Origin: Candidatus Latescibacterota bacterium
Lineage (GTDB): Bacteria > Latescibacterota > UBA2968 > UBA8231
Length of the DNA: 64,000 bases
NCBI GenBank assembly: GCA_965197905.1
Contig: CBDAOB010000003.1
Coordinates: forward strand, 224,001 to 288,000
Reading direction: 5' to 3'
This document shows, in pieces, positions 1 through 64,000 of this stretch. Within the stretch, counting starts at the first letter, position 1, and each line of letters begins with the position of its first letter. A model generated the notes under the pieces. The model saw nothing but the letters and a program-made list of their open reading frames with translations, had not been told where the DNA came from and searched no databases. The position numbers were made by a program, and so were the translations under genes.

Positions 1-1277
1 TCAACTGCTGATCAAAGACTATATCGGTGAGGATCTGCGACCGAGTGAGCATCTCGCAGCTGCCTCGCATCTGCCGCCAAAAGTTGTCCGCCTCCTTAGT
101 AGTAGCCAAAGTCCCTGGTTTGCTGTGAGAAGTGCAGGGCAAGATACTTGACCGATTCATCGCCGACGTACGGCCGCAGCTTTTTCAGCTCGGTGAAGAT
201 TGACTTTGCGGCATCCCCAAACGCGGTGTGTTCGCCCGCCTTGAGAAAGGGAGCGATAGCTGCCCCTCCGTGGGCGACGGTCGTCAACCCACAGACCATT
301 TGCGAGTACGGGGCGGGATAGGGAGAACTGAGGGACTCGCACTCGGGAAGTATCGGCCTCTGGCACATCCAGAACCCGAACGACGGGGCGGCAGCTTTGA
401 ACCGTTTTGCGGCAAAAGTCGGGCTTTCAATGGAGGCCAGTCTGGAGAAGAAATAGGAGCTTCCGTTTACTGGATTCAGCGGATGGCCCATGGTCCAGCA
501 CATATCCGGGGTCTGGCGCGCACAACCACCGTAGTTGTACCAGTCAATGATGGCATCCGGATACCTGGTGTGCACCTTCTGCGTGACATGTTCGATACCT
601 TCAAGCCACTTGTCGTAGCGCCAGTTCATGAACCGCCTGAAGTCCATGGAGTCCAGGTCCACCTTGCCGGGCAGCTGCTGCCCCGTCTCCTTGAGGTAGA
701 GCTCCTGGCAATATTGGCAGCAACACCCCACGGTGAGCCGCTGGGTACCAGAATGTGAGCCCCAGTTGGTGTCATCGAAGTAGATGCCGTCAAAGTCCAG
801 GTTGTCAAACATCTCGTTGAGGTACTCGGGCAACCAGTCCCGGTACGGCGAGTTGACGCAGAACCATCCCTCGTTCCAGATCTCGGGTAGGCCATCATCC
901 AGCATCTGGATCATCCACTCCGGATGGATTTCGACCAACTTCTTGGTGAAGGTGAAGGGATAGTAGCTGAGGACGAGAATGCCCTTCTCGTGGCACAGGT
1001 CGAGAAATCTAGAGATGCGATCCGGGTCTGCATCGGGAGGCGTTTCCATGATCTTTGAAGGCCAGAGGGGTGTACCTCGGTCCCTTTCGCCACTGATGAC
1101 CCAGACCTCGAGGCCGGCCTCAACCCAACCCTTGACCTCCTCCTCTATGGTGGCGCCTGAAACGGCGCTATCGCCCGATCGCGGCGTCACGACCCTAGTG
1201 TGGTACTCGGTTCGGCACACCCTTTTTTCGTAGGGCAGCTCCTTCAGCCTTTGCGCGGTGGACCCTATTCTTTTCAC
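1..1277 (-). CDS. Glycoside-hydrolase-like TIM-barrel protein (GHL6/GH42-like), frameshifted near 97 and running off the window edge
   Basis: GTG at 1277 after AGGAGG. Motifs WFCVNSPYRDW, FDGIYFDD, CCCQYC. The ORF stops at 96, but an alternative frame continues KEADNFWRQMRGSCEMLTRSQILTDIVFDQQL to the window end. Confidence 0.6.
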
Positions 1278-1314
1278 GATCCTACCTCCTCGTGAGGCGT
1301 TTTGACCATCTATG

Positions 1315-2124
1315 TCAGCACGACCCCTGTGAATCACTGGGCACGGGCGACGTCGGATCGCGGAACAAAAGTCCGGCATCCGTCGTATGACAATCGATGT
1401 CGAGCATTTTCAGGCTGTGCCACACCGTTGCCTGATTGGCCGCCACCACCGGACGACCAAGTTCACTTTCGACCTTCTCAACAACGTTGAGTGAGTAGAC
1501 AGCAGTGTCTGGAATCACCAGCGGGTGGTTGCGGCCGGGCAAGCCATCGTCAAAGCGCTTGGCCTCGCGCAGGAGATCCAGCTTGATGGACACGCCGTCG
1601 TCGGCGCAGTCCAGAGCTACCATGGCCGCGACCTCTATCCCGGCTTCATTGAGAAATCGCTGGAAGGCGGTAGTCACCGGTGGGGGGTACGGGCCCAGGA
1701 GGTCAACGGTGTCAGCGTCCAGCGTCTCGATGGCGGCGAGCATGGCGAGCGAGGTGCTGGTCGCCGGCAACCCGGTCGCCCGGGTCAGCTCCGCGACTTG
1801 ATTGCGGGACCATTCTAGACCGCCAATGAAGCTGGCGCAGGTGCAAGGCCAGCTCAGCGCATGACAACCGGCATCCGCGAGCCGGCGGGCGGGCGGGGCC
1901 AGAACTTTCAGGTCTCCCGTCTGCCAGACCGAGTCGGGAGCGTGGCTGCCCGTGCTGAACGAGGCTTCGAAGAGGACCTCTACGCCGTCGATGCCGTGCT
2001 CCTCGATCCACCGGCCGTACTCCCCGGTTTCCCCGAGAAATGGCGCGTCATCGGGACTCATTCCGGGTCGATCGCTCGGCACGATCAGTCCAAGTCGTTT
2101 GCGGTTTGGTGCCTCGGTCTCCAT
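1315..2124 (-). CDS. Maleate cis-trans isomerase / Asp-Glu racemase superfamily protein
   Basis: LGLIVPS N-terminus, WPCTCASF, LGPYP, IPDTA, LGRPVVAANQATVW. Confidence 0.8.
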   Translation of the reverse strand: METEAPNRKRLGLIVPSDRPGMSPDDAPFLGETGEYGRWIEEHGIDGVEVLFEASFSTGSHAPDSVWQTGDLKVLAPPARRLADAGCHALSWPCTCASFIGGLEWSRNQVAELTRATGLPATSTSLAMLAAIETLDADTVDLLGPYPPPVTTAFQRFLNEAGIEVAAMVALDCADDGVSIKLDLLREAKRFDDGLPGRNHPLVIPDTAVYSLNVVEKVESELGRPVVAANQATVWHSLKMLDIDCHTTDAGLLFRDPTSPVPSDSQGSC

Positions 2125-2199
2125 TGAAACGTTTTCCTTAGCAGCAAACGGAACGCGCGGATCGGGACTCTCGACAGTCAGTGCGTTCGGAGCGGGCTA

Positions 2200-3054
2200 T
2201 CAGGCCGGCGGGTCGCCGTGCCACCAGTGTTCGAATGGGTTCGAATACAGGATGCGGTCGATCGTCTCCTCCGACACGCGCGGCAGCGCCGTGCCATCGA
2301 CGAACTGGTTCGCATGGCGCAGCCCGGCGATCGATTCGTCGACCGTGGTTACCGGGAAATCGGTGCCCCAAAAGATCTTATGAGTGACCAAGTATTCCTG
2401 CGCGCAGACCAGCATGTTGTAGAACTGCCACGGCCGGTAGAACAGGTCCGATATTTCGGCATAGACGTTGGGCTGCTTGCGGATGATGACAATGCACTCC
2501 TCGCACCAGGGATGTCCCATGTGGGCCATGATCATTTTCAACTCGGGGTACTTGAGCGCAATCGGTTCGACATGGATAGGCCGGCCCATATCGACCGGAG
2601 ACGGCCGGGTATAGGTCGTGCCCATATGCATGGTGAGGGGCAGATCGTTCTCGACCAGGTATTCGTAAACCGGCGTCAACCTTGGGTCGTCCAGAGCTAC
2701 TGCATTGTAAATCGGGCCGAACTTGACCCCGTGGAGTCCGAGATTCTTATGCGCATGGCGCAGCAATTCCATACAGTCAGGGCGGCGCGGGTCGACATAA
2801 GCGAAGCCCACGAACTTGTCAGGGTACTTGGTCACGGCGGCGGCGGTCGTCTCGTCATCGCCTTCAATGCCCACCGAATCGCCATAGCGTAGCGTAAAGA
2901 TGATAGCCTTATCGACCTCAGCCATGGCCGCGCAGAGCGTGTCGCCGTCCGCTTTGTTTCCCGAGAATCCTGGCCGCATGTTGGCGCGCTTATCATCGTA
3001 GTCGCCGTCGCGGTGGCGGTCCTCGAAGATATTGACGTGACAATCCACGATCAT
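2200..3054 (-). CDS. Amidohydrolase family protein (Amidohydro_2)
   Basis: IVDCHV, MHMG, MAHMGHPW, NVYAEIS, FWGTDFP. Confidence 0.9.
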   Translation of the reverse strand: MIVDCHVNIFEDRHRDGDYDDKRANMRPGFSGNKADGDTLCAAMAEVDKAIIFTLRYGDSVGIEGDDETTAAAVTKYPDKFVGFAYVDPRRPDCMELLRHAHKNLGLHGVKFGPIYNAVALDDPRLTPVYEYLVENDLPLTMHMGTTYTRPSPVDMGRPIHVEPIALKYPELKMIMAHMGHPWCEECIVIIRKQPNVYAEISDLFYRPWQFYNMLVCAQEYLVTHKIFWGTDFPVTTVDESIAGLRHANQFVDGTALPRVSEETIDRILYSNPFEHWWHGDPPA

Positions 3055-3069
3055 TTTGCTAGGACTCCT

Positions 3070-3588
3070 TCAAGCGGGTTCGATGAACATGGTCTCGCCG
3101 ACGGCGCCGCGGAACCAAACGTCGCGGCAGGACTCCGCCAATTCTTCGAGCTCATCGAACGAGGTTCCGGTGGCGAAAAGGGTGCTCGGCCCGATCCCGT
3201 AGGCACTGAGCAGGTTGTTGCCTCGCTCGTAGAAAAACGCAAAGTCGAGGATGAGCCCGTCCGCGTTGGGCTCCAGCGGTTGTCCAGAGAGCGTGTTGCC
3301 GCCCGCAAAACCGCCCGTAAGGCGCGCGCTGACCGGCGCGAAGAGCAGGTCGCCGGGTCCGGGATAAAGACATGCCCACTCCTGCGGCGGCGCCCCGTCT
3401 GGCATGGGGACCAGGTTGTAGATCTCGTTGTTCGCGTACTTCGCATGGTAGACCTGTTCCTCGACCGGCAGCATCCTGGCTACCGTCTCACAGGTCAGGG
3501 GTGAACGGTCCCACCGCATGCGGAGTTTGGTGCTGACTTTTCGCTGGCGCAGCCCCAGCCGTATACAGGCCAACTGTTTCTCTGCCAT
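3070..3588 (-). CDS. DUF3830 family (cyclophilin-like) protein
   Basis: SPLTC, HAKYANNEIY, PGPGDLLF, FFYERGNNLL, CRDVWFRGAVGET. Confidence 0.75.
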   Translation of the reverse strand: MAEKQLACIRLGLRQRKVSTKLRMRWDRSPLTCETVARMLPVEEQVYHAKYANNEIYNLVPMPDGAPPQEWACLYPGPGDLLFAPVSARLTGGFAGGNTLSGQPLEPNADGLILDFAFFYERGNNLLSAYGIGPSTLFATGTSFDELEELAESCRDVWFRGAVGETMFIEPA

Positions 3589-3636
3589 TTTCGCTCTTTC
3601 CGAATCGGAAGTAACGCGCGATGGAGTTCCCCGCCG

Positions 3637-4458
3637 TCACCGCCCCTTGAACCGGGGGGCACGCTTTTCCATGAATGCCCTCCGACCCTCTACGTAGTCC
3701 TCACTTGCGAAACACTGTTCGACCAAGCTTTCGATCTTTGCCAGGTCACGGTCCTGGGGATCTCGCGTCCCCTCATTCACGGCGGCCTTTGCGGCCAGCA
3801 AGGTGAGCGGGGCGTTTGCGGCGATCGACTCTGCGAGCTGGCGCGCGGCCGACTCCAATTCGGCAGACGGCACAACCCGATTCACGAGCCCCATCTCCAA
3901 GGCTTCCTGCGCGTCGAAGCGGCGTCCGGTGAAGAGAATCTCCTTGGCATATGCTGGCCCGACCACGTTCATCAGCGCTTTTATTCCGTGGAACCCATAG
4001 CCGAGTCCGAGTCGCGCTGCCGGGATACCGAACTGTCCGTCATCCGCCGCAAGGCGCAGATCGGCAGTGATCGCGATTCCGAGCCCTCCCCCAACGCAGA
4101 ACCCGCGAATCACGGCGAGCAACGGTTTTTCGATTTCCTTGAGAGCCGCATTGGCCGCCGACATGGTCTCGTCGTAGAACTCGATCTGCTCTTTAGTGTT
4201 GCGCTTTTCCTCGAACTCCGATATGTCGGCACCGGACACGAACGCTTTCTCGCCGGCCCCTCTCATAGCAACCACGCGCACGGCGTCGTCCGCTGCGAAT
4301 GCGGCGATGATCTGTGGAATGGCCTGCCACATATCTAGAGACACGGCGTTGCGTTTTTCGGGCTGATTGAAGGTGATCCAACCGACTCCGTTCTCTACAA
4401 GCGCCAGCATCCGGTCGGTATCGAGCTGAATCGTGATGGGATTCTCCTGCGGGGTCAT
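3637..4458 (-). CDS. Enoyl-CoA hydratase/isomerase
   Basis: AFVSGADISEF, GFCVGGG, FGIPAARLG, EGRRAFMEKRAP. ATG overlaps the stop of the CoA transferase. Confidence 0.9.
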   Translation of the reverse strand: MTPQENPITIQLDTDRMLALVENGVGWITFNQPEKRNAVSLDMWQAIPQIIAAFAADDAVRVVAMRGAGEKAFVSGADISEFEEKRNTKEQIEFYDETMSAANAALKEIEKPLLAVIRGFCVGGGLGIAITADLRLAADDGQFGIPAARLGLGYGFHGIKALMNVVGPAYAKEILFTGRRFDAQEALEMGLVNRVVPSAELESAARQLAESIAANAPLTLLAAKAAVNEGTRDPQDRDLAKIESLVEQCFASEDYVEGRRAFMEKRAPRFKGR

Positions 4459-5633
4459 ACGATGCCGCGGGTGTGAAGTTCCTTGATCGCTTCCGCTTCG
4501 CATCCAAGCTCGGCCAGAATTGCGTCGGTGTGCTCCCCTTTCTCCGGGGTGGCGCTACGGACCGACGATGGAGTCCGGCTGAGCTTGATGGCCTGGTTGA
4601 CAACATCGAATTCGCCGAGCACCGGATGTTCGACAGGGGCTCTCATTTCGAGATGGCGCACCTGGGCGTCGGCGAACACCTGGTCCATCGAATATATGGG
4701 ACCGCACGGGCATCCGGCTTCGTTCAGCAGCTCGATCCAGTACTGGCTTGGCTTGTTCTCGGTGATGTTGGAAATCGCCCGGTTAATCTCCTTGCGGTTC
4801 TTCGAGCGGAGGGCATGTGTCAAGAACCGCTCGTCGACGATCATTTCGGGGGCGCCAAGGGCATTGCAAAAGCGCTCGTAAATCTCCTCGCCGGCTATGG
4901 CGATGTTGATGTGACCGTTCGAGGTCGGGAATACCCCGGTTGGAATGATGGTCGGATGGTCGTTTCCGGCGCTGACGGGGATCTCATCATCCTTCAAGTA
5001 GCGCGCCGCCTGGAAGTCGAGCATCTGGATCTGGGCTTCCAACAACGACGTCTTCACCCACTGGCCCTTTCCGGACTGCCCGCGCTCCAGCAGCGCCAGC
5101 AATACCCCCTGGGCACAGAACATGCCGGCGCACAGGTCGGCGATCGGTATGCCTACCCGCATCGGCCCGCCGTCGGGCTCTCCCGTGATCGACATCAACC
5201 CGCCCATGCCCTGCGCCACCTGATCGAATCCCGGCCTGTCCGCGTAAGGCCCGTCCTGACCGAATCCCGAGACGCTGCCAAGGATGATCCGCGGGTTGAT
5301 TCCGGCAAGCGTCTCGTAGTCGGCGCCCAGTCGGTACTTCACCTGCGGCCGAAAGTTCTCGATAACGACGTCGGCCCGTTCGACGAGACGGTGAAAGATC
5401 TCTTTCCCTTCAGGCGCCTTCAGGTTAAGCGTCAACGATCGTTTATTGCGGTGGAGGTTCTGAAAATCGAATCCGTGTCGGTCGCCCCCAAGGGCCTCGC
5501 CCTGGTCCAGCGGCGATTCGATTTTGATGACATTGGCCCCCCAGTCCGCGAGCTGCCTGACACAGGTGGGGCCGGCGCGCACTCGTGTCAGGTCGAGGAC
5601 GGTGTACGGAGACAACGGCATTCCAGAAGTCAT
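4455..5633 (-). CDS. Family III (CaiB/BaiF) CoA-transferase
   Basis: VLDLTRVRAGP, GANVIKIE, RNKRSLTLNLK, ENFRP, GFGQDGPY, IADLCAG. Confidence 0.93.
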   Translation of the reverse strand: MTSGMPLSPYTVLDLTRVRAGPTCVRQLADWGANVIKIESPLDQGEALGGDRHGFDFQNLHRNKRSLTLNLKAPEGKEIFHRLVERADVVIENFRPQVKYRLGADYETLAGINPRIILGSVSGFGQDGPYADRPGFDQVAQGMGGLMSITGEPDGGPMRVGIPIADLCAGMFCAQGVLLALLERGQSGKGQWVKTSLLEAQIQMLDFQAARYLKDDEIPVSAGNDHPTIIPTGVFPTSNGHINIAIAGEEIYERFCNALGAPEMIVDERFLTHALRSKNRKEINRAISNITENKPSQYWIELLNEAGCPCGPIYSMDQVFADAQVRHLEMRAPVEHPVLGEFDVVNQAIKLSRTPSSVRSATPEKGEHTDAILAELGCEAEAIKELHTRGIV

Positions 5634-5986
5634 ATCTCAGTGGCTTTCTCTCGGTCACAGAGTCTGGGGACGGAGCGGAGACATGGTCCGAATGCCGAAG
5701 CTAGCTCGATTCAACGCACACAGTCAAGCTCGTCATGTTGCGGACCCAGATGGGTCGAAGCTAGGCATCAGATCGGCATCAGATCGGCATCGCGGTCACA
5801 CCCACTTCTCCCTCATGCCCAGCACCGATGTAGGCAGCCTACCATTATAGCCAAAACCGCCGGTTGCGGCAGACCGGCCAGTAGCTCCTGCGCAAACGAG
5901 GGCTCAAGCTTCTGTTGATGGCACATATTTTTGATAGATTATCCGGGAGCTTGGATTCGAGCTGTTCACCGGACCTGTATGTCGGT

Positions 5987-8944
5987 ATGTTTCGACTTTC
6001 GCAAATCCTCTGCCTCTCCTTGGCGATCACACTGGCCGGCGCCGACGTGCCCGAGCGGACACGCCCGCTGGATGAGGTGACTTCGGCGCGCCCCTTTTTG
6101 CGTTGGACGCGGCCGGGTTACCAGAACTACGCCCACCAGAACTTCTCCAACTACCCCAACCACAGCGTTCCCTACGTGGACACGCCGAAAGCCCGTTACG
6201 ACTTCCTGGGCTCGTACCTGATGACCGGGTACGATCTCTACCAGTGGACGGAGACGCGCATCCCGGGTCAGGAGTTTGGCAGTGCCATTTTCAAGGAATT
6301 CGGCCTTGACGAGGACGGAGGGACCTGGCCCAACGCGTTCGATTACATGGTGGCGGGCCGCGATGGCTACGGACGCTGGGGATATACGGTCATCGTCGGC
6401 GACGCCCTGATCGCGCGCTTCACCCCGTTGACGCTGTCGAAGGTGAATTACAACGGCCTGCGCCTCGATGTTTCCACGCCCCATATAAAACTCACGGGGT
6501 TGGCGTCGCGGCAGGAGCGGCCCAAGGATAGAGCCCGGAGCGTCGATAAGGCTTTTCAGGCAAAAACCCATTTTGCCGACGATTCCACCTTGCTTCTGGG
6601 CAGTCGGGCGCAGCTGGATCTGGGCCGTCTCCAGGTAGGACTCAATTGGGTGAACCAGCACGTCTACCAGAGCACCCAGACCGGCAACAGCCTAAAGGGA
6701 CGGTTGAAGCCGGACCAGCCCGTGATGGACTTTCTTCTCGTCCGTTTTGCGGACGACTCGCCGGGTGACGGTGCGGGCGGCGCCGTGGTCCAGGACCTGA
6801 ACCTGGTGATCAACGGCGAAGTGCGGCGCGACCTGGCGCCACGGGTCATCAGCCATCTGGCCGACCCTCCGGTGCAGGTGGGTCGTGTGTCGACGGCCAC
6901 GGGAGAATTTTCCCCGGTGTCGTACAACCGGTTTACGGGCTCTGACTCGAGCACCCGCTTTTTCAACGAGACCTTCTATCGCGAGCGCAATTATCCACTC
7001 TTCTCCGACTACCTGACGCGATTCGACCACGCCGCCGGCATCGACGTCAGCAAGGATGCCAACATCTCCGGTCTGGAATCAATCTTCGAGGTGCACTCGC
7101 CGGAGGACGAGCTCCGGGCTGAGGGCGAAAAGCAGCTGATCTTCGTATTCGATCTGTCGCAGGAACCGGCGGTGGAGTCGGTGGAAATCGAAGCGCTGCT
7201 GGGTAACGACTATCGAGTGGAAGTGGCCAGCCTCTACGAGGTGAACCCGCGCGGCAAAACCTATCATGCCCGGTATTCCGCCACCTACTACGAAACGGTG
7301 GCTCGCGCCCGCGGCAATGTGCAGGATTTGAGCAACCTGAAGTGGGTGCGTTTCCGCGTGGGCGAGAACACCGGACAGTTCGTGTACAGTGCCGACATGC
7401 AGCTGGTGCTGCCGAGCCTGGAGATCCACGGCGAGTATGCGCGCTCGAGCGTCTATTCCCGCTACCCGGGCCGGGTGGATGGGCAACCCGCCTTCGATGA
7501 CGCGCCGCGTTTCAGCACTCGAGGTGCGGCCTACTTCCTCAACGCCGTGCATCGGTTTGGTCGCGGGCTGTTGGGGGGCGAGCTGTTCTCCATAAATCCG
7601 CGGTTTCAAACCGAAATGCGCTCCTACCTGCACTGGGAGCCCGTTCACCGGTTCGGCATGTTCACGGCTGTGGTCAACAATACCATGTACTGGCAACTGG
7701 TAGAAGACAACGACGATGGCGATCGCGATCCCGACCGCCAGTTCGGCAATCCGATGGCCGTCAGTCCGGACCAGGTCGGGTCCGACCTGGACGGCGTCTG
7801 GCTGAATCAGGACGAGGACAATGACGGGGCCCCCGACGTCAATCGCAATCTCAATCGAGTACCCGACTATGACGAGCCGTTTCTGATGTTCGATGTGGAG
7901 CCCAACAGCTACGTGTATGGGCTCGATCGCAACAACAACGACGAGCCCGATCCGCGCGAAGACGACGGTGAAGTCGACTATCCGTACGACTATGACCAGC
8001 GCGGTTGGCATCTGTTCGGCCAATGGAAGCTGACGCCTCACTGGTCGCTGGGCTTGGGCCGCTACGAGGCGGCGGAGGTAGCCGGGAGCGGGCGCAACCA
8101 CGCCACCTACGGACTACTGAGCTACCGCCGAGAGGATCTTGGGCGGCTGCGGCGCCTTTTCTTCGAGAGCGGCTTGCGGCGGGTGCAGGATGACATCCCC
8201 GACGAGATCATGACCTTCAATCCAGATGTCGGGCACCGAACGGGCGGCTACCGTCAACGCGGGATCTTCTTCGCTGCCATGACCGAACCTGGTTTTGGCC
8301 TGCCGGTCTTCGCTTTCGTCGATTTCGTTCCCGATATATTGTCCTACCGGGACAGCTTCGTCAGCGACACCAGTCTGGAGGGCCATCTCAGGCCGTGGTC
8401 GAAGCTGGATGTGGTGCAAAAGCTTCGCCTGCGTTTCAACTGGCAGCGCGGCGGCGAGCTTTACAACGGCCATTTCCAGCGCGACCGCCGGCTGGATTTC
8501 TGGACCTGGGTGAGCAGAGTGCAGTATCCCATCTATTGGGGCGCCTTGAGCCTGACCCCTCAGTACAAGCTCATGATACTGCGCCTGGTCGATAGGGAGC
8601 GCGACGTGCGGTTGCAGTCAGAATATCGCTCGGTACCGATTCTGCGGTTGGAGTATCCGCTCTTGCGCCGGACGTCGTTGGCGGTGGGTGTTCAGGGTAT
8701 GGGGCCGGTTCCGTACAGGCGCGAAAACGACGCAGATCGAAGACTCAGCTTCGAGCAGCGCACTTCCTTCGTTTCCCTCAGAAATCGCTCGAAGTATTTC
8801 GGCTACGAGTTGGTGACGATCGTCGCATTCAACAAAGACAAAGTGCGTTTCGATCAGCTCTCGCAGAAAGATCGAAACCTAGACGTATGGAGCTTCTTTG
8901 TGCGCACGGTGATCGGCTTCACCGAGTTCGGACGCCCCCTTTGA
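5987..8944 (+). CDS. Large secreted/outer-membrane hypothetical protein with Asp-rich putative Ca-binding repeats
   Basis: Signal-peptide-like N-terminus MFRLSQILCLSLAITLAGA. Motifs DNDDGDRDPD, DEDNDGAPD, DRNNNDEPD. Amphipathic beta-strand C-terminus. Confidence 0.75.
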   Translation: MFRLSQILCLSLAITLAGADVPERTRPLDEVTSARPFLRWTRPGYQNYAHQNFSNYPNHSVPYVDTPKARYDFLGSYLMTGYDLYQWTETRIPGQEFGSAIFKEFGLDEDGGTWPNAFDYMVAGRDGYGRWGYTVIVGDALIARFTPLTLSKVNYNGLRLDVSTPHIKLTGLASRQERPKDRARSVDKAFQAKTHFADDSTLLLGSRAQLDLGRLQVGLNWVNQHVYQSTQTGNSLKGRLKPDQPVMDFLLVRFADDSPGDGAGGAVVQDLNLVINGEVRRDLAPRVISHLADPPVQVGRVSTATGEFSPVSYNRFTGSDSSTRFFNETFYRERNYPLFSDYLTRFDHAAGIDVSKDANISGLESIFEVHSPEDELRAEGEKQLIFVFDLSQEPAVESVEIEALLGNDYRVEVASLYEVNPRGKTYHARYSATYYETVARARGNVQDLSNLKWVRFRVGENTGQFVYSADMQLVLPSLEIHGEYARSSVYSRYPGRVDGQPAFDDAPRFSTRGAAYFLNAVHRFGRGLLGGELFSINPRFQTEMRSYLHWEPVHRFGMFTAVVNNTMYWQLVEDNDDGDRDPDRQFGNPMAVSPDQVGSDLDGVWLNQDEDNDGAPDVNRNLNRVPDYDEPFLMFDVEPNSYVYGLDRNNNDEPDPREDDGEVDYPYDYDQRGWHLFGQWKLTPHWSLGLGRYEAAEVAGSGRNHATYGLLSYRREDLGRLRRLFFESGLRRVQDDIPDEIMTFNPDVGHRTGGYRQRGIFFAAMTEPGFGLPVFAFVDFVPDILSYRDSFVSDTSLEGHLRPWSKLDVVQKLRLRFNWQRGGELYNGHFQRDRRLDFWTWVSRVQYPIYWGALSLTPQYKLMILRLVDRERDVRLQSEYRSVPILRLEYPLLRRTSLAVGVQGMGPVPYRRENDADRRLSFEQRTSFVSLRNRSKYFGYELVTIVAFNKDKVRFDQLSQKDRNLDVWSFFVRTVIGFTEFGRPL

Positions 8945-8966
8945 GTCGCCGTTGACTTATACACGC

Positions 8967-10096
8967 ATGACTTCCGCACTACCGTTGCTGGAAATTTCAG
9001 GAGGGCCGAGAGAGAGGGGAAGGGCGCACGGCGAGGCGTTTCGGGAGGAGATCGGGGCGTTGCTGCCAGCCTATTTCGACTATCTCGACCGGATGAGTCC
9101 CCGCGACGGGGTGGATCGACTCACGCGTGCCCGGGCACTGGAGATTACGCGAACCTATTTCGGGCCGGCCGAGGCATACGCATCGGACCTGCTGAACGAG
9201 GTGCGTGGGATCGCCGAGGGCGCGAATGCGCCGTTCGAGGAGGTGCTGGCGCTGAATGCGTTCCTGGATCTCTGCGATTACCTTTCGCCCGCCTTCGCGG
9301 AGGTCGGATGCACAACCTTCATGGTTCCCGGCAATGCTGACGGGAGCGGAGCGATAATTGGGCAGAGCTATGATCTGCCGGCATTTTTCGCGCCGGCGGG
9401 GGCGCTGTTAAAGGTGACCGGAGAGGAAGGGCCGGAGGCACTGGTCTTCACAATTGTCGGGACGCTCGGTTGCGCGGGGCTCAACAGCGCCGGGGTGGGG
9501 GTGGTTATCAACAACCTGGTTCCCGCCGATGCTGGAGCTGGGGTGCCTTATCCGTTCGTGATCCGGAAGATTCTGTCGTCAGAGCGGATCGGGGATGCGA
9601 TCGACGCGTTAGTGGCGAAGCGCCGCGCGTCGGGGATGAACTACGTGCTCTGTGACCGGCACGGGGATCTCTTCAATCTGGAGACATCGGCGGCAGAATA
9701 CGAGGTGCTCTGCCCCTTCGACGGGCCCATGGCACACGCAAACCACTACCTGACCGAACGGTTGAAGCCCTTGGAACGCAGAGATTGGAGCCAGCGTGGG
9801 AATAGCATTTTACGCTGGGGGCGGGCGACCCGCCTGCTGCGCGCCGCTGAACGGCCCGATGCAGAGACGCTAAAGAGGGCGCTTGGAGACCACGTTGATG
9901 GCCCGCTTTCGATCTGCAGGCACGATGAGGTGCATCACGGAGAAGGGTGCGGACAGACGATCTGTGGGATTGTGTTGGAGCCGTCAGAGGACGGACGTGG
10001 ATCGCCCGCGGGCCGTGTTGTGAACACGAATGGACTGAATACTGGCTTTCCAAGATAAAGAGGGACAGAAAAGAGACGCCGCCGCACGCTCACTGA
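8967..10096 (+). CDS. C45 family Ntn-hydrolase (acyl-CoA:6-APA acyltransferase-like), frameshift near 9988
   Basis: GGPRERGRAHG, GCTT nucleophile, GQSYD, GLNSAG, HANH. A family-like C-terminus (TWIARGPCCEHEWTEY) lies in a shifted frame ending at 10096. Confidence 0.8.
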
Positions 10097-10446
10097 ATTG
10101 ATCGAGCAGTCTGGACCTGCGATTCAGGAGGAACCCTACCGTTTTCGATTCACGCTGCGCGACGCAGGGTTGTATTCCTACTAGTTCGAATGAGGGACGG
10201 AGTATTGAGCGCTGATAAAATTCCCGCCGTGCTCGGTTCTTAGCGCTCAGTTCTTAGCAGGACGAGCGGTTGTCCCTCACCCACACCCTATTCTCCCGCT
10301 CAAACACTTCGAAAACACCTTCTACGCCAGCAAACGAAGGCGGATTCCTGTGGGTTGTGCGCTACGCCGATCGTGGTACGATGTTTGCGCCCCTTCCTGG
10401 TCAGGTTAGTCCGTGTAAAATTGGAGCATAGCTGGAGGATAGGGAG

Positions 10447-12855
10447 ATGAAAAAAGGCGGAACCTTCGTGGCAATCCTGGTCATCCTTCTTGCCGCCAAA
10501 ATGAGCCCAGCAGGTGCCGTGTCACCGGAGCCAGAGGAGGGATCTGGCTCCGGAGCTATCAAGGGCGCGCTCGAGGATCAGAGCTCAAGGATGCCCTTGG
10601 ACTGGGCCAGCGTCACGCTTGAAGACACGCGGCGAGGCACCATCTCCAATCAGGATGGCGAGTTCACCATTTCTAGAGTTCCGCCCGGCGAATACACGCT
10701 GATCGTCGTGCGCATGGGGTATACGACGCACAGAGTTGAGGGCATTGTCGTCCGCGCTGACGAGACGGTTGTTCTTCCGAGCGTGGCGATGGAAAAACAA
10801 GCCATTCCCCTCAAAGAGATCGTCGTCTCACCGGGAAGCTATACCCTCATGGGCAGTGAGACCTCCGTGCGCCAGACTCTGTCGAGCGAGGATATCGTGA
10901 TCATGGGTTGGGCCGAGGACATCACCCGAGCGGTGCAGCGCAGTCCAGGCATTGTTTCCGACGAATACGGGGCGCAGTTCAGCATCCGCGGTGGCGATGT
11001 CGATGAGGTGCTGGTGCTCCTGGACGGCATGCAGATCTACAAACCGTTCCATCAAAAGGACTTCGGCGGGGGGATCTTCAGCACCGTGGATATCGAGGCG
11101 ATCGAGGGGGTCGATCTGCTGACCGGGGGGTTTACGGCGGACTATGGGGATCGCATGAGCGGCGTCTTGAGCATGCAGAGCAAGACCCCCCGGGATGGAC
11201 AGGTTCAAACCTCGGTGGGTGTGAGTCTGATGAACGCTCGGGTCTTCTCCATGGGAGACCTTTGGGACGGCCGCGGTTCCTACCTGGTCTCGGCGCGGCG
11301 GGGATATCTCGATCTCCTCAACAGTCTGATGAACAATGAGTTCAAGCTGGACCCATCTTATTACGACCTATTGGGGAAGGTGGAGTACGAGCTGACCGAT
11401 ACCCATACACTATCGCTTCACACCTTCGTGGCCAACGACACCTATGGCTTGAGCGAAAAAGTCCTGGAAACGAACCAGTCCGTGAATGTGGATTCGGTCG
11501 ACAGCGAATACGGGAACACCTACGGCTGGCTGACGCTCAAATCGATCTTCTCGCCCGACCTGTACGCACGCACGATCGTGTATGGAGGCTCGGTAACCAA
11601 GAGAAGAGACTGGGAGAACTTCGACCTAGATCCCGATGCAACTCTGGCGAGCGCGACGATCCATGACCGGGTGGACCTGGGACTGATCGGGTTGAAGCAG
11701 GATTGGGATTATCAAGCCGGGCCCAAAACCCTTTTGAAGGTGGGCCTGGATATCAAGAAGGTGGAGGCAACGATCGACTACTCCAAGTCCATCCACAACG
11801 AGTTCATCACCGCTGATGACCGCCTCACCGAACAGATCGAATCATTCAGCGCGAAACGCAATCCCAGTGGCGAGCAGCTGGGGGCTTACCTGGCAGGCCG
11901 TTACAAGCTGACCGCGCCGCTGACGGTGGAGACCGGCCTTCGCTACGACCGCGCTTCCAACACTAAAGACAACCTGTGGAGCCCGCGATTGAGCGCCGTC
12001 TACTCTCTGACGAGTGCGACATTCCTGCGCGCGGGATGGGGGTACTACTATCAAACACAAGGCATCGACCAGCTGCGGGTCCAGTTTGGTGAGCTCGACT
12101 ACGACCCGGCCGAGCGGGCAGAACATTTCGTTCTGGGCTTCGAGCATCTCTTCAGGAATGGTCTCTCTCTGCGCTCGGGAGCGTACCACAAGCGAATGAC
12201 AAAACTCCAGGATAAGTATTACTCATTCCACGATATCGATGAATTCTTCCCCGAAGCGAGGAGCGACCTGGTGCGGCTGTCATTGAACGACGGCACTTCG
12301 CGGGGCATCGAGACCTACTTGAAATACGATACGGGGAATAAGCTCTCTTGGTGGCTGAGTTACGTGCTGTCCGAGGCGACCGACGATGTCGCCGAAATTC
12401 ACTTCGATGGGAGCTTGATCAAGAAGACCGGAGAGCTGCCGCGCGCCTGGGACCAGCGGCACACCTTGAACATCGATGCCAATTACCGGCTCAGTGACGC
12501 CTGGCACTTCAATGCCACCTGGAAACAACGAACCGGCTGGCCCAACACGGACTTCGAGGTCAGGCGTCTACAGCGAGAAGACGGCACCTTCGCCTACTAC
12601 CAGAAGCGCGGCGTGTTCCGCGGCACGCGGGTGCCCTCCTACCAGCGCCTCGACGCGCGGATCAACCGTCATTTCTATACCTCGCGGGGGAAGACCTCTA
12701 TCTTTCTGCACGTGATAAATCTGCTCAACCACGAGAACGTGATCCGTTACGACCACGACCTGGCGGAGGAGAGCGCCGAAAGCTTCCGCGCCGACATCGA
12801 GTCCGAGGCCTGGTTTGGTCTCATACCGTTCATAGGCATGAGCTGGGAGTTCTAG
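10447..12855 (+). CDS. TonB-dependent receptor with N-terminal carboxypeptidase-regulatory-like domain
   Basis: Signal peptide, plug motif FSIRGG...LLDGM, GGFTADYGDRMSGVL, C-terminal WEF. Confidence 0.92.
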   Translation: MKKGGTFVAILVILLAAKMSPAGAVSPEPEEGSGSGAIKGALEDQSSRMPLDWASVTLEDTRRGTISNQDGEFTISRVPPGEYTLIVVRMGYTTHRVEGIVVRADETVVLPSVAMEKQAIPLKEIVVSPGSYTLMGSETSVRQTLSSEDIVIMGWAEDITRAVQRSPGIVSDEYGAQFSIRGGDVDEVLVLLDGMQIYKPFHQKDFGGGIFSTVDIEAIEGVDLLTGGFTADYGDRMSGVLSMQSKTPRDGQVQTSVGVSLMNARVFSMGDLWDGRGSYLVSARRGYLDLLNSLMNNEFKLDPSYYDLLGKVEYELTDTHTLSLHTFVANDTYGLSEKVLETNQSVNVDSVDSEYGNTYGWLTLKSIFSPDLYARTIVYGGSVTKRRDWENFDLDPDATLASATIHDRVDLGLIGLKQDWDYQAGPKTLLKVGLDIKKVEATIDYSKSIHNEFITADDRLTEQIESFSAKRNPSGEQLGAYLAGRYKLTAPLTVETGLRYDRASNTKDNLWSPRLSAVYSLTSATFLRAGWGYYYQTQGIDQLRVQFGELDYDPAERAEHFVLGFEHLFRNGLSLRSGAYHKRMTKLQDKYYSFHDIDEFFPEARSDLVRLSLNDGTSRGIETYLKYDTGNKLSWWLSYVLSEATDDVAEIHFDGSLIKKTGELPRAWDQRHTLNIDANYRLSDAWHFNATWKQRTGWPNTDFEVRRLQREDGTFAYYQKRGVFRGTRVPSYQRLDARINRHFYTSRGKTSIFLHVINLLNHENVIRYDHDLAEESAESFRADIESEAWFGLIPFIGMSWEF

Positions 12856-12982
12856 TGGTCACCTCGCAGTCGATTGAAAAGCCCGCCGGGCGCTGAGCCG
12901 GAGAGGCGCAGGGCATCCGTTGGCGAGTTGCGGCTCTCGCTGTGCGCAACCATCTTCGTTCCAATCGAGAGGGAGCTCAACC

Positions 12983-13906
12983 ATGCTTTTACTGACGGAT
13001 CGTGCCGTGTTTGTCGCTGGCGACGCGAGCGAGACGGTAGAACCCGAATTGCTCCTGGAGGGCGAGGAGATGCACTGCGCGTGCATGGCAGGATCGTCGG
13101 CCGCGGTAGCCGGTCGAGACGGCTCAATCGTCCTGATCGACAACGGCCGTGTCGAGCGCCAGGAAACAGGGCTGGATGACCGTATAGAATGCCTGGATAT
13201 CCTCGGTGATCATCCGTTCGAACTGCTGCTCGGCACCGAGTCCGCTCATGTGTTCCGCTTCACCCCGGGCGCAACCGCGGAGCGTCTCGAGGCCTTCGAT
13301 CATCTCGAATGTCGGAGTGAGTGGTATACGCCCTGGGGTGGACCGCCCGCCGTGCGCAGTCTCGTCCACGCCGGCGACTGCGTCTACGCCGATATCCATG
13401 TCGGCAGCATCATGCGTTCCATGGACCGTGGGAATTCATGGGAACCCGTCACCGCTGATCTGCACGAAGACGTTCACCAGGTGGTAACCTGTGCAGCTGC
13501 GACTGCAAGGGTGTATGCTAACACGGCCGACGCTGTTTTCATCAGCAACGACCGTGGACAGACCTGGGATCATTGTGCCAGTGGATTGGCAGCTCGATAC
13601 GGCCGCGCGATCGCCGTTCATCCCTCCGACCCCGACTGCCTGCTCGCTTCGGTCAGCGAAGGGCCCCGCGCCAATGTGAACGGACAGCTCTATCGCTCCG
13701 ACGACGCCGGCCGTACCTGGGCACACGTAACCGATGGTTTTCCCTCTGCGACAAGTGAAAATATAGATACCTTTCACCTGGGTTTCTCCGTTGACGGGGG
13801 AGCCTGGGCAGCGGTCGAACGGCAACTCTACGTCAGTGTAGATCGAGGCAGAGAGTGGACGGTTGCGTGGGAGGCGTCGAGTCCAATCCTGGCCATCGCT
13901 TGTTGA
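12983..13906 (+). CDS. BNR/Asp-box repeat beta-propeller protein
   Basis: Repeated S-x-D-x-G-x-[ST]-W (SMDRGNSW, SNDRGQTW, SDDAGRTW, SVDRGREW), WYTPWGGPP. Confidence 0.8.
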   Translation: MLLLTDRAVFVAGDASETVEPELLLEGEEMHCACMAGSSAAVAGRDGSIVLIDNGRVERQETGLDDRIECLDILGDHPFELLLGTESAHVFRFTPGATAERLEAFDHLECRSEWYTPWGGPPAVRSLVHAGDCVYADIHVGSIMRSMDRGNSWEPVTADLHEDVHQVVTCAAATARVYANTADAVFISNDRGQTWDHCASGLAARYGRAIAVHPSDPDCLLASVSEGPRANVNGQLYRSDDAGRTWAHVTDGFPSATSENIDTFHLGFSVDGGAWAAVERQLYVSVDRGREWTVAWEASSPILAIAC

Positions 13907-14171
13907 GAGAAAGTGAGGACTACGTCCCGATCTAGACGGGCGGCTGGAGAAAGTTGTAGCCTGATCGAGCCTGGCCGTTTGAGAACTAGCTCCTTTTTCC
14001 CCTCCTGGAAGTATTTTCCTCTTCGCAAGCTCTTGGATTCGTTCGGTCCGTGACCTCAACTCCATAATTTTCAAGTACTTAAATAATATGTCTGAGCGCC
14101 AAAACTAAGCGGGCTCTCATTTGCTTTAATCCTCGCCAGGATGATGACTCACCAAGCGGGGATGCAAGCAA

Positions 14172-15176
14172 TTGTTTGAGCTTCGTGACAATGCCGTAAC
14201 CTACGGTATCTATACGATACTTATGGCCTGTCTGGCAGCCGCCGCCTTTGGCGGTCTTGCCGATCTGCCTTTCGATACGGACGACTTCGATTACATCCAG
14301 GATGCGCGATCGCTCCTGGACGAGCCGTCTCGCCTGTTTGCGCCTGACAACCGGCTGCCCGGGCGCCCCACTACTGCCACACTTTTTGCGCTGACCTACG
14401 CCCTGTGGGGGAACGATCCGACCAGTTACCACCTGCTCCTCGTAGGACTGCATCTCCTCGCTAGCTTGTCGTTGGCGTACACCCTCCGGCGGCTTGGTGT
14501 GGGGCTCGAGCTTTCCTTTCTGGCGGGCCTCCTATTCCTACTCAACGTTGCTCATTTTCGGGCGGTGCAGTGGATCTCCTGTGTGGCCTATCCGCTCGCG
14601 CTTATTCTGGGTCTTGTTTCAATCTTGTTTCTCCAGCGCTTTCTGGAATCTAGAAAGAGATCTTTCCTGGCGCTGGCCGCTGCTGCGTTAGCGCTAGCCG
14701 TAGGCAGCCATCCCGCCTCGGCGTCCTTCGCTCTCTTCTGCACCTACCGAGTCTGGCGGCAGGGCCATGACGTTAGAACTTTCGTTATCTCGACTGGCCC
14801 TCTCCTGTTCGTCGCAATCGCTGGTGTTGTTTTCTTGCATGCCACTTTCCCGGATGCGCCGCAGTCAGCCGAGCTCATCACAGCACCAACTTTAGAACTG
14901 ATCCTCCAGAATCTGCTGGTTCTATCGGGCCGACTGGTGACCGCTGGCCATTGGTTGCCCTTGTTACCCAGCGCACCTCTCCACTGGGAATGGGTCTTGG
15001 GAGCTGCGGTTGTGACAGGGCTCGTCGTTCTGGTCCTGCGGCGCGCACAAGCATTTGACGAGTGGGCTGTATGGACGATGGTCGCGATTCTTCCCTTTAT
15101 CAGTCGCGACATGGAGGGGCTGTCTCGACATCTCTACTTTGCGTCGGCCGGATTCTCCGTCCTGCTGGCGTTATGA
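14172..15176 (+). CDS. N-terminal multi-TM GT-C-like half of a TMTC-like protein
   Basis: DTDDFDYI loop, GRP, YHLLLVGLHLL, HFRAVQWI, RHLYFAS. Confidence 0.7.
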   Translation: MFELRDNAVTYGIYTILMACLAAAAFGGLADLPFDTDDFDYIQDARSLLDEPSRLFAPDNRLPGRPTTATLFALTYALWGNDPTSYHLLLVGLHLLASLSLAYTLRRLGVGLELSFLAGLLFLLNVAHFRAVQWISCVAYPLALILGLVSILFLQRFLESRKRSFLALAAAALALAVGSHPASASFALFCTYRVWRQGHDVRTFVISTGPLLFVAIAGVVFLHATFPDAPQSAELITAPTLELILQNLLVLSGRLVTAGHWLPLLPSAPLHWEWVLGAAVVTGLVVLVLRRAQAFDEWAVWTMVAILPFISRDMEGLSRHLYFASAGFSVLLAL

Positions 15177-16390
15177 TAGCTGGGGTGGCGCGTAACTGCG
15201 GGCACCTGCGATGCCTTCCGGGGCGTCGATTTATTCTGGTTTCGATCTCGATTGCTGTAGCTGCCTACGCTACTCTCGCCTTACAACGATCCGAGGCAAT
15301 CGCGTATTATTACTCGGGAAGAGCCTATGCGGTAAGAGGTGAGCAGAAGGAGGCACTCAGCCATTTCAAGAAGGCAGTGGCAGTCGATGCAATGCTGGTC
15401 CCCGAGGACGGCTACAAACGCATGGCTGTCTGTGGTTTCTTATTTGGTGAATCGACAGCGCTTTTGCTCGAAGAAGGCCTGCTACATTATCCGCAATCGC
15501 CGACGATAGAGATTTTTCTCGGAATCAACGAATTCTTGAATGAAGATCCACGGGCTTGGAACCGAGGAGAGCGTTGGGTCTATGGTGCATTGGAGAATGC
15601 TCCGGACCGAGGCCGATTGCAGCAGCATGCAGCCATCGCCATCAATCACCTGGGCCTACACTTTCGGGGTGCCGGAGAGTTCGAGCGCGCGGCCAGTTTG
15701 CATGTGCGCGCTCTCAAGCTGCGCCCGTCGTATTCCAAAGCCCTTCTCGCGCTGAACCAGGCTCTTGACGCCCAGGGAAAGAGCACGGAAGCGATTCGAG
15801 TATGCCGGGAAGCCGTACGGCTATACCCCCGCGACCCTACCGCACTTCACGAATTCGGACGACTGCTGGCCCGATCTGGCCACCGATCGGAAGCTCTGGC
15901 GACGCTGGAGAGAGCACTGGACCTGGATGCCTCCCGACCCTGGTCCTGGTTCGTAGCATGCCAGCTTCAGCGGCTTACCGGCGATCCGGTTGCGGCACGC
16001 ACAAAGATTCTTGAGGCACTCAGACTAGATCCGTCGCAAAAGAAATTTTGGATTGAGTATTTCAATGTGGGCATCGACTATCACACTAGAGGCGTTCTGG
16101 AAGAGGCTCTCGCCATATACGGTGAAGTTATTCAAGAGATGCCACAAAATGCGATGGTTCACCACAACCTGGGCGTCCTATACTACAGCCAGGGACGATG
16201 GGGGGACGCCGTTGCCTCGTTTAGTCGAACTGTCGAACTGGAACCGGAAAACTCGGGAGCCCATCTGTTGCTAGGTCAGGCTTATCAGCGCGGCGGCCGC
16301 ACGACCGAAGCGATTCGCTCCTACGAACGCACTCTCGCCCTCAATCCAGACAGCCTCAGTGCCAAAGAGAACCTGCTGGCATTGCTGTAA
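15173..16390 (+). CDS. TPR-repeat protein (C-terminal half of a split TMTC-like gene)
   Basis: One TM segment then multiple TPRs (HHNLGVLYYSQG, AHLLLGQAY). ATG overlaps the upstream TGA (ATGA). Confidence 0.75.
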   Translation: MIAGVARNCGHLRCLPGRRFILVSISIAVAAYATLALQRSEAIAYYYSGRAYAVRGEQKEALSHFKKAVAVDAMLVPEDGYKRMAVCGFLFGESTALLLEEGLLHYPQSPTIEIFLGINEFLNEDPRAWNRGERWVYGALENAPDRGRLQQHAAIAINHLGLHFRGAGEFERAASLHVRALKLRPSYSKALLALNQALDAQGKSTEAIRVCREAVRLYPRDPTALHEFGRLLARSGHRSEALATLERALDLDASRPWSWFVACQLQRLTGDPVAARTKILEALRLDPSQKKFWIEYFNVGIDYHTRGVLEEALAIYGEVIQEMPQNAMVHHNLGVLYYSQGRWGDAVASFSRTVELEPENSGAHLLLGQAYQRGGRTTEAIRSYERTLALNPDSLSAKENLLALL

Positions 16391-16606
16391 CGTTTAACCC
16401 TTTCGCGCTTTTCCGCACCTCCGTCTCATGGCGAGATCCTCGCTTGCTCCAACGAGGCTATAGCCGATCTTCAAGAGCATGAGTCGCCTGGTTGGGTTGC
16501 TGATTTCGGTTATGACCACTACACCACCATCGGCTTCAAGCGCGATCACCAGGAATACGACGATCTGTTCCAGCGCATCAGAGACCGCGGTGAGTGGTCG
16601 GGGTTC

Positions 16607-18664
16607 GTGCGGGCGACGATCGGGTTTCACGGAGTACGGACGGCCGTACTGAGGTTGGAATCAAAGCGGCGGGGCGCAAATCGAGACCTACGCGTGCAAA
16701 GAGCCAAAAAACCTTTCGTGAGCGCCAGAACCTTTTTCTGTTTGCTCTTGGTCGCCGTTGGTTCTGGGATATACTCCAACAGCCTGGAGGGTCCATTCTT
16801 CTACGATGATATCGCTTCGATCGTAGAGAACAAGGCACTCAGACAGCTGTGGCCCCCCCTGTGGCTGACCAACATAGGGTCGCCGGAGAAAGGGCTGGAT
16901 GGCAGGCCGGTCGTCGGTTTTTCTTTCGCCATCAACTACGCCATCGGCGGCCTGAACGTGCGCGGCTACCACCTGGTGAACGTCGCCGTGCACATCCTCT
17001 GTGCCCTGGCTCTCTTCGCGCTTGTGCGACGAACGCTGTTAAGCGCAAAGTTACGTCTGCGGTTCGGAGCGGCGGCCGATGGCCTGGCCTTTTCCTGTGC
17101 GCTGCTGTGGATCGTCCACCCGCTACAGAGTCAATGCGTCAACCACATCGTGAGACGAGCCGAATCGCTCACCGGGTTGTTCTACCTGCTCGTGATCTAC
17201 TGCATTATCCGTACCGCCGAAAGCCACCGTCACAGGTGGTCTGTGGCGGCCGTACTGGCGTGTGGCCTGGGAATGGGCAGCAAGGAGGTAATGGTTACGG
17301 CCCCGCTGATGGGATTGCTCTACGATCGGGTGTTCTTGTCTTTTTCCTGGCGACAGCTCTCGACCCGATGGGGGTTGTTCGCGGGGCTGGCAGCGACATG
17401 GCTCATCCTGGCGGCGTTGATGTGGACCACTCCGCATGGACGTTCGATCGGTCTTTCAGGAGGGATAAGTTCCTGGGACTATGCGCTAAACCAGTGCTGG
17501 GTGATCGTAACCTACCTGCAACACGTTCTGTGGCCCTACAATCTGATCCTCGATTATGGCTTCCCGATCGTACCCTTGCCACTCGGCGAGGTAATGGCGT
17601 ACGCCGGAGTGGTAGTCGCGCTCTTGCTGCTCACGGCTGCTGCCTTGTGGTACCAACCTATGTTCGGTTTTCTCGGCGCCTGGTTTTTTGTCATTCTGGC
17701 GCCGACTTCTAGTTTCGTGCCCATTGTCAACGAGGTAGGTGCTGAACGCCGCATGTATCTGCCTCTGGCCGGATTGGTCGTGCTCTCAGTCGTGGTGGTA
17801 TATCTTGCCCTGCAGTGGATGGCAAAACAGCGGCGACGGACCCAATATTCTATGGCTGCCCGGATCGGCGTTGTATTGGTTGTGGCGCTTGCTATAGTGT
17901 GGAGTGTTGGAACCATTCGGCGCAATCGCGACTACCGCAGTAGTCTTGCCATCTGGCAGACCGTGGTGGAAAGAGCGCCGCGCAATCCTCGCGGCTACGA
18001 CGGCGTGGGCAGAGCGCTGGGGCTTGAGGGTCGTACAGACGAAGCAATGACGTATTATAGGCGAGCCATAGAGGTCGATTCCGATTATGCCGATGCACAC
18101 TATAATCTTGCAATCTTGCTGCAGACAAAAGGTAACACCGACGAAGCGATACATCACTACCGGAGCGCCCTGTCACTTGATCCACACTTTGTCGAAGTGC
18201 ACAACAATCTGGGCAACGCGCTAAGATCGAAGGGCAACATAGAAGAGGCGACGGCGCACTATCGAAAGGCCATAGAATTCGATCCCAACTACACAGAAGC
18301 GTACAACAATCTGGCCAGTGCGCTAAAGACGCAGGGCCGGGAGGATGAAGCAACGGTGTATTACCGGCGGTCCATCCAAATCGATCCCAATTTTTTCGAA
18401 GCTCATTACAATCTTGCTACGTTACTGCACACAGAAGGGAAATTGGACGAAGCGATAGCGAACTACCGCGGAGCGCTGCGCCTGAAACCCGATTTCGCAA
18501 AGGCGTACAACAATCTGGGCAGTGCACTCGGATCTCAAGGAGATATACAAGAGGCAATAGAACATTACCGTAGAGCGATAGAGCTTGAACCCAATTTTGT
18601 CGAGGCGCGCCAGAATTTAGATACGGTCTTAAGGCTGCAAGAACAACAGCAGGAGCAAGAGTGA
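16607..18664 (+). CDS. TMTC-like membrane glycosyltransferase-TPR protein (start uncertain, possibly 16694 or 16718)
   Basis: FFYDD, YHLVNVAVH, HPLQSQCV, SKE, AERRMYLP, then about 6 regular TPRs (AHYNLA/AYNNLG). Confidence 0.85.
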   Translation: MRATIGFHGVRTAVLRLESKRRGANRDLRVQRAKKPFVSARTFFCLLLVAVGSGIYSNSLEGPFFYDDIASIVENKALRQLWPPLWLTNIGSPEKGLDGRPVVGFSFAINYAIGGLNVRGYHLVNVAVHILCALALFALVRRTLLSAKLRLRFGAAADGLAFSCALLWIVHPLQSQCVNHIVRRAESLTGLFYLLVIYCIIRTAESHRHRWSVAAVLACGLGMGSKEVMVTAPLMGLLYDRVFLSFSWRQLSTRWGLFAGLAATWLILAALMWTTPHGRSIGLSGGISSWDYALNQCWVIVTYLQHVLWPYNLILDYGFPIVPLPLGEVMAYAGVVVALLLLTAAALWYQPMFGFLGAWFFVILAPTSSFVPIVNEVGAERRMYLPLAGLVVLSVVVVYLALQWMAKQRRRTQYSMAARIGVVLVVALAIVWSVGTIRRNRDYRSSLAIWQTVVERAPRNPRGYDGVGRALGLEGRTDEAMTYYRRAIEVDSDYADAHYNLAILLQTKGNTDEAIHHYRSALSLDPHFVEVHNNLGNALRSKGNIEEATAHYRKAIEFDPNYTEAYNNLASALKTQGREDEATVYYRRSIQIDPNFFEAHYNLATLLHTEGKLDEAIANYRGALRLKPDFAKAYNNLGSALGSQGDIQEAIEHYRRAIELEPNFVEARQNLDTVLRLQEQQQEQE

Positions 18665-18766
18665 TGCGAGGTGGTCGGGAGTCCGTCGACGCTTTCCCGC
18701 CTCTTTCCGCGGGTCTCGGTACTCTTTTAGCTTTCTGAGCGATCAGTAGGTACCAAGGAGGAGCGA

Positions 18767-19258
18767 ATGCCGTCGTTTGACGTGGTAAATCAAGTCGATA
18801 TGCAGGAAATCAGCAACGCGGTCAACAACGCCAGGAAGGAGCTGGCGCAGCGATGGGATTTCAAGGGGTCGAATTCGGAGATCGAGTTGAGTGCGAAGAC
18901 GAATCAGATCATCCTGCGGACGGAGGATGAGATGAAGATGCAGGCGCTGCGTGAGCTTCTGCTAACGCACTCCGTACGTCGTAAGGTCGAAACGGAATGT
19001 CTGGAATTCAAAGAGGTAGAAATGGCGGGAGGCAAGATGCTCCGCCGTGAAGTCGAAATCCATCAGGGGATCGATCGCGACATCGCGCGACAGATCGTCA
19101 AGGATGTGAAAGACACGAAGATAAAGGTGCAGGTGGCGATTCAAGGGGAGGAGCTACGTGTCTCGGGGAAGAAGCGGGATGACCTTCAGACGGTGATTTC
19201 ACTGCTGAAGTCTGGCGAGTACAAGATCCCGTTGCAGTTTGTGAACATGAGAGACTGA
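18767..19258 (+). CDS. yajQ: YajQ family nucleotide/c-di-GMP-binding protein
   Basis: MPSFDVV, RWDFKGS, IQGEELRVSGKKRDDLQ, PLQFVNMRD, AGGAGG SD. Confidence 0.96.
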   Translation: MPSFDVVNQVDMQEISNAVNNARKELAQRWDFKGSNSEIELSAKTNQIILRTEDEMKMQALRELLLTHSVRRKVETECLEFKEVEMAGGKMLRREVEIHQGIDRDIARQIVKDVKDTKIKVQVAIQGEELRVSGKKRDDLQTVISLLKSGEYKIPLQFVNMRD

Positions 19259-19332
19259 GTGCGCGCCGACGATCCTTCAGTAACGGAATCAGTTCGCTCG
19301 TTGTCCCTGGTATTTGCGCGTCAATCACGCCA

Positions 19333-19992
19333 TCAAATCTCTTCGAGTGCGATTGCACGGGTCCACGAAGCGGTCACGCGCCGCAGCTTGGTTGGCAGCG
19401 CGATGAAGAAAACGCGCTCGTTGGTGATCTGGTTCAGGCCGTCGACGCCGTCGACCAAAGGTATACCGGACAGGAGCAGGCGGGCATCGCCGCTTCCAGG
19501 TCCAAAGGGTGTGCCGGGAGGCGCGAAGCGGAGGTTCTCCATCGCCATGAGTTTGATCCGGGTTTCCAGCAGCCAGTCCATCGCTTCCACCGAAACGTAC
19601 GGTTTGCCGTCGGCGTACTCCGCATTTCCCCATGCAAGAACGATGTCGCCGGTTTCGACGCCAGCCTTGCGAAAGTCCGCGGCCGTCAACGGCTCGCCAG
19701 CTTCCTTGTGCTCGAAGTTGCAGGCCGCCGCCTCGCCCAGATAAGAGTCCAGCGGCATGGTCGTTACATCCGCTCCACCATCTTCGTACTTGGAGGTGGA
19801 TTCCGCGTGAGTACCACAATGAGTGTGGCCCTGTAAAAAATGCATGCGGGCACCGTAGGCAATGAACTCCTGAACTTCCGTGGGCCGTCCCGACTTGGGT
19901 TCGCCGTGCAAATAGCGGCCGTCTATCTTGCGCTCTCCGGGCACGACTTCACGCGACAGATCAATTATCCGGTATTTGCTCAGATCGATCAT
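19333..19992 (-). CDS. Cyclase (kynurenine formamidase-like) family protein
   Basis: IIDLS, HCGTHAES, GDIVL, FIALPTKL...RAIA. Confidence 0.85.
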   Translation of the reverse strand: MIDLSKYRIIDLSREVVPGERKIDGRYLHGEPKSGRPTEVQEFIAYGARMHFLQGHTHCGTHAESTSKYEDGGADVTTMPLDSYLGEAAACNFEHKEAGEPLTAADFRKAGVETGDIVLAWGNAEYADGKPYVSVEAMDWLLETRIKLMAMENLRFAPPGTPFGPGSGDARLLLSGIPLVDGVDGLNQITNERVFFIALPTKLRRVTASWTRAIALEEI

Positions 19993-20204
19993 CTATCTAC
20001 TCCCTTCAATTCGAGCACATCCTGACTTCTCGCGCCGGTCTGAACCGGCCATTGGAATCTCCTCCACGGTTTCCTTGTATTATTGTGCCGGTGCGATAAT
20101 ATGTGCAATAATTCAAAGAAGCGTTTTTCCATGTCCTCCGGTCCGTTGCCAGTTCTGATGGTGAAGGCACCTGGAGGCGTCAGGGACCTACGAAAGGAGA
20201 GTTC

Positions 20205-21053
20205 GTGAAAGAAACCAGCCTGAAAGCAGGGGACGTAGAGCAACTGGCCACCGGATTCGGTTTCGTCGAAGGGCCGGTGTGGCACCAGCACGGCTACTGG
20301 CTGTTCAGCGACATACCCTCCAACCGCATCCACAGGATTTCTCCCGAAGGCACGGTCGAGATCTACCGCGAGCCTTCAGGCAACAGCAACGGTCTCACGA
20401 TCAACCGTGCGGGACGGTTGCTGGCCTGTGAGCACGGCAACAGAAGGGTTTCGATTTCCGACATCGGCGGCACCGAGGAGGTTCTCGTCGATTCCTACGA
20501 GGGCAAGCGACTGAACAGTCCCAACGATGTGGTGACCCATTCCGGTGGGGCTGTCTACTTCACCGATCCTCCGTACGGTATCAAACCCCCCGAGCAAATG
20601 GAGCAGGATCATTCCGGTGTTTACCGGGTGGATGCCGAGGGAGAGATTCAACTGCTCGTCGCCGACTTCGAGAAGCCCAACGGTCTGGCCTTCTCGCCTG
20701 ACGAGTCGGTGCTGTATATCGACGACTCGCACCATCAGCACATACGGTCGTTCGATGTTGCGAACGACGGCTCCCTGCGCAACGGTCGTGTCTTCGCCGA
20801 CCTGGCCCACGAGAGCGCCGGAGTGCCCGATGGTATGAAGGTCGACCAGGATGGCAACGTCTACGCCACCAATTCGCTGGGCATATGGGTCCACGACAGT
20901 CAGGGGGATTTTCTCGGCCTGATCACCGTTCCGGAGGTGCCGGCCAACTGCGCCTGGGGAGAAGACGGGCAGACTCTGTTCATCACTGCCCGAACCTCGG
21001 TATACCGCGTGCGTATGAACGTGCCCGGGGTGAAGGTGGTCCACGAAACCTGA
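20205..21053 (+). CDS. SMP-30/gluconolactonase/LRE family protein
   Basis: EGPVW, FSDIP, SNGL, LNSPND, FTDPPYG, PNGLAFSPDE, PDGMKVD, PANCAW. Confidence 0.93.
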   Translation: MKETSLKAGDVEQLATGFGFVEGPVWHQHGYWLFSDIPSNRIHRISPEGTVEIYREPSGNSNGLTINRAGRLLACEHGNRRVSISDIGGTEEVLVDSYEGKRLNSPNDVVTHSGGAVYFTDPPYGIKPPEQMEQDHSGVYRVDAEGEIQLLVADFEKPNGLAFSPDESVLYIDDSHHQHIRSFDVANDGSLRNGRVFADLAHESAGVPDGMKVDQDGNVYATNSLGIWVHDSQGDFLGLITVPEVPANCAWGEDGQTLFITARTSVYRVRMNVPGVKVVHET

Positions 21054-21130
21054 CAGGTCGACAACAACCACGCCCTCTTGCCTGTCAATGCGGATACTCA
21101 AACAAGCTCCATAGAAGTTCACTCAACGGG

Positions 21131-23041
21131 GTGCATTCCATCGAAACCGCAGACTCCTCCTTCGAGCTAGACGCCGGGCTCGCACAGTTCGGGTTCGACG
21201 ACTTCCGTGCCGGCCAGCGCGAAGCGATCGGCATCCTGCTGTCCGCCGGGCGGCTGCTGCTGGTGGCACCCACCGGCGGCGGCAAGAGCCTCACCTATCA
21301 GCTGCCGGCGGCCTTGCTGCCCGGTACGACACTGGTAGTTTCGCCGCTCATCGCATTGATGCACGATCAGGTGCTGGCGCTCGAACAACACGGCGTGCCC
21401 GCTACCTATCTGGCAGGCACGCTCGATGCCGATGAGATGCGACGTCGCGTGGGGGAAGCATCGCGGGGAGCTTACAAGCTTGTATACGTGGCGCCCGAGC
21501 GGCTCTCCTTCCCGGGCTTCCGCAATCTTGTCGGGCGAATCGACTGCCCGCTGGTGGCGGTGGACGAAGCCCACTGCATCAGTGAATGGGGTCACGATTT
21601 TCGCCCGGACTACATGCGGATCGGAGACCTGCTGGCCGACCTCCCCGAAGCGCGGGTGCTGGCATGCACCGCGACGGCGACACCGATCGTACGGGACGAG
21701 ATCATTGAAAGACTCGGCCTGCCGGCAGACACACCCCAACTGGTTCGAGGATTCGCGCGCCCCAACCTGGCGCTGCGGGCTAGGGACATCCAGGGAAAGG
21801 GCGACGCTACGAGTCACGTCGACAGCCTGCTGCGGGAATGTCTGGGCGCGCCGGGGGTTGGCCGAGGTACGGCGATCGCCTATAGCCCGACGCGGAAGCG
21901 GACGGAAGAAGAGGCGCAACGATTGGTGCAGGCCGGTTGGCGGGCACAGGCGTATCACGCCGGGATGGAAGGGGATGAACGCGACCGCGTGCAGACGGCG
22001 TTCGCCAATGGCGAGCTCGAAATCGTCGTCGCCACCAATGCGTTCGGCATGGGGATCGACCGCAGCGACGTCCGCTGCATCGCTCACCTGGCGCCGCCTA
22101 GCTCGGTAGAGGCCTACTACCAGGAAGCCGGCCGCGCCGGCCGCGACGGTGAGGATGCTGTATGCCTGTTGCTGGTGTCGCCGGGAGATATGGCGCTGCG
22201 TCGTCACCTCATCGAGAGCGACGACGGCGGCGTTCGCGACGAACAGATCGTGTCTCACAAGTGGAATATGTTCCTGGAGCTGATGCGATGGGCCGAAGGT
22301 GGAAGCTGTCGCCACGACGCGATCCTGCGGTATTTCGGCGACGAGGAAGAGACGCTGTCGGGATGTGGCAAGTGCGATGTCTGCACCGACATGCATGGCG
22401 ATCGGGATAACGAGGAAGAGGTCAGCACGATCGTGAGAAAGGCGCTGTGCGGTGTAGCCCGGGTGCACGGACGATTCGGAATTCAGTTGGCGGCGAAACT
22501 GCTGAAGGGCGTTGACGATGATCGACTGGATTGGTCGCAGCTCAACAAGACATCGACGTTCGGGACGCTGGCCGAGTACAGCGAAGACTGGCTGCTCAAA
22601 CTACTGCGACGATGTGTCACCGCGGGATGGGTCGACTTCAGCGGCGGGCAGCGTCCGGTGGTGGTGGTTACCGAGGAAGGCGAGGATGTGATCCACGAGC
22701 GGCGACCGGCACGTTTGCTCCTGCCGGTTCAACGGGCCCAGGTTCCGTCGACCGCACCGCGGCGCCGTCGCGGCGGCGGATCGAGGACCAAGGCGGAGGA
22801 TTCCGCGCTCGACGCCGAGGGGGTGAAGCTCTTCGAGGCGCTGCGCGCGTGGCGGCTGGCGACGGCACGAATCGAAAAAGTGCCGCCGTATGTCGTTGCC
22901 AGCGATCGCTCTCTTAGAGAGATTGCAGTCCTTCGTCCGCGCCCGCTAAGGGAGGACGAGCTGACGACTGCTCACGGGATCGGTCCGGCGAAGGCGGCCA
23001 AGTATGGACAGGCGATTATCGAGGTGCTCGGTGCACATTAA
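21131..23041 (+). CDS. recQ: ATP-dependent DNA helicase RecQ (helicase, RQC and HRDC domains)
   Basis: PTGGGKS, VDEAHCISEWGHDFRP, CTATA, ATNAFGMGID, YYQEAGRAGRDG, CGKCDVC, HRDC (PPYVVASD). Confidence 0.95.
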   Translation: MHSIETADSSFELDAGLAQFGFDDFRAGQREAIGILLSAGRLLLVAPTGGGKSLTYQLPAALLPGTTLVVSPLIALMHDQVLALEQHGVPATYLAGTLDADEMRRRVGEASRGAYKLVYVAPERLSFPGFRNLVGRIDCPLVAVDEAHCISEWGHDFRPDYMRIGDLLADLPEARVLACTATATPIVRDEIIERLGLPADTPQLVRGFARPNLALRARDIQGKGDATSHVDSLLRECLGAPGVGRGTAIAYSPTRKRTEEEAQRLVQAGWRAQAYHAGMEGDERDRVQTAFANGELEIVVATNAFGMGIDRSDVRCIAHLAPPSSVEAYYQEAGRAGRDGEDAVCLLLVSPGDMALRRHLIESDDGGVRDEQIVSHKWNMFLELMRWAEGGSCRHDAILRYFGDEEETLSGCGKCDVCTDMHGDRDNEEEVSTIVRKALCGVARVHGRFGIQLAAKLLKGVDDDRLDWSQLNKTSTFGTLAEYSEDWLLKLLRRCVTAGWVDFSGGQRPVVVVTEEGEDVIHERRPARLLLPVQRAQVPSTAPRRRRGGGSRTKAEDSALDAEGVKLFEALRAWRLATARIEKVPPYVVASDRSLREIAVLRPRPLREDELTTAHGIGPAKAAKYGQAIIEVLGAH

Positions 23042-23103
23042 CAGCAGCATTTTCCGTAAACTCGGTGTATGGCAAATGAAAAACCCAATCCAGTAGGGGA
23101 ACA

Positions 23104-24102
23104 ATGAACCACATAGATGCACAACAAGACGAGCTACTCCAGAGCGCCGCTCTTGCTGCAGATAAGGGCAACGTCGATGAGCTCGATCGCATTCTGGAAG
23201 AAGCTCCCCAAGTTCTGCAAGCGCGCGACTCCGAGGGCAAGACCTTGCTCATCCTGGCATGCCAGGCAGCTACCGGGAACCTAGCCCTGCCACCCGTGCC
23301 CGGACGACGCGAGCAACATGCCGCCGTTGACCGGATCCTGACTGCTGGCGCGGACCCCTCCATGAGTGACCACGGCGGCTTCGCCCCTCTCCATGCCGCC
23401 ACGATGACCGGCAATCTGGATCTCGCCCGGCGTCTGCTCGACGCAGGTGCTCCTCGAGAGGGTCGGCTGATGGGTGCCGAGGGAGGATCGCCACTCGCTC
23501 TTGCCCTGTTCTACGCCAAGAATGAGATGGCGCAGATGCTCGCCGATCCGCCCGTTCCCGACAATCTGCGAACCGCTACCGCGCTGGGTAGAAACCTCGA
23601 CCGTTTCGTCGACGGAGATCACCTCTCGCCGCAGGCGCCGGAGGGTGTGGACTTCTATCGCCTCCTCCCCATCTTTCCCGAATGGAACCGCACCAACAGC
23701 CGCCAGGAGCTTCTCGATGAGGCGCTAACGTGGTCGGCGCGCAACGACCAGTGCGAGTCGATGGCGATCCTCGTCGAGATGGGGGCCGACGTCAACGCGA
23801 ACCCGTACCGCGGCACGCCGCTTCTGTGGGCGGTGTACGACGACCGAGTCACGGCGGCTATCTGGTTGTTAGATCACGGTGCAGATCCCGATCTGCGTCA
23901 CGACTTCGGCGGCGCCGAGCACGGCAAGAGTGCGGTTGCGATGCACCTGGCCGCTCAGTTCGGTTCGCTCAAGTGCCTCCGGTTACTCCTCGACCGCGGG
24001 GCTGATCCCAGTATCAAGGATGCCGCATTCGGAGGCACACCACTGGGCTGGTCACAACACTCCGGCATGGAAACCTCCATTGCGATGCTGACTCGTCAGT
24101 AA
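23104..24102 (+). CDS. Ankyrin-repeat protein
   Basis: GFAPLHAA, GSPLALA, GTPLLWA, LLDRGADP, GTPLGW. Confidence 0.88.
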   Translation: MNHIDAQQDELLQSAALAADKGNVDELDRILEEAPQVLQARDSEGKTLLILACQAATGNLALPPVPGRREQHAAVDRILTAGADPSMSDHGGFAPLHAATMTGNLDLARRLLDAGAPREGRLMGAEGGSPLALALFYAKNEMAQMLADPPVPDNLRTATALGRNLDRFVDGDHLSPQAPEGVDFYRLLPIFPEWNRTNSRQELLDEALTWSARNDQCESMAILVEMGADVNANPYRGTPLLWAVYDDRVTAAIWLLDHGADPDLRHDFGGAEHGKSAVAMHLAAQFGSLKCLRLLLDRGADPSIKDAAFGGTPLGWSQHSGMETSIAMLTRQ

Positions 24103-24108
24103 GAGGAA

Positions 24109-24825
24109 ATGACCGACGACGAACGGGAATTCTTCCTGGAAAACGGCTACCTCCACGTCCGAAACGTGCTCGATAGCCCGCTGCTCTCCAGGATTCAGGA
24201 CGAGTTCGAGCAGATCTGGGCGGTTGAAGGCAGGTCGAACCAACTGGTGCTGCTCAAATACCGGACCTTCATTGACCTCATCGAGCACCCGCCGGTGCTC
24301 GAACGTCAGGCGGCCATCTTCGGGCGCCAGACACAGCTTCTGCAGTACGACTTTCTGCGGCAGGAACCCGGTTCGACCGCGGCGGAGCGCGCCTGGCATC
24401 GCGATTTCAGCTTTCCCGGAGAGCGGCCGCTGTCGATCAACACGATTGTTTATCTCGACCGCATGGATGAAGCCAGCGGGCCGACGTATGTCGTTCCGTG
24501 TTCGCATCGGGGCGTCGAGCTGCCGCCGGCCGAGGACAAGAACAAACCGCTGCCAGGCGAGGTGCCCGTCTACGCCGACGCCGGTGATGCCGTGTTTATC
24601 AACGGGGCGGTCTGGCATTCGGGTAGCCGCAATCAGTCGCAGGGTTTGCGTCGGGGTATCTACATGTACTACGGATACTGGTGGTTGAAGCGTTACGAAT
24701 CCGGCTTCACCCTGCCGACGGAATGTCTCGAGGGGGCGACAGAGGCGCGGCTGCGTTTGTTGGGATACAGAATGCCGGATCACGACGTGCATATGTACGA
24801 CCCGACGCGGCCGTTCGGTTGGTAA
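24109..24825 (+). CDS. Phytanoyl-CoA dioxygenase (PhyH) family Fe/2OG oxygenase
   Basis: FFLENGYL, WHRD, GPTYVVPCSH, AGDAVF, VWHSG. Confidence 0.88.
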   Translation: MTDDEREFFLENGYLHVRNVLDSPLLSRIQDEFEQIWAVEGRSNQLVLLKYRTFIDLIEHPPVLERQAAIFGRQTQLLQYDFLRQEPGSTAAERAWHRDFSFPGERPLSINTIVYLDRMDEASGPTYVVPCSHRGVELPPAEDKNKPLPGEVPVYADAGDAVFINGAVWHSGSRNQSQGLRRGIYMYYGYWWLKRYESGFTLPTECLEGATEARLRLLGYRMPDHDVHMYDPTRPFGW

Positions 24826-24888
24826 CCCACCTACAGAGACCGAGAAGATACGCCGCCTGAACTGGCGCCAGGCAGCGCTCGAGGACGG

Positions 24889-26208
24889 TTACGGGCCGTA
24901 GACCAGACCCGGAAGCCAGAGGGCGACCTGGGGATTCAGTAGGACGATCGCCAGTCCGACCAACTGCAGGATGATGAACGGCCAGAGCCCGGCGAAGATA
25001 TCCATCAGGCTGATATCGGGCGGGGCCACTCCCTTCAAGTAGAAAGCGGCCGGACCGAATGGCGGCGACAGGTAGGAGACCTGCATGTTCATACAAAAAA
25101 GCACCCCGAACCAAACCGGGTCGTACCCCAAGCTGACGATGACCGGCACGAAGATGGGCACGGTGAGGAGCAGGATGCCAACCCAGTCCATGAACAACCC
25201 CATGACGACGAGGATGCCCATCATGATTAGAATAACGCCGATCGGATCCATCTCGAGGCCCATGACGACGGACTTCACGAACATCGTCCCGCCCATCAGG
25301 TTGTAAACGCCGATCAACGCGGTGGCGCCGAAGGTCAGCCACAACAGCATGCCGCAGGTGTTCATCGTCTGCAGCGCCGATTCGCGCACCACCTTCCACT
25401 TGAGCTCCTTACGCACCAGGGCGGCGATTAACGTGCCGACGACGCCCATGCCGGCCGCCTCGCTGACGGAGGCGATGCCACCGTAGATGCTGCCCAGCAC
25501 CCACGCGGCCACGGTTAGCGGCAGGATGAGATCCTTGAACAGGGCGAGCTTCTGCACAAACGGTATCTGCCGTTCTTCCAGAGGGGCTGGTGGTCCCAAC
25601 ACCGGATTGATGCCGCAGCGCACCAGGATATAGCTGAGGTAGAGAGTTGCCAGCAGGAAGCCGGGGAGAATGGTGGCGACGAAGAGGTCGCCGATCGGCA
25701 CATTGGCGGTGAGGCCGTAGATGATGAGCACGATGCTGGGAGGGATCATCGTGCCCAGTGAGCCGCCCGCGCAAATCGTGCCTACAGCCAGGTTCTTGTT
25801 GTACCCCAGGCGCAGCATCTGAGGCAGGGCGATCATTCCGAGCAGGACGATCTCACCGCCGATGATACCGGTCATAGCGGCCATGATCATCGCCGCTATC
25901 AAGGTCTGCAGCGCCAGACCGCCGCGCAATCCACCCCCCCACACATGCATTGCCCGGTAGAGATCGCGGGCCACCCCGGTGCGCTCCATCAGCGACGCCA
26001 TCAAGATGAACATGGGCACGGCCACCAGCACGTATTCGCTCATGAAGCTGTAGACCCGGCTGCCGATCAGGCCGAGAACGACCGGACCGAATTTCCACAG
26101 ACCCACAGTGACGGCGACGGCGCCCGTTACGAAAGCCAGCGGCAAACCCATCACCAGCAGGATGGCGATGGCAAGAACGATGAGGAGGGTGAGGAGACCG
26201 ATATCCAC
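24889..26208 (-). CDS. dctM: TRAP transporter large permease
   Basis: AVPMFILM, GGSLGTMIPPS, LSPPFG, about 12 TM segments. Confidence 0.93.
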   Translation of the reverse strand: MDIGLLTLLIVLAIAILLVMGLPLAFVTGAVAVTVGLWKFGPVVLGLIGSRVYSFMSEYVLVAVPMFILMASLMERTGVARDLYRAMHVWGGGLRGGLALQTLIAAMIMAAMTGIIGGEIVLLGMIALPQMLRLGYNKNLAVGTICAGGSLGTMIPPSIVLIIYGLTANVPIGDLFVATILPGFLLATLYLSYILVRCGINPVLGPPAPLEERQIPFVQKLALFKDLILPLTVAAWVLGSIYGGIASVSEAAGMGVVGTLIAALVRKELKWKVVRESALQTMNTCGMLLWLTFGATALIGVYNLMGGTMFVKSVVMGLEMDPIGVILIMMGILVVMGLFMDWVGILLLTVPIFVPVIVSLGYDPVWFGVLFCMNMQVSYLSPPFGPAAFYLKGVAPPDISLMDIFAGLWPFIILQLVGLAIVLLNPQVALWLPGLVYGP

Positions 26209-26226
26209 TATCTAATCAGACCCGAG

Positions 26227-26742
26227 TTATTCGCTGCGCCGCAACGTTCGACCAAGTTGGACGGCTCCCTGAAGGACCATCAAAACGACGCCAACGACGA
26301 GGAGCGACTTGAGGGTGACGGGAAGGGGCAGGTCAGAGGCGGTACCGGTGCGTTCCATCACCGAGATCGACTTGCCGGCCTGCAGCGCGGCGCCGTACCC
26401 CAGCGCGGTCAGGAAATAGAGCGCGACGATGGCATTGATGACGTTGAGCCGATGGCGCGTGCGCGGTGACACCGAGTCGATGACCAGGGTGATGCGGATA
26501 TGGTCGCGCCGTTGAAGGGTGTAGGAGCCGGCGATGATGAAACAAGCGGCTGTGAGGAAGATGCTGACCTCGTGAACCCAGGTCGTGGGTGCATTGAAGA
26601 AATAACGCAACACGACCTCGTAAACGGTAAGGGCGACGGCGAGCAGAAAGGCGTAACTCGTCTTCTCGCCCAACGTGCGGGTGACGGCGTCGACCCAGCC
26701 GCTTGGCGCCGGGTCCATATCGGACTCGTTCGGGGCAGCCAT
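26227..26742 (-). CDS. dctQ: TRAP transporter small permease
   Basis: EVVLRYFFNAPTTW, HIRIT, 4 TM segments. Confidence 0.9.
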   Translation of the reverse strand: MAAPNESDMDPAPSGWVDAVTRTLGEKTSYAFLLAVALTVYEVVLRYFFNAPTTWVHEVSIFLTAACFIIAGSYTLQRRDHIRITLVIDSVSPRTRHRLNVINAIVALYFLTALGYGAALQAGKSISVMERTGTASDLPLPVTLKSLLVVGVVLMVLQGAVQLGRTLRRSE

Positions 26743-26781
26743 TGACGATCTAAGTGGTAAAAGGGTAACCCGCGCCTGCGC

Positions 26782-27834
26782 TTACTCGAGCAAACCCAGC
26801 TGCGCGAGGAAAGCCACGTGGGAATCGTAGATGCGTTGGGCCATCTCGCTGCGCATGGCGAAGGTTTTGAGGACGTCGGCGGCGATGACACGAAAACGGC
26901 GGCGCTCCGCTTTCGACCAGGTGACGAATTCAACGCCCTGTTCCTTGGCAACTTGAGCCGCGGCTGCATCCGCCAGCTCCATCTGCTGAATCATGTTGCG
27001 GGCGAAGTCGCGCACCGCTGCTTCGACAATGACCTTGAGGTCATCGGGCAGCTCCTGCCAGCGATCGGCGTTGACGGCGACATCTGCCATGGGCAGCGAA
27101 TGGAAGCCGGGGTAGATCTGGTAAGGTGCGATCTTGTGGTAACCCAGGTCGACGTTCATGCCAAGGGTGCCCCAGTCAGTGGCGTCGATGACCCCCCGGT
27201 CGAGGGAAGTGTAAACCTCGCTGCCGGGAATATTGACTGGAGCGGCGCCGATCCGGTTGAAAATCTCCTGATTGAGACCTTCGGGAATGCGCATCTTGAC
27301 GCCCTTGAGATCGGCGACCGAGCGCAGCGGTTTTTTCGAGGGGATCGATTCCATGCCGTGCCACACGGCGCCGATGTAGAAGACGTTGAAGCGCCCGTAG
27401 AGCTCGCGCGCCAGCTCCTTGCCGCCGCCGAACTCGAACCACATCTGCATCTGGTAGGCGGTCTCGTAGGCCCCGGGGAATTCCGACAGCATCGCAAAAC
27501 CTGGATCTTTGCCGGCGAAATACCCCGCACCGCTCTGCTGCCCGTCGAGTATGCCCGAACCAACCGCATCCAGGGTCTCGTTGTACGCCACCATGGTGCC
27601 GACCGGCACCGGCGTTATCTCGAGTCGGCCGGCGCTCAACACTGCGACGTCAGCACAGAACTCCTCGAATACCCGGTGATTTATCGAACCGGCCTGCCAC
27701 AGAGACTGCATCGTCCATTGGTACTTCTCAGCGGCAGCGCGATCGGCGCATACGGTCACCAGGATTGCAATACATCCAATTGCGAGTCCAGCGCTCGATC
27801 TCGGGTGGCTTTTACTCGACTTGCTGTTGCTCAT
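26782..27834 (-). CDS. dctP: TRAP substrate-binding protein
   Basis: Signal peptide, DLKGVKMR, EVYTSLDRGVIDA, WQELPDDLK. Confidence 0.92.
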   Translation of the reverse strand: MSNSKSSKSHPRSSAGLAIGCIAILVTVCADRAAAEKYQWTMQSLWQAGSINHRVFEEFCADVAVLSAGRLEITPVPVGTMVAYNETLDAVGSGILDGQQSGAGYFAGKDPGFAMLSEFPGAYETAYQMQMWFEFGGGKELARELYGRFNVFYIGAVWHGMESIPSKKPLRSVADLKGVKMRIPEGLNQEIFNRIGAAPVNIPGSEVYTSLDRGVIDATDWGTLGMNVDLGYHKIAPYQIYPGFHSLPMADVAVNADRWQELPDDLKVIVEAAVRDFARNMIQQMELADAAAAQVAKEQGVEFVTWSKAERRRFRVIAADVLKTFAMRSEMAQRIYDSHVAFLAQLGLLE

Positions 27835-27988
27835 CTGTGCAACTCCGTGCGTCTACTATGTGTGGGGGGGCGACGCCCGGGGGTCAACCGCGCCGCGAAC
27901 AGAATCAAGATAACCAACGTGTGGCTGAGTCCAAGTAGGCTATTCGAACGGGCCGTGCAGAAGTGTCGCCCGAACCGGTCTCATCGGC

Positions 27989-29233
27989 TCAGGCCTGTTT
28001 CAACGATCGAGCTACAACGAGGGCGACAGAGGCCACGACAATGATGAGCGAGCCGTTGATCGCCAACGCCCATTGCACGCCGATCAAGTCGCTCACAATC
28101 CCCAGCTCCAGGTGGCCGATCCAACCGAAACCGATTGCCAGTGTCCAGCCTCCCAACGCCCTGCCGCGCATCCCATCGGGTACGTTCGCCTGCAGCAGCC
28201 CCCACTGCAATGCGTCGAAGAGGGCGGCCATCATTCCCACCATCGCGATCACCATAATTGAAAGCGCGAACAGGCTTGATACGCCCAGGACCAATACGCC
28301 GGCGCCGTAGAGCGCGGCGACGCCGATCACCATCAACCCCTTGCGACGGTATTCGCTGAGACGGGCGAGGACCAGGGCGCCCACGAACGACCCGAACCCC
28401 GCCACTGAGGTCAGAGTGCCGAGGTCGGACTCGTCGAGCCCGAGCCTCTCTCTGGCGAGCACCGGCAGCACCGAGGCGTGAGAGAAACACAGCACTTCGA
28501 CCAACAGCGTCATGATGAGTAGCGACCGCACGGTGGGCAGGCTCGCCATGATTCGCAGCCCCTCTCTGGCATCGGCCAGCACGGATGGGCGTGCAGTCTC
28601 CTCGCTGGCGTGTCTTGGCGCTACGGGCACGCGCACCAGGACCGTAGCCGCGGACCCGTGCAGGACCGCCGCCGTCGCGAAGGCAATCGTCGGCCCGTAG
28701 ATCTCCAACAGGAAACCGCCGGCGAGCGCGCCGCAGGCACTTAGCGCGCGCACACCCACCGAGCATACTGCGATCCCGTTCATGGCGTCGACGGGCCCGA
28801 CCACATCGGGGATCAACGCCTGCGACGCGGGCAGTTCGAAGCTGTTTATGGCGCCGGCTAGGGCCAACAGGGCGATGACGGGCCACGCCGACTCGATGCC
28901 GCCGACCGCGACAAAGGCCAGGATAAGCGTAGTCAAACCCTTGGCGACGGCGGCTCCGGCCAGAACGTAACGTCGGTCGAGCCGGTCCGTGATGGCGCCG
29001 CCAAACGGGGCCACCAGCAAGCCGGGCGCAGTTCCCATGGTGAAGGAGATTGCCGTCAGCAGTGCGGAACCGGTCTGGTCGAACACGAACCAACCCACCG
29101 TCAGACGGGTTATCCAGTTGGCAAACCCGTTGACGACGACGCCCGACCAGAGCTGGCGGAAAGCCCGGTTGCGGAATGTTCGCAGCGAATGCCACAGGCG
29201 CGGTTCTGCCTCAGCGATGTAGTGGTCCGTCAC
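27989..29233 (-). CDS. MFS transporter (EntS/H+ antiporter-like)
   Basis: FRQLW, GGAITDRLDRR, PASQALIPDVV, QANVPDGMRGRA. Confidence 0.9.
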   Translation of the reverse strand: MTDHYIAEAEPRLWHSLRTFRNRAFRQLWSGVVVNGFANWITRLTVGWFVFDQTGSALLTAISFTMGTAPGLLVAPFGGAITDRLDRRYVLAGAAVAKGLTTLILAFVAVGGIESAWPVIALLALAGAINSFELPASQALIPDVVGPVDAMNGIAVCSVGVRALSACGALAGGFLLEIYGPTIAFATAAVLHGSAATVLVRVPVAPRHASEETARPSVLADAREGLRIMASLPTVRSLLIMTLLVEVLCFSHASVLPVLARERLGLDESDLGTLTSVAGFGSFVGALVLARLSEYRRKGLMVIGVAALYGAGVLVLGVSSLFALSIMVIAMVGMMAALFDALQWGLLQANVPDGMRGRALGGWTLAIGFGWIGHLELGIVSDLIGVQWALAINGSLIIVVASVALVVARSLKQA

Positions 29234-29302
29234 CCCGGGCTCGCTTCTACGGTTGTTGCCTGAGCGGGTGAGATACGTGTACGGTCGCTCCCATCCAGAC
29301 GA

Positions 29303-29947
29303 ATGGTTACTTTCGAAAATGTCATCTCGACTATGAGGCTTCGGGCCCGCGCTTGTGTGAGAACAGGTAAACCGACCTTGAGGGACTCGATCCAATCATC
29401 ATCCACGCTTCGACATTGGGTCCGGGTCTTCGGGCGTTGCTTCTGCATCGGCATCGCAGTTACATGTGCGGTCGCCCATGCGGAAGAGACCAAAGAATAC
29501 ACCTTTTCCCACAATCCGAGGAATCGCTCTCTCATTGCTATCGATCTTCACGCTACCTTCTCTGGCACCGGAGGCGATCTCAGGGCAGCGATTGTCGCCA
29601 ATGCACCGGGCTGCGACGATCCCATCATACCGTCTAACGGACAGACCGGAAACACCCTGGATATCGTCTGGCCGTCCGAATGTATTGACCCCGGCGAAAG
29701 CGTTGGGGTACGAATTTCCACCACCCGGGGGCCGACCCATCTGGCAGATTCCCACTGGACGTATCAGTTTGCGTCGGGCGAATCCGACAGCACGGCGATC
29801 GATCCGGAGAGGGACGTCACAGAAGCGCTAGTTGCAGATCTGGAAGAGGAGACGGAGTACTATTTTCTTTGGGTGCTGGTGGTGCTGTTGGTCATCGGTC
29901 TCGCCCTTTTCCTGCTCTGGCTCGCTCAGAAGGATTGGACACCTTAA
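29303..29947 (+). CDS. Hypothetical exported protein with C-terminal membrane anchor (start uncertain)
   Basis: Signal-like segment ending AHA-EET, acidic linker, TM YFLWVLVVLLVIGLALFLLWLA. Confidence 0.55.
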   Translation: MVTFENVISTMRLRARACVRTGKPTLRDSIQSSSTLRHWVRVFGRCFCIGIAVTCAVAHAEETKEYTFSHNPRNRSLIAIDLHATFSGTGGDLRAAIVANAPGCDDPIIPSNGQTGNTLDIVWPSECIDPGESVGVRISTTRGPTHLADSHWTYQFASGESDSTAIDPERDVTEALVADLEEETEYYFLWVLVVLLVIGLALFLLWLAQKDWTP

Positions 29948-29958
29948 GGAGGTCTATC

Positions 29959-30705
29959 TTGCGTATAGCAGCCATCTACGACATCCACGGAAATCTGCCG
30001 GCGCTCGAGGCGGTGTTGGAGGAGGTGGCGCAACTGTACCCTGATTCAATTGTGGTCGGAGGCGACGCCGTGTGGGGGCCGATGCCCCGCGAAACACTGA
30101 CGAAGCTGCACGAGGTCGATCTCCCCATGCAGTTCATACGCGGCAACGCTGATCGTGTGGTTGCCGAGCTCATGTCCGGTAAAGACATCAGTGAAGAGGT
30201 GCCGGAAAAGAATCGGAAGGTCGCGGCGTGGGTGGCGCAGCAACTCGAACCCGGTGATCAGGAGTTGCTGTTCAATTGGAACCGTACGGTGAAGCTGACG
30301 GCCAACGGACTCGGTGAGGTGCTGTTTTGCCATGCCACGCCACAGGATGACACCACCATATTCACACGATTGACGGCAGAAGATCGATTGCGGCCCCTAT
30401 TCGACAAGGTCGGCGCCGGGCTCGTGGTCTGTGGTCACACCCACATGTAGACCGACCGCATGGTGGGGGAGGTGAGGGTGGTGACAGCCGGCAGTGTCGG
30501 GAGCCATCATGGCGACAGAGGTGCCTACTGGGTATTGATAGACGCGGATGTCCAGTTCAAGTGCACGCTCTACGATTTCGAGGATGCGGCCATACGGGTT
30601 CGCGCAACCACCTACCCAAAGGCCGAGGAGTTTGCCGAGGGCAGTATCCTGCGGCCGCAATCGGAGGAAGAGACCCTCAAGATTTTTGGTCCCGTTTCGC
30701 TATGA
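29959..30705 (+). pseudogene. YfcE-like metallophosphoesterase interrupted by an in-frame TAG at 30448-30450
   Basis: TTG after AGGAGG. Motifs DIHGN, GGD, RGNAD, CHAT, CGHTHM*TDRMVG...AGSVG all in one frame. Confidence 0.8.
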
Positions 30706-32309
30706 GCAGTGACAACCTCGTCGACGTTCTCGTAATCGGCGCCGGTGCATCCGGGGCAGCCGCTGCCTGGCGGCTTTCAGAGGCTGGTTTCCGCGTTGTG
30801 TGTCTCGAGCAAGGTGGTTGGGTCAAGCCCGAAGAGTTTCCCCTATCCCGCTCCGACTGGGAGCTGCGGGCGCACAACGACTGGGCGTTCGATCCGAACG
30901 TCCGCCAACTGCCGCAAGATTATCCAGTCGTCGAGGAGGACTCGGAGGTCTCGCCGTTGATGTTCAACGCGGTCGGTGGCAGCACCATTCACTGGACCGC
31001 TCACACGCCGCGGTTTCATCCCTCCGACTTCAAGGTGAAGACGCTGGACGGCGTGGCCGACGACTGGCCGCTGAGCTACGCTGACCTCGAGCCGTACTAC
31101 GATCTCAACGACCGCATGATGGGCTGTTCAGGAGTGAACGGCGACCCGGCCAATCCGCCGCGCTCGGAACGCCCCATGCCGCCGCTGCCGCTAGGACCGG
31201 ATGGCGTCCGCATCGCCGAGGCATTCGAGCGGCTCGGCTGGCACTGGTGGCCCTCCGACGGCTACATCAACTCGGTAGCCTACGACGGGCGCCAGGCGTG
31301 CAACAACTGCGGCCCCAACGGCCTGGGCTGTCCGCGCGGCGCCAAAGGCAGCACCGATAACACCTACTGGCCGCGAGCTATCGAGCTGGGAGCCGAGGTA
31401 CGGCCGCATTGCCGCGTGTTCGAACTGACCAGCGGCGCCGATGGCCGGCTTACCGGCGCCGCTTACATAGACGCCGACGGAGTACATCGCCATCAGCCGG
31501 CACGGGCGGTGATGGTGGCCTCCAACGGCATCGGGACGCCGCGTCTGCTGCTGATGTCGGCATCTGACCGCCAGCCCCAGGGGTTGGCTAACTCAAGTGG
31601 GCTGGTCGGCAAGAACCTGATGTTCCACCCTTACGGCGTGGCGTGTGGTCTGTTCCCTGATGGTGAGCCCACCTACAAGGGGGCGCTGGGCAACATCATC
31701 ATCAGCCAGGAGTTCTACGAGACCGACCCCGACCGCGACTTCGTGCGTGGTTATTCGTTTCAGATGTGCCGCAGCACCGGACCGGGCTGGACGGCGGCGG
31801 GATTGGCGCTGCCGCCGGTGGTGTGGGGCGAATCCCACCACCAGGAGTTCGCTGCGCGGTTCGCCCGCTCAAGCTATCTGCTGACCATCACGGAGGACCT
31901 CCCAGAAGAACGCAACTGCGTTACCCTCGATGCTTCGGCGACCGACAGCGACGGTTTGCCGGCACCGCGGGTGACCTATTCGGCTTCGGCCAACACCCGC
32001 CGCATGCTGGACCACGGCAACGCCAACGCCAGGCGCGTGCTGCGCGAGGCCGGCGCGACCAAGGTGCTGATCAACCCCCTGTTGCGCGGCGGCGGCTGGC
32101 ACCTGATGGGCACGGCGCGAATGGGCGATGATCCTGAGCGATCGGTAGTGGATCGCCATGGCCAGGCCCACGACGCCGACAACCTGTTCGTGGTGGATGG
32201 CAGCCTGTTCGTGACAGCGGGGGCGGTTAATCCGACGCCGACGATTCAGGCGCTCGCGTTGTGGGTGGCCGATTACATCGCTCGTGACCGCACCGATCTG
32301 AGGGGCTGA
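30702..32309 (+). CDS. GMC family oxidoreductase (flavoprotein subunit)
   Basis: IGAGASG, VGGSTIHW, CNNCG, TPRLLLMS, HLMGTARMG, NPTPTIQAL. Confidence 0.93.
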   Translation: MSSDNLVDVLVIGAGASGAAAAWRLSEAGFRVVCLEQGGWVKPEEFPLSRSDWELRAHNDWAFDPNVRQLPQDYPVVEEDSEVSPLMFNAVGGSTIHWTAHTPRFHPSDFKVKTLDGVADDWPLSYADLEPYYDLNDRMMGCSGVNGDPANPPRSERPMPPLPLGPDGVRIAEAFERLGWHWWPSDGYINSVAYDGRQACNNCGPNGLGCPRGAKGSTDNTYWPRAIELGAEVRPHCRVFELTSGADGRLTGAAYIDADGVHRHQPARAVMVASNGIGTPRLLLMSASDRQPQGLANSSGLVGKNLMFHPYGVACGLFPDGEPTYKGALGNIIISQEFYETDPDRDFVRGYSFQMCRSTGPGWTAAGLALPPVVWGESHHQEFAARFARSSYLLTITEDLPEERNCVTLDASATDSDGLPAPRVTYSASANTRRMLDHGNANARRVLREAGATKVLINPLLRGGGWHLMGTARMGDDPERSVVDRHGQAHDADNLFVVDGSLFVTAGAVNPTPTIQALALWVADYIARDRTDLRG

Positions 32310-32755
32310 TGGCAGACGACACGATGCAAGCGCGCCTACGGTTGCTGGAAAGGGTGCTCGATCGGTTGGTGCCGCCCGTAGATGATCTGCCGGGAGCTGG
32401 AGGGCTCGGGCTGGCGTCGCGGGTCGTTACGGTGGCAGGCAGTATTCCCAGGTTCGGCGAGGCGCTCACCAAGGTCGAGGGTGGGTTGGCCACGGAGCTG
32501 GATGGACGCGATTTCGCGGTACTCGATGCCGCTCAACAGACGGCCACCATGTGTGCGGTCGAGCAGCGCCAGCCGGCCGCATTCGCGACGTTCGTGCAGC
32601 TCACCTATCTCGTCTACTACGGCGACAGCCGGGTGCGTCAGCGGATCGGCTGGGGCCCGGGCGGCGTGCAGCCCCAAGGCTTCGAGCTGCCTCCGTTCGA
32701 GGAGTCAATCCTCGATGCGATACGCAAGCGCGAGCCGTTCTGGCGCCAGGTGTGA
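32309..32755 (+). CDS. Gluconate 2-dehydrogenase subunit 3-like protein
   Basis: LVPP...LPGAG, F..LDAAQQ, YYGD...IGW. Translationally coupled to the GMC gene. Confidence 0.75.
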   Translation: MADDTMQARLRLLERVLDRLVPPVDDLPGAGGLGLASRVVTVAGSIPRFGEALTKVEGGLATELDGRDFAVLDAAQQTATMCAVEQRQPAAFATFVQLTYLVYYGDSRVRQRIGWGPGGVQPQGFELPPFEESILDAIRKREPFWRQV

Positions 32756-32936
32756 CGGACGCGGCAAAATGCCGCACGGGAGGGCGCTGGCAACGTGCAA
32801 TGCGTACGGACGAAATTATATACCGTTGTTCAATGTTCGCGGCGGAGGCTCAGGCGCTAGCGGCGCCCTCGTTTTCCCTTAGACCTGGTTGAAAGTAGAC
32901 TCAGTTCCTGGGCCTGGGCGCTACGTTGTGCGCGGC

Positions 32937-33770
32937 TCATCCTACCCTCGGCCGTACCACGCTGACGCCGTCCTCCTCGACGAGGGGCCGGTTGTAGATG
33001 TAGGGCGGTTCCAGCACGGCTTGCTGGGCCTCGGTCAGTTCCCCAATCCAATCCGGCATGCTAGTCTCGTAATAACCACCGTCAAAGTTCAGGTACTTGG
33101 GGGAGTAGCGGTAAAGCAGCGAGCGCCGCTCTTGCTTGCCTTTCCAGGGTAGGGTGCCGTGAAGCGTGGCCTCGGGGAAGATCACCAAGTCGCCGGCTTT
33201 GACAGGCACGTTGTAGACAATTTCCTGGTTGGCTTCCCAGACCCTGATATCATCAGGGCACTGAAAGTGGGATTTGTGGCTGCCGGAGATGATGCAGAGA
33301 CCGCCATCTCCGGGATTGATATCGGCCAGTTGATACTGGAAGACGGTCATGCCGCAACGGATGGTGCCGTTGGAATAGGTGTAGTGAGCAGCTCCGTTGA
33401 ACTGGTAGGAGGTGGCACCGTGTATGCGGAGTCCTTCGGCGTCTGCTTTGGAGGTCAGAATGAGAGGAGCGTGATCGAGCTTCCAACCGCGACCGAACAA
33501 GGTATCGAGGTAAGGGACGAGTTTGGGAGGGCAGAGAAGATCGCGAAAGGGCTGGCAATAGGGTTGGTCCCAGTTCAGCATACCGCTGAAGTGACCTCGC
33601 TTTTTTCGATCGTCCATACGACCCCCCGTTTCGACATTGGGGTCATCAACGCATTTGTCCTGGTTGGCGTCTATGGCCTCATTGACGGCGTTTACTTCTT
33701 GGGGCGAAAGAAAGCTCTTGATCACCAGAAAACCCTGAAGATCAAGGAGAAACTTTTCACGCTCGTTCAT
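32937..33770 (-). CDS. PhyH-like Fe/2OG oxygenase (IHGA subtype)
   Basis: FLLDLQGFL, DGGLCIISGSHK, KAGDLVIFPEATLHG, RRSLLYRY. Confidence 0.85.
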   Translation of the reverse strand: MNEREKFLLDLQGFLVIKSFLSPQEVNAVNEAIDANQDKCVDDPNVETGGRMDDRKKRGHFSGMLNWDQPYCQPFRDLLCPPKLVPYLDTLFGRGWKLDHAPLILTSKADAEGLRIHGATSYQFNGAAHYTYSNGTIRCGMTVFQYQLADINPGDGGLCIISGSHKSHFQCPDDIRVWEANQEIVYNVPVKAGDLVIFPEATLHGTLPWKGKQERRSLLYRYSPKYLNFDGGYYETSMPDWIGELTEAQQAVLEPPYIYNRPLVEEDGVSVVRPRVG

Positions 33771-34027
33771 GGATTATCCCTTCTTAGGAGTCAGCGGAGA
33801 GGGTCAAGCCTTGCCGTTGACAGCTGCTCCAATGCAGGCGTGGCGGAGTTTTCGCTGAATCTATCTGGGATGCTGTTATCGGTCAATCAGAAGGGAGGTC
33901 GGTCGAGCAGGGGCGCGGAGGTCGCTGCCGGGGAGGTGACAGGGGTTCGGTAAGGGCATTCCGATCAAGGACGAGCTCCAAACAGGCAGCTCGCGCCTTA
34001 CCGGAAAGCAATTAGGCTGGATGGGTA

Positions 34028-34285
34028 CTAAGCTACCACGCGCCCCATCATCTGATCGATTCTATGGGACACCTTTTCTATCGAGAGCCCTGCCGACACC
34101 CGCATTTCTCGGATCAGGTATTTCAACAGGACAACTTCCGCCATATCGAACACCTCTTTGGTGCCGGCGGAGTCAGTAGCCTTTAAAAGTCCCTTGGACT
34201 TGTATTCAAGGATCTTATGAGTGGAGGTGCCGAACAAGCTTGCGGCCTCGTCGATGCCGATGAACTTTGTCTTTTGCCTTGCCAT
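34028..34285 (-). CDS. Small MerR-type HTH protein
   Basis: IDEAASLFG...ILEYKSKGLL...GLSIE, GGGAGG SD. Confidence 0.7.
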   Translation of the reverse strand: MARQKTKFIGIDEAASLFGTSTHKILEYKSKGLLKATDSAGTKEVFDMAEVVLLKYLIREMRVSAGLSIEKVSHRIDQMMGRVVA

Positions 34286-34580
34286 AAGATAGACCTCCCT
34301 GTCTAGTGTCGCAGGCGATATATATGATACTATTTAATACTAAGTATATCGGGACCTGAGGCGAAAACTCCAGGGGTGGAAGGCAGATTGTTGGAAAAAG
34401 CGAAATCGGAGGGGTCGTGACTCGCGTCGCGGCCTCGGAGACGAATCTCTAATCCACTGACCCGCCAGGTCAAAAGGTTGCAGAGATGAACAGCGGGCAA
34501 GGTAATTTCGATCTGAAACTATGCTTATCAGCTGCAATCACGGAACGAGATCGCCAAAGTGCAGCTGGGTCCTGCGCCGA

Positions 34581-36911
34581 TCATTTTGGCTTCTTCGCTC
34601 GGGTACTTTGAAATAGCCCGTTGACCAGATCCACAATTGTGTCCTTGAGCAAGAGCGTTACCGCCACGAGCCGTTCCGCGGGTAGCTCATATCGCTCTTC
34701 GAGCGCCAGCAATTCCGGATTTTGGTCGCCCCGCGCATCCATGAACGTCTGAGACTCCTGCTCGCTAGTTTCGAGCGCCGTTGCGACCAACGCTTCTATA
34801 CTTGCAGGCGTATACTCACCCGTCTCGCGCTCCTTCTGGGATACGGAGACCTGCTCGCTATTTTTTTCAAATGCATCTGTCATCTGCTGGAAGAGTCTCG
34901 GTAAAGGGTTGCTGAGGAGTTCCTCGGCCACAATCGGTTTGAGGTGGGTTTCCCGATACTGAAATGGAATGTTGATCATGCGGGGGAAAGGACTGAACCC
35001 CTTCGTCAAGCAGTTGGCCAGAGCGATCAATGCCGTTTCACCTTCGGCTTCCGAGTCGATATGGTGATGATTGCGAATCGGTTCGATGAGTTCCGGGAAG
35101 ATCTCCCACTGTGCCAGTAACGCACCCCCGGTGACCGGATGCTGGAAATCACCGACTACCGCTTGCTCACTGGCAAGCAAACCACCTTGCCATTTTGTTC
35201 GTTCGATCTCGTACAACACAAGTGGGAATATGTCCTGGTATATGATCGTATTGAGCAGCTTTCCTACATCGTGCAATACACCGCAGGTGAAGCTGTTAAA
35301 CTCTACCGGCACTGCCGTCACGTTCCACAACTTAAAATGCTTTAAAATCTCTAGTATAAACGGCGGCAATTTAAGACTCTGGATAATCTCCTGCTCCTTG
35401 GGAGAGGGTTCCTCTACATTCAGGTTCAATATCTGCGCCATGTAGCCAACACTTGCACTGTGGAGAAAAAAATGTCGAACGTCGAATCCTGCCTGTTGGA
35501 CCTTTTGTGTGAGCTCACTCATGGCCGTGCCCATGATTATCTTTCGTGTTTCTTCCATTCCGATCATGGAAAGGGCACTTTCCAGCGTCTCGACACGCTG
35601 TCTGGCCGAATAACGTGCCAGATTTGAGGTGCGGATGATGGAGCTCTGCAAGCCGCCATCGGGTTGAATTATTTTTGCCAGCTCGGTGTATCGCGCGCCC
35701 TGATCGATCGCCTGCAAGACCTGTTGGCACACGTGCGGAAAGCCCGGCAGAAGCTCCATGGCGATATGATCCTTTTCTAGCTTCTGGCGGATCTCATCTG
35801 GAGACAACATCTCGTTCTTAGCTGGCTGACCGTTGCTCAGCTTGGACTTGGTAGCAATGACCTCCTTCAAGTCTTGAGTAAAGAACTGGGACCAGAATTT
35901 TCTAGTCTCTTTGACATCCGCCGTAGCCTCACAACCCTTGACGCTAATCCTTTCTGAAAGCTGCATCAGATGGTCCCAGGAGAAATTCGTTTGGTCCGAA
36001 TTGTGACATACAACTACATGGCGGTCTTCTCCCGAATTCGCCATCATCCGTACTGTTGCTTCGCTTAAACCGGGTACGTTGGGACCGAAGATGATACTGC
36101 AAATCTGCCGAGAGAATCGCCGAGCATGTCTTGGAATGTCAGCACTGTTGTTGGCCAGAGCGATTTCTATCCGGACGGGAGCCGACGAATCTTCCCCCAG
36201 TTGGCTATTCAATACCTTTTGAGCCGCATAAATGGTCCGAAAGTGGCGATAGGACTCAGCCGTCTTCAACAGATTTGGATCCTTGGGTATGGCCTCGCAT
36301 ACAATGACTATGAAGGGTTTTCCCTGAAGCTGATCGGCAGAGACACTTTTCTTGGGCCCCTTGGCATCTTTCGTATCGGATTCTGTTCGCGGTGAAGCAG
36401 CATGGTCGGCGTCGAGCGCAGACTCTGGAGGTTCTAGCAAACCGTCGATCGCGGTTCGCAAGTCGAAAGAGGTGCCGAGCTCCTCTTCCATCCGCAATAT
36501 GGAATCCGCAAACGTTCGCTGAGCGCGTTCTGTTTCCTTTGCGTGCTCCGCTAGGGCGTATTCGACCGACTTTTTCAAGTCGTTTATCCTGAACGGTTTT
36601 GTCAGGAATTCTCCAACCCCTTTGTGGACCGCATCAATGGCCAATTCCATGGTCGGAAATCCGGTCATGATTACAAACGCCATATCCGGCTGAATCTTCT
36701 TGATACGATCAATCAACAGATCTCCTGATATTCCCGGCATTCTGATGTCCGTGATCACCAGATCGAATCTTTGGCCCTGGACCATCTCAAGAGCCTGTTC
36801 CCCATCTTCAGCAGATTGAACGCGGAAGCCAGCGTTCTCGAGAACACTCGTACACATGGTGCGAATCTTCTCCTGATCTTCCACTATGAGGATGTCGTTT
36901 CGGGCAGTCAT
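34581..36911 (-). CDS. Response regulator: N-terminal REC plus C-terminal HDOD domain
   Basis: ILIVEDQ, LVITDIRMPG, FLTKPF. HDOD motifs LPGFP, HSASVG, LHDVGK, H..TGGALLAQW, IRNHH. Confidence 0.88.
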   Translation of the reverse strand: MTARNDILIVEDQEKIRTMCTSVLENAGFRVQSAEDGEQALEMVQGQRFDLVITDIRMPGISGDLLIDRIKKIQPDMAFVIMTGFPTMELAIDAVHKGVGEFLTKPFRINDLKKSVEYALAEHAKETERAQRTFADSILRMEEELGTSFDLRTAIDGLLEPPESALDADHAASPRTESDTKDAKGPKKSVSADQLQGKPFIVIVCEAIPKDPNLLKTAESYRHFRTIYAAQKVLNSQLGEDSSAPVRIEIALANNSADIPRHARRFSRQICSIIFGPNVPGLSEATVRMMANSGEDRHVVVCHNSDQTNFSWDHLMQLSERISVKGCEATADVKETRKFWSQFFTQDLKEVIATKSKLSNGQPAKNEMLSPDEIRQKLEKDHIAMELLPGFPHVCQQVLQAIDQGARYTELAKIIQPDGGLQSSIIRTSNLARYSARQRVETLESALSMIGMEETRKIIMGTAMSELTQKVQQAGFDVRHFFLHSASVGYMAQILNLNVEEPSPKEQEIIQSLKLPPFILEILKHFKLWNVTAVPVEFNSFTCGVLHDVGKLLNTIIYQDIFPLVLYEIERTKWQGGLLASEQAVVGDFQHPVTGGALLAQWEIFPELIEPIRNHHHIDSEAEGETALIALANCLTKGFSPFPRMINIPFQYRETHLKPIVAEELLSNPLPRLFQQMTDAFEKNSEQVSVSQKERETGEYTPASIEALVATALETSEQESQTFMDARGDQNPELLALEERYELPAERLVAVTLLLKDTIVDLVNGLFQSTRAKKPK

Positions 36912-37047
36912 TTTTTCATCGCAGAGGTGTGTGGAAAGTTCGGCGGCAAGATATAGCTTGGGCCGATGACGTTCGCCGAGCTTTACATGCTGTCGCTGGG
37001 CGATGAACAGTCACCATTGTACTATGACAAAATGTCGATCACATTCC

Positions 37048-37067
37048 TACTAGTAAAATTACTAGTA
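37048..37067. promoter_or_regulatory. Palindromic operator-like site upstream of the REC-HDOD gene
   Basis: TACTAGTAA-AA-TTACTAGTA, a perfect 9-bp inverted repeat in an AT-rich intergenic region. Confidence 0.5.
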
Positions 37068-37328
37068 TTTCGCTCACCATTTGTCTATTCGAGAGATTTT
37101 GTGTCTGTTTTTGATAAAGGAGGGTTTTGTTCTATAGTATTTTTCATGCGGCAAAACACCGCCAGCGATCTAGAGCCGGCCGGCGGGAGATCAGAAAGCT
37201 GCTTTCGAAATCGATGGGATATGTGAAAGAAGCGATGTCTCGGAATTAGGCCGCATATCGCACTGCCTTGGGATCACACTAGTCGCAGCGGAACAGTCCT
37301 CCAGGTCACGCTCTATATTCGTTGGTCT

Positions 37329-37462
37329 TCAATTTCGGCTCATATCTTTTGGAAAATAGTAGGCTGCAATAACTGCTGCACCCCAATGGCCTCGTTGTGA
37401 CCCGCTTCGTGCGCCCGACTCAGTCCTATGAGTCCTTTCTCCAAATATTCTTCGGTCAGCAT
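37329..37462 (-). pseudogene. Truncated, frameshifted gene remnant
   Basis: GAGGAG SD, then MLTEEYLEKGLIGLSRAHEAG / shift / GHWGAAVIAAYYF and an early stop. Confidence 0.45.
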
Positions 37463-37555
37463 CGTATGCCACTCCTCGATCCCCACGACCCCGGCGCAGC
37501 CAGGGCGCCATCAGTACACTTGCATAAAACTCCCGATTTAAATTCTGGACAGACC

Positions 37556-38908
37556 CTAAGTCTCATTGAGGATGCTCATCAGAGATTGATTCTGATGTTC
37601 TGACATCCACAATGAGGTCAAATAGGCGGCTCCCGCCAAATACAAGTGTGCTTTCTGTGGATTCATCCAGCATCCATCGATACAGGCGCGAACGTATTTT
37701 ACTAAATGGGCATCCCTTCGAATCGAGGCTTGGGTGGCAATCTCTGTAACCATGTCCAATCTGTGCTCAGGTGCCGTATGCCAAGCAACAGAGGCTGCAT
37801 CAGAAGGTGAAGAATGCAGGGCTTCTGAAAAGGAGCCTGATACTTTAGGCGGTTCGAAATGGTAAGAGAAATCGGCTTGAGACAAAGCAGCTCTAAATCC
37901 TAACACCCAGCTCAAAGTAACCAAAGGCATTTGGATATCTTCGGGAATTATCGGACTCAAGGACCATGCGGCTTGGGGCAAATTGAGGCAATGTGTCCAT
38001 CCATATTTTGAAAATTCGGTATTCTCTTGGAGCATCGATTGCACAGCTGTATTGAGAGTTAAGTTTAACAACACCTGGTTGAGTTGCTCCTTTGACATTG
38101 GAGGGATTCTAGGCAGGAAATCTTTGAGTAATTGGGCCTCTTCACCTACTTGAACGACGTTTCTAATGGCTAGGCTCTCCAGTTTTTGGCGTAATCTGGG
38201 CAGATGGTCAATGGCATCCCCCAGTTCTGATTCGATGGATAGAATATCGACCTCTGGATTTGATCCCCCCGTTTCAAGCTCTACCAAATCGAAGAACTCA
38301 TCTTGAATCATCACGTCGGTGTCTTGTGCAAATCCCCGAATCATCTCCCTTATCAATTTGAGCGAAGAATCGCCACCCTCTGCCCCCATAGCGGTCAAAT
38401 TATGTACCCCGATATGGGCATGGGCAGCGCAGGCCAAGGTTCGGATGCTCTTTCCTACAATAGCTTCCAAAAGAACCTGATAGTCGAATTGTCTACACAT
38501 CGAGACACAGAGGCAGTCAGCCCGCTCGACATCGCCTTCAGTAATAGCGCTTTGGAGCTGGTCGATTGCATTCCATCGATTTGGAAGATCTATGAGTTGT
38601 TGAGGCGGAGCTATAGTAGGGCCTTGGGCTTGGTACCTGGCGCATAGACTGACCATTTGCATACGCGCCATTCTTCGTTCATCAGGTTTTACGAACGGCA
38701 GTAGTCTCTTTCGCGCCAATAACTGAAGTGGAGCGTGCATCGTAAAAGAGCTGCCATTTTCTGTCGGTTCCGAGACGTTTTCTGCGATCAGGCCAAACAG
38801 CTGATGGTCCGTCAATTGGTCCAGGTCTCGACTCTTGTACTCGGTCTCGACTTTTTTGGGGTCTATGCCACTGAGAACGTTGTACATGGCTCCCTTTGCA
38901 TCACTCAT
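37556..38908 (-). CDS. Hypothetical His-rich alpha-helical protein (possibly questin-oxidase-like)
   Basis: ATG at 38908 overlaps the VOC stop. Motifs MHAPLQLLAR, AAHAHI, GWTHCL, DAHLVKY. Confidence 0.7.
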   Translation of the reverse strand: MSDAKGAMYNVLSGIDPKKVETEYKSRDLDQLTDHQLFGLIAENVSEPTENGSSFTMHAPLQLLARKRLLPFVKPDERRMARMQMVSLCARYQAQGPTIAPPQQLIDLPNRWNAIDQLQSAITEGDVERADCLCVSMCRQFDYQVLLEAIVGKSIRTLACAAHAHIGVHNLTAMGAEGGDSSLKLIREMIRGFAQDTDVMIQDEFFDLVELETGGSNPEVDILSIESELGDAIDHLPRLRQKLESLAIRNVVQVGEEAQLLKDFLPRIPPMSKEQLNQVLLNLTLNTAVQSMLQENTEFSKYGWTHCLNLPQAAWSLSPIIPEDIQMPLVTLSWVLGFRAALSQADFSYHFEPPKVSGSFSEALHSSPSDAASVAWHTAPEHRLDMVTEIATQASIRRDAHLVKYVRACIDGCWMNPQKAHLYLAGAAYLTSLWMSEHQNQSLMSILNET

Positions 38909-39323
38909 AGGAGTTTCGTTCTTCGGGCTTATCCGAAAGATATTGGACAATTTCCCATTCAAACCCAGCCGCGTCATAATAATAGACTCGTTTTCTGTAG
39001 GGTTCGGGTTGAACGGGATTCCCCTTTTTGTACCCGCCTTCTTCAAGACGTTTGATCACGGATGCAAGATCATCAACCACCCAGGATAGATGGTTCACCC
39101 CATAACTCTTGTAAGTTGGTAGTGCGCTTTGTGGAGTCGCATCCAAATGAGGTTCTTGTAACGCGATATAGTGTTGCTCCGTGCCGATATGTACCCATCG
39201 AATACTTCCTTCTCTGGCTTTGTCGCATCTCACTTTGAAGGAAGGATCAACGACCATGAGGAAAGAAATCTGCGCATCGATGTCAGGTACGGTAATATTT
39301 GCATGTTCTAAATAAGTTGCCAT
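38901..39323 (-). CDS. VOC/glyoxalase family protein
   Basis: LEHANITVPD, NHLSWVVDD, YYYDAAGFEWE. Confidence 0.9.
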   Translation of the reverse strand: MATYLEHANITVPDIDAQISFLMVVDPSFKVRCDKAREGSIRWVHIGTEQHYIALQEPHLDATPQSALPTYKSYGVNHLSWVVDDLASVIKRLEEGGYKKGNPVQPEPYRKRVYYYDAAGFEWEIVQYLSDKPEERNSYE

Positions 39324-39362
39324 GAGTTCCTCCTTTCGTGACGTCCTGCAAAGACTTCCTTT

Positions 39363-39776
39363 TCACTCAGGCTTTGGCGACCAGAACTCCAACAGGTTCC
39401 CATCTGGATCATAGAAATAGTAGGCGGCCGCTTTCATCCACTTAAGATTGTGTGGACCGTATACTTCTGTCCCCTGATCACGGACGTGGGCAACAGCGGA
39501 ATCCAGCTGCTCGCGTGGCACGTTAAAGGCGTAGTGGATCGGCCCCAAGCGTTCGCCCCTGGGCAGGGGCGATTGATCCTCAAACAACAGCGAACCCTTG
39601 TGTAGCGCTATCCGTTCCGCCAGATCGGGAGCGCCCGCCCAAAACCATGCCCACGTGTCATCGGCCTCCGTCGCGGGCGTCAAACCTACTACGTCACGGT
39701 AAAACTCGGCGGACGCCTGTACATCTTTCACGACCAAGACAATTTCAGCCAGACCGATACTGAACATGGTGATCAC
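39363..39776 (-). CDS. VOC/glyoxalase family protein
   Basis: EIVLVVKD...FYRDVVGL, HYAF, YFYDPDGNLLE. Confidence 0.9.
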   Translation of the reverse strand: MITMFSIGLAEIVLVVKDVQASAEFYRDVVGLTPATEADDTWAWFWAGAPDLAERIALHKGSLLFEDQSPLPRGERLGPIHYAFNVPREQLDSAVAHVRDQGTEVYGPHNLKWMKAAAYYFYDPDGNLLEFWSPKPE

Positions 39777-39815
39777 CTCCTTATGGAAGCAGGGAGTAAT
39801 CCTTGATTTGTGGGC

Positions 39816-40451
39816 TCACTCGCCTCCACCTGGATTCATGGGAGCGCCTTCCCACGCTCTGAGAAATTCCTGCGCCTTGTCTGAGGTATGCAGGTAGGCA
39901 AAGCGGGCCACCTGGCGTCCGACCTCCTTCACCCGTTCCTCTAATTCCCCAGCTTTCAGCTTCCCGGCCTCGTCAAATGCGTTGCTCGCCGAGGGAATGG
40001 ACGCCTGCTCCGGGATCACCCAAGCGTGAAGCGCTCGAAAAATGGCTCGTAGACTGTGCAACGCATTAGCTGCTCCGCCGGAACCACCAGAAACCCCAAC
40101 CAGACCGATCATCTTGCCTTCAATCTCGTCAAAACCCATGAGATCTAAGGCATTCTTCAGCACACCACTGAAGCCCCCATGATATTCTGGTGTTCCCAGA
40201 ATGATCCCTCGAGCTTGCTGCACGTCCCTCCGTAGTTTTGCTACATCCTCTGGGTAAGAGCTTTCGCTCTCCCCGCCATCGCAGAAGACGAGGTTGTAAT
40301 CCCGCAAGTCGATCAAGTGGGTCTGGACTCCAACCTCCTGGGCGCCTTTCAAAGCAACGTTTAGGGCCAGGCGGGTGTAACTGCGCGATCTCAAACTCCC
40401 GCAGATACCTACGACGAGGATGTGATTTTCAGTCTGTTCTTTTTGACTCAT
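39816..40451 (-). CDS. NAD(P)H-dependent FMN reductase (SsuE/AzoR-like)
   Basis: GICGSLR, TPEYHGGFSGVLKNALD, GKMIGLVGVSGG. Confidence 0.92.
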   Translation of the reverse strand: MSQKEQTENHILVVGICGSLRSRSYTRLALNVALKGAQEVGVQTHLIDLRDYNLVFCDGGESESSYPEDVAKLRRDVQQARGIILGTPEYHGGFSGVLKNALDLMGFDEIEGKMIGLVGVSGGSGGAANALHSLRAIFRALHAWVIPEQASIPSASNAFDEAGKLKAGELEERVKEVGRQVARFAYLHTSDKAQEFLRAWEGAPMNPGGGE

Positions 40452-40556
40452 GGCAACATCCCTCCTTTGCCTGTTTCCTAGAAGATACGATTCGGAGGCA
40501 GGCTATTTCTATCGGTAATAGTGATGACTTTTGGAGAGGCGGTAGGTAAGCCACGT

Positions 40557-40721
40557 ATCGGGAAGAACCCTTACCCGATCGATCGCCGAGGTCAGTTCAG
40601 AGTGGGTAGGGTGGCATCTGGATGTGGAGGTATCTGGAGGCCTCGGTAAAAACCCTTAGTTGCTCTTTTGGGTGGGGTAGTCGCCGATTGCGGACGGTAG
40701 GGGAGAATACGTATGCTCCCC
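40557..40721. promoter_or_regulatory. Repeated operator-like boxes between the LuxR fusion gene and the FMN reductase operon
   Basis: ATCGGGAAGAACCCTTA (40557-40573), CTCGGTAAAAACCCTTA (40642-40658) and near-palindrome GGGGAGAATACGTATGCTCCCC (40700-40721). Confidence 0.55.
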
Positions 40722-40769
40722 GATCCGTGTGCCGTAGAATGTGCGACGCCGCCGGTCAGGCGTGGTTTG

Positions 40770-42400
40770 CTACTCGTTGATCAAGCCGTGCCGGTGGGCG
40801 TAGGAAGCTGCTTCGGTCCGATTATTGGCCCCGATCTTTGCTAGGATGTTTCTGACGTGCGTCTGGACCGTCTTGATGGAGATAAACAGCTGATCGGCGA
40901 TCTGTTGGTCGGTCTTGCCGCCGGCAAGGAGCCGCAGCAGCTCCACTTCGCGTTCCGTCAATCCGTGGGGATACTCCTCGTGGAGATCTTCGCCATGATG
41001 GAGTCGCCGGGCAAACGAGTAGGTCTGCGCCTGTGCCCGGGCGGTCGGCGCGTGGGCGGCCAGATAACGGGCAGCGGCAACCAACACGTGGACGCCAGCG
41101 TTGGTCTCAGCGAATGCGCCGTACTCGCGAAACGCTGCTTCGACGGCTTGGATAGTATGGAAGTCGCGGTCTTCACGCAGCAGTACGCCACCGAGCACAG
41201 CGAGTAGGCGTTTGGGAGTTCCGCCACTGAACAGGTATCGCGCTACCAATCGCCCGGCTTCATCCACCCGCCGCTGCCGGTCAAGGAGGACCGGCAGCTC
41301 CTCCAAGAGCTCCTCCGGCCTATCGACTTTGTCGTCGGACGGTGGAAGACGCGCCGCTGGCACGTTGAGAAAGCGGTCGAGGTAGACGCTCATGGCAGCG
41401 TCGAAAACGCCGCGCAGAAGCTCTCGCGAAGGCGCGCGCCGGAGACCTTCATGAACGGCATGAGCAAAGGAGAAGGTGTGGAGCGCTGTATTCCAATCCG
41501 CGTACTCGTTACTGGTGTGAAACTGCGCTATCCGCAGTGCCGCGGCGTAGGTAACTGCGCTGGCCAACTGCTGCTCGGTAGCTCCGTCGCGAAGAGCCGC
41601 CAGCAGTGCCGCAACGATCGTGCGCGCATCCTCCCCTAAGAGTACCGGACGTAATTTCTCCTCTCCCGACCATTGGCCGCGGTGGCGCCTTCCTGCATCA
41701 ACCGCATCCGGCAGCTCGTCGAACGCCTCCTCCAACAACGCGATGAGATCGACGGGCCTACGCCAATTCTTGGCCTCTTCCTTTCGATCTGCAGAAGCAT
41801 AACCTTTTGCAAGGCTCGGTCAATACTGCTTCAGCGTGCTCCCACCCGGCCACATCGAGGGCCTCAAGAGCTTTGTTGGTGAAATCGAGGCAATGGCCGG
41901 AGGCGATATAGCGGTGGTCTGTGACAGCAGAGAAGAGCATGTCGGCCATGTGACGGTGGTCGGCACCGATGCGCACCGCCGTGGCGATGCAGCGTTCTGC
42001 CCCCTCAGCATCGCGCACCTCCACAAACTGGCGAAACCAACGCTTGATGGTCTCTAGGTCAATGGTGGGATTTGGAAGCGGGCGAATCGGAAATCGTTTG
42101 GGCGACCAACACGTATCCTCCGCTATGGCACATAAACCCTGATAGAGCGCCAAAGGTTGGTTGTCGGTGTGCAGGTGAGGTAGCTGGTTGACCATGCAGG
42201 TAGCGATAGTCAACCCGGCGTCCCATCCAGCGCGTCGATGCCGAACACCGAAGTCGAGACCAATACGAAACGGCTCGACAGGATCAGCAGTCCCATCGAG
42301 GAGGGCAATTACAGACTTGCCGATGACCAGGTTGATTTCCCGTTGCAAACCTTCGCGAAGGCGCTCGTGATGGTGACCGACCTTGTCAGTAGCTGGTATT
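40770..42400 (-). CDS. His-rich helical enzyme-like domain fused to a C-terminal LuxR HTH; single frameshift near 41818; start uncertain
   Basis: The two ORFs join as ...EAVL/PSLAKGYASADRKEEAKNWRRPVDLIALLEEAF. C-terminus LTEREVELLRLLAGGKTDQQIADQLFISIKTVQTHVRNILAK. Confidence 0.75.
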
Positions 42401-42842
42401 GGCCTTGACCGACACCTCCCTCAAGCTCTGGTGAGTTCGAACGCCGGGATATGTCTCGTGACTGTCGTCAACAAAGGAGGCGTTGGCGGAAACGCTCCAA
42501 AGCCAGTTGGGCATTCATTGGTTTCTGAGCGTGCTCCTGGTCTGCGAACGAATATTCCGAGCCGGCATTTTGTGCTTCGTCAGAATACAACTCTAAGCAG
42601 TGAAGTAGATCAGGACGAGACAGGTCAAAAGGAACCCAGTCTGTCGTTGCAAGTACGCCGCCATACCTGAAGCCGACGACGTCGGTTGTCAGACCCTCGA
42701 TCCTCTCCGGTCCGTACTGGTAGGAGAGGCAGGACTGAATCCCCTTGTCTGATATTCTCGGTCTTGAGCCAAGCGGTTACGCGCGCGATTAGTGCGTGGC
42801 CCCTTCGGTTTCGGAAACGCTGAGTTTTCTTATGTGCACAAG

Positions 42843-43871
42843 CTAGAAGCTGCCCTCACGCTGGTCGTAGTGCGTTGGCTTGCCATACGACTCTCCACCT
42901 CTCTGGACCCAGTGGGCGTTCCAGCGGATCATGGTATCAAGATCAACTACGGGAGAACCAAACAGTTCGATGGCTTCTGCATTATCGCTGTGCCAGGCCT
43001 TATCGGCCTCTTCGCCCTTAAAGATGGGCTCGATTCGAAACATTTCTCCGAAGCGCCGGGCGACATACCTGATTTCTGCCGGCACTTCGGCACCGATATT
43101 GATAGCGGTTGCAGGAACTGTACCGTGGTGTAGACAACGCAGGATCTGAGCAGTGGAATCCGCCTGCCAGATTACGTTGGCCACGCCCGTGCGGATGTCA
43201 ATGGGTTGCCTATTTAGAACCTTCAAGGCGACATCGTGAAGAACCCCGTAACGCAAATCGATGGCATAGTTCAAGCGCACCAACCTCCCGGGGCTGTCGC
43301 TATGCCTAGAGAAATATTGAAAAATTCGTTCACGAGCCACGCACGAATTAGGATATTCCCCAAGGGGTTCCGGGGGGTGGGTTTCCGGTGCACTGCCGCT
43401 CCCATTAACCTCGACAAAGGGATATACACACAAGGTGGAAAAGGCCACAAATCGCGTTCTTCCTAGAATTTCACCGACGTGTGCAGGGACCATGGCGTTC
43501 ATCGCCCAGGTATCGGGTTCGGATCCGGCGGTGCCAAATTTCTTCCCCGCCATGTAAACGATATTTTCCATGCGTGGAAGCGTCTGTACAGCGCTGCGGT
43601 CCAGGAGATCCATAGCAATGGTCTCTATTCCGTATGCTTCCAACTGTTGCTTTGTCTTAGGTGCGGAGAAGCGCGCCACACCAATCACCCGTTTCTCAGG
43701 AGCGGCGCGTTTGGCCATCCTGGCGAGGGTCGGACCCACTTTTCCACCGACACCCAAAATCAGTATATCACCTTCCAAGCGGGCAAAATCCTCCACTAGA
43801 TCCGTCGTAGGGGTGGATTGAAGGTCTTCTAACTCGACAACACTTTCGATCACCTCGGGCAGAATGTGCAT
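42843..43871 (-). CDS. NAD-dependent epimerase/dehydratase family protein
   Basis: ILGVGGKVGPTL, YMAGKKFG, GEYPNSC, RLNYAIDLRYG, KPTHY. Confidence 0.88.
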   Translation of the reverse strand: MHILPEVIESVVELEDLQSTPTTDLVEDFARLEGDILILGVGGKVGPTLARMAKRAAPEKRVIGVARFSAPKTKQQLEAYGIETIAMDLLDRSAVQTLPRMENIVYMAGKKFGTAGSEPDTWAMNAMVPAHVGEILGRTRFVAFSTLCVYPFVEVNGSGSAPETHPPEPLGEYPNSCVARERIFQYFSRHSDSPGRLVRLNYAIDLRYGVLHDVALKVLNRQPIDIRTGVANVIWQADSTAQILRCLHHGTVPATAINIGAEVPAEIRYVARRFGEMFRIEPIFKGEEADKAWHSDNAEAIELFGSPVVDLDTMIRWNAHWVQRGGESYGKPTHYDQREGSF

Positions 43872-43878
43872 TACAGGC

Positions 43879-44577
43879 CTATCCTTCAGTCAGCGCGCAG
43901 CGAAACCCGAAGTCGCTGAACTGTTTCTCGGGGGCCAGACTCGAGCGTGCGGCACAGCGCGAGAAGCGGATCTGGTGGCGCCAGGAGCCGCCGCGGCCGA
44001 CACACCGGTTGCCCGACGTCGGTCCCAGTGGGTTGCGGTCTGGAGAGTAGCTGTAGTAGGCTTTGTCGTAGTAGTCGGAGCACCACTCGTGCACGCCGGC
44101 CGACATGTCGTAGAGGCCGTAGCCATTGGGACCGTCGAGGCCAACAGAGTGCAGCGGCGCATCGCGCCCGCCCCGGTGGTCGCAAGGCAGTTGAGCGCCC
44201 CACGGGTAGGTGGTTCCTTCCAGACCGCCTCGAGCCGCTTTTTCGCGTTCGGCTTCGGTAGGTAACCGGTAGCTCCTGACGGTCATCGCAGACAACCATT
44301 CGCAGTAGGCTACGGCGTCAAACCAGTTGGCGCCGACAACGGGTTGGTCAGGGTGTTGAAATTGCGGCTCGTGCCAAAAGATCGGAGGCTCACGGCCGCT
44401 AGCTGCCGTGAACAGGGCGTACTCGCCCCGAGTGACGGGGAATTTGGCCAGCGCGAACAGGTCGATCCAGACGCGGTGGACAGGCCTTTCGTTGGGACTG
44501 TAACCGTCGCTGCCCATCAGGAAATCGCCGGCGGGTATGGCGATGGTTGCGGGTTCGATGAAGTCAGGCGTCGACAT
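43879..44577 (-). CDS. FGE-sulfatase (SUMF1/EgtB/PvdO) domain protein
   Basis: FLMGS, RLPTEAERE, YPWG, PNGYGLYDMSAGVHEW, RGGSW, GFRCA. Confidence 0.88.
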   Translation of the reverse strand: MSTPDFIEPATIAIPAGDFLMGSDGYSPNERPVHRVWIDLFALAKFPVTRGEYALFTAASGREPPIFWHEPQFQHPDQPVVGANWFDAVAYCEWLSAMTVRSYRLPTEAEREKAARGGLEGTTYPWGAQLPCDHRGGRDAPLHSVGLDGPNGYGLYDMSAGVHEWCSDYYDKAYYSYSPDRNPLGPTSGNRCVGRGGSWRHQIRFSRCAARSSLAPEKQFSDFGFRCALTEG

Positions 44578-44737
44578 GGGAACGTTCAACACGGACAGTA
44601 TTACCGGTAACGAACTTAATGATAATAGCAGTCGGTTGGAATCTTTTAACGGAATTGCGGCAGCGCGCGTTATGGAACCCTACTATTGGGAACTAGTGGG
44701 AACGCTCAAGAGAAGGATGTACTTGGCGTAAGCTAAG

Positions 44738-46325
<1,588 letters not shown>

Positions 46326-46374
46326 CATCCACCATATCGACGCCTTCACTGTTGCCGGCACACCATGATTGGCG

Positions 46375-46980
46375 CTATGAAGATTTGTTTGCGCGCGCGC
46401 GTGTCAATATCTCCCGGACGACTTCGGACTTGGCATCGGCATAGTTCTGCGTGTACTTCCAGGTACGAGCCGCAAGTTCGCGTTTGGTCTCTTCGTAGAG
46501 CAACCTATCCTCAGCATGCTGCCGCAGCCAATCGCGGAACAACAGCATCTGCTCAATTTCTTCACATCCATCAGAGAACACGTGTAAATTTCCTAGCACG
46601 TCCGGTGGATTCAACAGCCGGTGCTCATACCAATCCGGTTCTCGGACCCGTAGTGTATATCCTATTTTCTCCAATGGTCTGACGTACGACGACTCATCGC
46701 TTGAATCCGCCACGGCCAGTAGCATGTCGATAACCGGCTTTGCCGACAATCTGGGTACCGATGTCGATCCTACATGCTCCAGAAGCCGTATCTTATCTCC
46801 GAGTGCTTCACGTATCTGCTGCTCTAATCGAAGGAACAGCGACGGCCACACTGGGTCATACGGAGCCAGGTGAATCGTGCTGTTCGAGGGGAGCCTTTCC
46901 CCGACCGTGGCAGCAATGATCTGTTCCTCGGTCATCGGTGTGTTCGCCTTGGGCGGGCTTGTCGATCCATTTTCTGTCAT
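46375..46980 (-). CDS. GrpB/UPF0157 nucleotidyltransferase-like protein
   Basis: YDPVWP, EHVGSTSVP, AKPVID, LHVF, FRDWLR, YADAKS. Confidence 0.9.
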   Translation of the reverse strand: MTENGSTSPPKANTPMTEEQIIAATVGERLPSNSTIHLAPYDPVWPSLFLRLEQQIREALGDKIRLLEHVGSTSVPRLSAKPVIDMLLAVADSSDESSYVRPLEKIGYTLRVREPDWYEHRLLNPPDVLGNLHVFSDGCEEIEQMLLFRDWLRQHAEDRLLYEETKRELAARTWKYTQNYADAKSEVVREILTRARANKSS

Positions 46981-47255
46981 CTACGCTACCACGGCTACTC
47001 GGCTGTGTGACCACGCGCCTTACTGGCCTCATCCGGCTTGTAAAAAGACTCCGACGAGGCCGTCAGCTTCAGTCCCATTCCCTTGATAGCAGTGTCGGGG
47101 ACTTTTTCTAGCGGCGTATATGGCTCATGACCGGATCGGCTTCGGAAGCGCCTGGCAAAAGACCCGTTTCAACACGGTCGAAGAGTTCCGTCTACTTTCG
47201 CGCCAACTAGGCTTAGCCGAGCCTGGATGACCTGCGGTTCCAGCCGCGCTTCAAA

Positions 47256-47747
47256 TTACCACGTAGTGGGTATAGGAAGCAAAAGATCTCCTTGAATAGG
47301 CACAAAGCGCGTCGCGGATTCGATTAGGCGACTAGCGGTTAGCTCTGGGACGCCGTACACTTCAACGGATACGGAGAATTCCTTGGCTAGTTTGTCAATT
47401 GCAAGAGCGTAGTCTCCGTCACCCGACACGAGGACAGCGATATCCACGCGATCCGCGTATGCCAGCATATCGACCGCAATCCCTACGTCCCAGTCGCCCT
47501 TGGCCGAGCCATCAGCCCTCTGAATATAGGGCGTGAGCTTTACCTCAAAACCGAGCCGTTTCAGAATCTGCTGAAACTGGGCTTGCTTTCTGTCGCCTTT
47601 GTCGACAGCGTACGCTATAGCTTTCACCAAATTCCGGCCGGCTGTCACTTCCCTGAGGAAAGTACCATAGTCGAAGTGGCAGTTATGCTGTTCCTTAACT
47701 GTGTAATAGACATTCTGCACATCTGCGAATACGGCGACGCGGCTCAT
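47256..47747 (-). CDS. NYN domain (LabA/DUF88) protein
   Basis: FADVQNVYY, KGDWDVGIAVD, LVSGDGDY, VEVYG. Confidence 0.9.
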   Translation of the reverse strand: MSRVAVFADVQNVYYTVKEQHNCHFDYGTFLREVTAGRNLVKAIAYAVDKGDRKQAQFQQILKRLGFEVKLTPYIQRADGSAKGDWDVGIAVDMLAYADRVDIAVLVSGDGDYALAIDKLAKEFSVSVEVYGVPELTASRLIESATRFVPIQGDLLLPIPTTW

Positions 47748-47783
47748 TGATTCTCAGTCGAAATCAGTAGGTAAATGGGGTGA

Positions 47784-47975
47784 CTAAGCCAGCAGCTTCA
47801 GTGCCACGGTTTGGTAGCCCGATTCCTCGCGAACCTCCCTGACTACAGACTCACTTGGCGACTCGTTGACATCGACCCATCCCCCTGGAAGTGTCCACCT
47901 ACCGTCCGAACGCTCTTTGACCAACAGAACGGAATCCCCGTCGAAGACGACACCTCGCACGTTGACTTTGGGCAT
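47784..47975 (-). pseudogene. NUDIX hydrolase fragment (63 aa)
   Basis: PKVNVRGVVF...WTLPGGWVDVNESPSESVVREVREESG, then a stop. Both flanking parts of the fold are missing. Confidence 0.7.
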
Positions 47976-50077
47976 TACATCCCGTACCATCGGCGCATCG
48001 TCTGCTCCGCTGGCTTGTTCTGTGGCGTAAAATCCCGGTTCCGAACGCCTCCCGCATCGCGGTAGTACGGATGCCATTTCCAGAAATAGACGCCGGCAAA
48101 AAGGTCCTTTTCCCAAAAGGTCTCGAAAAACGCCTCGTAGCAGTTCGCTTGTGTCTGCAGCCCCTCCTCGATGGACGCTCTCACGTCACTGATCTCCCAT
48201 TCCCAAGGTCGTTCAGCGGCATCGATCATACTGTGGTAACCGATCTCGGTGATGATGACCGGTTTTTGAAATTTGTCATGGATGCGCTCGATCGAGAGCA
48301 TGTGTTTCTCCCACCCACGCCTCAAGTCCGCAACCGTTGGGACGGACTCTTTACCCGACTCCTTAACATATCTGTCTTCCTCCATCAAAGGGAAATAGGC
48401 CTGAATACCTATGTAGTCCAGGTCGTCCCAAAAAGACACCTCCTCAAACTCCTTGTACCAGTTGGCCGCGTAGATGAGCTTGCCATGGTAGATGGCGCGG
48501 ATCTCGGCGATGAGCCGGCGCCAGTCCGCCTCCCGCTCGACCGCCGTGCGATGGAGTTCGGTGCCGATGCAGAGGACGTCGATCCTTTCATCATCGGCCA
48601 GCTTTGCGTAGTGGAGGATAAAGGTCCGGTACTGGTCAAACCATGCTTGCCAATCCTCTTCGCTGTCCATGGCAATATCACTGCGCCATTTGTCGCCACT
48701 CCGCGTTAGCCAGATGTGAGGTTTAAGCATAGTCCGAATGCCGAATTTCTTCGCCAATCGGCTCGTCTCCGCAAGGCCGCGATCACTCTCGCCTTCACCG
48801 CTATTGGGTCTAAACCGAATCTTGGTGGAGTTGTGCCTGGTCTGCCAGCCGAAGGTGGTTTGCGAAATCCACTCGACCCCACATCGAACCAGCGGCAACA
48901 TATGGTGCTCTGTAAGATCGTCCCCTCCCGCGACCCAGCATACGCCGCGATGGATGCGGGCCATATCTACGGGCGCGGCAAAATAATCCGACGGCTGAAC
49001 ACGTTTGACTGCCTGGGGGCCCAGGGACACAGCCGCATCCGCCATGACGCGCACCGAGACAGGGTTTCCACTTTCTACCCTGAAATCATCGGCGTCCACT
49101 CGATAGGTCGAAGGAGGCAATCGGGCCACAAATCTACCGTGATCATCCGTGTTGAGCCGGATGTGAAACGACGAGTCGGACTCAGGTTCGATGCTCACCT
49201 GGCGAGGGGGAGCTTCATCCGTCTCATCCAGCCAGGTCATCTTTCCCCTTAATTCACCGACCGGGTCGATATCCGGCACCAAAAGCAGGTCGCCGATCAA
49301 GTTGTCCGCATGGCCCCAGGGTTGCTCGCCCCAGCCAATTACTGAAAATCTGCGGGCCTCTTGTCCATCTACATCGCACAGAGCAACAGCAAGGGACCAC
49401 GCCTCGCCCGGTTTAATCCGAGCTACACCAATACCGGCTACATCTAACTTCCATTCGTAGGTGTGGTGACCATCTATTCTCCGAACCGCGAACTCCACAA
49501 ACCGTTTCTCAACTGTTTTGGCGCGAAAGGCAAAAAACGGCGGACTTCCTGCGATTCCAAACTGCTCGGCGCGTCCCGGTGTGTGCAGGGGTGACAAGGC
49601 GAAGCCCCCGTTGTCCCTGATGGGCGAACCGGGCAGTTCTAGGGTTGTAGTATCATCCTCAACTTCAAGGCCTACAAAGACGGCATTTTCAGCGATATTG
49701 TAGCCAACGCGGAAGCGGCCTCGGAAGTCCGTGCTGTCCCGGGGCGAATTGTGTGCAAATGCCTCGAGTGGATAGAGGGGTGAAACGGGCCAGTCGGAGA
49801 GGTCTCCGTCGATATGGATAGAGGGCATTGGATAAGCTAGGGCAAGCGTGCCATTGTGAGCCTGGACGGGTACGGCGGCGAGCAGGAGGAGCAAGACGAC
49901 CGGAAAGTACAGGACAGCTGCCCTAACGCACTTTCGATATCGCCTAGACGGACAATTCGATGTGGTCGGCTCGGGAGCTATTAGGCGATGCACCCGGTTA
50001 CAGAATCTTGCGAAAGAAGATTTCGCCAACGCACCATCGTTCATTTCGTTGATTATTCCGCAATCGCGAAAGCCCAT
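47975..50077 (-). CDS. GH113-like glycoside hydrolase with N-terminal CBM9/DOMON-like domain (start uncertain)
   Basis: MLKPHIW, CIGTEL, YAANW, GIQAYFPL, ITEIGY, FTPQNKPAE. N-terminal IHIDGDLSDW and a signal-like segment. Confidence 0.85.
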   Translation of the reverse strand: MGFRDCGIINEMNDGALAKSSFARFCNRVHRLIAPEPTTSNCPSRRYRKCVRAAVLYFPVVLLLLLAAVPVQAHNGTLALAYPMPSIHIDGDLSDWPVSPLYPLEAFAHNSPRDSTDFRGRFRVGYNIAENAVFVGLEVEDDTTTLELPGSPIRDNGGFALSPLHTPGRAEQFGIAGSPPFFAFRAKTVEKRFVEFAVRRIDGHHTYEWKLDVAGIGVARIKPGEAWSLAVALCDVDGQEARRFSVIGWGEQPWGHADNLIGDLLLVPDIDPVGELRGKMTWLDETDEAPPRQVSIEPESDSSFHIRLNTDDHGRFVARLPPSTYRVDADDFRVESGNPVSVRVMADAAVSLGPQAVKRVQPSDYFAAPVDMARIHRGVCWVAGGDDLTEHHMLPLVRCGVEWISQTTFGWQTRHNSTKIRFRPNSGEGESDRGLAETSRLAKKFGIRTMLKPHIWLTRSGDKWRSDIAMDSEEDWQAWFDQYRTFILHYAKLADDERIDVLCIGTELHRTAVEREADWRRLIAEIRAIYHGKLIYAANWYKEFEEVSFWDDLDYIGIQAYFPLMEEDRYVKESGKESVPTVADLRRGWEKHMLSIERIHDKFQKPVIITEIGYHSMIDAAERPWEWEISDVRASIEEGLQTQANCYEAFFETFWEKDLFAGVYFWKWHPYYRDAGGVRNRDFTPQNKPAEQTMRRWYGM

Positions 50078-50102
50078 GTGCCGACGACCAACGCTCGGAT
50101 GG

Positions 50103-50933
50103 TTAACGATCTATGAGCATTCTAGCGACGAATGCCCAAGGAATCTCCCTGAAGTTTGATTGGCCTAACTCCCTTTCCTCCTGTGGCCCAAATACGGGCT
50201 CGGCGATTCCGTTCATGACCAGACCGGCCTCGAAGAGGGCCGAGAGCAGCACGGACAAGGGTCGATGGAAGTAGTGCTGTGGATCTCTACCGCAGATACC
50301 TTTGCCGACGCCAGCGACAGGTGTGATATAGGAGCTCACCTTGATCGTGTGAATCTGCTGTCTTCCATGCTCGCCATAGAGTTCTTCAACTAACCGTGAC
50401 GTGCCAGCCACGTTGTTGAAGCACGGGTGCACAAGCGAGAAAACAAATCTCCCTTCCGTTTTCAAGATTCTAGGGATGGTTCGAGCCAGGGGACGGATCT
50501 CCGCCAAATCCATGAGTGCCATGTTGCACACAACGGCGTCGTAGGTGTCATCACTGAGCGAGGCAAGCTGCTCCTTTGACGTGGCATCCATCACCGAGTA
50601 TCTAATCTGCCCGTCACCTTCACTGGTTCGCCGACTAGCCATGTCGATCATTGCCTGGCTCACGTCAATCGCTGTAACCCGCGCACCCAACCGCGCTAGA
50701 TGGCGAGAATAGATGCCATTCCCGCAACCGACATCCAGCACGACATCTCCGTCAACGGGAGAGAGCATTTCATCGACCGAGGGCCTGACCAGCTCCAGGT
50801 GGAAGTCGTTCCCGTCGTCTCCCATCCGATGGTCCCACACGTCGGCCTGATTGTCCCACTCGACGTTGGAAATACCAGAATATTCAGGCCACTCGGCCGG
50901 AGGCTGATCCATAGATCTCATATCACAACGCAA
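50103..50933 (-). CDS. Class I SAM-dependent methyltransferase
   Basis: VLDVGCGNG, CNMALMD, FSLVHPCF, YFHRPLS. Confidence 0.9.
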   Translation of the reverse strand: MRCDMRSMDQPPAEWPEYSGISNVEWDNQADVWDHRMGDDGNDFHLELVRPSVDEMLSPVDGDVVLDVGCGNGIYSRHLARLGARVTAIDVSQAMIDMASRRTSEGDGQIRYSVMDATSKEQLASLSDDTYDAVVCNMALMDLAEIRPLARTIPRILKTEGRFVFSLVHPCFNNVAGTSRLVEELYGEHGRQQIHTIKVSSYITPVAGVGKGICGRDPQHYFHRPLSVLLSALFEAGLVMNGIAEPVFGPQEERELGQSNFREIPWAFVARMLIDR

Positions 50934-50961
50934 GCCCGAACCTCCTTAGGTGATCTTGGCA

Positions 50962-51552
50962 CTAGCTTGAGCCACCGAAATCGATCTTTAATCCGACTCC
51001 TCCACCGATTCCAATGGGAATGTCATCACCAAAAATGACATCCATGCGAAATTCGATAGGGATAGTGAACGCTGCAGAAAAGGGGACCTCGCGACCAATG
51101 GCCAGCGGTATTCCGACGGTTGATCCAGACCCGTTGAAAAAGACATGCAGGTTGGCCCCAGTCAAAAGGTAGTAGTGAGGGGGGATACGCAGCCTTACAA
51201 GGCCGCCTAGATGTCCGGTCCAAATAGTTCCCCAGCGCCATCTAGGACTCAGGCCGCGAGGAATATGTTTTTCTTCCCAATAATACAATCTGTTAAAACC
51301 AACCTCTGGACCGAGCGAAACCTTTTCGGATTTGCTAAACAGTATCTGAATTAGCCCGTTGTAATTAAACTGATTCGACTCTACCAACCCCTCGTCGGTA
51401 ACGCGAGAATATTCAGGAATTCCCATAGCTTCGGAGACATCGACGATGGTGTATCCGAAATTGTTTTGAAGGTTTACATCGAATCTACGGGGTTGAGATT
51501 GGGCATCGGAGGATACAACAACAGCTAAAATTAGGAGGTATATCGTTTTCAT
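50962..51552 (-). CDS. Hypothetical exported beta-rich (outer-membrane barrel-like) protein
   Basis: AAGGA SD, signal peptide MKTIYLLILAVVVSSDAQS, alternating beta strands. Confidence 0.6.
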   Translation of the reverse strand: MKTIYLLILAVVVSSDAQSQPRRFDVNLQNNFGYTIVDVSEAMGIPEYSRVTDEGLVESNQFNYNGLIQILFSKSEKVSLGPEVGFNRLYYWEEKHIPRGLSPRWRWGTIWTGHLGGLVRLRIPPHYYLLTGANLHVFFNGSGSTVGIPLAIGREVPFSAAFTIPIEFRMDVIFGDDIPIGIGGGVGLKIDFGGSS

Positions 51553-51596
51553 TTGGTCCTTCCTTGTCGGACACCTGGTTTTCCGCCAGGGCAAGA

Positions 51597-52301
51597 TCAG
51601 GAGCGGGATTTCACGAACTCCAACACGATGAGGAAAGGGACCTGAACCCAACCGCTCCGCCGCTCTTCGGGTTCATTTGGACCGGGGGCAGGTTCCAACA
51701 GAGTGCGGAGCAGGAAACCACACTCCGAAAATGCTTTGATGTACTCGCCCATTGTTCGGTGATAATGATAGACCTCGATGCCTACCGTGGCCATGCCTTT
51801 ATAGATTCGTGTGGTTCCAGAATCGAAATAGGTGTCCGCCTTCTCTCTCAACACGGCTGAATACGGATTGTTTAGCAATAGGACGGCTCGCCCTCCGGGT
51901 TTCGTTACCGATCCCAACGTTGAGATGTACCCTTCATGGTCTGGCACGTCATTCAATACGAAGTAGCTTGCCACCAGATCGAACTGTTCACGGAATTGTG
52001 GAAGAGGGTCGCTGAGATTGGCCACGAAGTACTCGATAGATCCCTCGTTTCTTCGCTTGGCCTTTTCCACCAATTTCGGCGAAACGTCGACACCAGTAAC
52101 TATGGCTCCCTTTGAGTCGAGTACGCGCGCGACAAAGCCTTCGCCGCAGCCAGCGTCTAACACCCGTTGCCCATCGACCTCACCGATCACAGTGAAGAAG
52201 TCGGCCGCTACGAGATCTTTGCCGAGATCCTTCTCGTCGCGACTACCTACCCAGCAGTCATATTCCTCAGCGCATTGATCGTATGTATTGACATCATTCA
52301 T
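51597..52301 (-). CDS. Class I SAM-dependent methyltransferase (SD displaced by IS insertion)
   Basis: VLDAGCGEG, GVDVSP, FDLV, KPGGR, YHRT. Confidence 0.9.
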   Translation of the reverse strand: MNDVNTYDQCAEEYDCWVGSRDEKDLGKDLVAADFFTVIGEVDGQRVLDAGCGEGFVARVLDSKGAIVTGVDVSPKLVEKAKRRNEGSIEYFVANLSDPLPQFREQFDLVASYFVLNDVPDHEGYISTLGSVTKPGGRAVLLLNNPYSAVLREKADTYFDSGTTRIYKGMATVGIEVYHYHRTMGEYIKAFSECGFLLRTLLEPAPGPNEPEERRSGWVQVPFLIVLEFVKSRS

Positions 52302-52418
52302 AGTCTATTCGAGCTATAATCAAAAGGTGTGGAAATACACAGAAGGCGATCCTACCCTTCCTTTGTAATTAGACATTACACGCGCCGGGGCTGTCCCGGC
52401 AGGAAGAGGAGAATCGCC

Positions 52419-55400
52419 ATGCCACAACCTAAGCTGAGCACCGCGGAAATGTCCATGCCCACGTTCGAAACGTTGGAAGCGTGGACGCGGTCGCAGATTC
52501 AGTCTTTGATGCAGTCGGTTTTGGATGAAGAAGTGACGCAGGTGCTGGGGCGGTCGCGCTACCAGCGTCAGGCCCCGTTGGACGCACCCGGCGGCTATCG
52601 AAATGGCTACGGGAAGCGGCGGCGACTGTCCTGTACCTCGGGCACGATCGAGGTAAAACGTCCACGCGTGCGAGGTCTGGAAGAGCGCTTCGAGAGCGCC
52701 ATTCTGCCGCTGTTTGCGCGGCGTACGAAGGAGGTGGGTCAGCTGTTGCCGGAACTGTATCTGCACGGTCTGTCCCAAGGCGACTTCGAGCTGGCGCTGC
52801 GCGGCCTGCTGGGAGCGGGAGCGCCGCTGTCGCCGTCCTCAATCGCGCGTTTGCGGGATAAGTGGATCGTCGAATACCACGCCTGGCGCAGCCGACGGCT
52901 GGATGACCGCGAGCTGGTGTACGCCTGGGCCGACGGGATCGTGCGCCACGAGGCGCCAGAGAACCGGGTGGGATGCAAGGACCCACCAACGGGCTGTCGC
53001 AGCAGCCCGTTGAAGCTGGAGGCAGCCTGACCCTGGGAGCGCAGGGGAAGGTGGAAGCAGCCTCGACAACGACAGAGTGGAGTGGCACCTCCAGACACTC
53101 CACGTCTGGCAAGCAAGACGGAATGGTGTAACCCGAAGTGAACCAGTGATGGAACCCCCTTTAGCGGCCCGCCAACCCAAACCTGGTGGATAAGGGTTGG
53201 TACGCAACGCACGTGGTCGGATATATGACCGACTGCGACTCTGGGGAGGTGTGATACCCACCGAAGCAGAGGCCTTGGAGAATGCCTGCGGCGTACCCAA
53301 GGCGAAGTTGCAGGGGAAAAGCTGGGCACCTCCCCCGTCAAACGGTTCATGGTGAACGTGGGAACCGAGCCGAGTCCGACCGTTATCGGGGCAGCGCGCT
53401 GTCCGCTGTGGGGCTTGGCAAGGGACGGAGCCTCTGTAGTAGTCCGCGAGCGGGAAAGCCGCTTACATGGCGAAGGGAGGCAGCAAGTTGCGCAGTGGGG
53501 TACTGGAAAAACAGGAGGACGCCGGTGAATGCCAGCGCTTCGTGGCCCGAGGCAGAACAAGCCCGTAATCGAGTACTGGAAATCCAGACCAAACTGCACC
53601 GTTGGGCTGTAGAGGATCGAAGCAAGTGCTTCGACGACCTGTTCAACCTGGTGTGTGACCCGGCGTTTTTGAGTGTAGCCTGGCGTCGGGTGCGCAGCAA
53701 CAAGGGTGCTCGTTCGGCCGGAGTGGACGGACAAACGGCCTACTCTGTGGAGACGGAACGCGGCGAGGAGGCCTTTCTCGCCGAGGTGCGGGTTGATCTG
53801 AAGACCCGCAGTTTCCGGCCTCTGCCCGTACGCGAGCGGTTGATTCCGAAACCTGGCACAACGAAGAAGCGCCGGCTCGGCATCCCAACCGCTCGGGACC
53901 GAGTGGTCCAAGCCGCACTCAAGCTGGTGCTCGAACCGATCTTCGAAGCGGACTTCAAGCCGTGCTCCTACGGCTTCCGCCCGAATCGGCGGGCTCAGGA
54001 CGCCATCGCCGAGATTCATCAATTCTGCTCCCGCTCTTATGAGTGGGTGGTGGAGGGCGATATCCGTGCTTGTTTCGATGAGATTGATCACGCAGCCCTC
54101 TTGGACCGCGTGCGTCGACGTATCGGTGATAAGCATGTTCTGAGGCTTGTAAAAGCGTTCTGCAAGGCCGGTGTCCTCACGGAACAATCGGTGTTGCAAG
54201 AAAGCACTTCGGGCACTCCGCAAGGCGGTATTCTCTCACCGCTGGTGGCAAATATCGCCTTATCCGTCCTCGACGATTATTTCACTGAGGTCTGGAGAAA
54301 GGTGGGCGCTACCTCCAGTGCGCGACAAGCGCATCGGCGAAAGGGGCTACCGACTTGTCGGCTTGTCCGTTACGCTGACGATTTCGTGCTGCTGGTGGCG
54401 GGCACCGAAGCTGCAGCGTATGACCTGCGCGACCAAGCGGGGGTGACTCTCACCCCCATGGGTCTGCACCTGTCGGAGACGAAGACCGCCATCACGCACA
54501 TCAGCCGTGGCTTCGATTTCCTGGGTTTTCGCATTCAGAAGCGACGGAAACCGGGCCCGGTTGGCGCACGCATCTATACGTGGCCAAGAAAGGAATCTCT
54601 GGCCCGGTTGAAGAGCACGGTGCGCGCAGTCACGAGAACGGGTCGGCAGAGGCCGTTGAAGAGCCTTCTGCGCCAACTCAATCCGGTGTTGCGGGGGTGG
54701 GCCAACTACTTTCAGTACGGGGTGTCGAAGGCCACTTTCAACTACGTGCGGGGCTTCACTTGGCGCCGCGTAGTGCATTGGCTGCGCCGCAAGCACCCGC
54801 GCTTTAATTGGAGGAAGCTGAAACGCCGCTACCTGCCAGGATGGTGGCCCACCGAGGACGGGATTGCTCTTTACAACGTCGGCGAAGTAGCAGTGACTCG
54901 TTACCGCTATCGATCGGCGCGGATCCCTTCTCCCTGGCCTGCGACAACCGGATGAGACTCTGCGGTCACACGGCACCTTGTGGAGAGCCGGATGCGTGGT
55001 AACGCGCACGTCCGGTTCGGAGGGCGGGCCGGAGAAACCCACATCACGCGTGTGGCGCAGGGCGCTCCGGTCCGACCCTACTACGTCAAAGCCGGGCTCG
55101 AGAAAGAAAAGGCCGCTCTCCTGGTGGTCATCGGCGCCATGAGCGATGGGCGCAAGGAAGTCTTGACGATTGTCCCAGGCTATCGCGAATCGAAGGAGTC
55201 GTGGACGAGCGTGCTGCGCGATTTGCGTGACCGCGGACTGAGCGCGGCGAAGTTGTTGGTGGCGGATGGGCACCTGGGTATTTGGGCCGCCCTGGCGCAG
55301 GTCTGGCCGGAGACGGCGGAACAGCGGTGCTGGAATCACCGCCTCCTGAACGTGTTGGATAAGCTGCCTAAACGCGTGCAGGCCGAAGCGCGGCAACTGC

Positions 55401-55798
55401 TGACACAGATCCCCTACGCGCCGACCCGTCAAGACGCGACCAAACGCCGCGATCAATTCGCCAAACGATTCCACCGCGAATGCCCAGACGCCGTAGATAT
55501 CCTCGAGCGCGATTGGGACCGTATGGTGGCATTCTACGACTTTCCCGAGGCCCACTGGCAACACCTGCGCACTACCAACGTCGTTGAAAGTCCCTTCGCT
55601 TCGGTACGGCTGCGAACCAATGCGGCCAAGCGCTACAAGAAGGTGGCCAATGCCACCGCCCTCATATGGCGGGTACTGATGGTGGCCGAGAAACGATTTC
55701 GCCGACTCCGTGCACCGCATCTTATGGCTGACGTGTACGCCAATGTGCGCTACGAAAATGGATCACACATCGCGCAAAGGAAGAAGATTGCCGCCTGA
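52419..55798 (+). CDS. IS256 (Mutator-like DDE) transposase, exons 52419-52940 and 55082-55798, 412 aa when spliced
   Basis: YRNGYG, PRVR, LYLHGLS, YAWADGI|YVKAG, ESKESW, VADG, QRCWNH, RTTNVVES. Confidence 0.92.
52941..55081 (+). mobile_element. Group II intron (2141 nt)
   Basis: 5' GTGCG, domain V GAGCCGGATGCGTGGTAACGCGCACGTCCGGTTC, domain VI ending CGACCCTAC. Removal restores the transposase frame. Confidence 0.95.
53525..54955 (+). CDS. ltrA: Group II intron reverse transcriptase/maturase, no endonuclease domain
   Basis: AGGAGG + GTG. Motifs AGVDG, IPKPG..RRLGIP..RDRVVQ, SYGFRP, GTPQGGILSP, RYADDF, FDFLGF, domain X LNPVLRGWANYF. Confidence 0.95.
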   Translation: MNASASWPEAEQARNRVLEIQTKLHRWAVEDRSKCFDDLFNLVCDPAFLSVAWRRVRSNKGARSAGVDGQTAYSVETERGEEAFLAEVRVDLKTRSFRPLPVRERLIPKPGTTKKRRLGIPTARDRVVQAALKLVLEPIFEADFKPCSYGFRPNRRAQDAIAEIHQFCSRSYEWVVEGDIRACFDEIDHAALLDRVRRRIGDKHVLRLVKAFCKAGVLTEQSVLQESTSGTPQGGILSPLVANIALSVLDDYFTEVWRKVGATSSARQAHRRKGLPTCRLVRYADDFVLLVAGTEAAAYDLRDQAGVTLTPMGLHLSETKTAITHISRGFDFLGFRIQKRRKPGPVGARIYTWPRKESLARLKSTVRAVTRTGRQRPLKSLLRQLNPVLRGWANYFQYGVSKATFNYVRGFTWRRVVHWLRRKHPRFNWRKLKRRYLPGWWPTEDGIALYNVGEVAVTRYRYRSARIPSPWPATTG

Positions 55799-55854
55799 GT
55801 CGTTTACACACCATTTGACCCAAGCTCGTCTATTCCTTAGTAGAGCTTACCTGC

Positions 55855-56661
55855 CTAGCGGATCTCTTGCAGCCCATTGAAGAGGCAGTAGTGCTGCTCA
55901 ACGCCCATCGCCTCCATCCAGCCGCGCACCTCTAGAGTCTGCCATGTTCCAGATCCCTTCCCCTTGCCGCTGTCGTTGTCCCACAGCCACAGCGGTGTAG
56001 GCCAGATGCAGCGGCGGGCCGCGACGGCTTCGTAGAACGCTCTCTCGACCCCTTCCTGGCCGTGATGGGCCATCTGGACGCAATCGGACGCGAGACGGTT
56101 CCCGTACGGCCCTGCCAGGAGCTTGCGTCCGGCTTCCGCCCCCAGATCCGCGGGGAACAGGACCGACCGGGCCTCGTCCCGCACTCGCATCACCACACTG
56201 GAATTGTTGATCGCGTTAACGATGATCTCCGGGTTCTTTATGCCCAGCACCTCGAAGTGCACCCCATCGAAAGCCAGCTCCTGGCCTAGTTCGAGCTCTG
56301 TCGCTTCCTGCCCCGTGGCGGCCAAGGCCGCATTGAGCTGCACGGTGGTCTCCACTTCCTCCTTCTCATGGGTTTCGACCCAAGCCGTCGTGTTCAGCGA
56401 GCAATAGATCTGGTCTATTTGCAGATCTCCAGACGTTCTGAGGATCTCAGTCAGCGCATCGACGTGGTCGAGGTGTTGGTGTGTGATGAACCAGGCGGTG
56501 ACTCGGTTGCCAAGGGCGGCGAGAAAGCCCTTCAGATACGCCGCATCCTCGGTATAGCCTCCATCGATGGCGATGACATCGCCGTGCACTGTTCGCAGGA
56601 CGTAGCTGTTCATCTGATTGGGCGTCTGCGAGGGCAGCTGCCAGAGCGTGAAGGACTCCAC
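55855..56661 (-). CDS. MBL-fold metallo-hydrolase (ComEC-like subfamily)
   Basis: IDGG, THQHLDH, NNSSVV, FPADL, QMAHHG. Confidence 0.88.
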   Translation of the reverse strand: MESFTLWQLPSQTPNQMNSYVLRTVHGDVIAIDGGYTEDAAYLKGFLAALGNRVTAWFITHQHLDHVDALTEILRTSGDLQIDQIYCSLNTTAWVETHEKEEVETTVQLNAALAATGQEATELELGQELAFDGVHFEVLGIKNPEIIVNAINNSSVVMRVRDEARSVLFPADLGAEAGRKLLAGPYGNRLASDCVQMAHHGQEGVERAFYEAVAARRCIWPTPLWLWDNDSGKGKGSGTWQTLEVRGWMEAMGVEQHYCLFNGLQEIR

Positions 56662-56696
56662 GTCAAAGCTCCTTATCGATCGACTCTACACGATGG

Positions 56697-58291
56697 TCAC
56701 CCCAGAAACTGAAAGCTCTCCGCCGAAGCCTCCGAAAAACTGGTGCGCATGCCCTTCGGCGGCTCGCCCCGCAACAGACAGCCCTTCTCCGGATACGGAT
56801 AGATCTCGTCATAGCGCAGGACCTGACTCTGGCTGCAGCGACGGAAGATATGACGGCGCCTCAGTTCCCTCGTGTTGCGCAAGCCCGCCGCAGCCATCAG
56901 CCCAGCGACAGCTTCCACCGTGTGCCGGTGAAAGTGGGCAACGCGGTCGCGCTTGTCGGCGACCACAAGACCGGCGACGAGATTGGGATCCTGAGTCGTA
57001 ATCCCTGTTGGGCAGGTGTTGTTGTTGCACTCCAGGGCCTGGATGCAGCCAAGGGCCAGCATCATCCCACGGGCGGAGCTGGCCATGTCCGCACCCAACG
57101 CAATGGCGCGGGCGATGTGGAATCCGGTAATGATCTTGCCGCTGGCCACGATGCGGATGTCGTTGCGCAAGTCGAAACCGATGAGACTATCACTCACAAA
57201 CGCCAGTCCGTCGCGCAGTGGGGAACCCAAAGAGTTCGTGTGTTCTACTGGTGCCGCTCCCGTGCCGCCTTCGCCGCCGTCGACGGTAATGAAATCGGGG
57301 CGCGGATACCGGTGCGAACCATTGCTTGGCAGAGACCGAGAAACTCACTGTGCACACCGACACAAAGCTTGAAGCCGATCGGTTTTCCTCCCGAGAGCTC
57401 GCGCAGCCGGGCAATGAATTCCATCAACCCAAGCGGGGTCGTGAAAGCCGTGTGCGTGGGCGGTGAGATCACGTCGGTGCCAGGTCTGACGCCGCGAATG
57501 GCGGCGATCTCCGGAACGTTCTTGCGCGCCGGCAGGATGCCCCCATGTCCCGGCTTGGCTCCTTGTGAGAGTTTGATTTCGATCATCTTGACGCTGTCCA
57601 GAGCGGCTCGTTCGGCGAACGGCGCCGGGCAGAAGGTTCCGTCCTGCTCGCGGCAACCGAAGTAGCCGGTGCCGATCTGCCAGACGATGTCACCGCCGGG
57701 TTCCAGGTGGTAAGGGCTTAGACCGCCTTCTCCGGTGTTGTGTGCGAATCCACCGCGGCGAGCGCCACCGTTGAGGGCGAGTACGGCGTGTTTGCTGAGC
57801 GACCCGTAACTCATAGCGGAGATGTTGAAGATGCTTGCCTCGTAGGGCTGGGTGCATTCGTTGCTGCCCACGACAACGCGCTGGTCGGATGCGACGGCAT
57901 CGTAAGGGAGGGCGCTCAGTGAATGCTCCATCCACTCGTAACCCATCCGGTTCACGTCGAACTGGGTGCCGAAGGGAATCGTATCCATCTGCTGCTTGGC
58001 GCGCTGATAGACGACGTTACGGAAGACCCGGTTGATAGGGGAGCCGTCGGTATCGGACTCGACAAAGTACTGGTAGATCTTGGGCCGCAGAGATTCCATC
58101 AAATAACGGCCCCGACCGAATAGAGGGAAGTTGCGGACGATGGTATGCTCGGTCTGGAAGAAATCGTAGAACCCCAAAAGGATCGCCGGGCCCACTAGGA
58201 CCATAACCCACCATGCGGGGGCCCAGAAATAGCCGGAGGTGGCAACCAAGGCCGCCGTGAGAACGGAAACAATAACAAACTGCCTGCGCAT
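56697..58291 (-). CDS. FMN-binding glutamate synthase family protein, frameshift near 57300
   Basis: SAMSYGSLS, HNTGEGG, EIKLSQGAKPGHGG, shifted PDFITVDGGEGGTGAAP, GCIQALECNNNTCPTG. Confidence 0.88.
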
Positions 58292-58498
58292 GGTAATGAT
58301 CTCCTAGCGATAGGTTTGACGCCGGGGCCCATAGTGACTGTGTTAGGTGAATACCAATTTACATTCGGGTGGCGGTCTCCCCATTTGATGCTCCCGCTTC
58401 AGCCAGCCACGCCGCCAGAAACTGGATCAGAAGCTCCGTGCCCTTCCGCATCAAGGCCGACAGCATTGCGATAGCCGTGCCACTTCAGCAGATACGCC

Positions 58499-59161
58499 TT
58501 ACTCCGTGAAAGGAAAGTAGTCGAGGACGTCGTACTCCCACACATTTGTGGGGAAAATAACGACTAGTTCAGCCAAGTCTTCGCCCAAGTTTTTGAATGA
58601 GTGCGGAACCATAGGCGGAATATTAACGATATAAGGGGCTTCCAACGTGAACACCGAATCGCCCAGCGCGTAAAGAATTGTTCCTTCCAACAGGACGTGA
58701 GCTTCTTCGCCTACGTGCGTGTGCATCGGGGGTGCGCCTCCGGGGGCCGTATATGTGATGCCCACCGTTAGGTTCTGGTAGCCGTGTCGCTGCCCTTCCA
58801 TGACGTGCACAAATTCGCCCGGTCCGGGGTTGATGACGACGAGATCCTTCTTTTGGAGAGCAAAGTCCCTCACCAACGTCATAGCGGGGGGTTGGAAATC
58901 GCCCGGTATACTGCGGGTCTCTATAATGCCATGAGGGTGATGCTGGGCATGTAACTGTCTTCTCGCATCATCAATTGAGCTGATCAGTTCGCCGTGTGCG
59001 ATCGTCTGCTCTGCCTTGGCATCATCGGGCGAATACGAAACTGTTGGCTCAGGCGGCAAAGTCGAGGTCTCATCTTCGGCTTCAGACGACCGTAGGCCGG
59101 AAAAGATCAGGACCCCTACGAGAGTGAATCCCAGTAAGATGTGTGCTATAGGTCTACGCAT
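58499..59161 (-). CDS. Exported cupin domain protein
   Basis: Signal-like N-terminus, PPMHTHVGEEAH, IPPMVPHSF. Confidence 0.8.
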   Translation of the reverse strand: MRRPIAHILLGFTLVGVLIFSGLRSSEAEDETSTLPPEPTVSYSPDDAKAEQTIAHGELISSIDDARRQLHAQHHPHGIIETRSIPGDFQPPAMTLVRDFALQKKDLVVINPGPGEFVHVMEGQRHGYQNLTVGITYTAPGGAPPMHTHVGEEAHVLLEGTILYALGDSVFTLEAPYIVNIPPMVPHSFKNLGEDLAELVVIFPTNVWEYDVLDYFPFTE

Positions 59162-59220
59162 GAAAATCCTCCCCTTTTGGTGTGGTGTGATATTCCATTG
59201 ACGTCTCTTACGACATTCCT

Positions 59221-60684
59221 TCACACCAGTGGCAATGGAACAACATCTTCCATCCGCTTTTGCCAATCCCCAAGGCGTGCGGCCATATCGCGGACTCGCG
59301 TCTGCTGCTCGGGATAGTTAAACAGATTCTTTAGCTCGTGCGGATCGACACTTAAATCGTAGAGTTCGCACTGGTCTACCGGGCTCAGGTTCAGTTTCCA
59401 TCCATCTTGTGCAACCAATGTCCGCCAGGGCTTTCCCGCCACCCTGTTGATCTCCTCCACCGGCAGGTTGATGGCATAACGGCTGTAATCTATGCCATCA
59501 GGTTCATTCCACTCGATGATCACATCGATCCCCTCCAGGGTGGACTCCCCCCGCAGAACAGACGCGCGACTTTCGCCTTCAAGATGCCCGGACTTGAACT
59601 CTCCCAGCAGTTCGAGGAGCGTGGGCACCAGATCGATATGGCCGATAGCCCCCGACACCTTCCGGCTATCCCTACCCATCCACGGCACACGCATGAGCAG
59701 CGGCACCCTGACCGATTCTTCGTACATCACGGTCTTGCCGCGCATGCCGTGGTCTCCTGCCATTTCGCCATGGTCGCTGGTAAAAACCACAATGGTATTG
59801 CCGGCCTGACCGCTCTCCTCCAGGGCATTGAGGATGATCCCCACAGACCGATCCACCAGTGTGACATTGCCCCAGTAGCGAGCCCGCAACTCCCGCCACC
59901 CGGCCTCGTCTCTCATATCCATCCCATTGAACGTTATGCCGCCACTCAGATAGTAATCGGCCGTGGCGCGATTCCGCAGGGCGGCATCGTCCGAAGGCAT
60001 TCGAAAAAACTGCGGCCCGGTGGCCAAATTGGTCCGGGAATACAGGTCGTTGAGCGGTCCGTCATAGGGCTGGTGTGGTTCCAGATAACTGACGTAGAGT
60101 ATGAAGGGACGATCGCCTTGCTCTTTGATGAAGCGCGCAGCTTCCCTGCCCTGAAACATGGCCTTGGTGTACTGTACCGGCAATCGCGCCGCCGTACCGC
60201 GGTCAAACACCTTACGCCCCTGCCGCTCGACGTCCGGCTCAAAGCCGTTTTCCGTCAAAAAGTGGTGGTAGCTACTCAGCTGCTCGAGGTGCTCCTCCTT
60301 GCTGTACAAACTGCGATAGAGATCCTCGGTGCTAACCCACTCGTCAAAGCCGTGTTGCGCTATGACTTCGTCGCTCAGATCCCACTTGCCGTTGTAGCAG
60401 CAGCAATACTCCTCGGACACCATCTCGGCAAGGGTCCGAGCTGTGGGCGGCAGCGGTGCTTTCTCATCCCCCATGGCGAGAGTGTGAGGGTAGAGACCGG
60501 TCAAAATGGTAGTGCGGGCGGCCACGCAAACCGGCTGACTCACATAGGCGCTATCGAATACAAAGCTCTCCCGGGCAAGGGCATTGAGATGGGGTGTCTG
60601 GATAATCTCATTGCCGTAACACGCCATCGTGTCGAAACGCTGCTGGTCCGAAAAAATAAACAGGAGATTGGGTCTATTCTTCAC
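59221..60684 (-). CDS. Sulfatase (Cys-type, CxAxR variant)
   Basis: PNLLFIFSDQQR, PVCVAARTTILTG, GKW, EPH, TSDHGE, ELYDL..DPHE. Confidence 0.9.
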   Translation of the reverse strand: MKNRPNLLFIFSDQQRFDTMACYGNEIIQTPHLNALARESFVFDSAYVSQPVCVAARTTILTGLYPHTLAMGDEKAPLPPTARTLAEMVSEEYCCCYNGKWDLSDEVIAQHGFDEWVSTEDLYRSLYSKEEHLEQLSSYHHFLTENGFEPDVERQGRKVFDRGTAARLPVQYTKAMFQGREAARFIKEQGDRPFILYVSYLEPHQPYDGPLNDLYSRTNLATGPQFFRMPSDDAALRNRATADYYLSGGITFNGMDMRDEAGWRELRARYWGNVTLVDRSVGIILNALEESGQAGNTIVVFTSDHGEMAGDHGMRGKTVMYEESVRVPLLMRVPWMGRDSRKVSGAIGHIDLVPTLLELLGEFKSGHLEGESRASVLRGESTLEGIDVIIEWNEPDGIDYSRYAINLPVEEINRVAGKPWRTLVAQDGWKLNLSPVDQCELYDLSVDPHELKNLFNYPEQQTRVRDMAARLGDWQKRMEDVVPLPLV

Positions 60685-60698
60685 TGCCGCACTGCCCT

Positions 60699-61652
60699 CT
60701 AGTCCCAACTGGCGACGAAGTCGGCGAGGTCGAAGTTTTCTGGCATCTCGTAGAAACGGTACAGCGTCGGGCCGGACTTGAACAGAGACTCGTACTGCTC
60801 GGTGTCCGCCTTGAGTTTCTCGTCCAAGGTTTTGAATCGATCCCGAAGCTGATCCAGTTCGTCTCGGGTGAAACGCTCGGCCAGGCTCTGAGTCGCACTG
60901 TGATTGCGATGGTCGTCTGATTCCGAGTCCTTGTACCTGCGTATCATGGCGGCGATTCTGGCCAACACGATCAACGTGGTCATGCGCCCGTACTCGCCTG
61001 GGTGCAAGGTTTCGAAAGCCCGTGCAAACGCCTCACCGTTCCTCTCTACGATGGCCTGGAAAATCAAAGAGATCTCGTCGTTTCTTTGGGCATGCAGCTT
61101 CGCGAACTGCCTGCACTGGTCGGCACCCCTCGAAGAAAGATGGCTCACGAAATCGACGCCAATCGGTTCCGAGAAGTAGTGGATGAATCCACTATTGCCG
61201 AAGGCCATGTACCCCATATGGATAGTTCGACGTTTGGTGCCGCCGTTGGCCGTCGCACCGTGAAGGAAGGTATTGATGTAGACAACTCCATCCCCTGCCT
61301 TCAAATCGACGGTCATTGCTCCGGGCAACGGCACGCTATCGCGATGCCAACCGGTACCTGAGGCACAAAGTACCCACATTCCCAACGGTGCCGCGGACGG
61401 TGCATTCATCAGTTGACGACTGAGATCCAGCGTGCGGGCGTCAAAGCAGAATTCCACAACGTCGGCGGTCTCGCCGTCGACCCATTCGGTGAGAGTTACC
61501 CGACTGGACCGACTCGACGCCGGCGCTCGGTCGGCGATGAGATCCACGCTCTTGCGCAGCCGTTGCAGTTCATCGGGAGGAATCATGTCGCGTAAAATGA
61601 CGTATCCCGACTCCATCAGTTGTCTTTTCTGCTCTTCGATGGTTGCTTTCAT
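60699..61652 (-). CDS. PhyH-like oxygenase with apparent in-frame internal deletion
   Basis: ESGYVIL, WHRD directly followed by SVPLPGA, KAGDGVVY...LHG, RRTIHMGY. Confidence 0.6.
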   Translation of the reverse strand: MKATIEEQKRQLMESGYVILRDMIPPDELQRLRKSVDLIADRAPASSRSSRVTLTEWVDGETADVVEFCFDARTLDLSRQLMNAPSAAPLGMWVLCASGTGWHRDSVPLPGAMTVDLKAGDGVVYINTFLHGATANGGTKRRTIHMGYMAFGNSGFIHYFSEPIGVDFVSHLSSRGADQCRQFAKLHAQRNDEISLIFQAIVERNGEAFARAFETLHPGEYGRMTTLIVLARIAAMIRRYKDSESDDHRNHSATQSLAERFTRDELDQLRDRFKTLDEKLKADTEQYESLFKSGPTLYRFYEMPENFDLADFVASWD

Positions 61653-61720
61653 GGTCTAGAGGATGAGGACGTTCCGTATGTAGATCCAGAGCTCCTCCGC
61701 GGTGGGGCGGTATGGAGCCG

Positions 61721-62248
61721 CTACTGGCGGCCCGTCCGGAAGCGGTACTCCGCCATCACCATGTCGGCGATCTCCATCGTGGGAAGCATGCCGTCGACAA
61801 CCATGTCGGCACATTCGCGATAGACTGGATCTCTCTCCGACAGTAGCTCCACTACCTCCTGCAGACCGCCGCCTGCCAGATTGGGACGCGTGTCCGCGCT
61901 GTTCGGGTCGGCCTGCATGCGACGCCACAGATCTTCAGACTTCATCTCGAGATAAACGACGAGCGCGTCACGGCAGGCGTTGACGCGATTCTGTGGCTTT
62001 CCCAGGGTGCCGCCGCCGAACGAGATAACGTGCTGATCGTTGGCGCACATCTCGGCCACCACCTCCGCCTCGATCTCCCTGAAGCGGTCGTCCCCTATGC
62101 GTAGCCACAGATTCGTCAGGGTTTCCCCCGGACACCGCTTCTCGATGCCGCGATCGATGTCGAGCAGCGCCCACCCCAGCCGTGCCGCTAGCTCGCGGCC
62201 CAGCGTCGATTTCCCCGAGGCTCGGCAACCGATCAGTACTATTTTCAA
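61721..62248 (-). CDS. aroK: Shikimate kinase
   Basis: IVLIGCRASGKST, DID, FREIE, SFGGG, RPNL, ERDPVY. Confidence 0.88.
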   Translation of the reverse strand: MKIVLIGCRASGKSTLGRELAARLGWALLDIDRGIEKRCPGETLTNLWLRIGDDRFREIEAEVVAEMCANDQHVISFGGGTLGKPQNRVNACRDALVVYLEMKSEDLWRRMQADPNSADTRPNLAGGGLQEVVELLSERDPVYRECADMVVDGMLPTMEIADMVMAEYRFRTGRQ

Positions 62249-62302
62249 GAATCCTGTATCTCCAGATGCGTCGTGATTTCGATGCGGAGAAACTGCGCGG
62301 AG

Positions 62303-63238
62303 TCAGCCAGCTGCCTCCGGAGTCCCGTCGACATATGGTTTCAACGCAGCGTAACAAAACCGGTTCAACGGCGTGGGAACACCGAGCTCCTCGCCAAGTC
62401 GAACCGCTGCGCCGCTTAAAGCTTCAAGCTCCAACCGCCGGCCGTTGAGGATGTCGGTGAGTTGCGAGCTGCGCATGGACGGCGCCGCATTTTTTCTGAG
62501 GTATTCGAACTGGCGCTGGGCGAAGCCATCCTCCAAAGCTACACCTTTGGCGACGGCCAGCGTTTGCACCTCCAGCATGACCCCCAGCAGCATCTCGCTA
62601 CACTCGGGAACGGCGAACGCATTGCCGAGCGGCAGTCGCATCAGGGCGAGTACGGAGGAGGTTGCGCAAACGGCTATGAACTTTTCCCATAGCACCATCG
62701 GCATGTCCGCCCGCACCTCCGCTTGCAACTCGGCCTGGTCGAATATCTCCTGGATTTGTCTCGTGCGTTCGCTAACTCCGCCCTTGAGCTCCCCGAACAA
62801 CAGCGGAGCCTTTGAACGGCCGAAGGTAATCATCCCAGGTTCAACAACGCTGCCGTCCGCGTAGGTCGAGCCGCCTATCACCGCTTTCTCGCCCAGTATT
62901 CGTGCAAGCTGCTCACAGCTTGTGACCCCGTTCTGAATCGGCAGCACGATCGTATCGCTGCCCACTAGCGGATCGGCTTGTTGAGCGGCCGTTTCCAGAT
63001 CGTAGGTTTTGACGCAAAACAGGACGAGGTCGACGGGACCCACGTCTCCTGGATCGGTTGTGGCCATAACGTCTACCGTGGCCACCTCGTCGTCGAAATG
63101 TTTCAGTGTGAGTCCCTTTTTCTGGATAGCATCCAGATGGGCGCCACGGGCGATCACCGATACGTCTTCACCGGCCAGCGCTAGGAGAACAGCATAGCGA
63201 CCTCCGAGGCCGCCTGGTCCTACAACCGCAATTCGCAT
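62303..63238 (-). CDS. panE: 2-dehydropantoate 2-reductase
   Basis: VVGPGGLG, FCVKTYD, PIQNG, LWEKF, RSSQLTD...RLE, GVPTP. Confidence 0.9.
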   Translation of the reverse strand: MRIAVVGPGGLGGRYAVLLALAGEDVSVIARGAHLDAIQKKGLTLKHFDDEVATVDVMATTDPGDVGPVDLVLFCVKTYDLETAAQQADPLVGSDTIVLPIQNGVTSCEQLARILGEKAVIGGSTYADGSVVEPGMITFGRSKAPLLFGELKGGVSERTRQIQEIFDQAELQAEVRADMPMVLWEKFIAVCATSSVLALMRLPLGNAFAVPECSEMLLGVMLEVQTLAVAKGVALEDGFAQRQFEYLRKNAAPSMRSSQLTDILNGRRLELEALSGAAVRLGEELGVPTPLNRFCYAALKPYVDGTPEAAG

Positions 63239-63612
63239 CTGCTTCTCCTGTCCGTAGCGGACTGTACTGCTGGGCTAAAGCTGATCAAGATTGGCTCGCA
63301 GGTGGTCAGGCACAATAGATATACCACGTTTCAGATGGCCGCGGTGCGATAGATCAGACGTTAGTTGCCGAGATCTTGGCCCGAATCAAGCGCTTATGTT
63401 ATTGTTCTGTCTAGAACATCACTTTCCAAGGTAAGCATTGAAATGTACACGTGCAGATCGTGTTAATTCGGACGTTCTTGATGCAAAAACATGTGCGTGG
63501 AGCAAAGTGGAAGGCCATTCCATGCTCAATAAGAGTCACGTTCAATCTAAACCCCAACCGATTTTGATATGGGGAATAACAGTTCAATGCACAGGGCAAA
63601 CACTGGAGATCG

Positions 63613-64000
63613 ATGATGCTGGAAATGAGTGAGCGCGAGAAGTTTCTCATGGACTTGCAGGGTTTTCTGCATGTAAAGGACTTTCTGTCTACCGAAGAAG
63701 TACGGATCCTCAACGAGGCCGTCGATGCCAATGTAGACGAGGAAGCGGAGAATTTCTTTCCCAAGGGTGCCAAGTACGGCGGCGGCATGGACGGGCAGTC
63801 CAACAAAGGCACTGCAGAAGGAATGCTGACTTGGGAGCAGCCGTGGTGCCAGCCCTTTCGCGACATGATGGCTCATCCGAAACTCATCCCATATCTCAAT
63901 ACGCTCTTTGGGCGCGGTTGGAGATTGGACGAACTGCCATGGGTCAGCTTTGCCAAGAAAGGCACGGGCGGTCACGGATTGCACGGTACCACCAGTCGCT
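63613..64000 (+). CDS. PhyH-like oxygenase, partial; paralog of 32937-33770 (not in the ORF track)
   Basis: Manual translation: MMLEMSEREKFLMDLQGFLHVKDFLS...GMLTWEQPWCQPFRDMMAHPKLIPYLNTLFGRGWRLD...GLHGTTSR. Confidence 0.8.
   Translation, partial: MMLEMSEREKFLMDLQGFLHVKDFLSTEEVRILNEAVDANVDEEAENFFPKGAKYGGGMDGQSNKGTAEGMLTWEQPWCQPFRDMMAHPKLIPYLNTLFGRGWRLDELPWVSFAKKGTGGHGLHGTTSR

Follow-up and report, generated by a model that had tools for sequence, protein, structure and literature searches.

How does a group II intron that splits a transposase gene come to occupy the copies of an insertion sequence (IS): by entering them one at a time, or by being carried along when the IS transposes? The question is raised by a nested element found in the window, the stretch of 64,000 nucleotides from a Candidatus Latescibacterota bacterium that was analysed here. 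A preliminary description of the window proposed that transposase production depends on splicing, that the intron hitchhikes on the IS, and that a conserved codon block offers it a renewable homing target. The locus is real and intact, and it is a nested parasite of an already known arrangement.

Anatomy of the IS256 Element

The IS occupies positions 52311-55827 between two copies of GTCTATTC, which form a perfect 8-bp target site duplication (TSD) on both sides, and is 3517 bp long with the intron (Table 1). Its terminal inverted repeats (TIRs) are imperfect, with 19 of 30 positions pairing. The preliminary description had placed the intron at 52941-55081, beside the first catalytic Asp of the transposase, and these coordinates are exact. 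It had also reported that excision leaves a stop-free 412-aa frame in a 1376-bp IS bearing TIRs and an 8-bp TSD. This was reproduced in silico, the frame running from the ATG at 52419 to the TGA at 55798 with a single terminal stop and an exon junction in phase 0 (YAWADGI/YVKAG). The only alternative boundary with an identical product is a slip of 1 nt (52940-55080).

Both exons match the NCBIfam IS256 transposase model (NF033543) and Pfam Transposase_mut (PF00872), exon 1 covering model positions 23-166 and exon 2 positions 181-376. Catalytic residues were placed by alignment to ISCth4 TnpA (PDB 6xg8), with residue numbering from the accessible part of PMC7780238. D236 and E343 are the second and third catalytic residues and C257/H260 the CxxH motif in this alignment, while D172 was assigned as first catalytic Asp by its position just past the aligned N-terminal stretch; it lies 6 nt, or two codons, before the insertion point. 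Membership in the IS256 family is indicated by this Mutator-type DDE set with CxxH, by the imperfect TIRs, and by the TSD, which at 8 bp falls within the 8-9 bp of the family and is found at three full copies and one deleted copy.

The two IS ends carry the halves of a predicted promoter, whose −35 and −10 sequences would be spaced by 17 bp if the right and left ends were joined through a 6-bp spacer, an arrangement known from the circles of ISCth4 and IS256 (PMC7780238, in part). A sigma-70 promoter scan of positions 52200-53600 gave 0 sites and no IRR-IRL circle junction was listed in the contigs of four sequencing runs. A flanking TTGACA was considered as −35 for the left-end TATAAT and ruled out, the two being 21 bp apart, which is too far.

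Table 1. Features of the intron-bearing IS256 element in the window.
Feature	Positions	Strand	Remarks
Left TSD, GTCTATTC	52303-52310	+	
Left TIR	52311-52340	+	TATAAT at 52315-52320, −10 half of predicted circle-junction promoter
Transposase exon 1	52419-52940	+	aa 1-174: N-terminal DNA-binding region and D172 (codon 52932-52934)
Intron target	52927-52940	+	IBS2 GGGCCG 52927-52932, IBS1 GGGATC 52935-52940, on the W-A-D-G-I codons
Group II intron	52941-55081	+	2141 nt, class g1/G, without endonuclease domain
In-frame intron read-through	52941-53030	+	Ends at TGA
EBS2 CGGCCC	53165-53170	+	Pairs 6/6 with IBS2
EBS1 GAUACC	53253-53258	+	In a stem-loop; pairs 5/6 with IBS1
Intron-encoded RT/maturase	53525-54955	+	476 aa, YADD at 283, GTG start
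Ribozyme domains V and VI	54985-55079	+	AGC triad in V; bulged branch A at 55075 in VI
Transposase exon 2	55082-55798	+	aa 175-412: D236, CxxH 257-260, E343
Right TIR	55798-55827	+	TTGACC at 55815-55820, −35 half of predicted junction promoter
Right TSD, GTCTATTC	55828-55835	+	

The Intron and Its Encoded Protein

The intron starts with GTGCG at 52941 and ends with CCCTAC at 55081. It is identified as group II by its GUGYG 5′ end and AY 3′ end, the AGC triad of domain V and the bulged A of domain VI, an RT/maturase ORF with YADD, and EBS1/IBS1 and EBS2/IBS2 pairing (see below). Rfam Intron_gpII matches positions 54983-55081 (57.3 bits), the fold of domains V and VI has a z of −3.9, and the Rfam families for domains I-IV gave no match in the window intron. 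The GTG start codon of the intron-encoded protein (IEP) is preceded by AGGAGG at 53513-53518. The protein scores 371 bits against TIGR04416 (cut-off 300) and has RVT_1 and GIIM matches; comparison of the intron ORF to protein-family models matched no endonuclease family.

A phylogeny of the reverse transcriptase against intron classes, suggested in the preliminary description, was run as a quick IQ-TREE of 82 proteins with references from PMC3552965 Table S2. In this tree the IEP falls with two g1 references, Rh.js.I1, to which it is 52% identical, and Sr.me.I2 (SH-aLRT 98), in a clade that excludes Ni.ha.I1 (g3) and the unclassified Rh.sp.I1, the reference branches being long and the reference set being without classes C, D and E. 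Five near-duplicate rows (L077, L079, L080, L094 and L096) were left out of the tree. The g1 grouping, the lack of an endonuclease domain and the lengths of 2141 nt and 476 aa assign the intron to class g1/G; g1 introns measure about 2.16-2.21 kb (PMC3552965 Table S2). Its nearest titled relative among the best 80 of 564 related intron loci (L042) is also from a Ca. Latescibacterota genome.

Guide Loops and Target Choice

Guide sequences were located by an unbiased covariation scan of all alignment columns against exon positions, using the window and the 40 of 80 relatives with usable 5′ ends. Two antiparallel diagonals were obtained, one relating positions 53165-53170 to exon positions −9 to −14 and the other a loop near 53253-53258 to exon positions −1 to −6. 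Of 41 introns, which are not independent of each other, 95% (expected 29%) show pairing of the 53167 column to exon position −11 and 83% (expected 28%) pairing of the EBS1 loop to exon position −5.

When metagenomes were scanned for an intron start preceded by W-x-D-x-x codons, at least 120 loci were found; this pattern selects the first-Asp motif by design and provides a measure of breadth, not of preference. Among the matches listed, 81 of 120 match window exon 1 at the junction and 26 introns are complete, all of them full-length (26/26). The view of the preliminary description that a conserved DDE codon block is a renewable homing target is borne out by the covariation of EBS and IBS, by the sharing of one intron among several IS256 hosts that have diverged, and by these metagenome loci. 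Homing of the intron to the W-A-D-G-I codons, as read from these sequence patterns, is well supported. Ectopic insertions must be rare, because about 2316 other sites of the source genome reach 5/6 in both guides (wobble allowed) and all are empty.

Splicing and Transposase Output

Without splicing, the mRNA is predicted to yield a truncated transposase of 203 aa (174 aa followed by 29 intron-encoded aa). No intact intron-free IS256 transposase was found in the assembly of the source genome (G000; 91% complete). None of the intron-free relatives there is intact. One, a 714-bp deleted copy of the IS (C5:1593659), is bounded by its own TSD, has an intron-free junction and carries the intron target with two changes. 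Isoform B is represented by a copy that is truncated and frameshifted. Of two distant genes of IS256 type, one lies in three frames and the other is without the last catalytic motif. In this assembly full transposase can consequently come only from splicing. The dependence on splicing that had been proposed stands as far as it is read from the DNA, in the 203-aa unspliced product and the lack of an intact intron-free copy; the spliced junction itself was not seen.

Four sequencing runs were searched as contigs: two RNA runs, both from the same sponge study, and two that are probably of DNA. In the RNA-run contigs, where the exons are almost without cover, the listed joints include none that skips 52941-55081. 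Parts of the intron are covered by these contigs, which bear the label sponge metagenome, and a weak joint 53611-54957 in one of the runs has the breakpoints of an ORF-less intron form described below, in libraries of a kind that can hold DNA. An intron-free joint occurs in one probable DNA run (X3) and is possibly from another isoform.

Spread of the Intron and the IS

The reading that we favour, with a probability of about 0.6, is that spread was dominated by homing of the intron into IS copies and that the IS was damped. A mobile class g1/G intron, both guide loops of which appear tuned to the W-A-D-G-I codons at the IS256 first catalytic Asp, would have encountered an IS already present in the genome, reverse-spliced into its copies singly, presumably by retrohoming in each case, and entered host genes at a few sites that resemble the target. 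With all intact IS copies now occupied, full transposase would be made only from spliced mRNA. Exon ligation is probably poor, by analogy with RmInt1, and the main effect would be a damped IS. The intron would gain a target that is harmless to use, conserved and often renewed.

A possible alternative, to which we give clearly less weight, is that one or two homings were followed by copy-out/paste-in transposition of the intron-bearing IS as a unit, with the intron as cargo. Transposase would then come from spliced mRNA or, in the sister genome (G002, same genus, one contig), possibly in trans from an intact intron-free isoform C. In its support, the element retains intact ends, DDE residues and halves of the junction promoter.

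The source genome has 11 full-length intron matches and one 450-nt 5′ fragment; two matches are a single locus at a contig-end overlap and two others lie in a duplicated 5.6-kb stretch. There are five complete IS loci and the intron is present in all of them (5/5). Distinct perfect 8-bp TSDs are found at three (the window, C5:985277 and C4:588595), so that the check for other intron-bearing copies with distinct TSDs named in the preliminary description was positive. Mismatched flanks at the other two show exchange between copies. The left flank of C3:314046 matches the right flank of C5:2676966/C2, and at C4:335411 the left half of the IS and the intron are fused to a foreign 3′ flank common to C3:5526; contig ends overlap at these elements. 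Three IS copies are identical across 3517 bp, which counts against the homing account to the extent that co-transposition predicts it too. The copy at C4:588595 differs at 4 IS positions and 0 intron positions, which suggests a separate invasion. The IS once existed in this genome without the intron, because the deleted copy C5:1593659 keeps an intron-free junction. The intron also moves alone, as is shown by four solo insertions outside this IS and by the fragment, all at sites that match the EBS in part; one interrupts a heparinase II/III-like gene in frame, and another is antisense in a BNR-repeat gene. Of the earlier proposal that the intron hitchhikes on the IS, the existence of copies with distinct TSDs was upheld, but such TSDs fit retrohoming as well, and the deleted copy and the copy with 4 SNPs point to homing rather than to transposition as a unit. 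Strand bias was uninformative: GC skew is weak and flips sign within contigs, and both orientations occur among IS-borne as well as solo copies.

In G002, 7/7 insertions are at IS256 first-Asp sites, in IS256 elements of four types. Isoform B, which is 89.7% identical to the window IS, accounts for four of the hosts; these copies are 2172 bp long and share a 796-nt ORF-less intron 99.7-99.9% identical to the window intron, the removal of which gives 412 aa in 4/4. The other hosts are 69-82% alike or belong to a distant subfamily. The intron has repeatedly invaded different IS256 hosts: being near-identical in hosts so divergent, it must have homed independently several times, and this incongruence is a main support for the homing account. 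The two empty intact copies in G002, of isoform C with 420-aa ORFs, agree with it in having a poorer IBS1 (4/6 in the one copy scored), although they also offer the intron-free source of transposase that movement as a unit could use.

Other features of G002 favour transposition as a unit. Each of the four isoform-B copies has a different TSD, with two of these exchanged within an inverted pair, and neither of the two longer IEP copies keeps YADD. The ORF-less form, found only inside one IS isoform and in G002, is present in 4/4 isoform-B copies and 0/3 other hosts (Fisher p = 0.029, for copies that are not independent), a match that speaks against homing. Likewise, homing is not saturated in G000, because an isoform-B target of the kind filled 4/4 in G002 is empty there at C4:10384. 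Against transposition as a unit, an RT-dead intron form is found in two unrelated IS256 hosts of G002 (L023 and L024), defective introns having thus moved without their IS. ORF-less copies were rejected as proof of co-transposition, because trans-mobilisation of ORF-less introns is established in T. elongatus (accessible part of PMC2882425) and a second intron family of G000 consists of ~13 ORF-less copies of 756 nt and one ORF-bearing copy.

The junction pattern is present in 3/76 genomes of the order. A genome of the same family (G012) has ~30 isoform-B copies, and an intron search of this genome gave no match; of the copies checked, 5/5 lack the intron, encode 412 aa and are flanked by duplications. 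An intron of G019 was dismissed as a same-site case: it lies inside another insertion, and the first-Asp junction of that IS is intron-free.

IS3 elements control their transposase by frameshifting, and splicing might exert a comparable control in an intron-bearing IS. We regard as rather unlikely an extension of this likeness, in which the intron-bearing IS would be a working co-mobile unit: splicing would control the transposase, the catalytically dead 203-aa product could bind the ends and restrain transposition, and a strong promoter existing only in the circle would produce bursts of transposase mRNA and intron RNP. The locus would then be one case of g1/G sub-lineages dividing among them the active-site codons of at least eight transposase/integrase families. 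Homogenisation of the copies by recombination, gene conversion, assembly or polishing, which would make occupancy and identity uninformative on mobility, is very improbable in spite of the swapped flanks, the overlapping contig ends and the inverted G002 pair with swapped TSDs, since the flanks of the window copy are unique and its TSD is perfect, copies keep private SNPs, and conversion could not have put one intron into host genes or into hosts that are 69-90% alike.

Comparison with Known Systems

Introns are common in transposase genes (accessible part of PMC7306698). A published close case is Sr.me.I2 in ISRm25 of S. meliloti pSymA (PMC3552965 Table S2), a class g1 intron like the one in the window. 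That table names ISRm25 only; the IS256 type and codon position come from our Pfam matching, in which the 5′ exon aligns with Transposase_mut 126-166, its end lying one base past the first catalytic Asp codon, ~5 nt from the window site. The two IEPs are 41% identical, and Sr.me.I2 is inserted in phase 1 instead of phase 0. In the host gene of Sr.me.I2, which appears decayed, no long frame is restored.

RmInt1 in ISRm2011-2 is also an endonuclease-less intron in a transposase gene, as described in the accessible parts of PMC3035460, PMC4238363 and PMC5894124. There too the transposase needs splicing, and the intron homes into IS copies and inserts ectopically in host genes. RmInt1 is, however, a class D intron in an IS630 element, unlike the g1/G intron in IS256. 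Its splicing was measured at 0.07% and blocks ISRm2011-2 (PMC3035460, in part), while for the window the dependence is read from the sequence, with all intact copies in the assembly occupied.

The window IS resembles ISCth4, an IS256 element transposing by copy-out/paste-in, in its DDE and CxxH residues, its 8-bp TSD, and the −35 at the right and −10 at the left end (PMC7780238, in part). The ISCth4 transposase gene is unsplit, and the circle promoter of the window IS is a predicted one. The T. elongatus introns TeI3/TeI4 share with the window intron the existence of ORF-less derivatives with one common deletion and of families retargeted by EBS change, but their IEPs have an endonuclease domain, and the ORF-less kin of the window intron occur only in one G002 IS isoform. 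The accessible part of the same study (PMC2882425) names a conserved site of another mobile element as a route of intron proliferation, and uses inner identity with outer divergence as a mark of independent insertion.

An intact intron and IS with full occupancy, an ORF-less version in four copies in G002, and the ~30 IS copies of G012 where no intron was found form a natural test set. With it, introns of this type that act on an IS purely as silencers, the role argued for RmInt1, can be told apart from introns that are also carried by the IS.

Targeting of Transposase and Integrase Genes by Related Introns

Hosts were assigned for the best 80 of 564 related intron loci, 53 being Pfam-scanned and 5 assigned by identical flanks; 22 had no hit or too little flank. 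A transposase or integrase gene is the host in 58 of these best 80 of 564, mostly at conserved motifs. The insertions are at the IS256 first Asp (8, one of them from G002 itself) or near the IS256 last Glu (1), in ISL3 (9), IS110 (3), HTH_38/rve genes with HWEGDL (4), other rve-type genes (20), DDE_Tnp_1_4 genes (2) and a tyrosine integrase gene (1), and antisense in DDE_3-type genes (10). We take IS30, IS3/IS481, IS630 and IS1380 to be the family labels corresponding to the host Pfam families, and the host motifs to be catalytic.

A literature search outside subscription journals and the Zimmerly database found neither a g1-wide target pattern nor co-transposition of an intron-bearing IS described; IS256 hosts may be listed in the supplements of PMC7306698. 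According to the accessible part of PMC8919778, the lack of defined 5′ ends led to the omission of g1/G introns from one large analysis of insertion sites. That g1/G introns sit mostly at conserved transposase and integrase motifs, with the host family tracking the intron lineage, is apparently new in the literature searched. In the quick tree the host family largely follows the intron clade, and the IS256-site introns group together with a support of 84, one member falling outside and one IS1380 row inside.

Related introns at other target sites

One subclade of the g1 introns has a GAGCG 5′ start in place of GTGCG; of 20 loci examined, 16 show it. These introns are hosted mostly by rve-type transposases, where insertion occurs in most cases one codon past the Asp of a W-x-x-D-I motif. 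DDE_3-type transposases host ten other related introns at their VD|EK motif, in antisense orientation, which places the host gene beyond rescue by intron splicing.

Solo insertions in host genes are found at three positions of the genome that carries the window (G000). One lies in an open frame of 618 codons that no Pfam family matches, another is in frame within a heparinase II/III-like gene, and the third is antisense to its BNR-repeat host gene.

Rearranged and nested copies

Two further copies derived from the IS are present in G000. The first is intron-free and internally deleted, and its intron target is altered at two positions. The second is a chimera whose foreign 3′ flank has a second copy at the start of contig C3; it arose either by recombination between intron copies or by an assembly break. 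G000 also harbors a separate group II intron family of ~13 ORF-less copies, each of 756 nt, which could be driven by a single ORF-bearing relative.

The sister genome G002 carries two identical copies in inverted orientation, ~58 kb apart (L027 and L028). Their TSDs are swapped, the mark of an inversion between the two copies. The intron of genome G019 (L033) is ORF-less, ~820 nt long and 67% alike; it is nested in a 2.3-kb insertion, which in turn splits an IS256 copy.

Coordinates and loci of the features described (L, related intron loci from the database search; C, contigs of G000)
Feature	Position or loci	Remark
GAGCG-start g1 subclade	L061, L070, L084, L088, L091, L093, L100, L101, L103, L105, L107, L108, L109, L114, L115, L116	
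Antisense introns at VD|EK	L059, L067, L069, L073, L076-L080, L085	DDE_3-type hosts
Solo insertions	C5:1334419, C4:1827928, C3:569458	L247-L249
Deleted IS copy	C5:1593659-1592946	714 bp; both ends, own 8-bp TSD
Chimera	C4:335411-333271	IS left half, intron, foreign 3′ flank
Second copy of foreign flank	C3:5526-3386	
Second-family ORF-less introns	C2:6726-7481	and about 12 other places
ORF-bearing relative	C3:1187630-1189167	one copy
MBL-fold hydrolase gene	window 55855-56661	minus strand
Methyltransferase gene	window 51597-52301	minus strand

Genomic setting of the window IS

The window IS interrupts a gene pair, with an MBL-fold hydrolase gene on one side and a methyltransferase gene on the other. 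The start of the latter is cut off by the element from its likely AAGGA ribosome site (window 52301-52310, 55828-55840).
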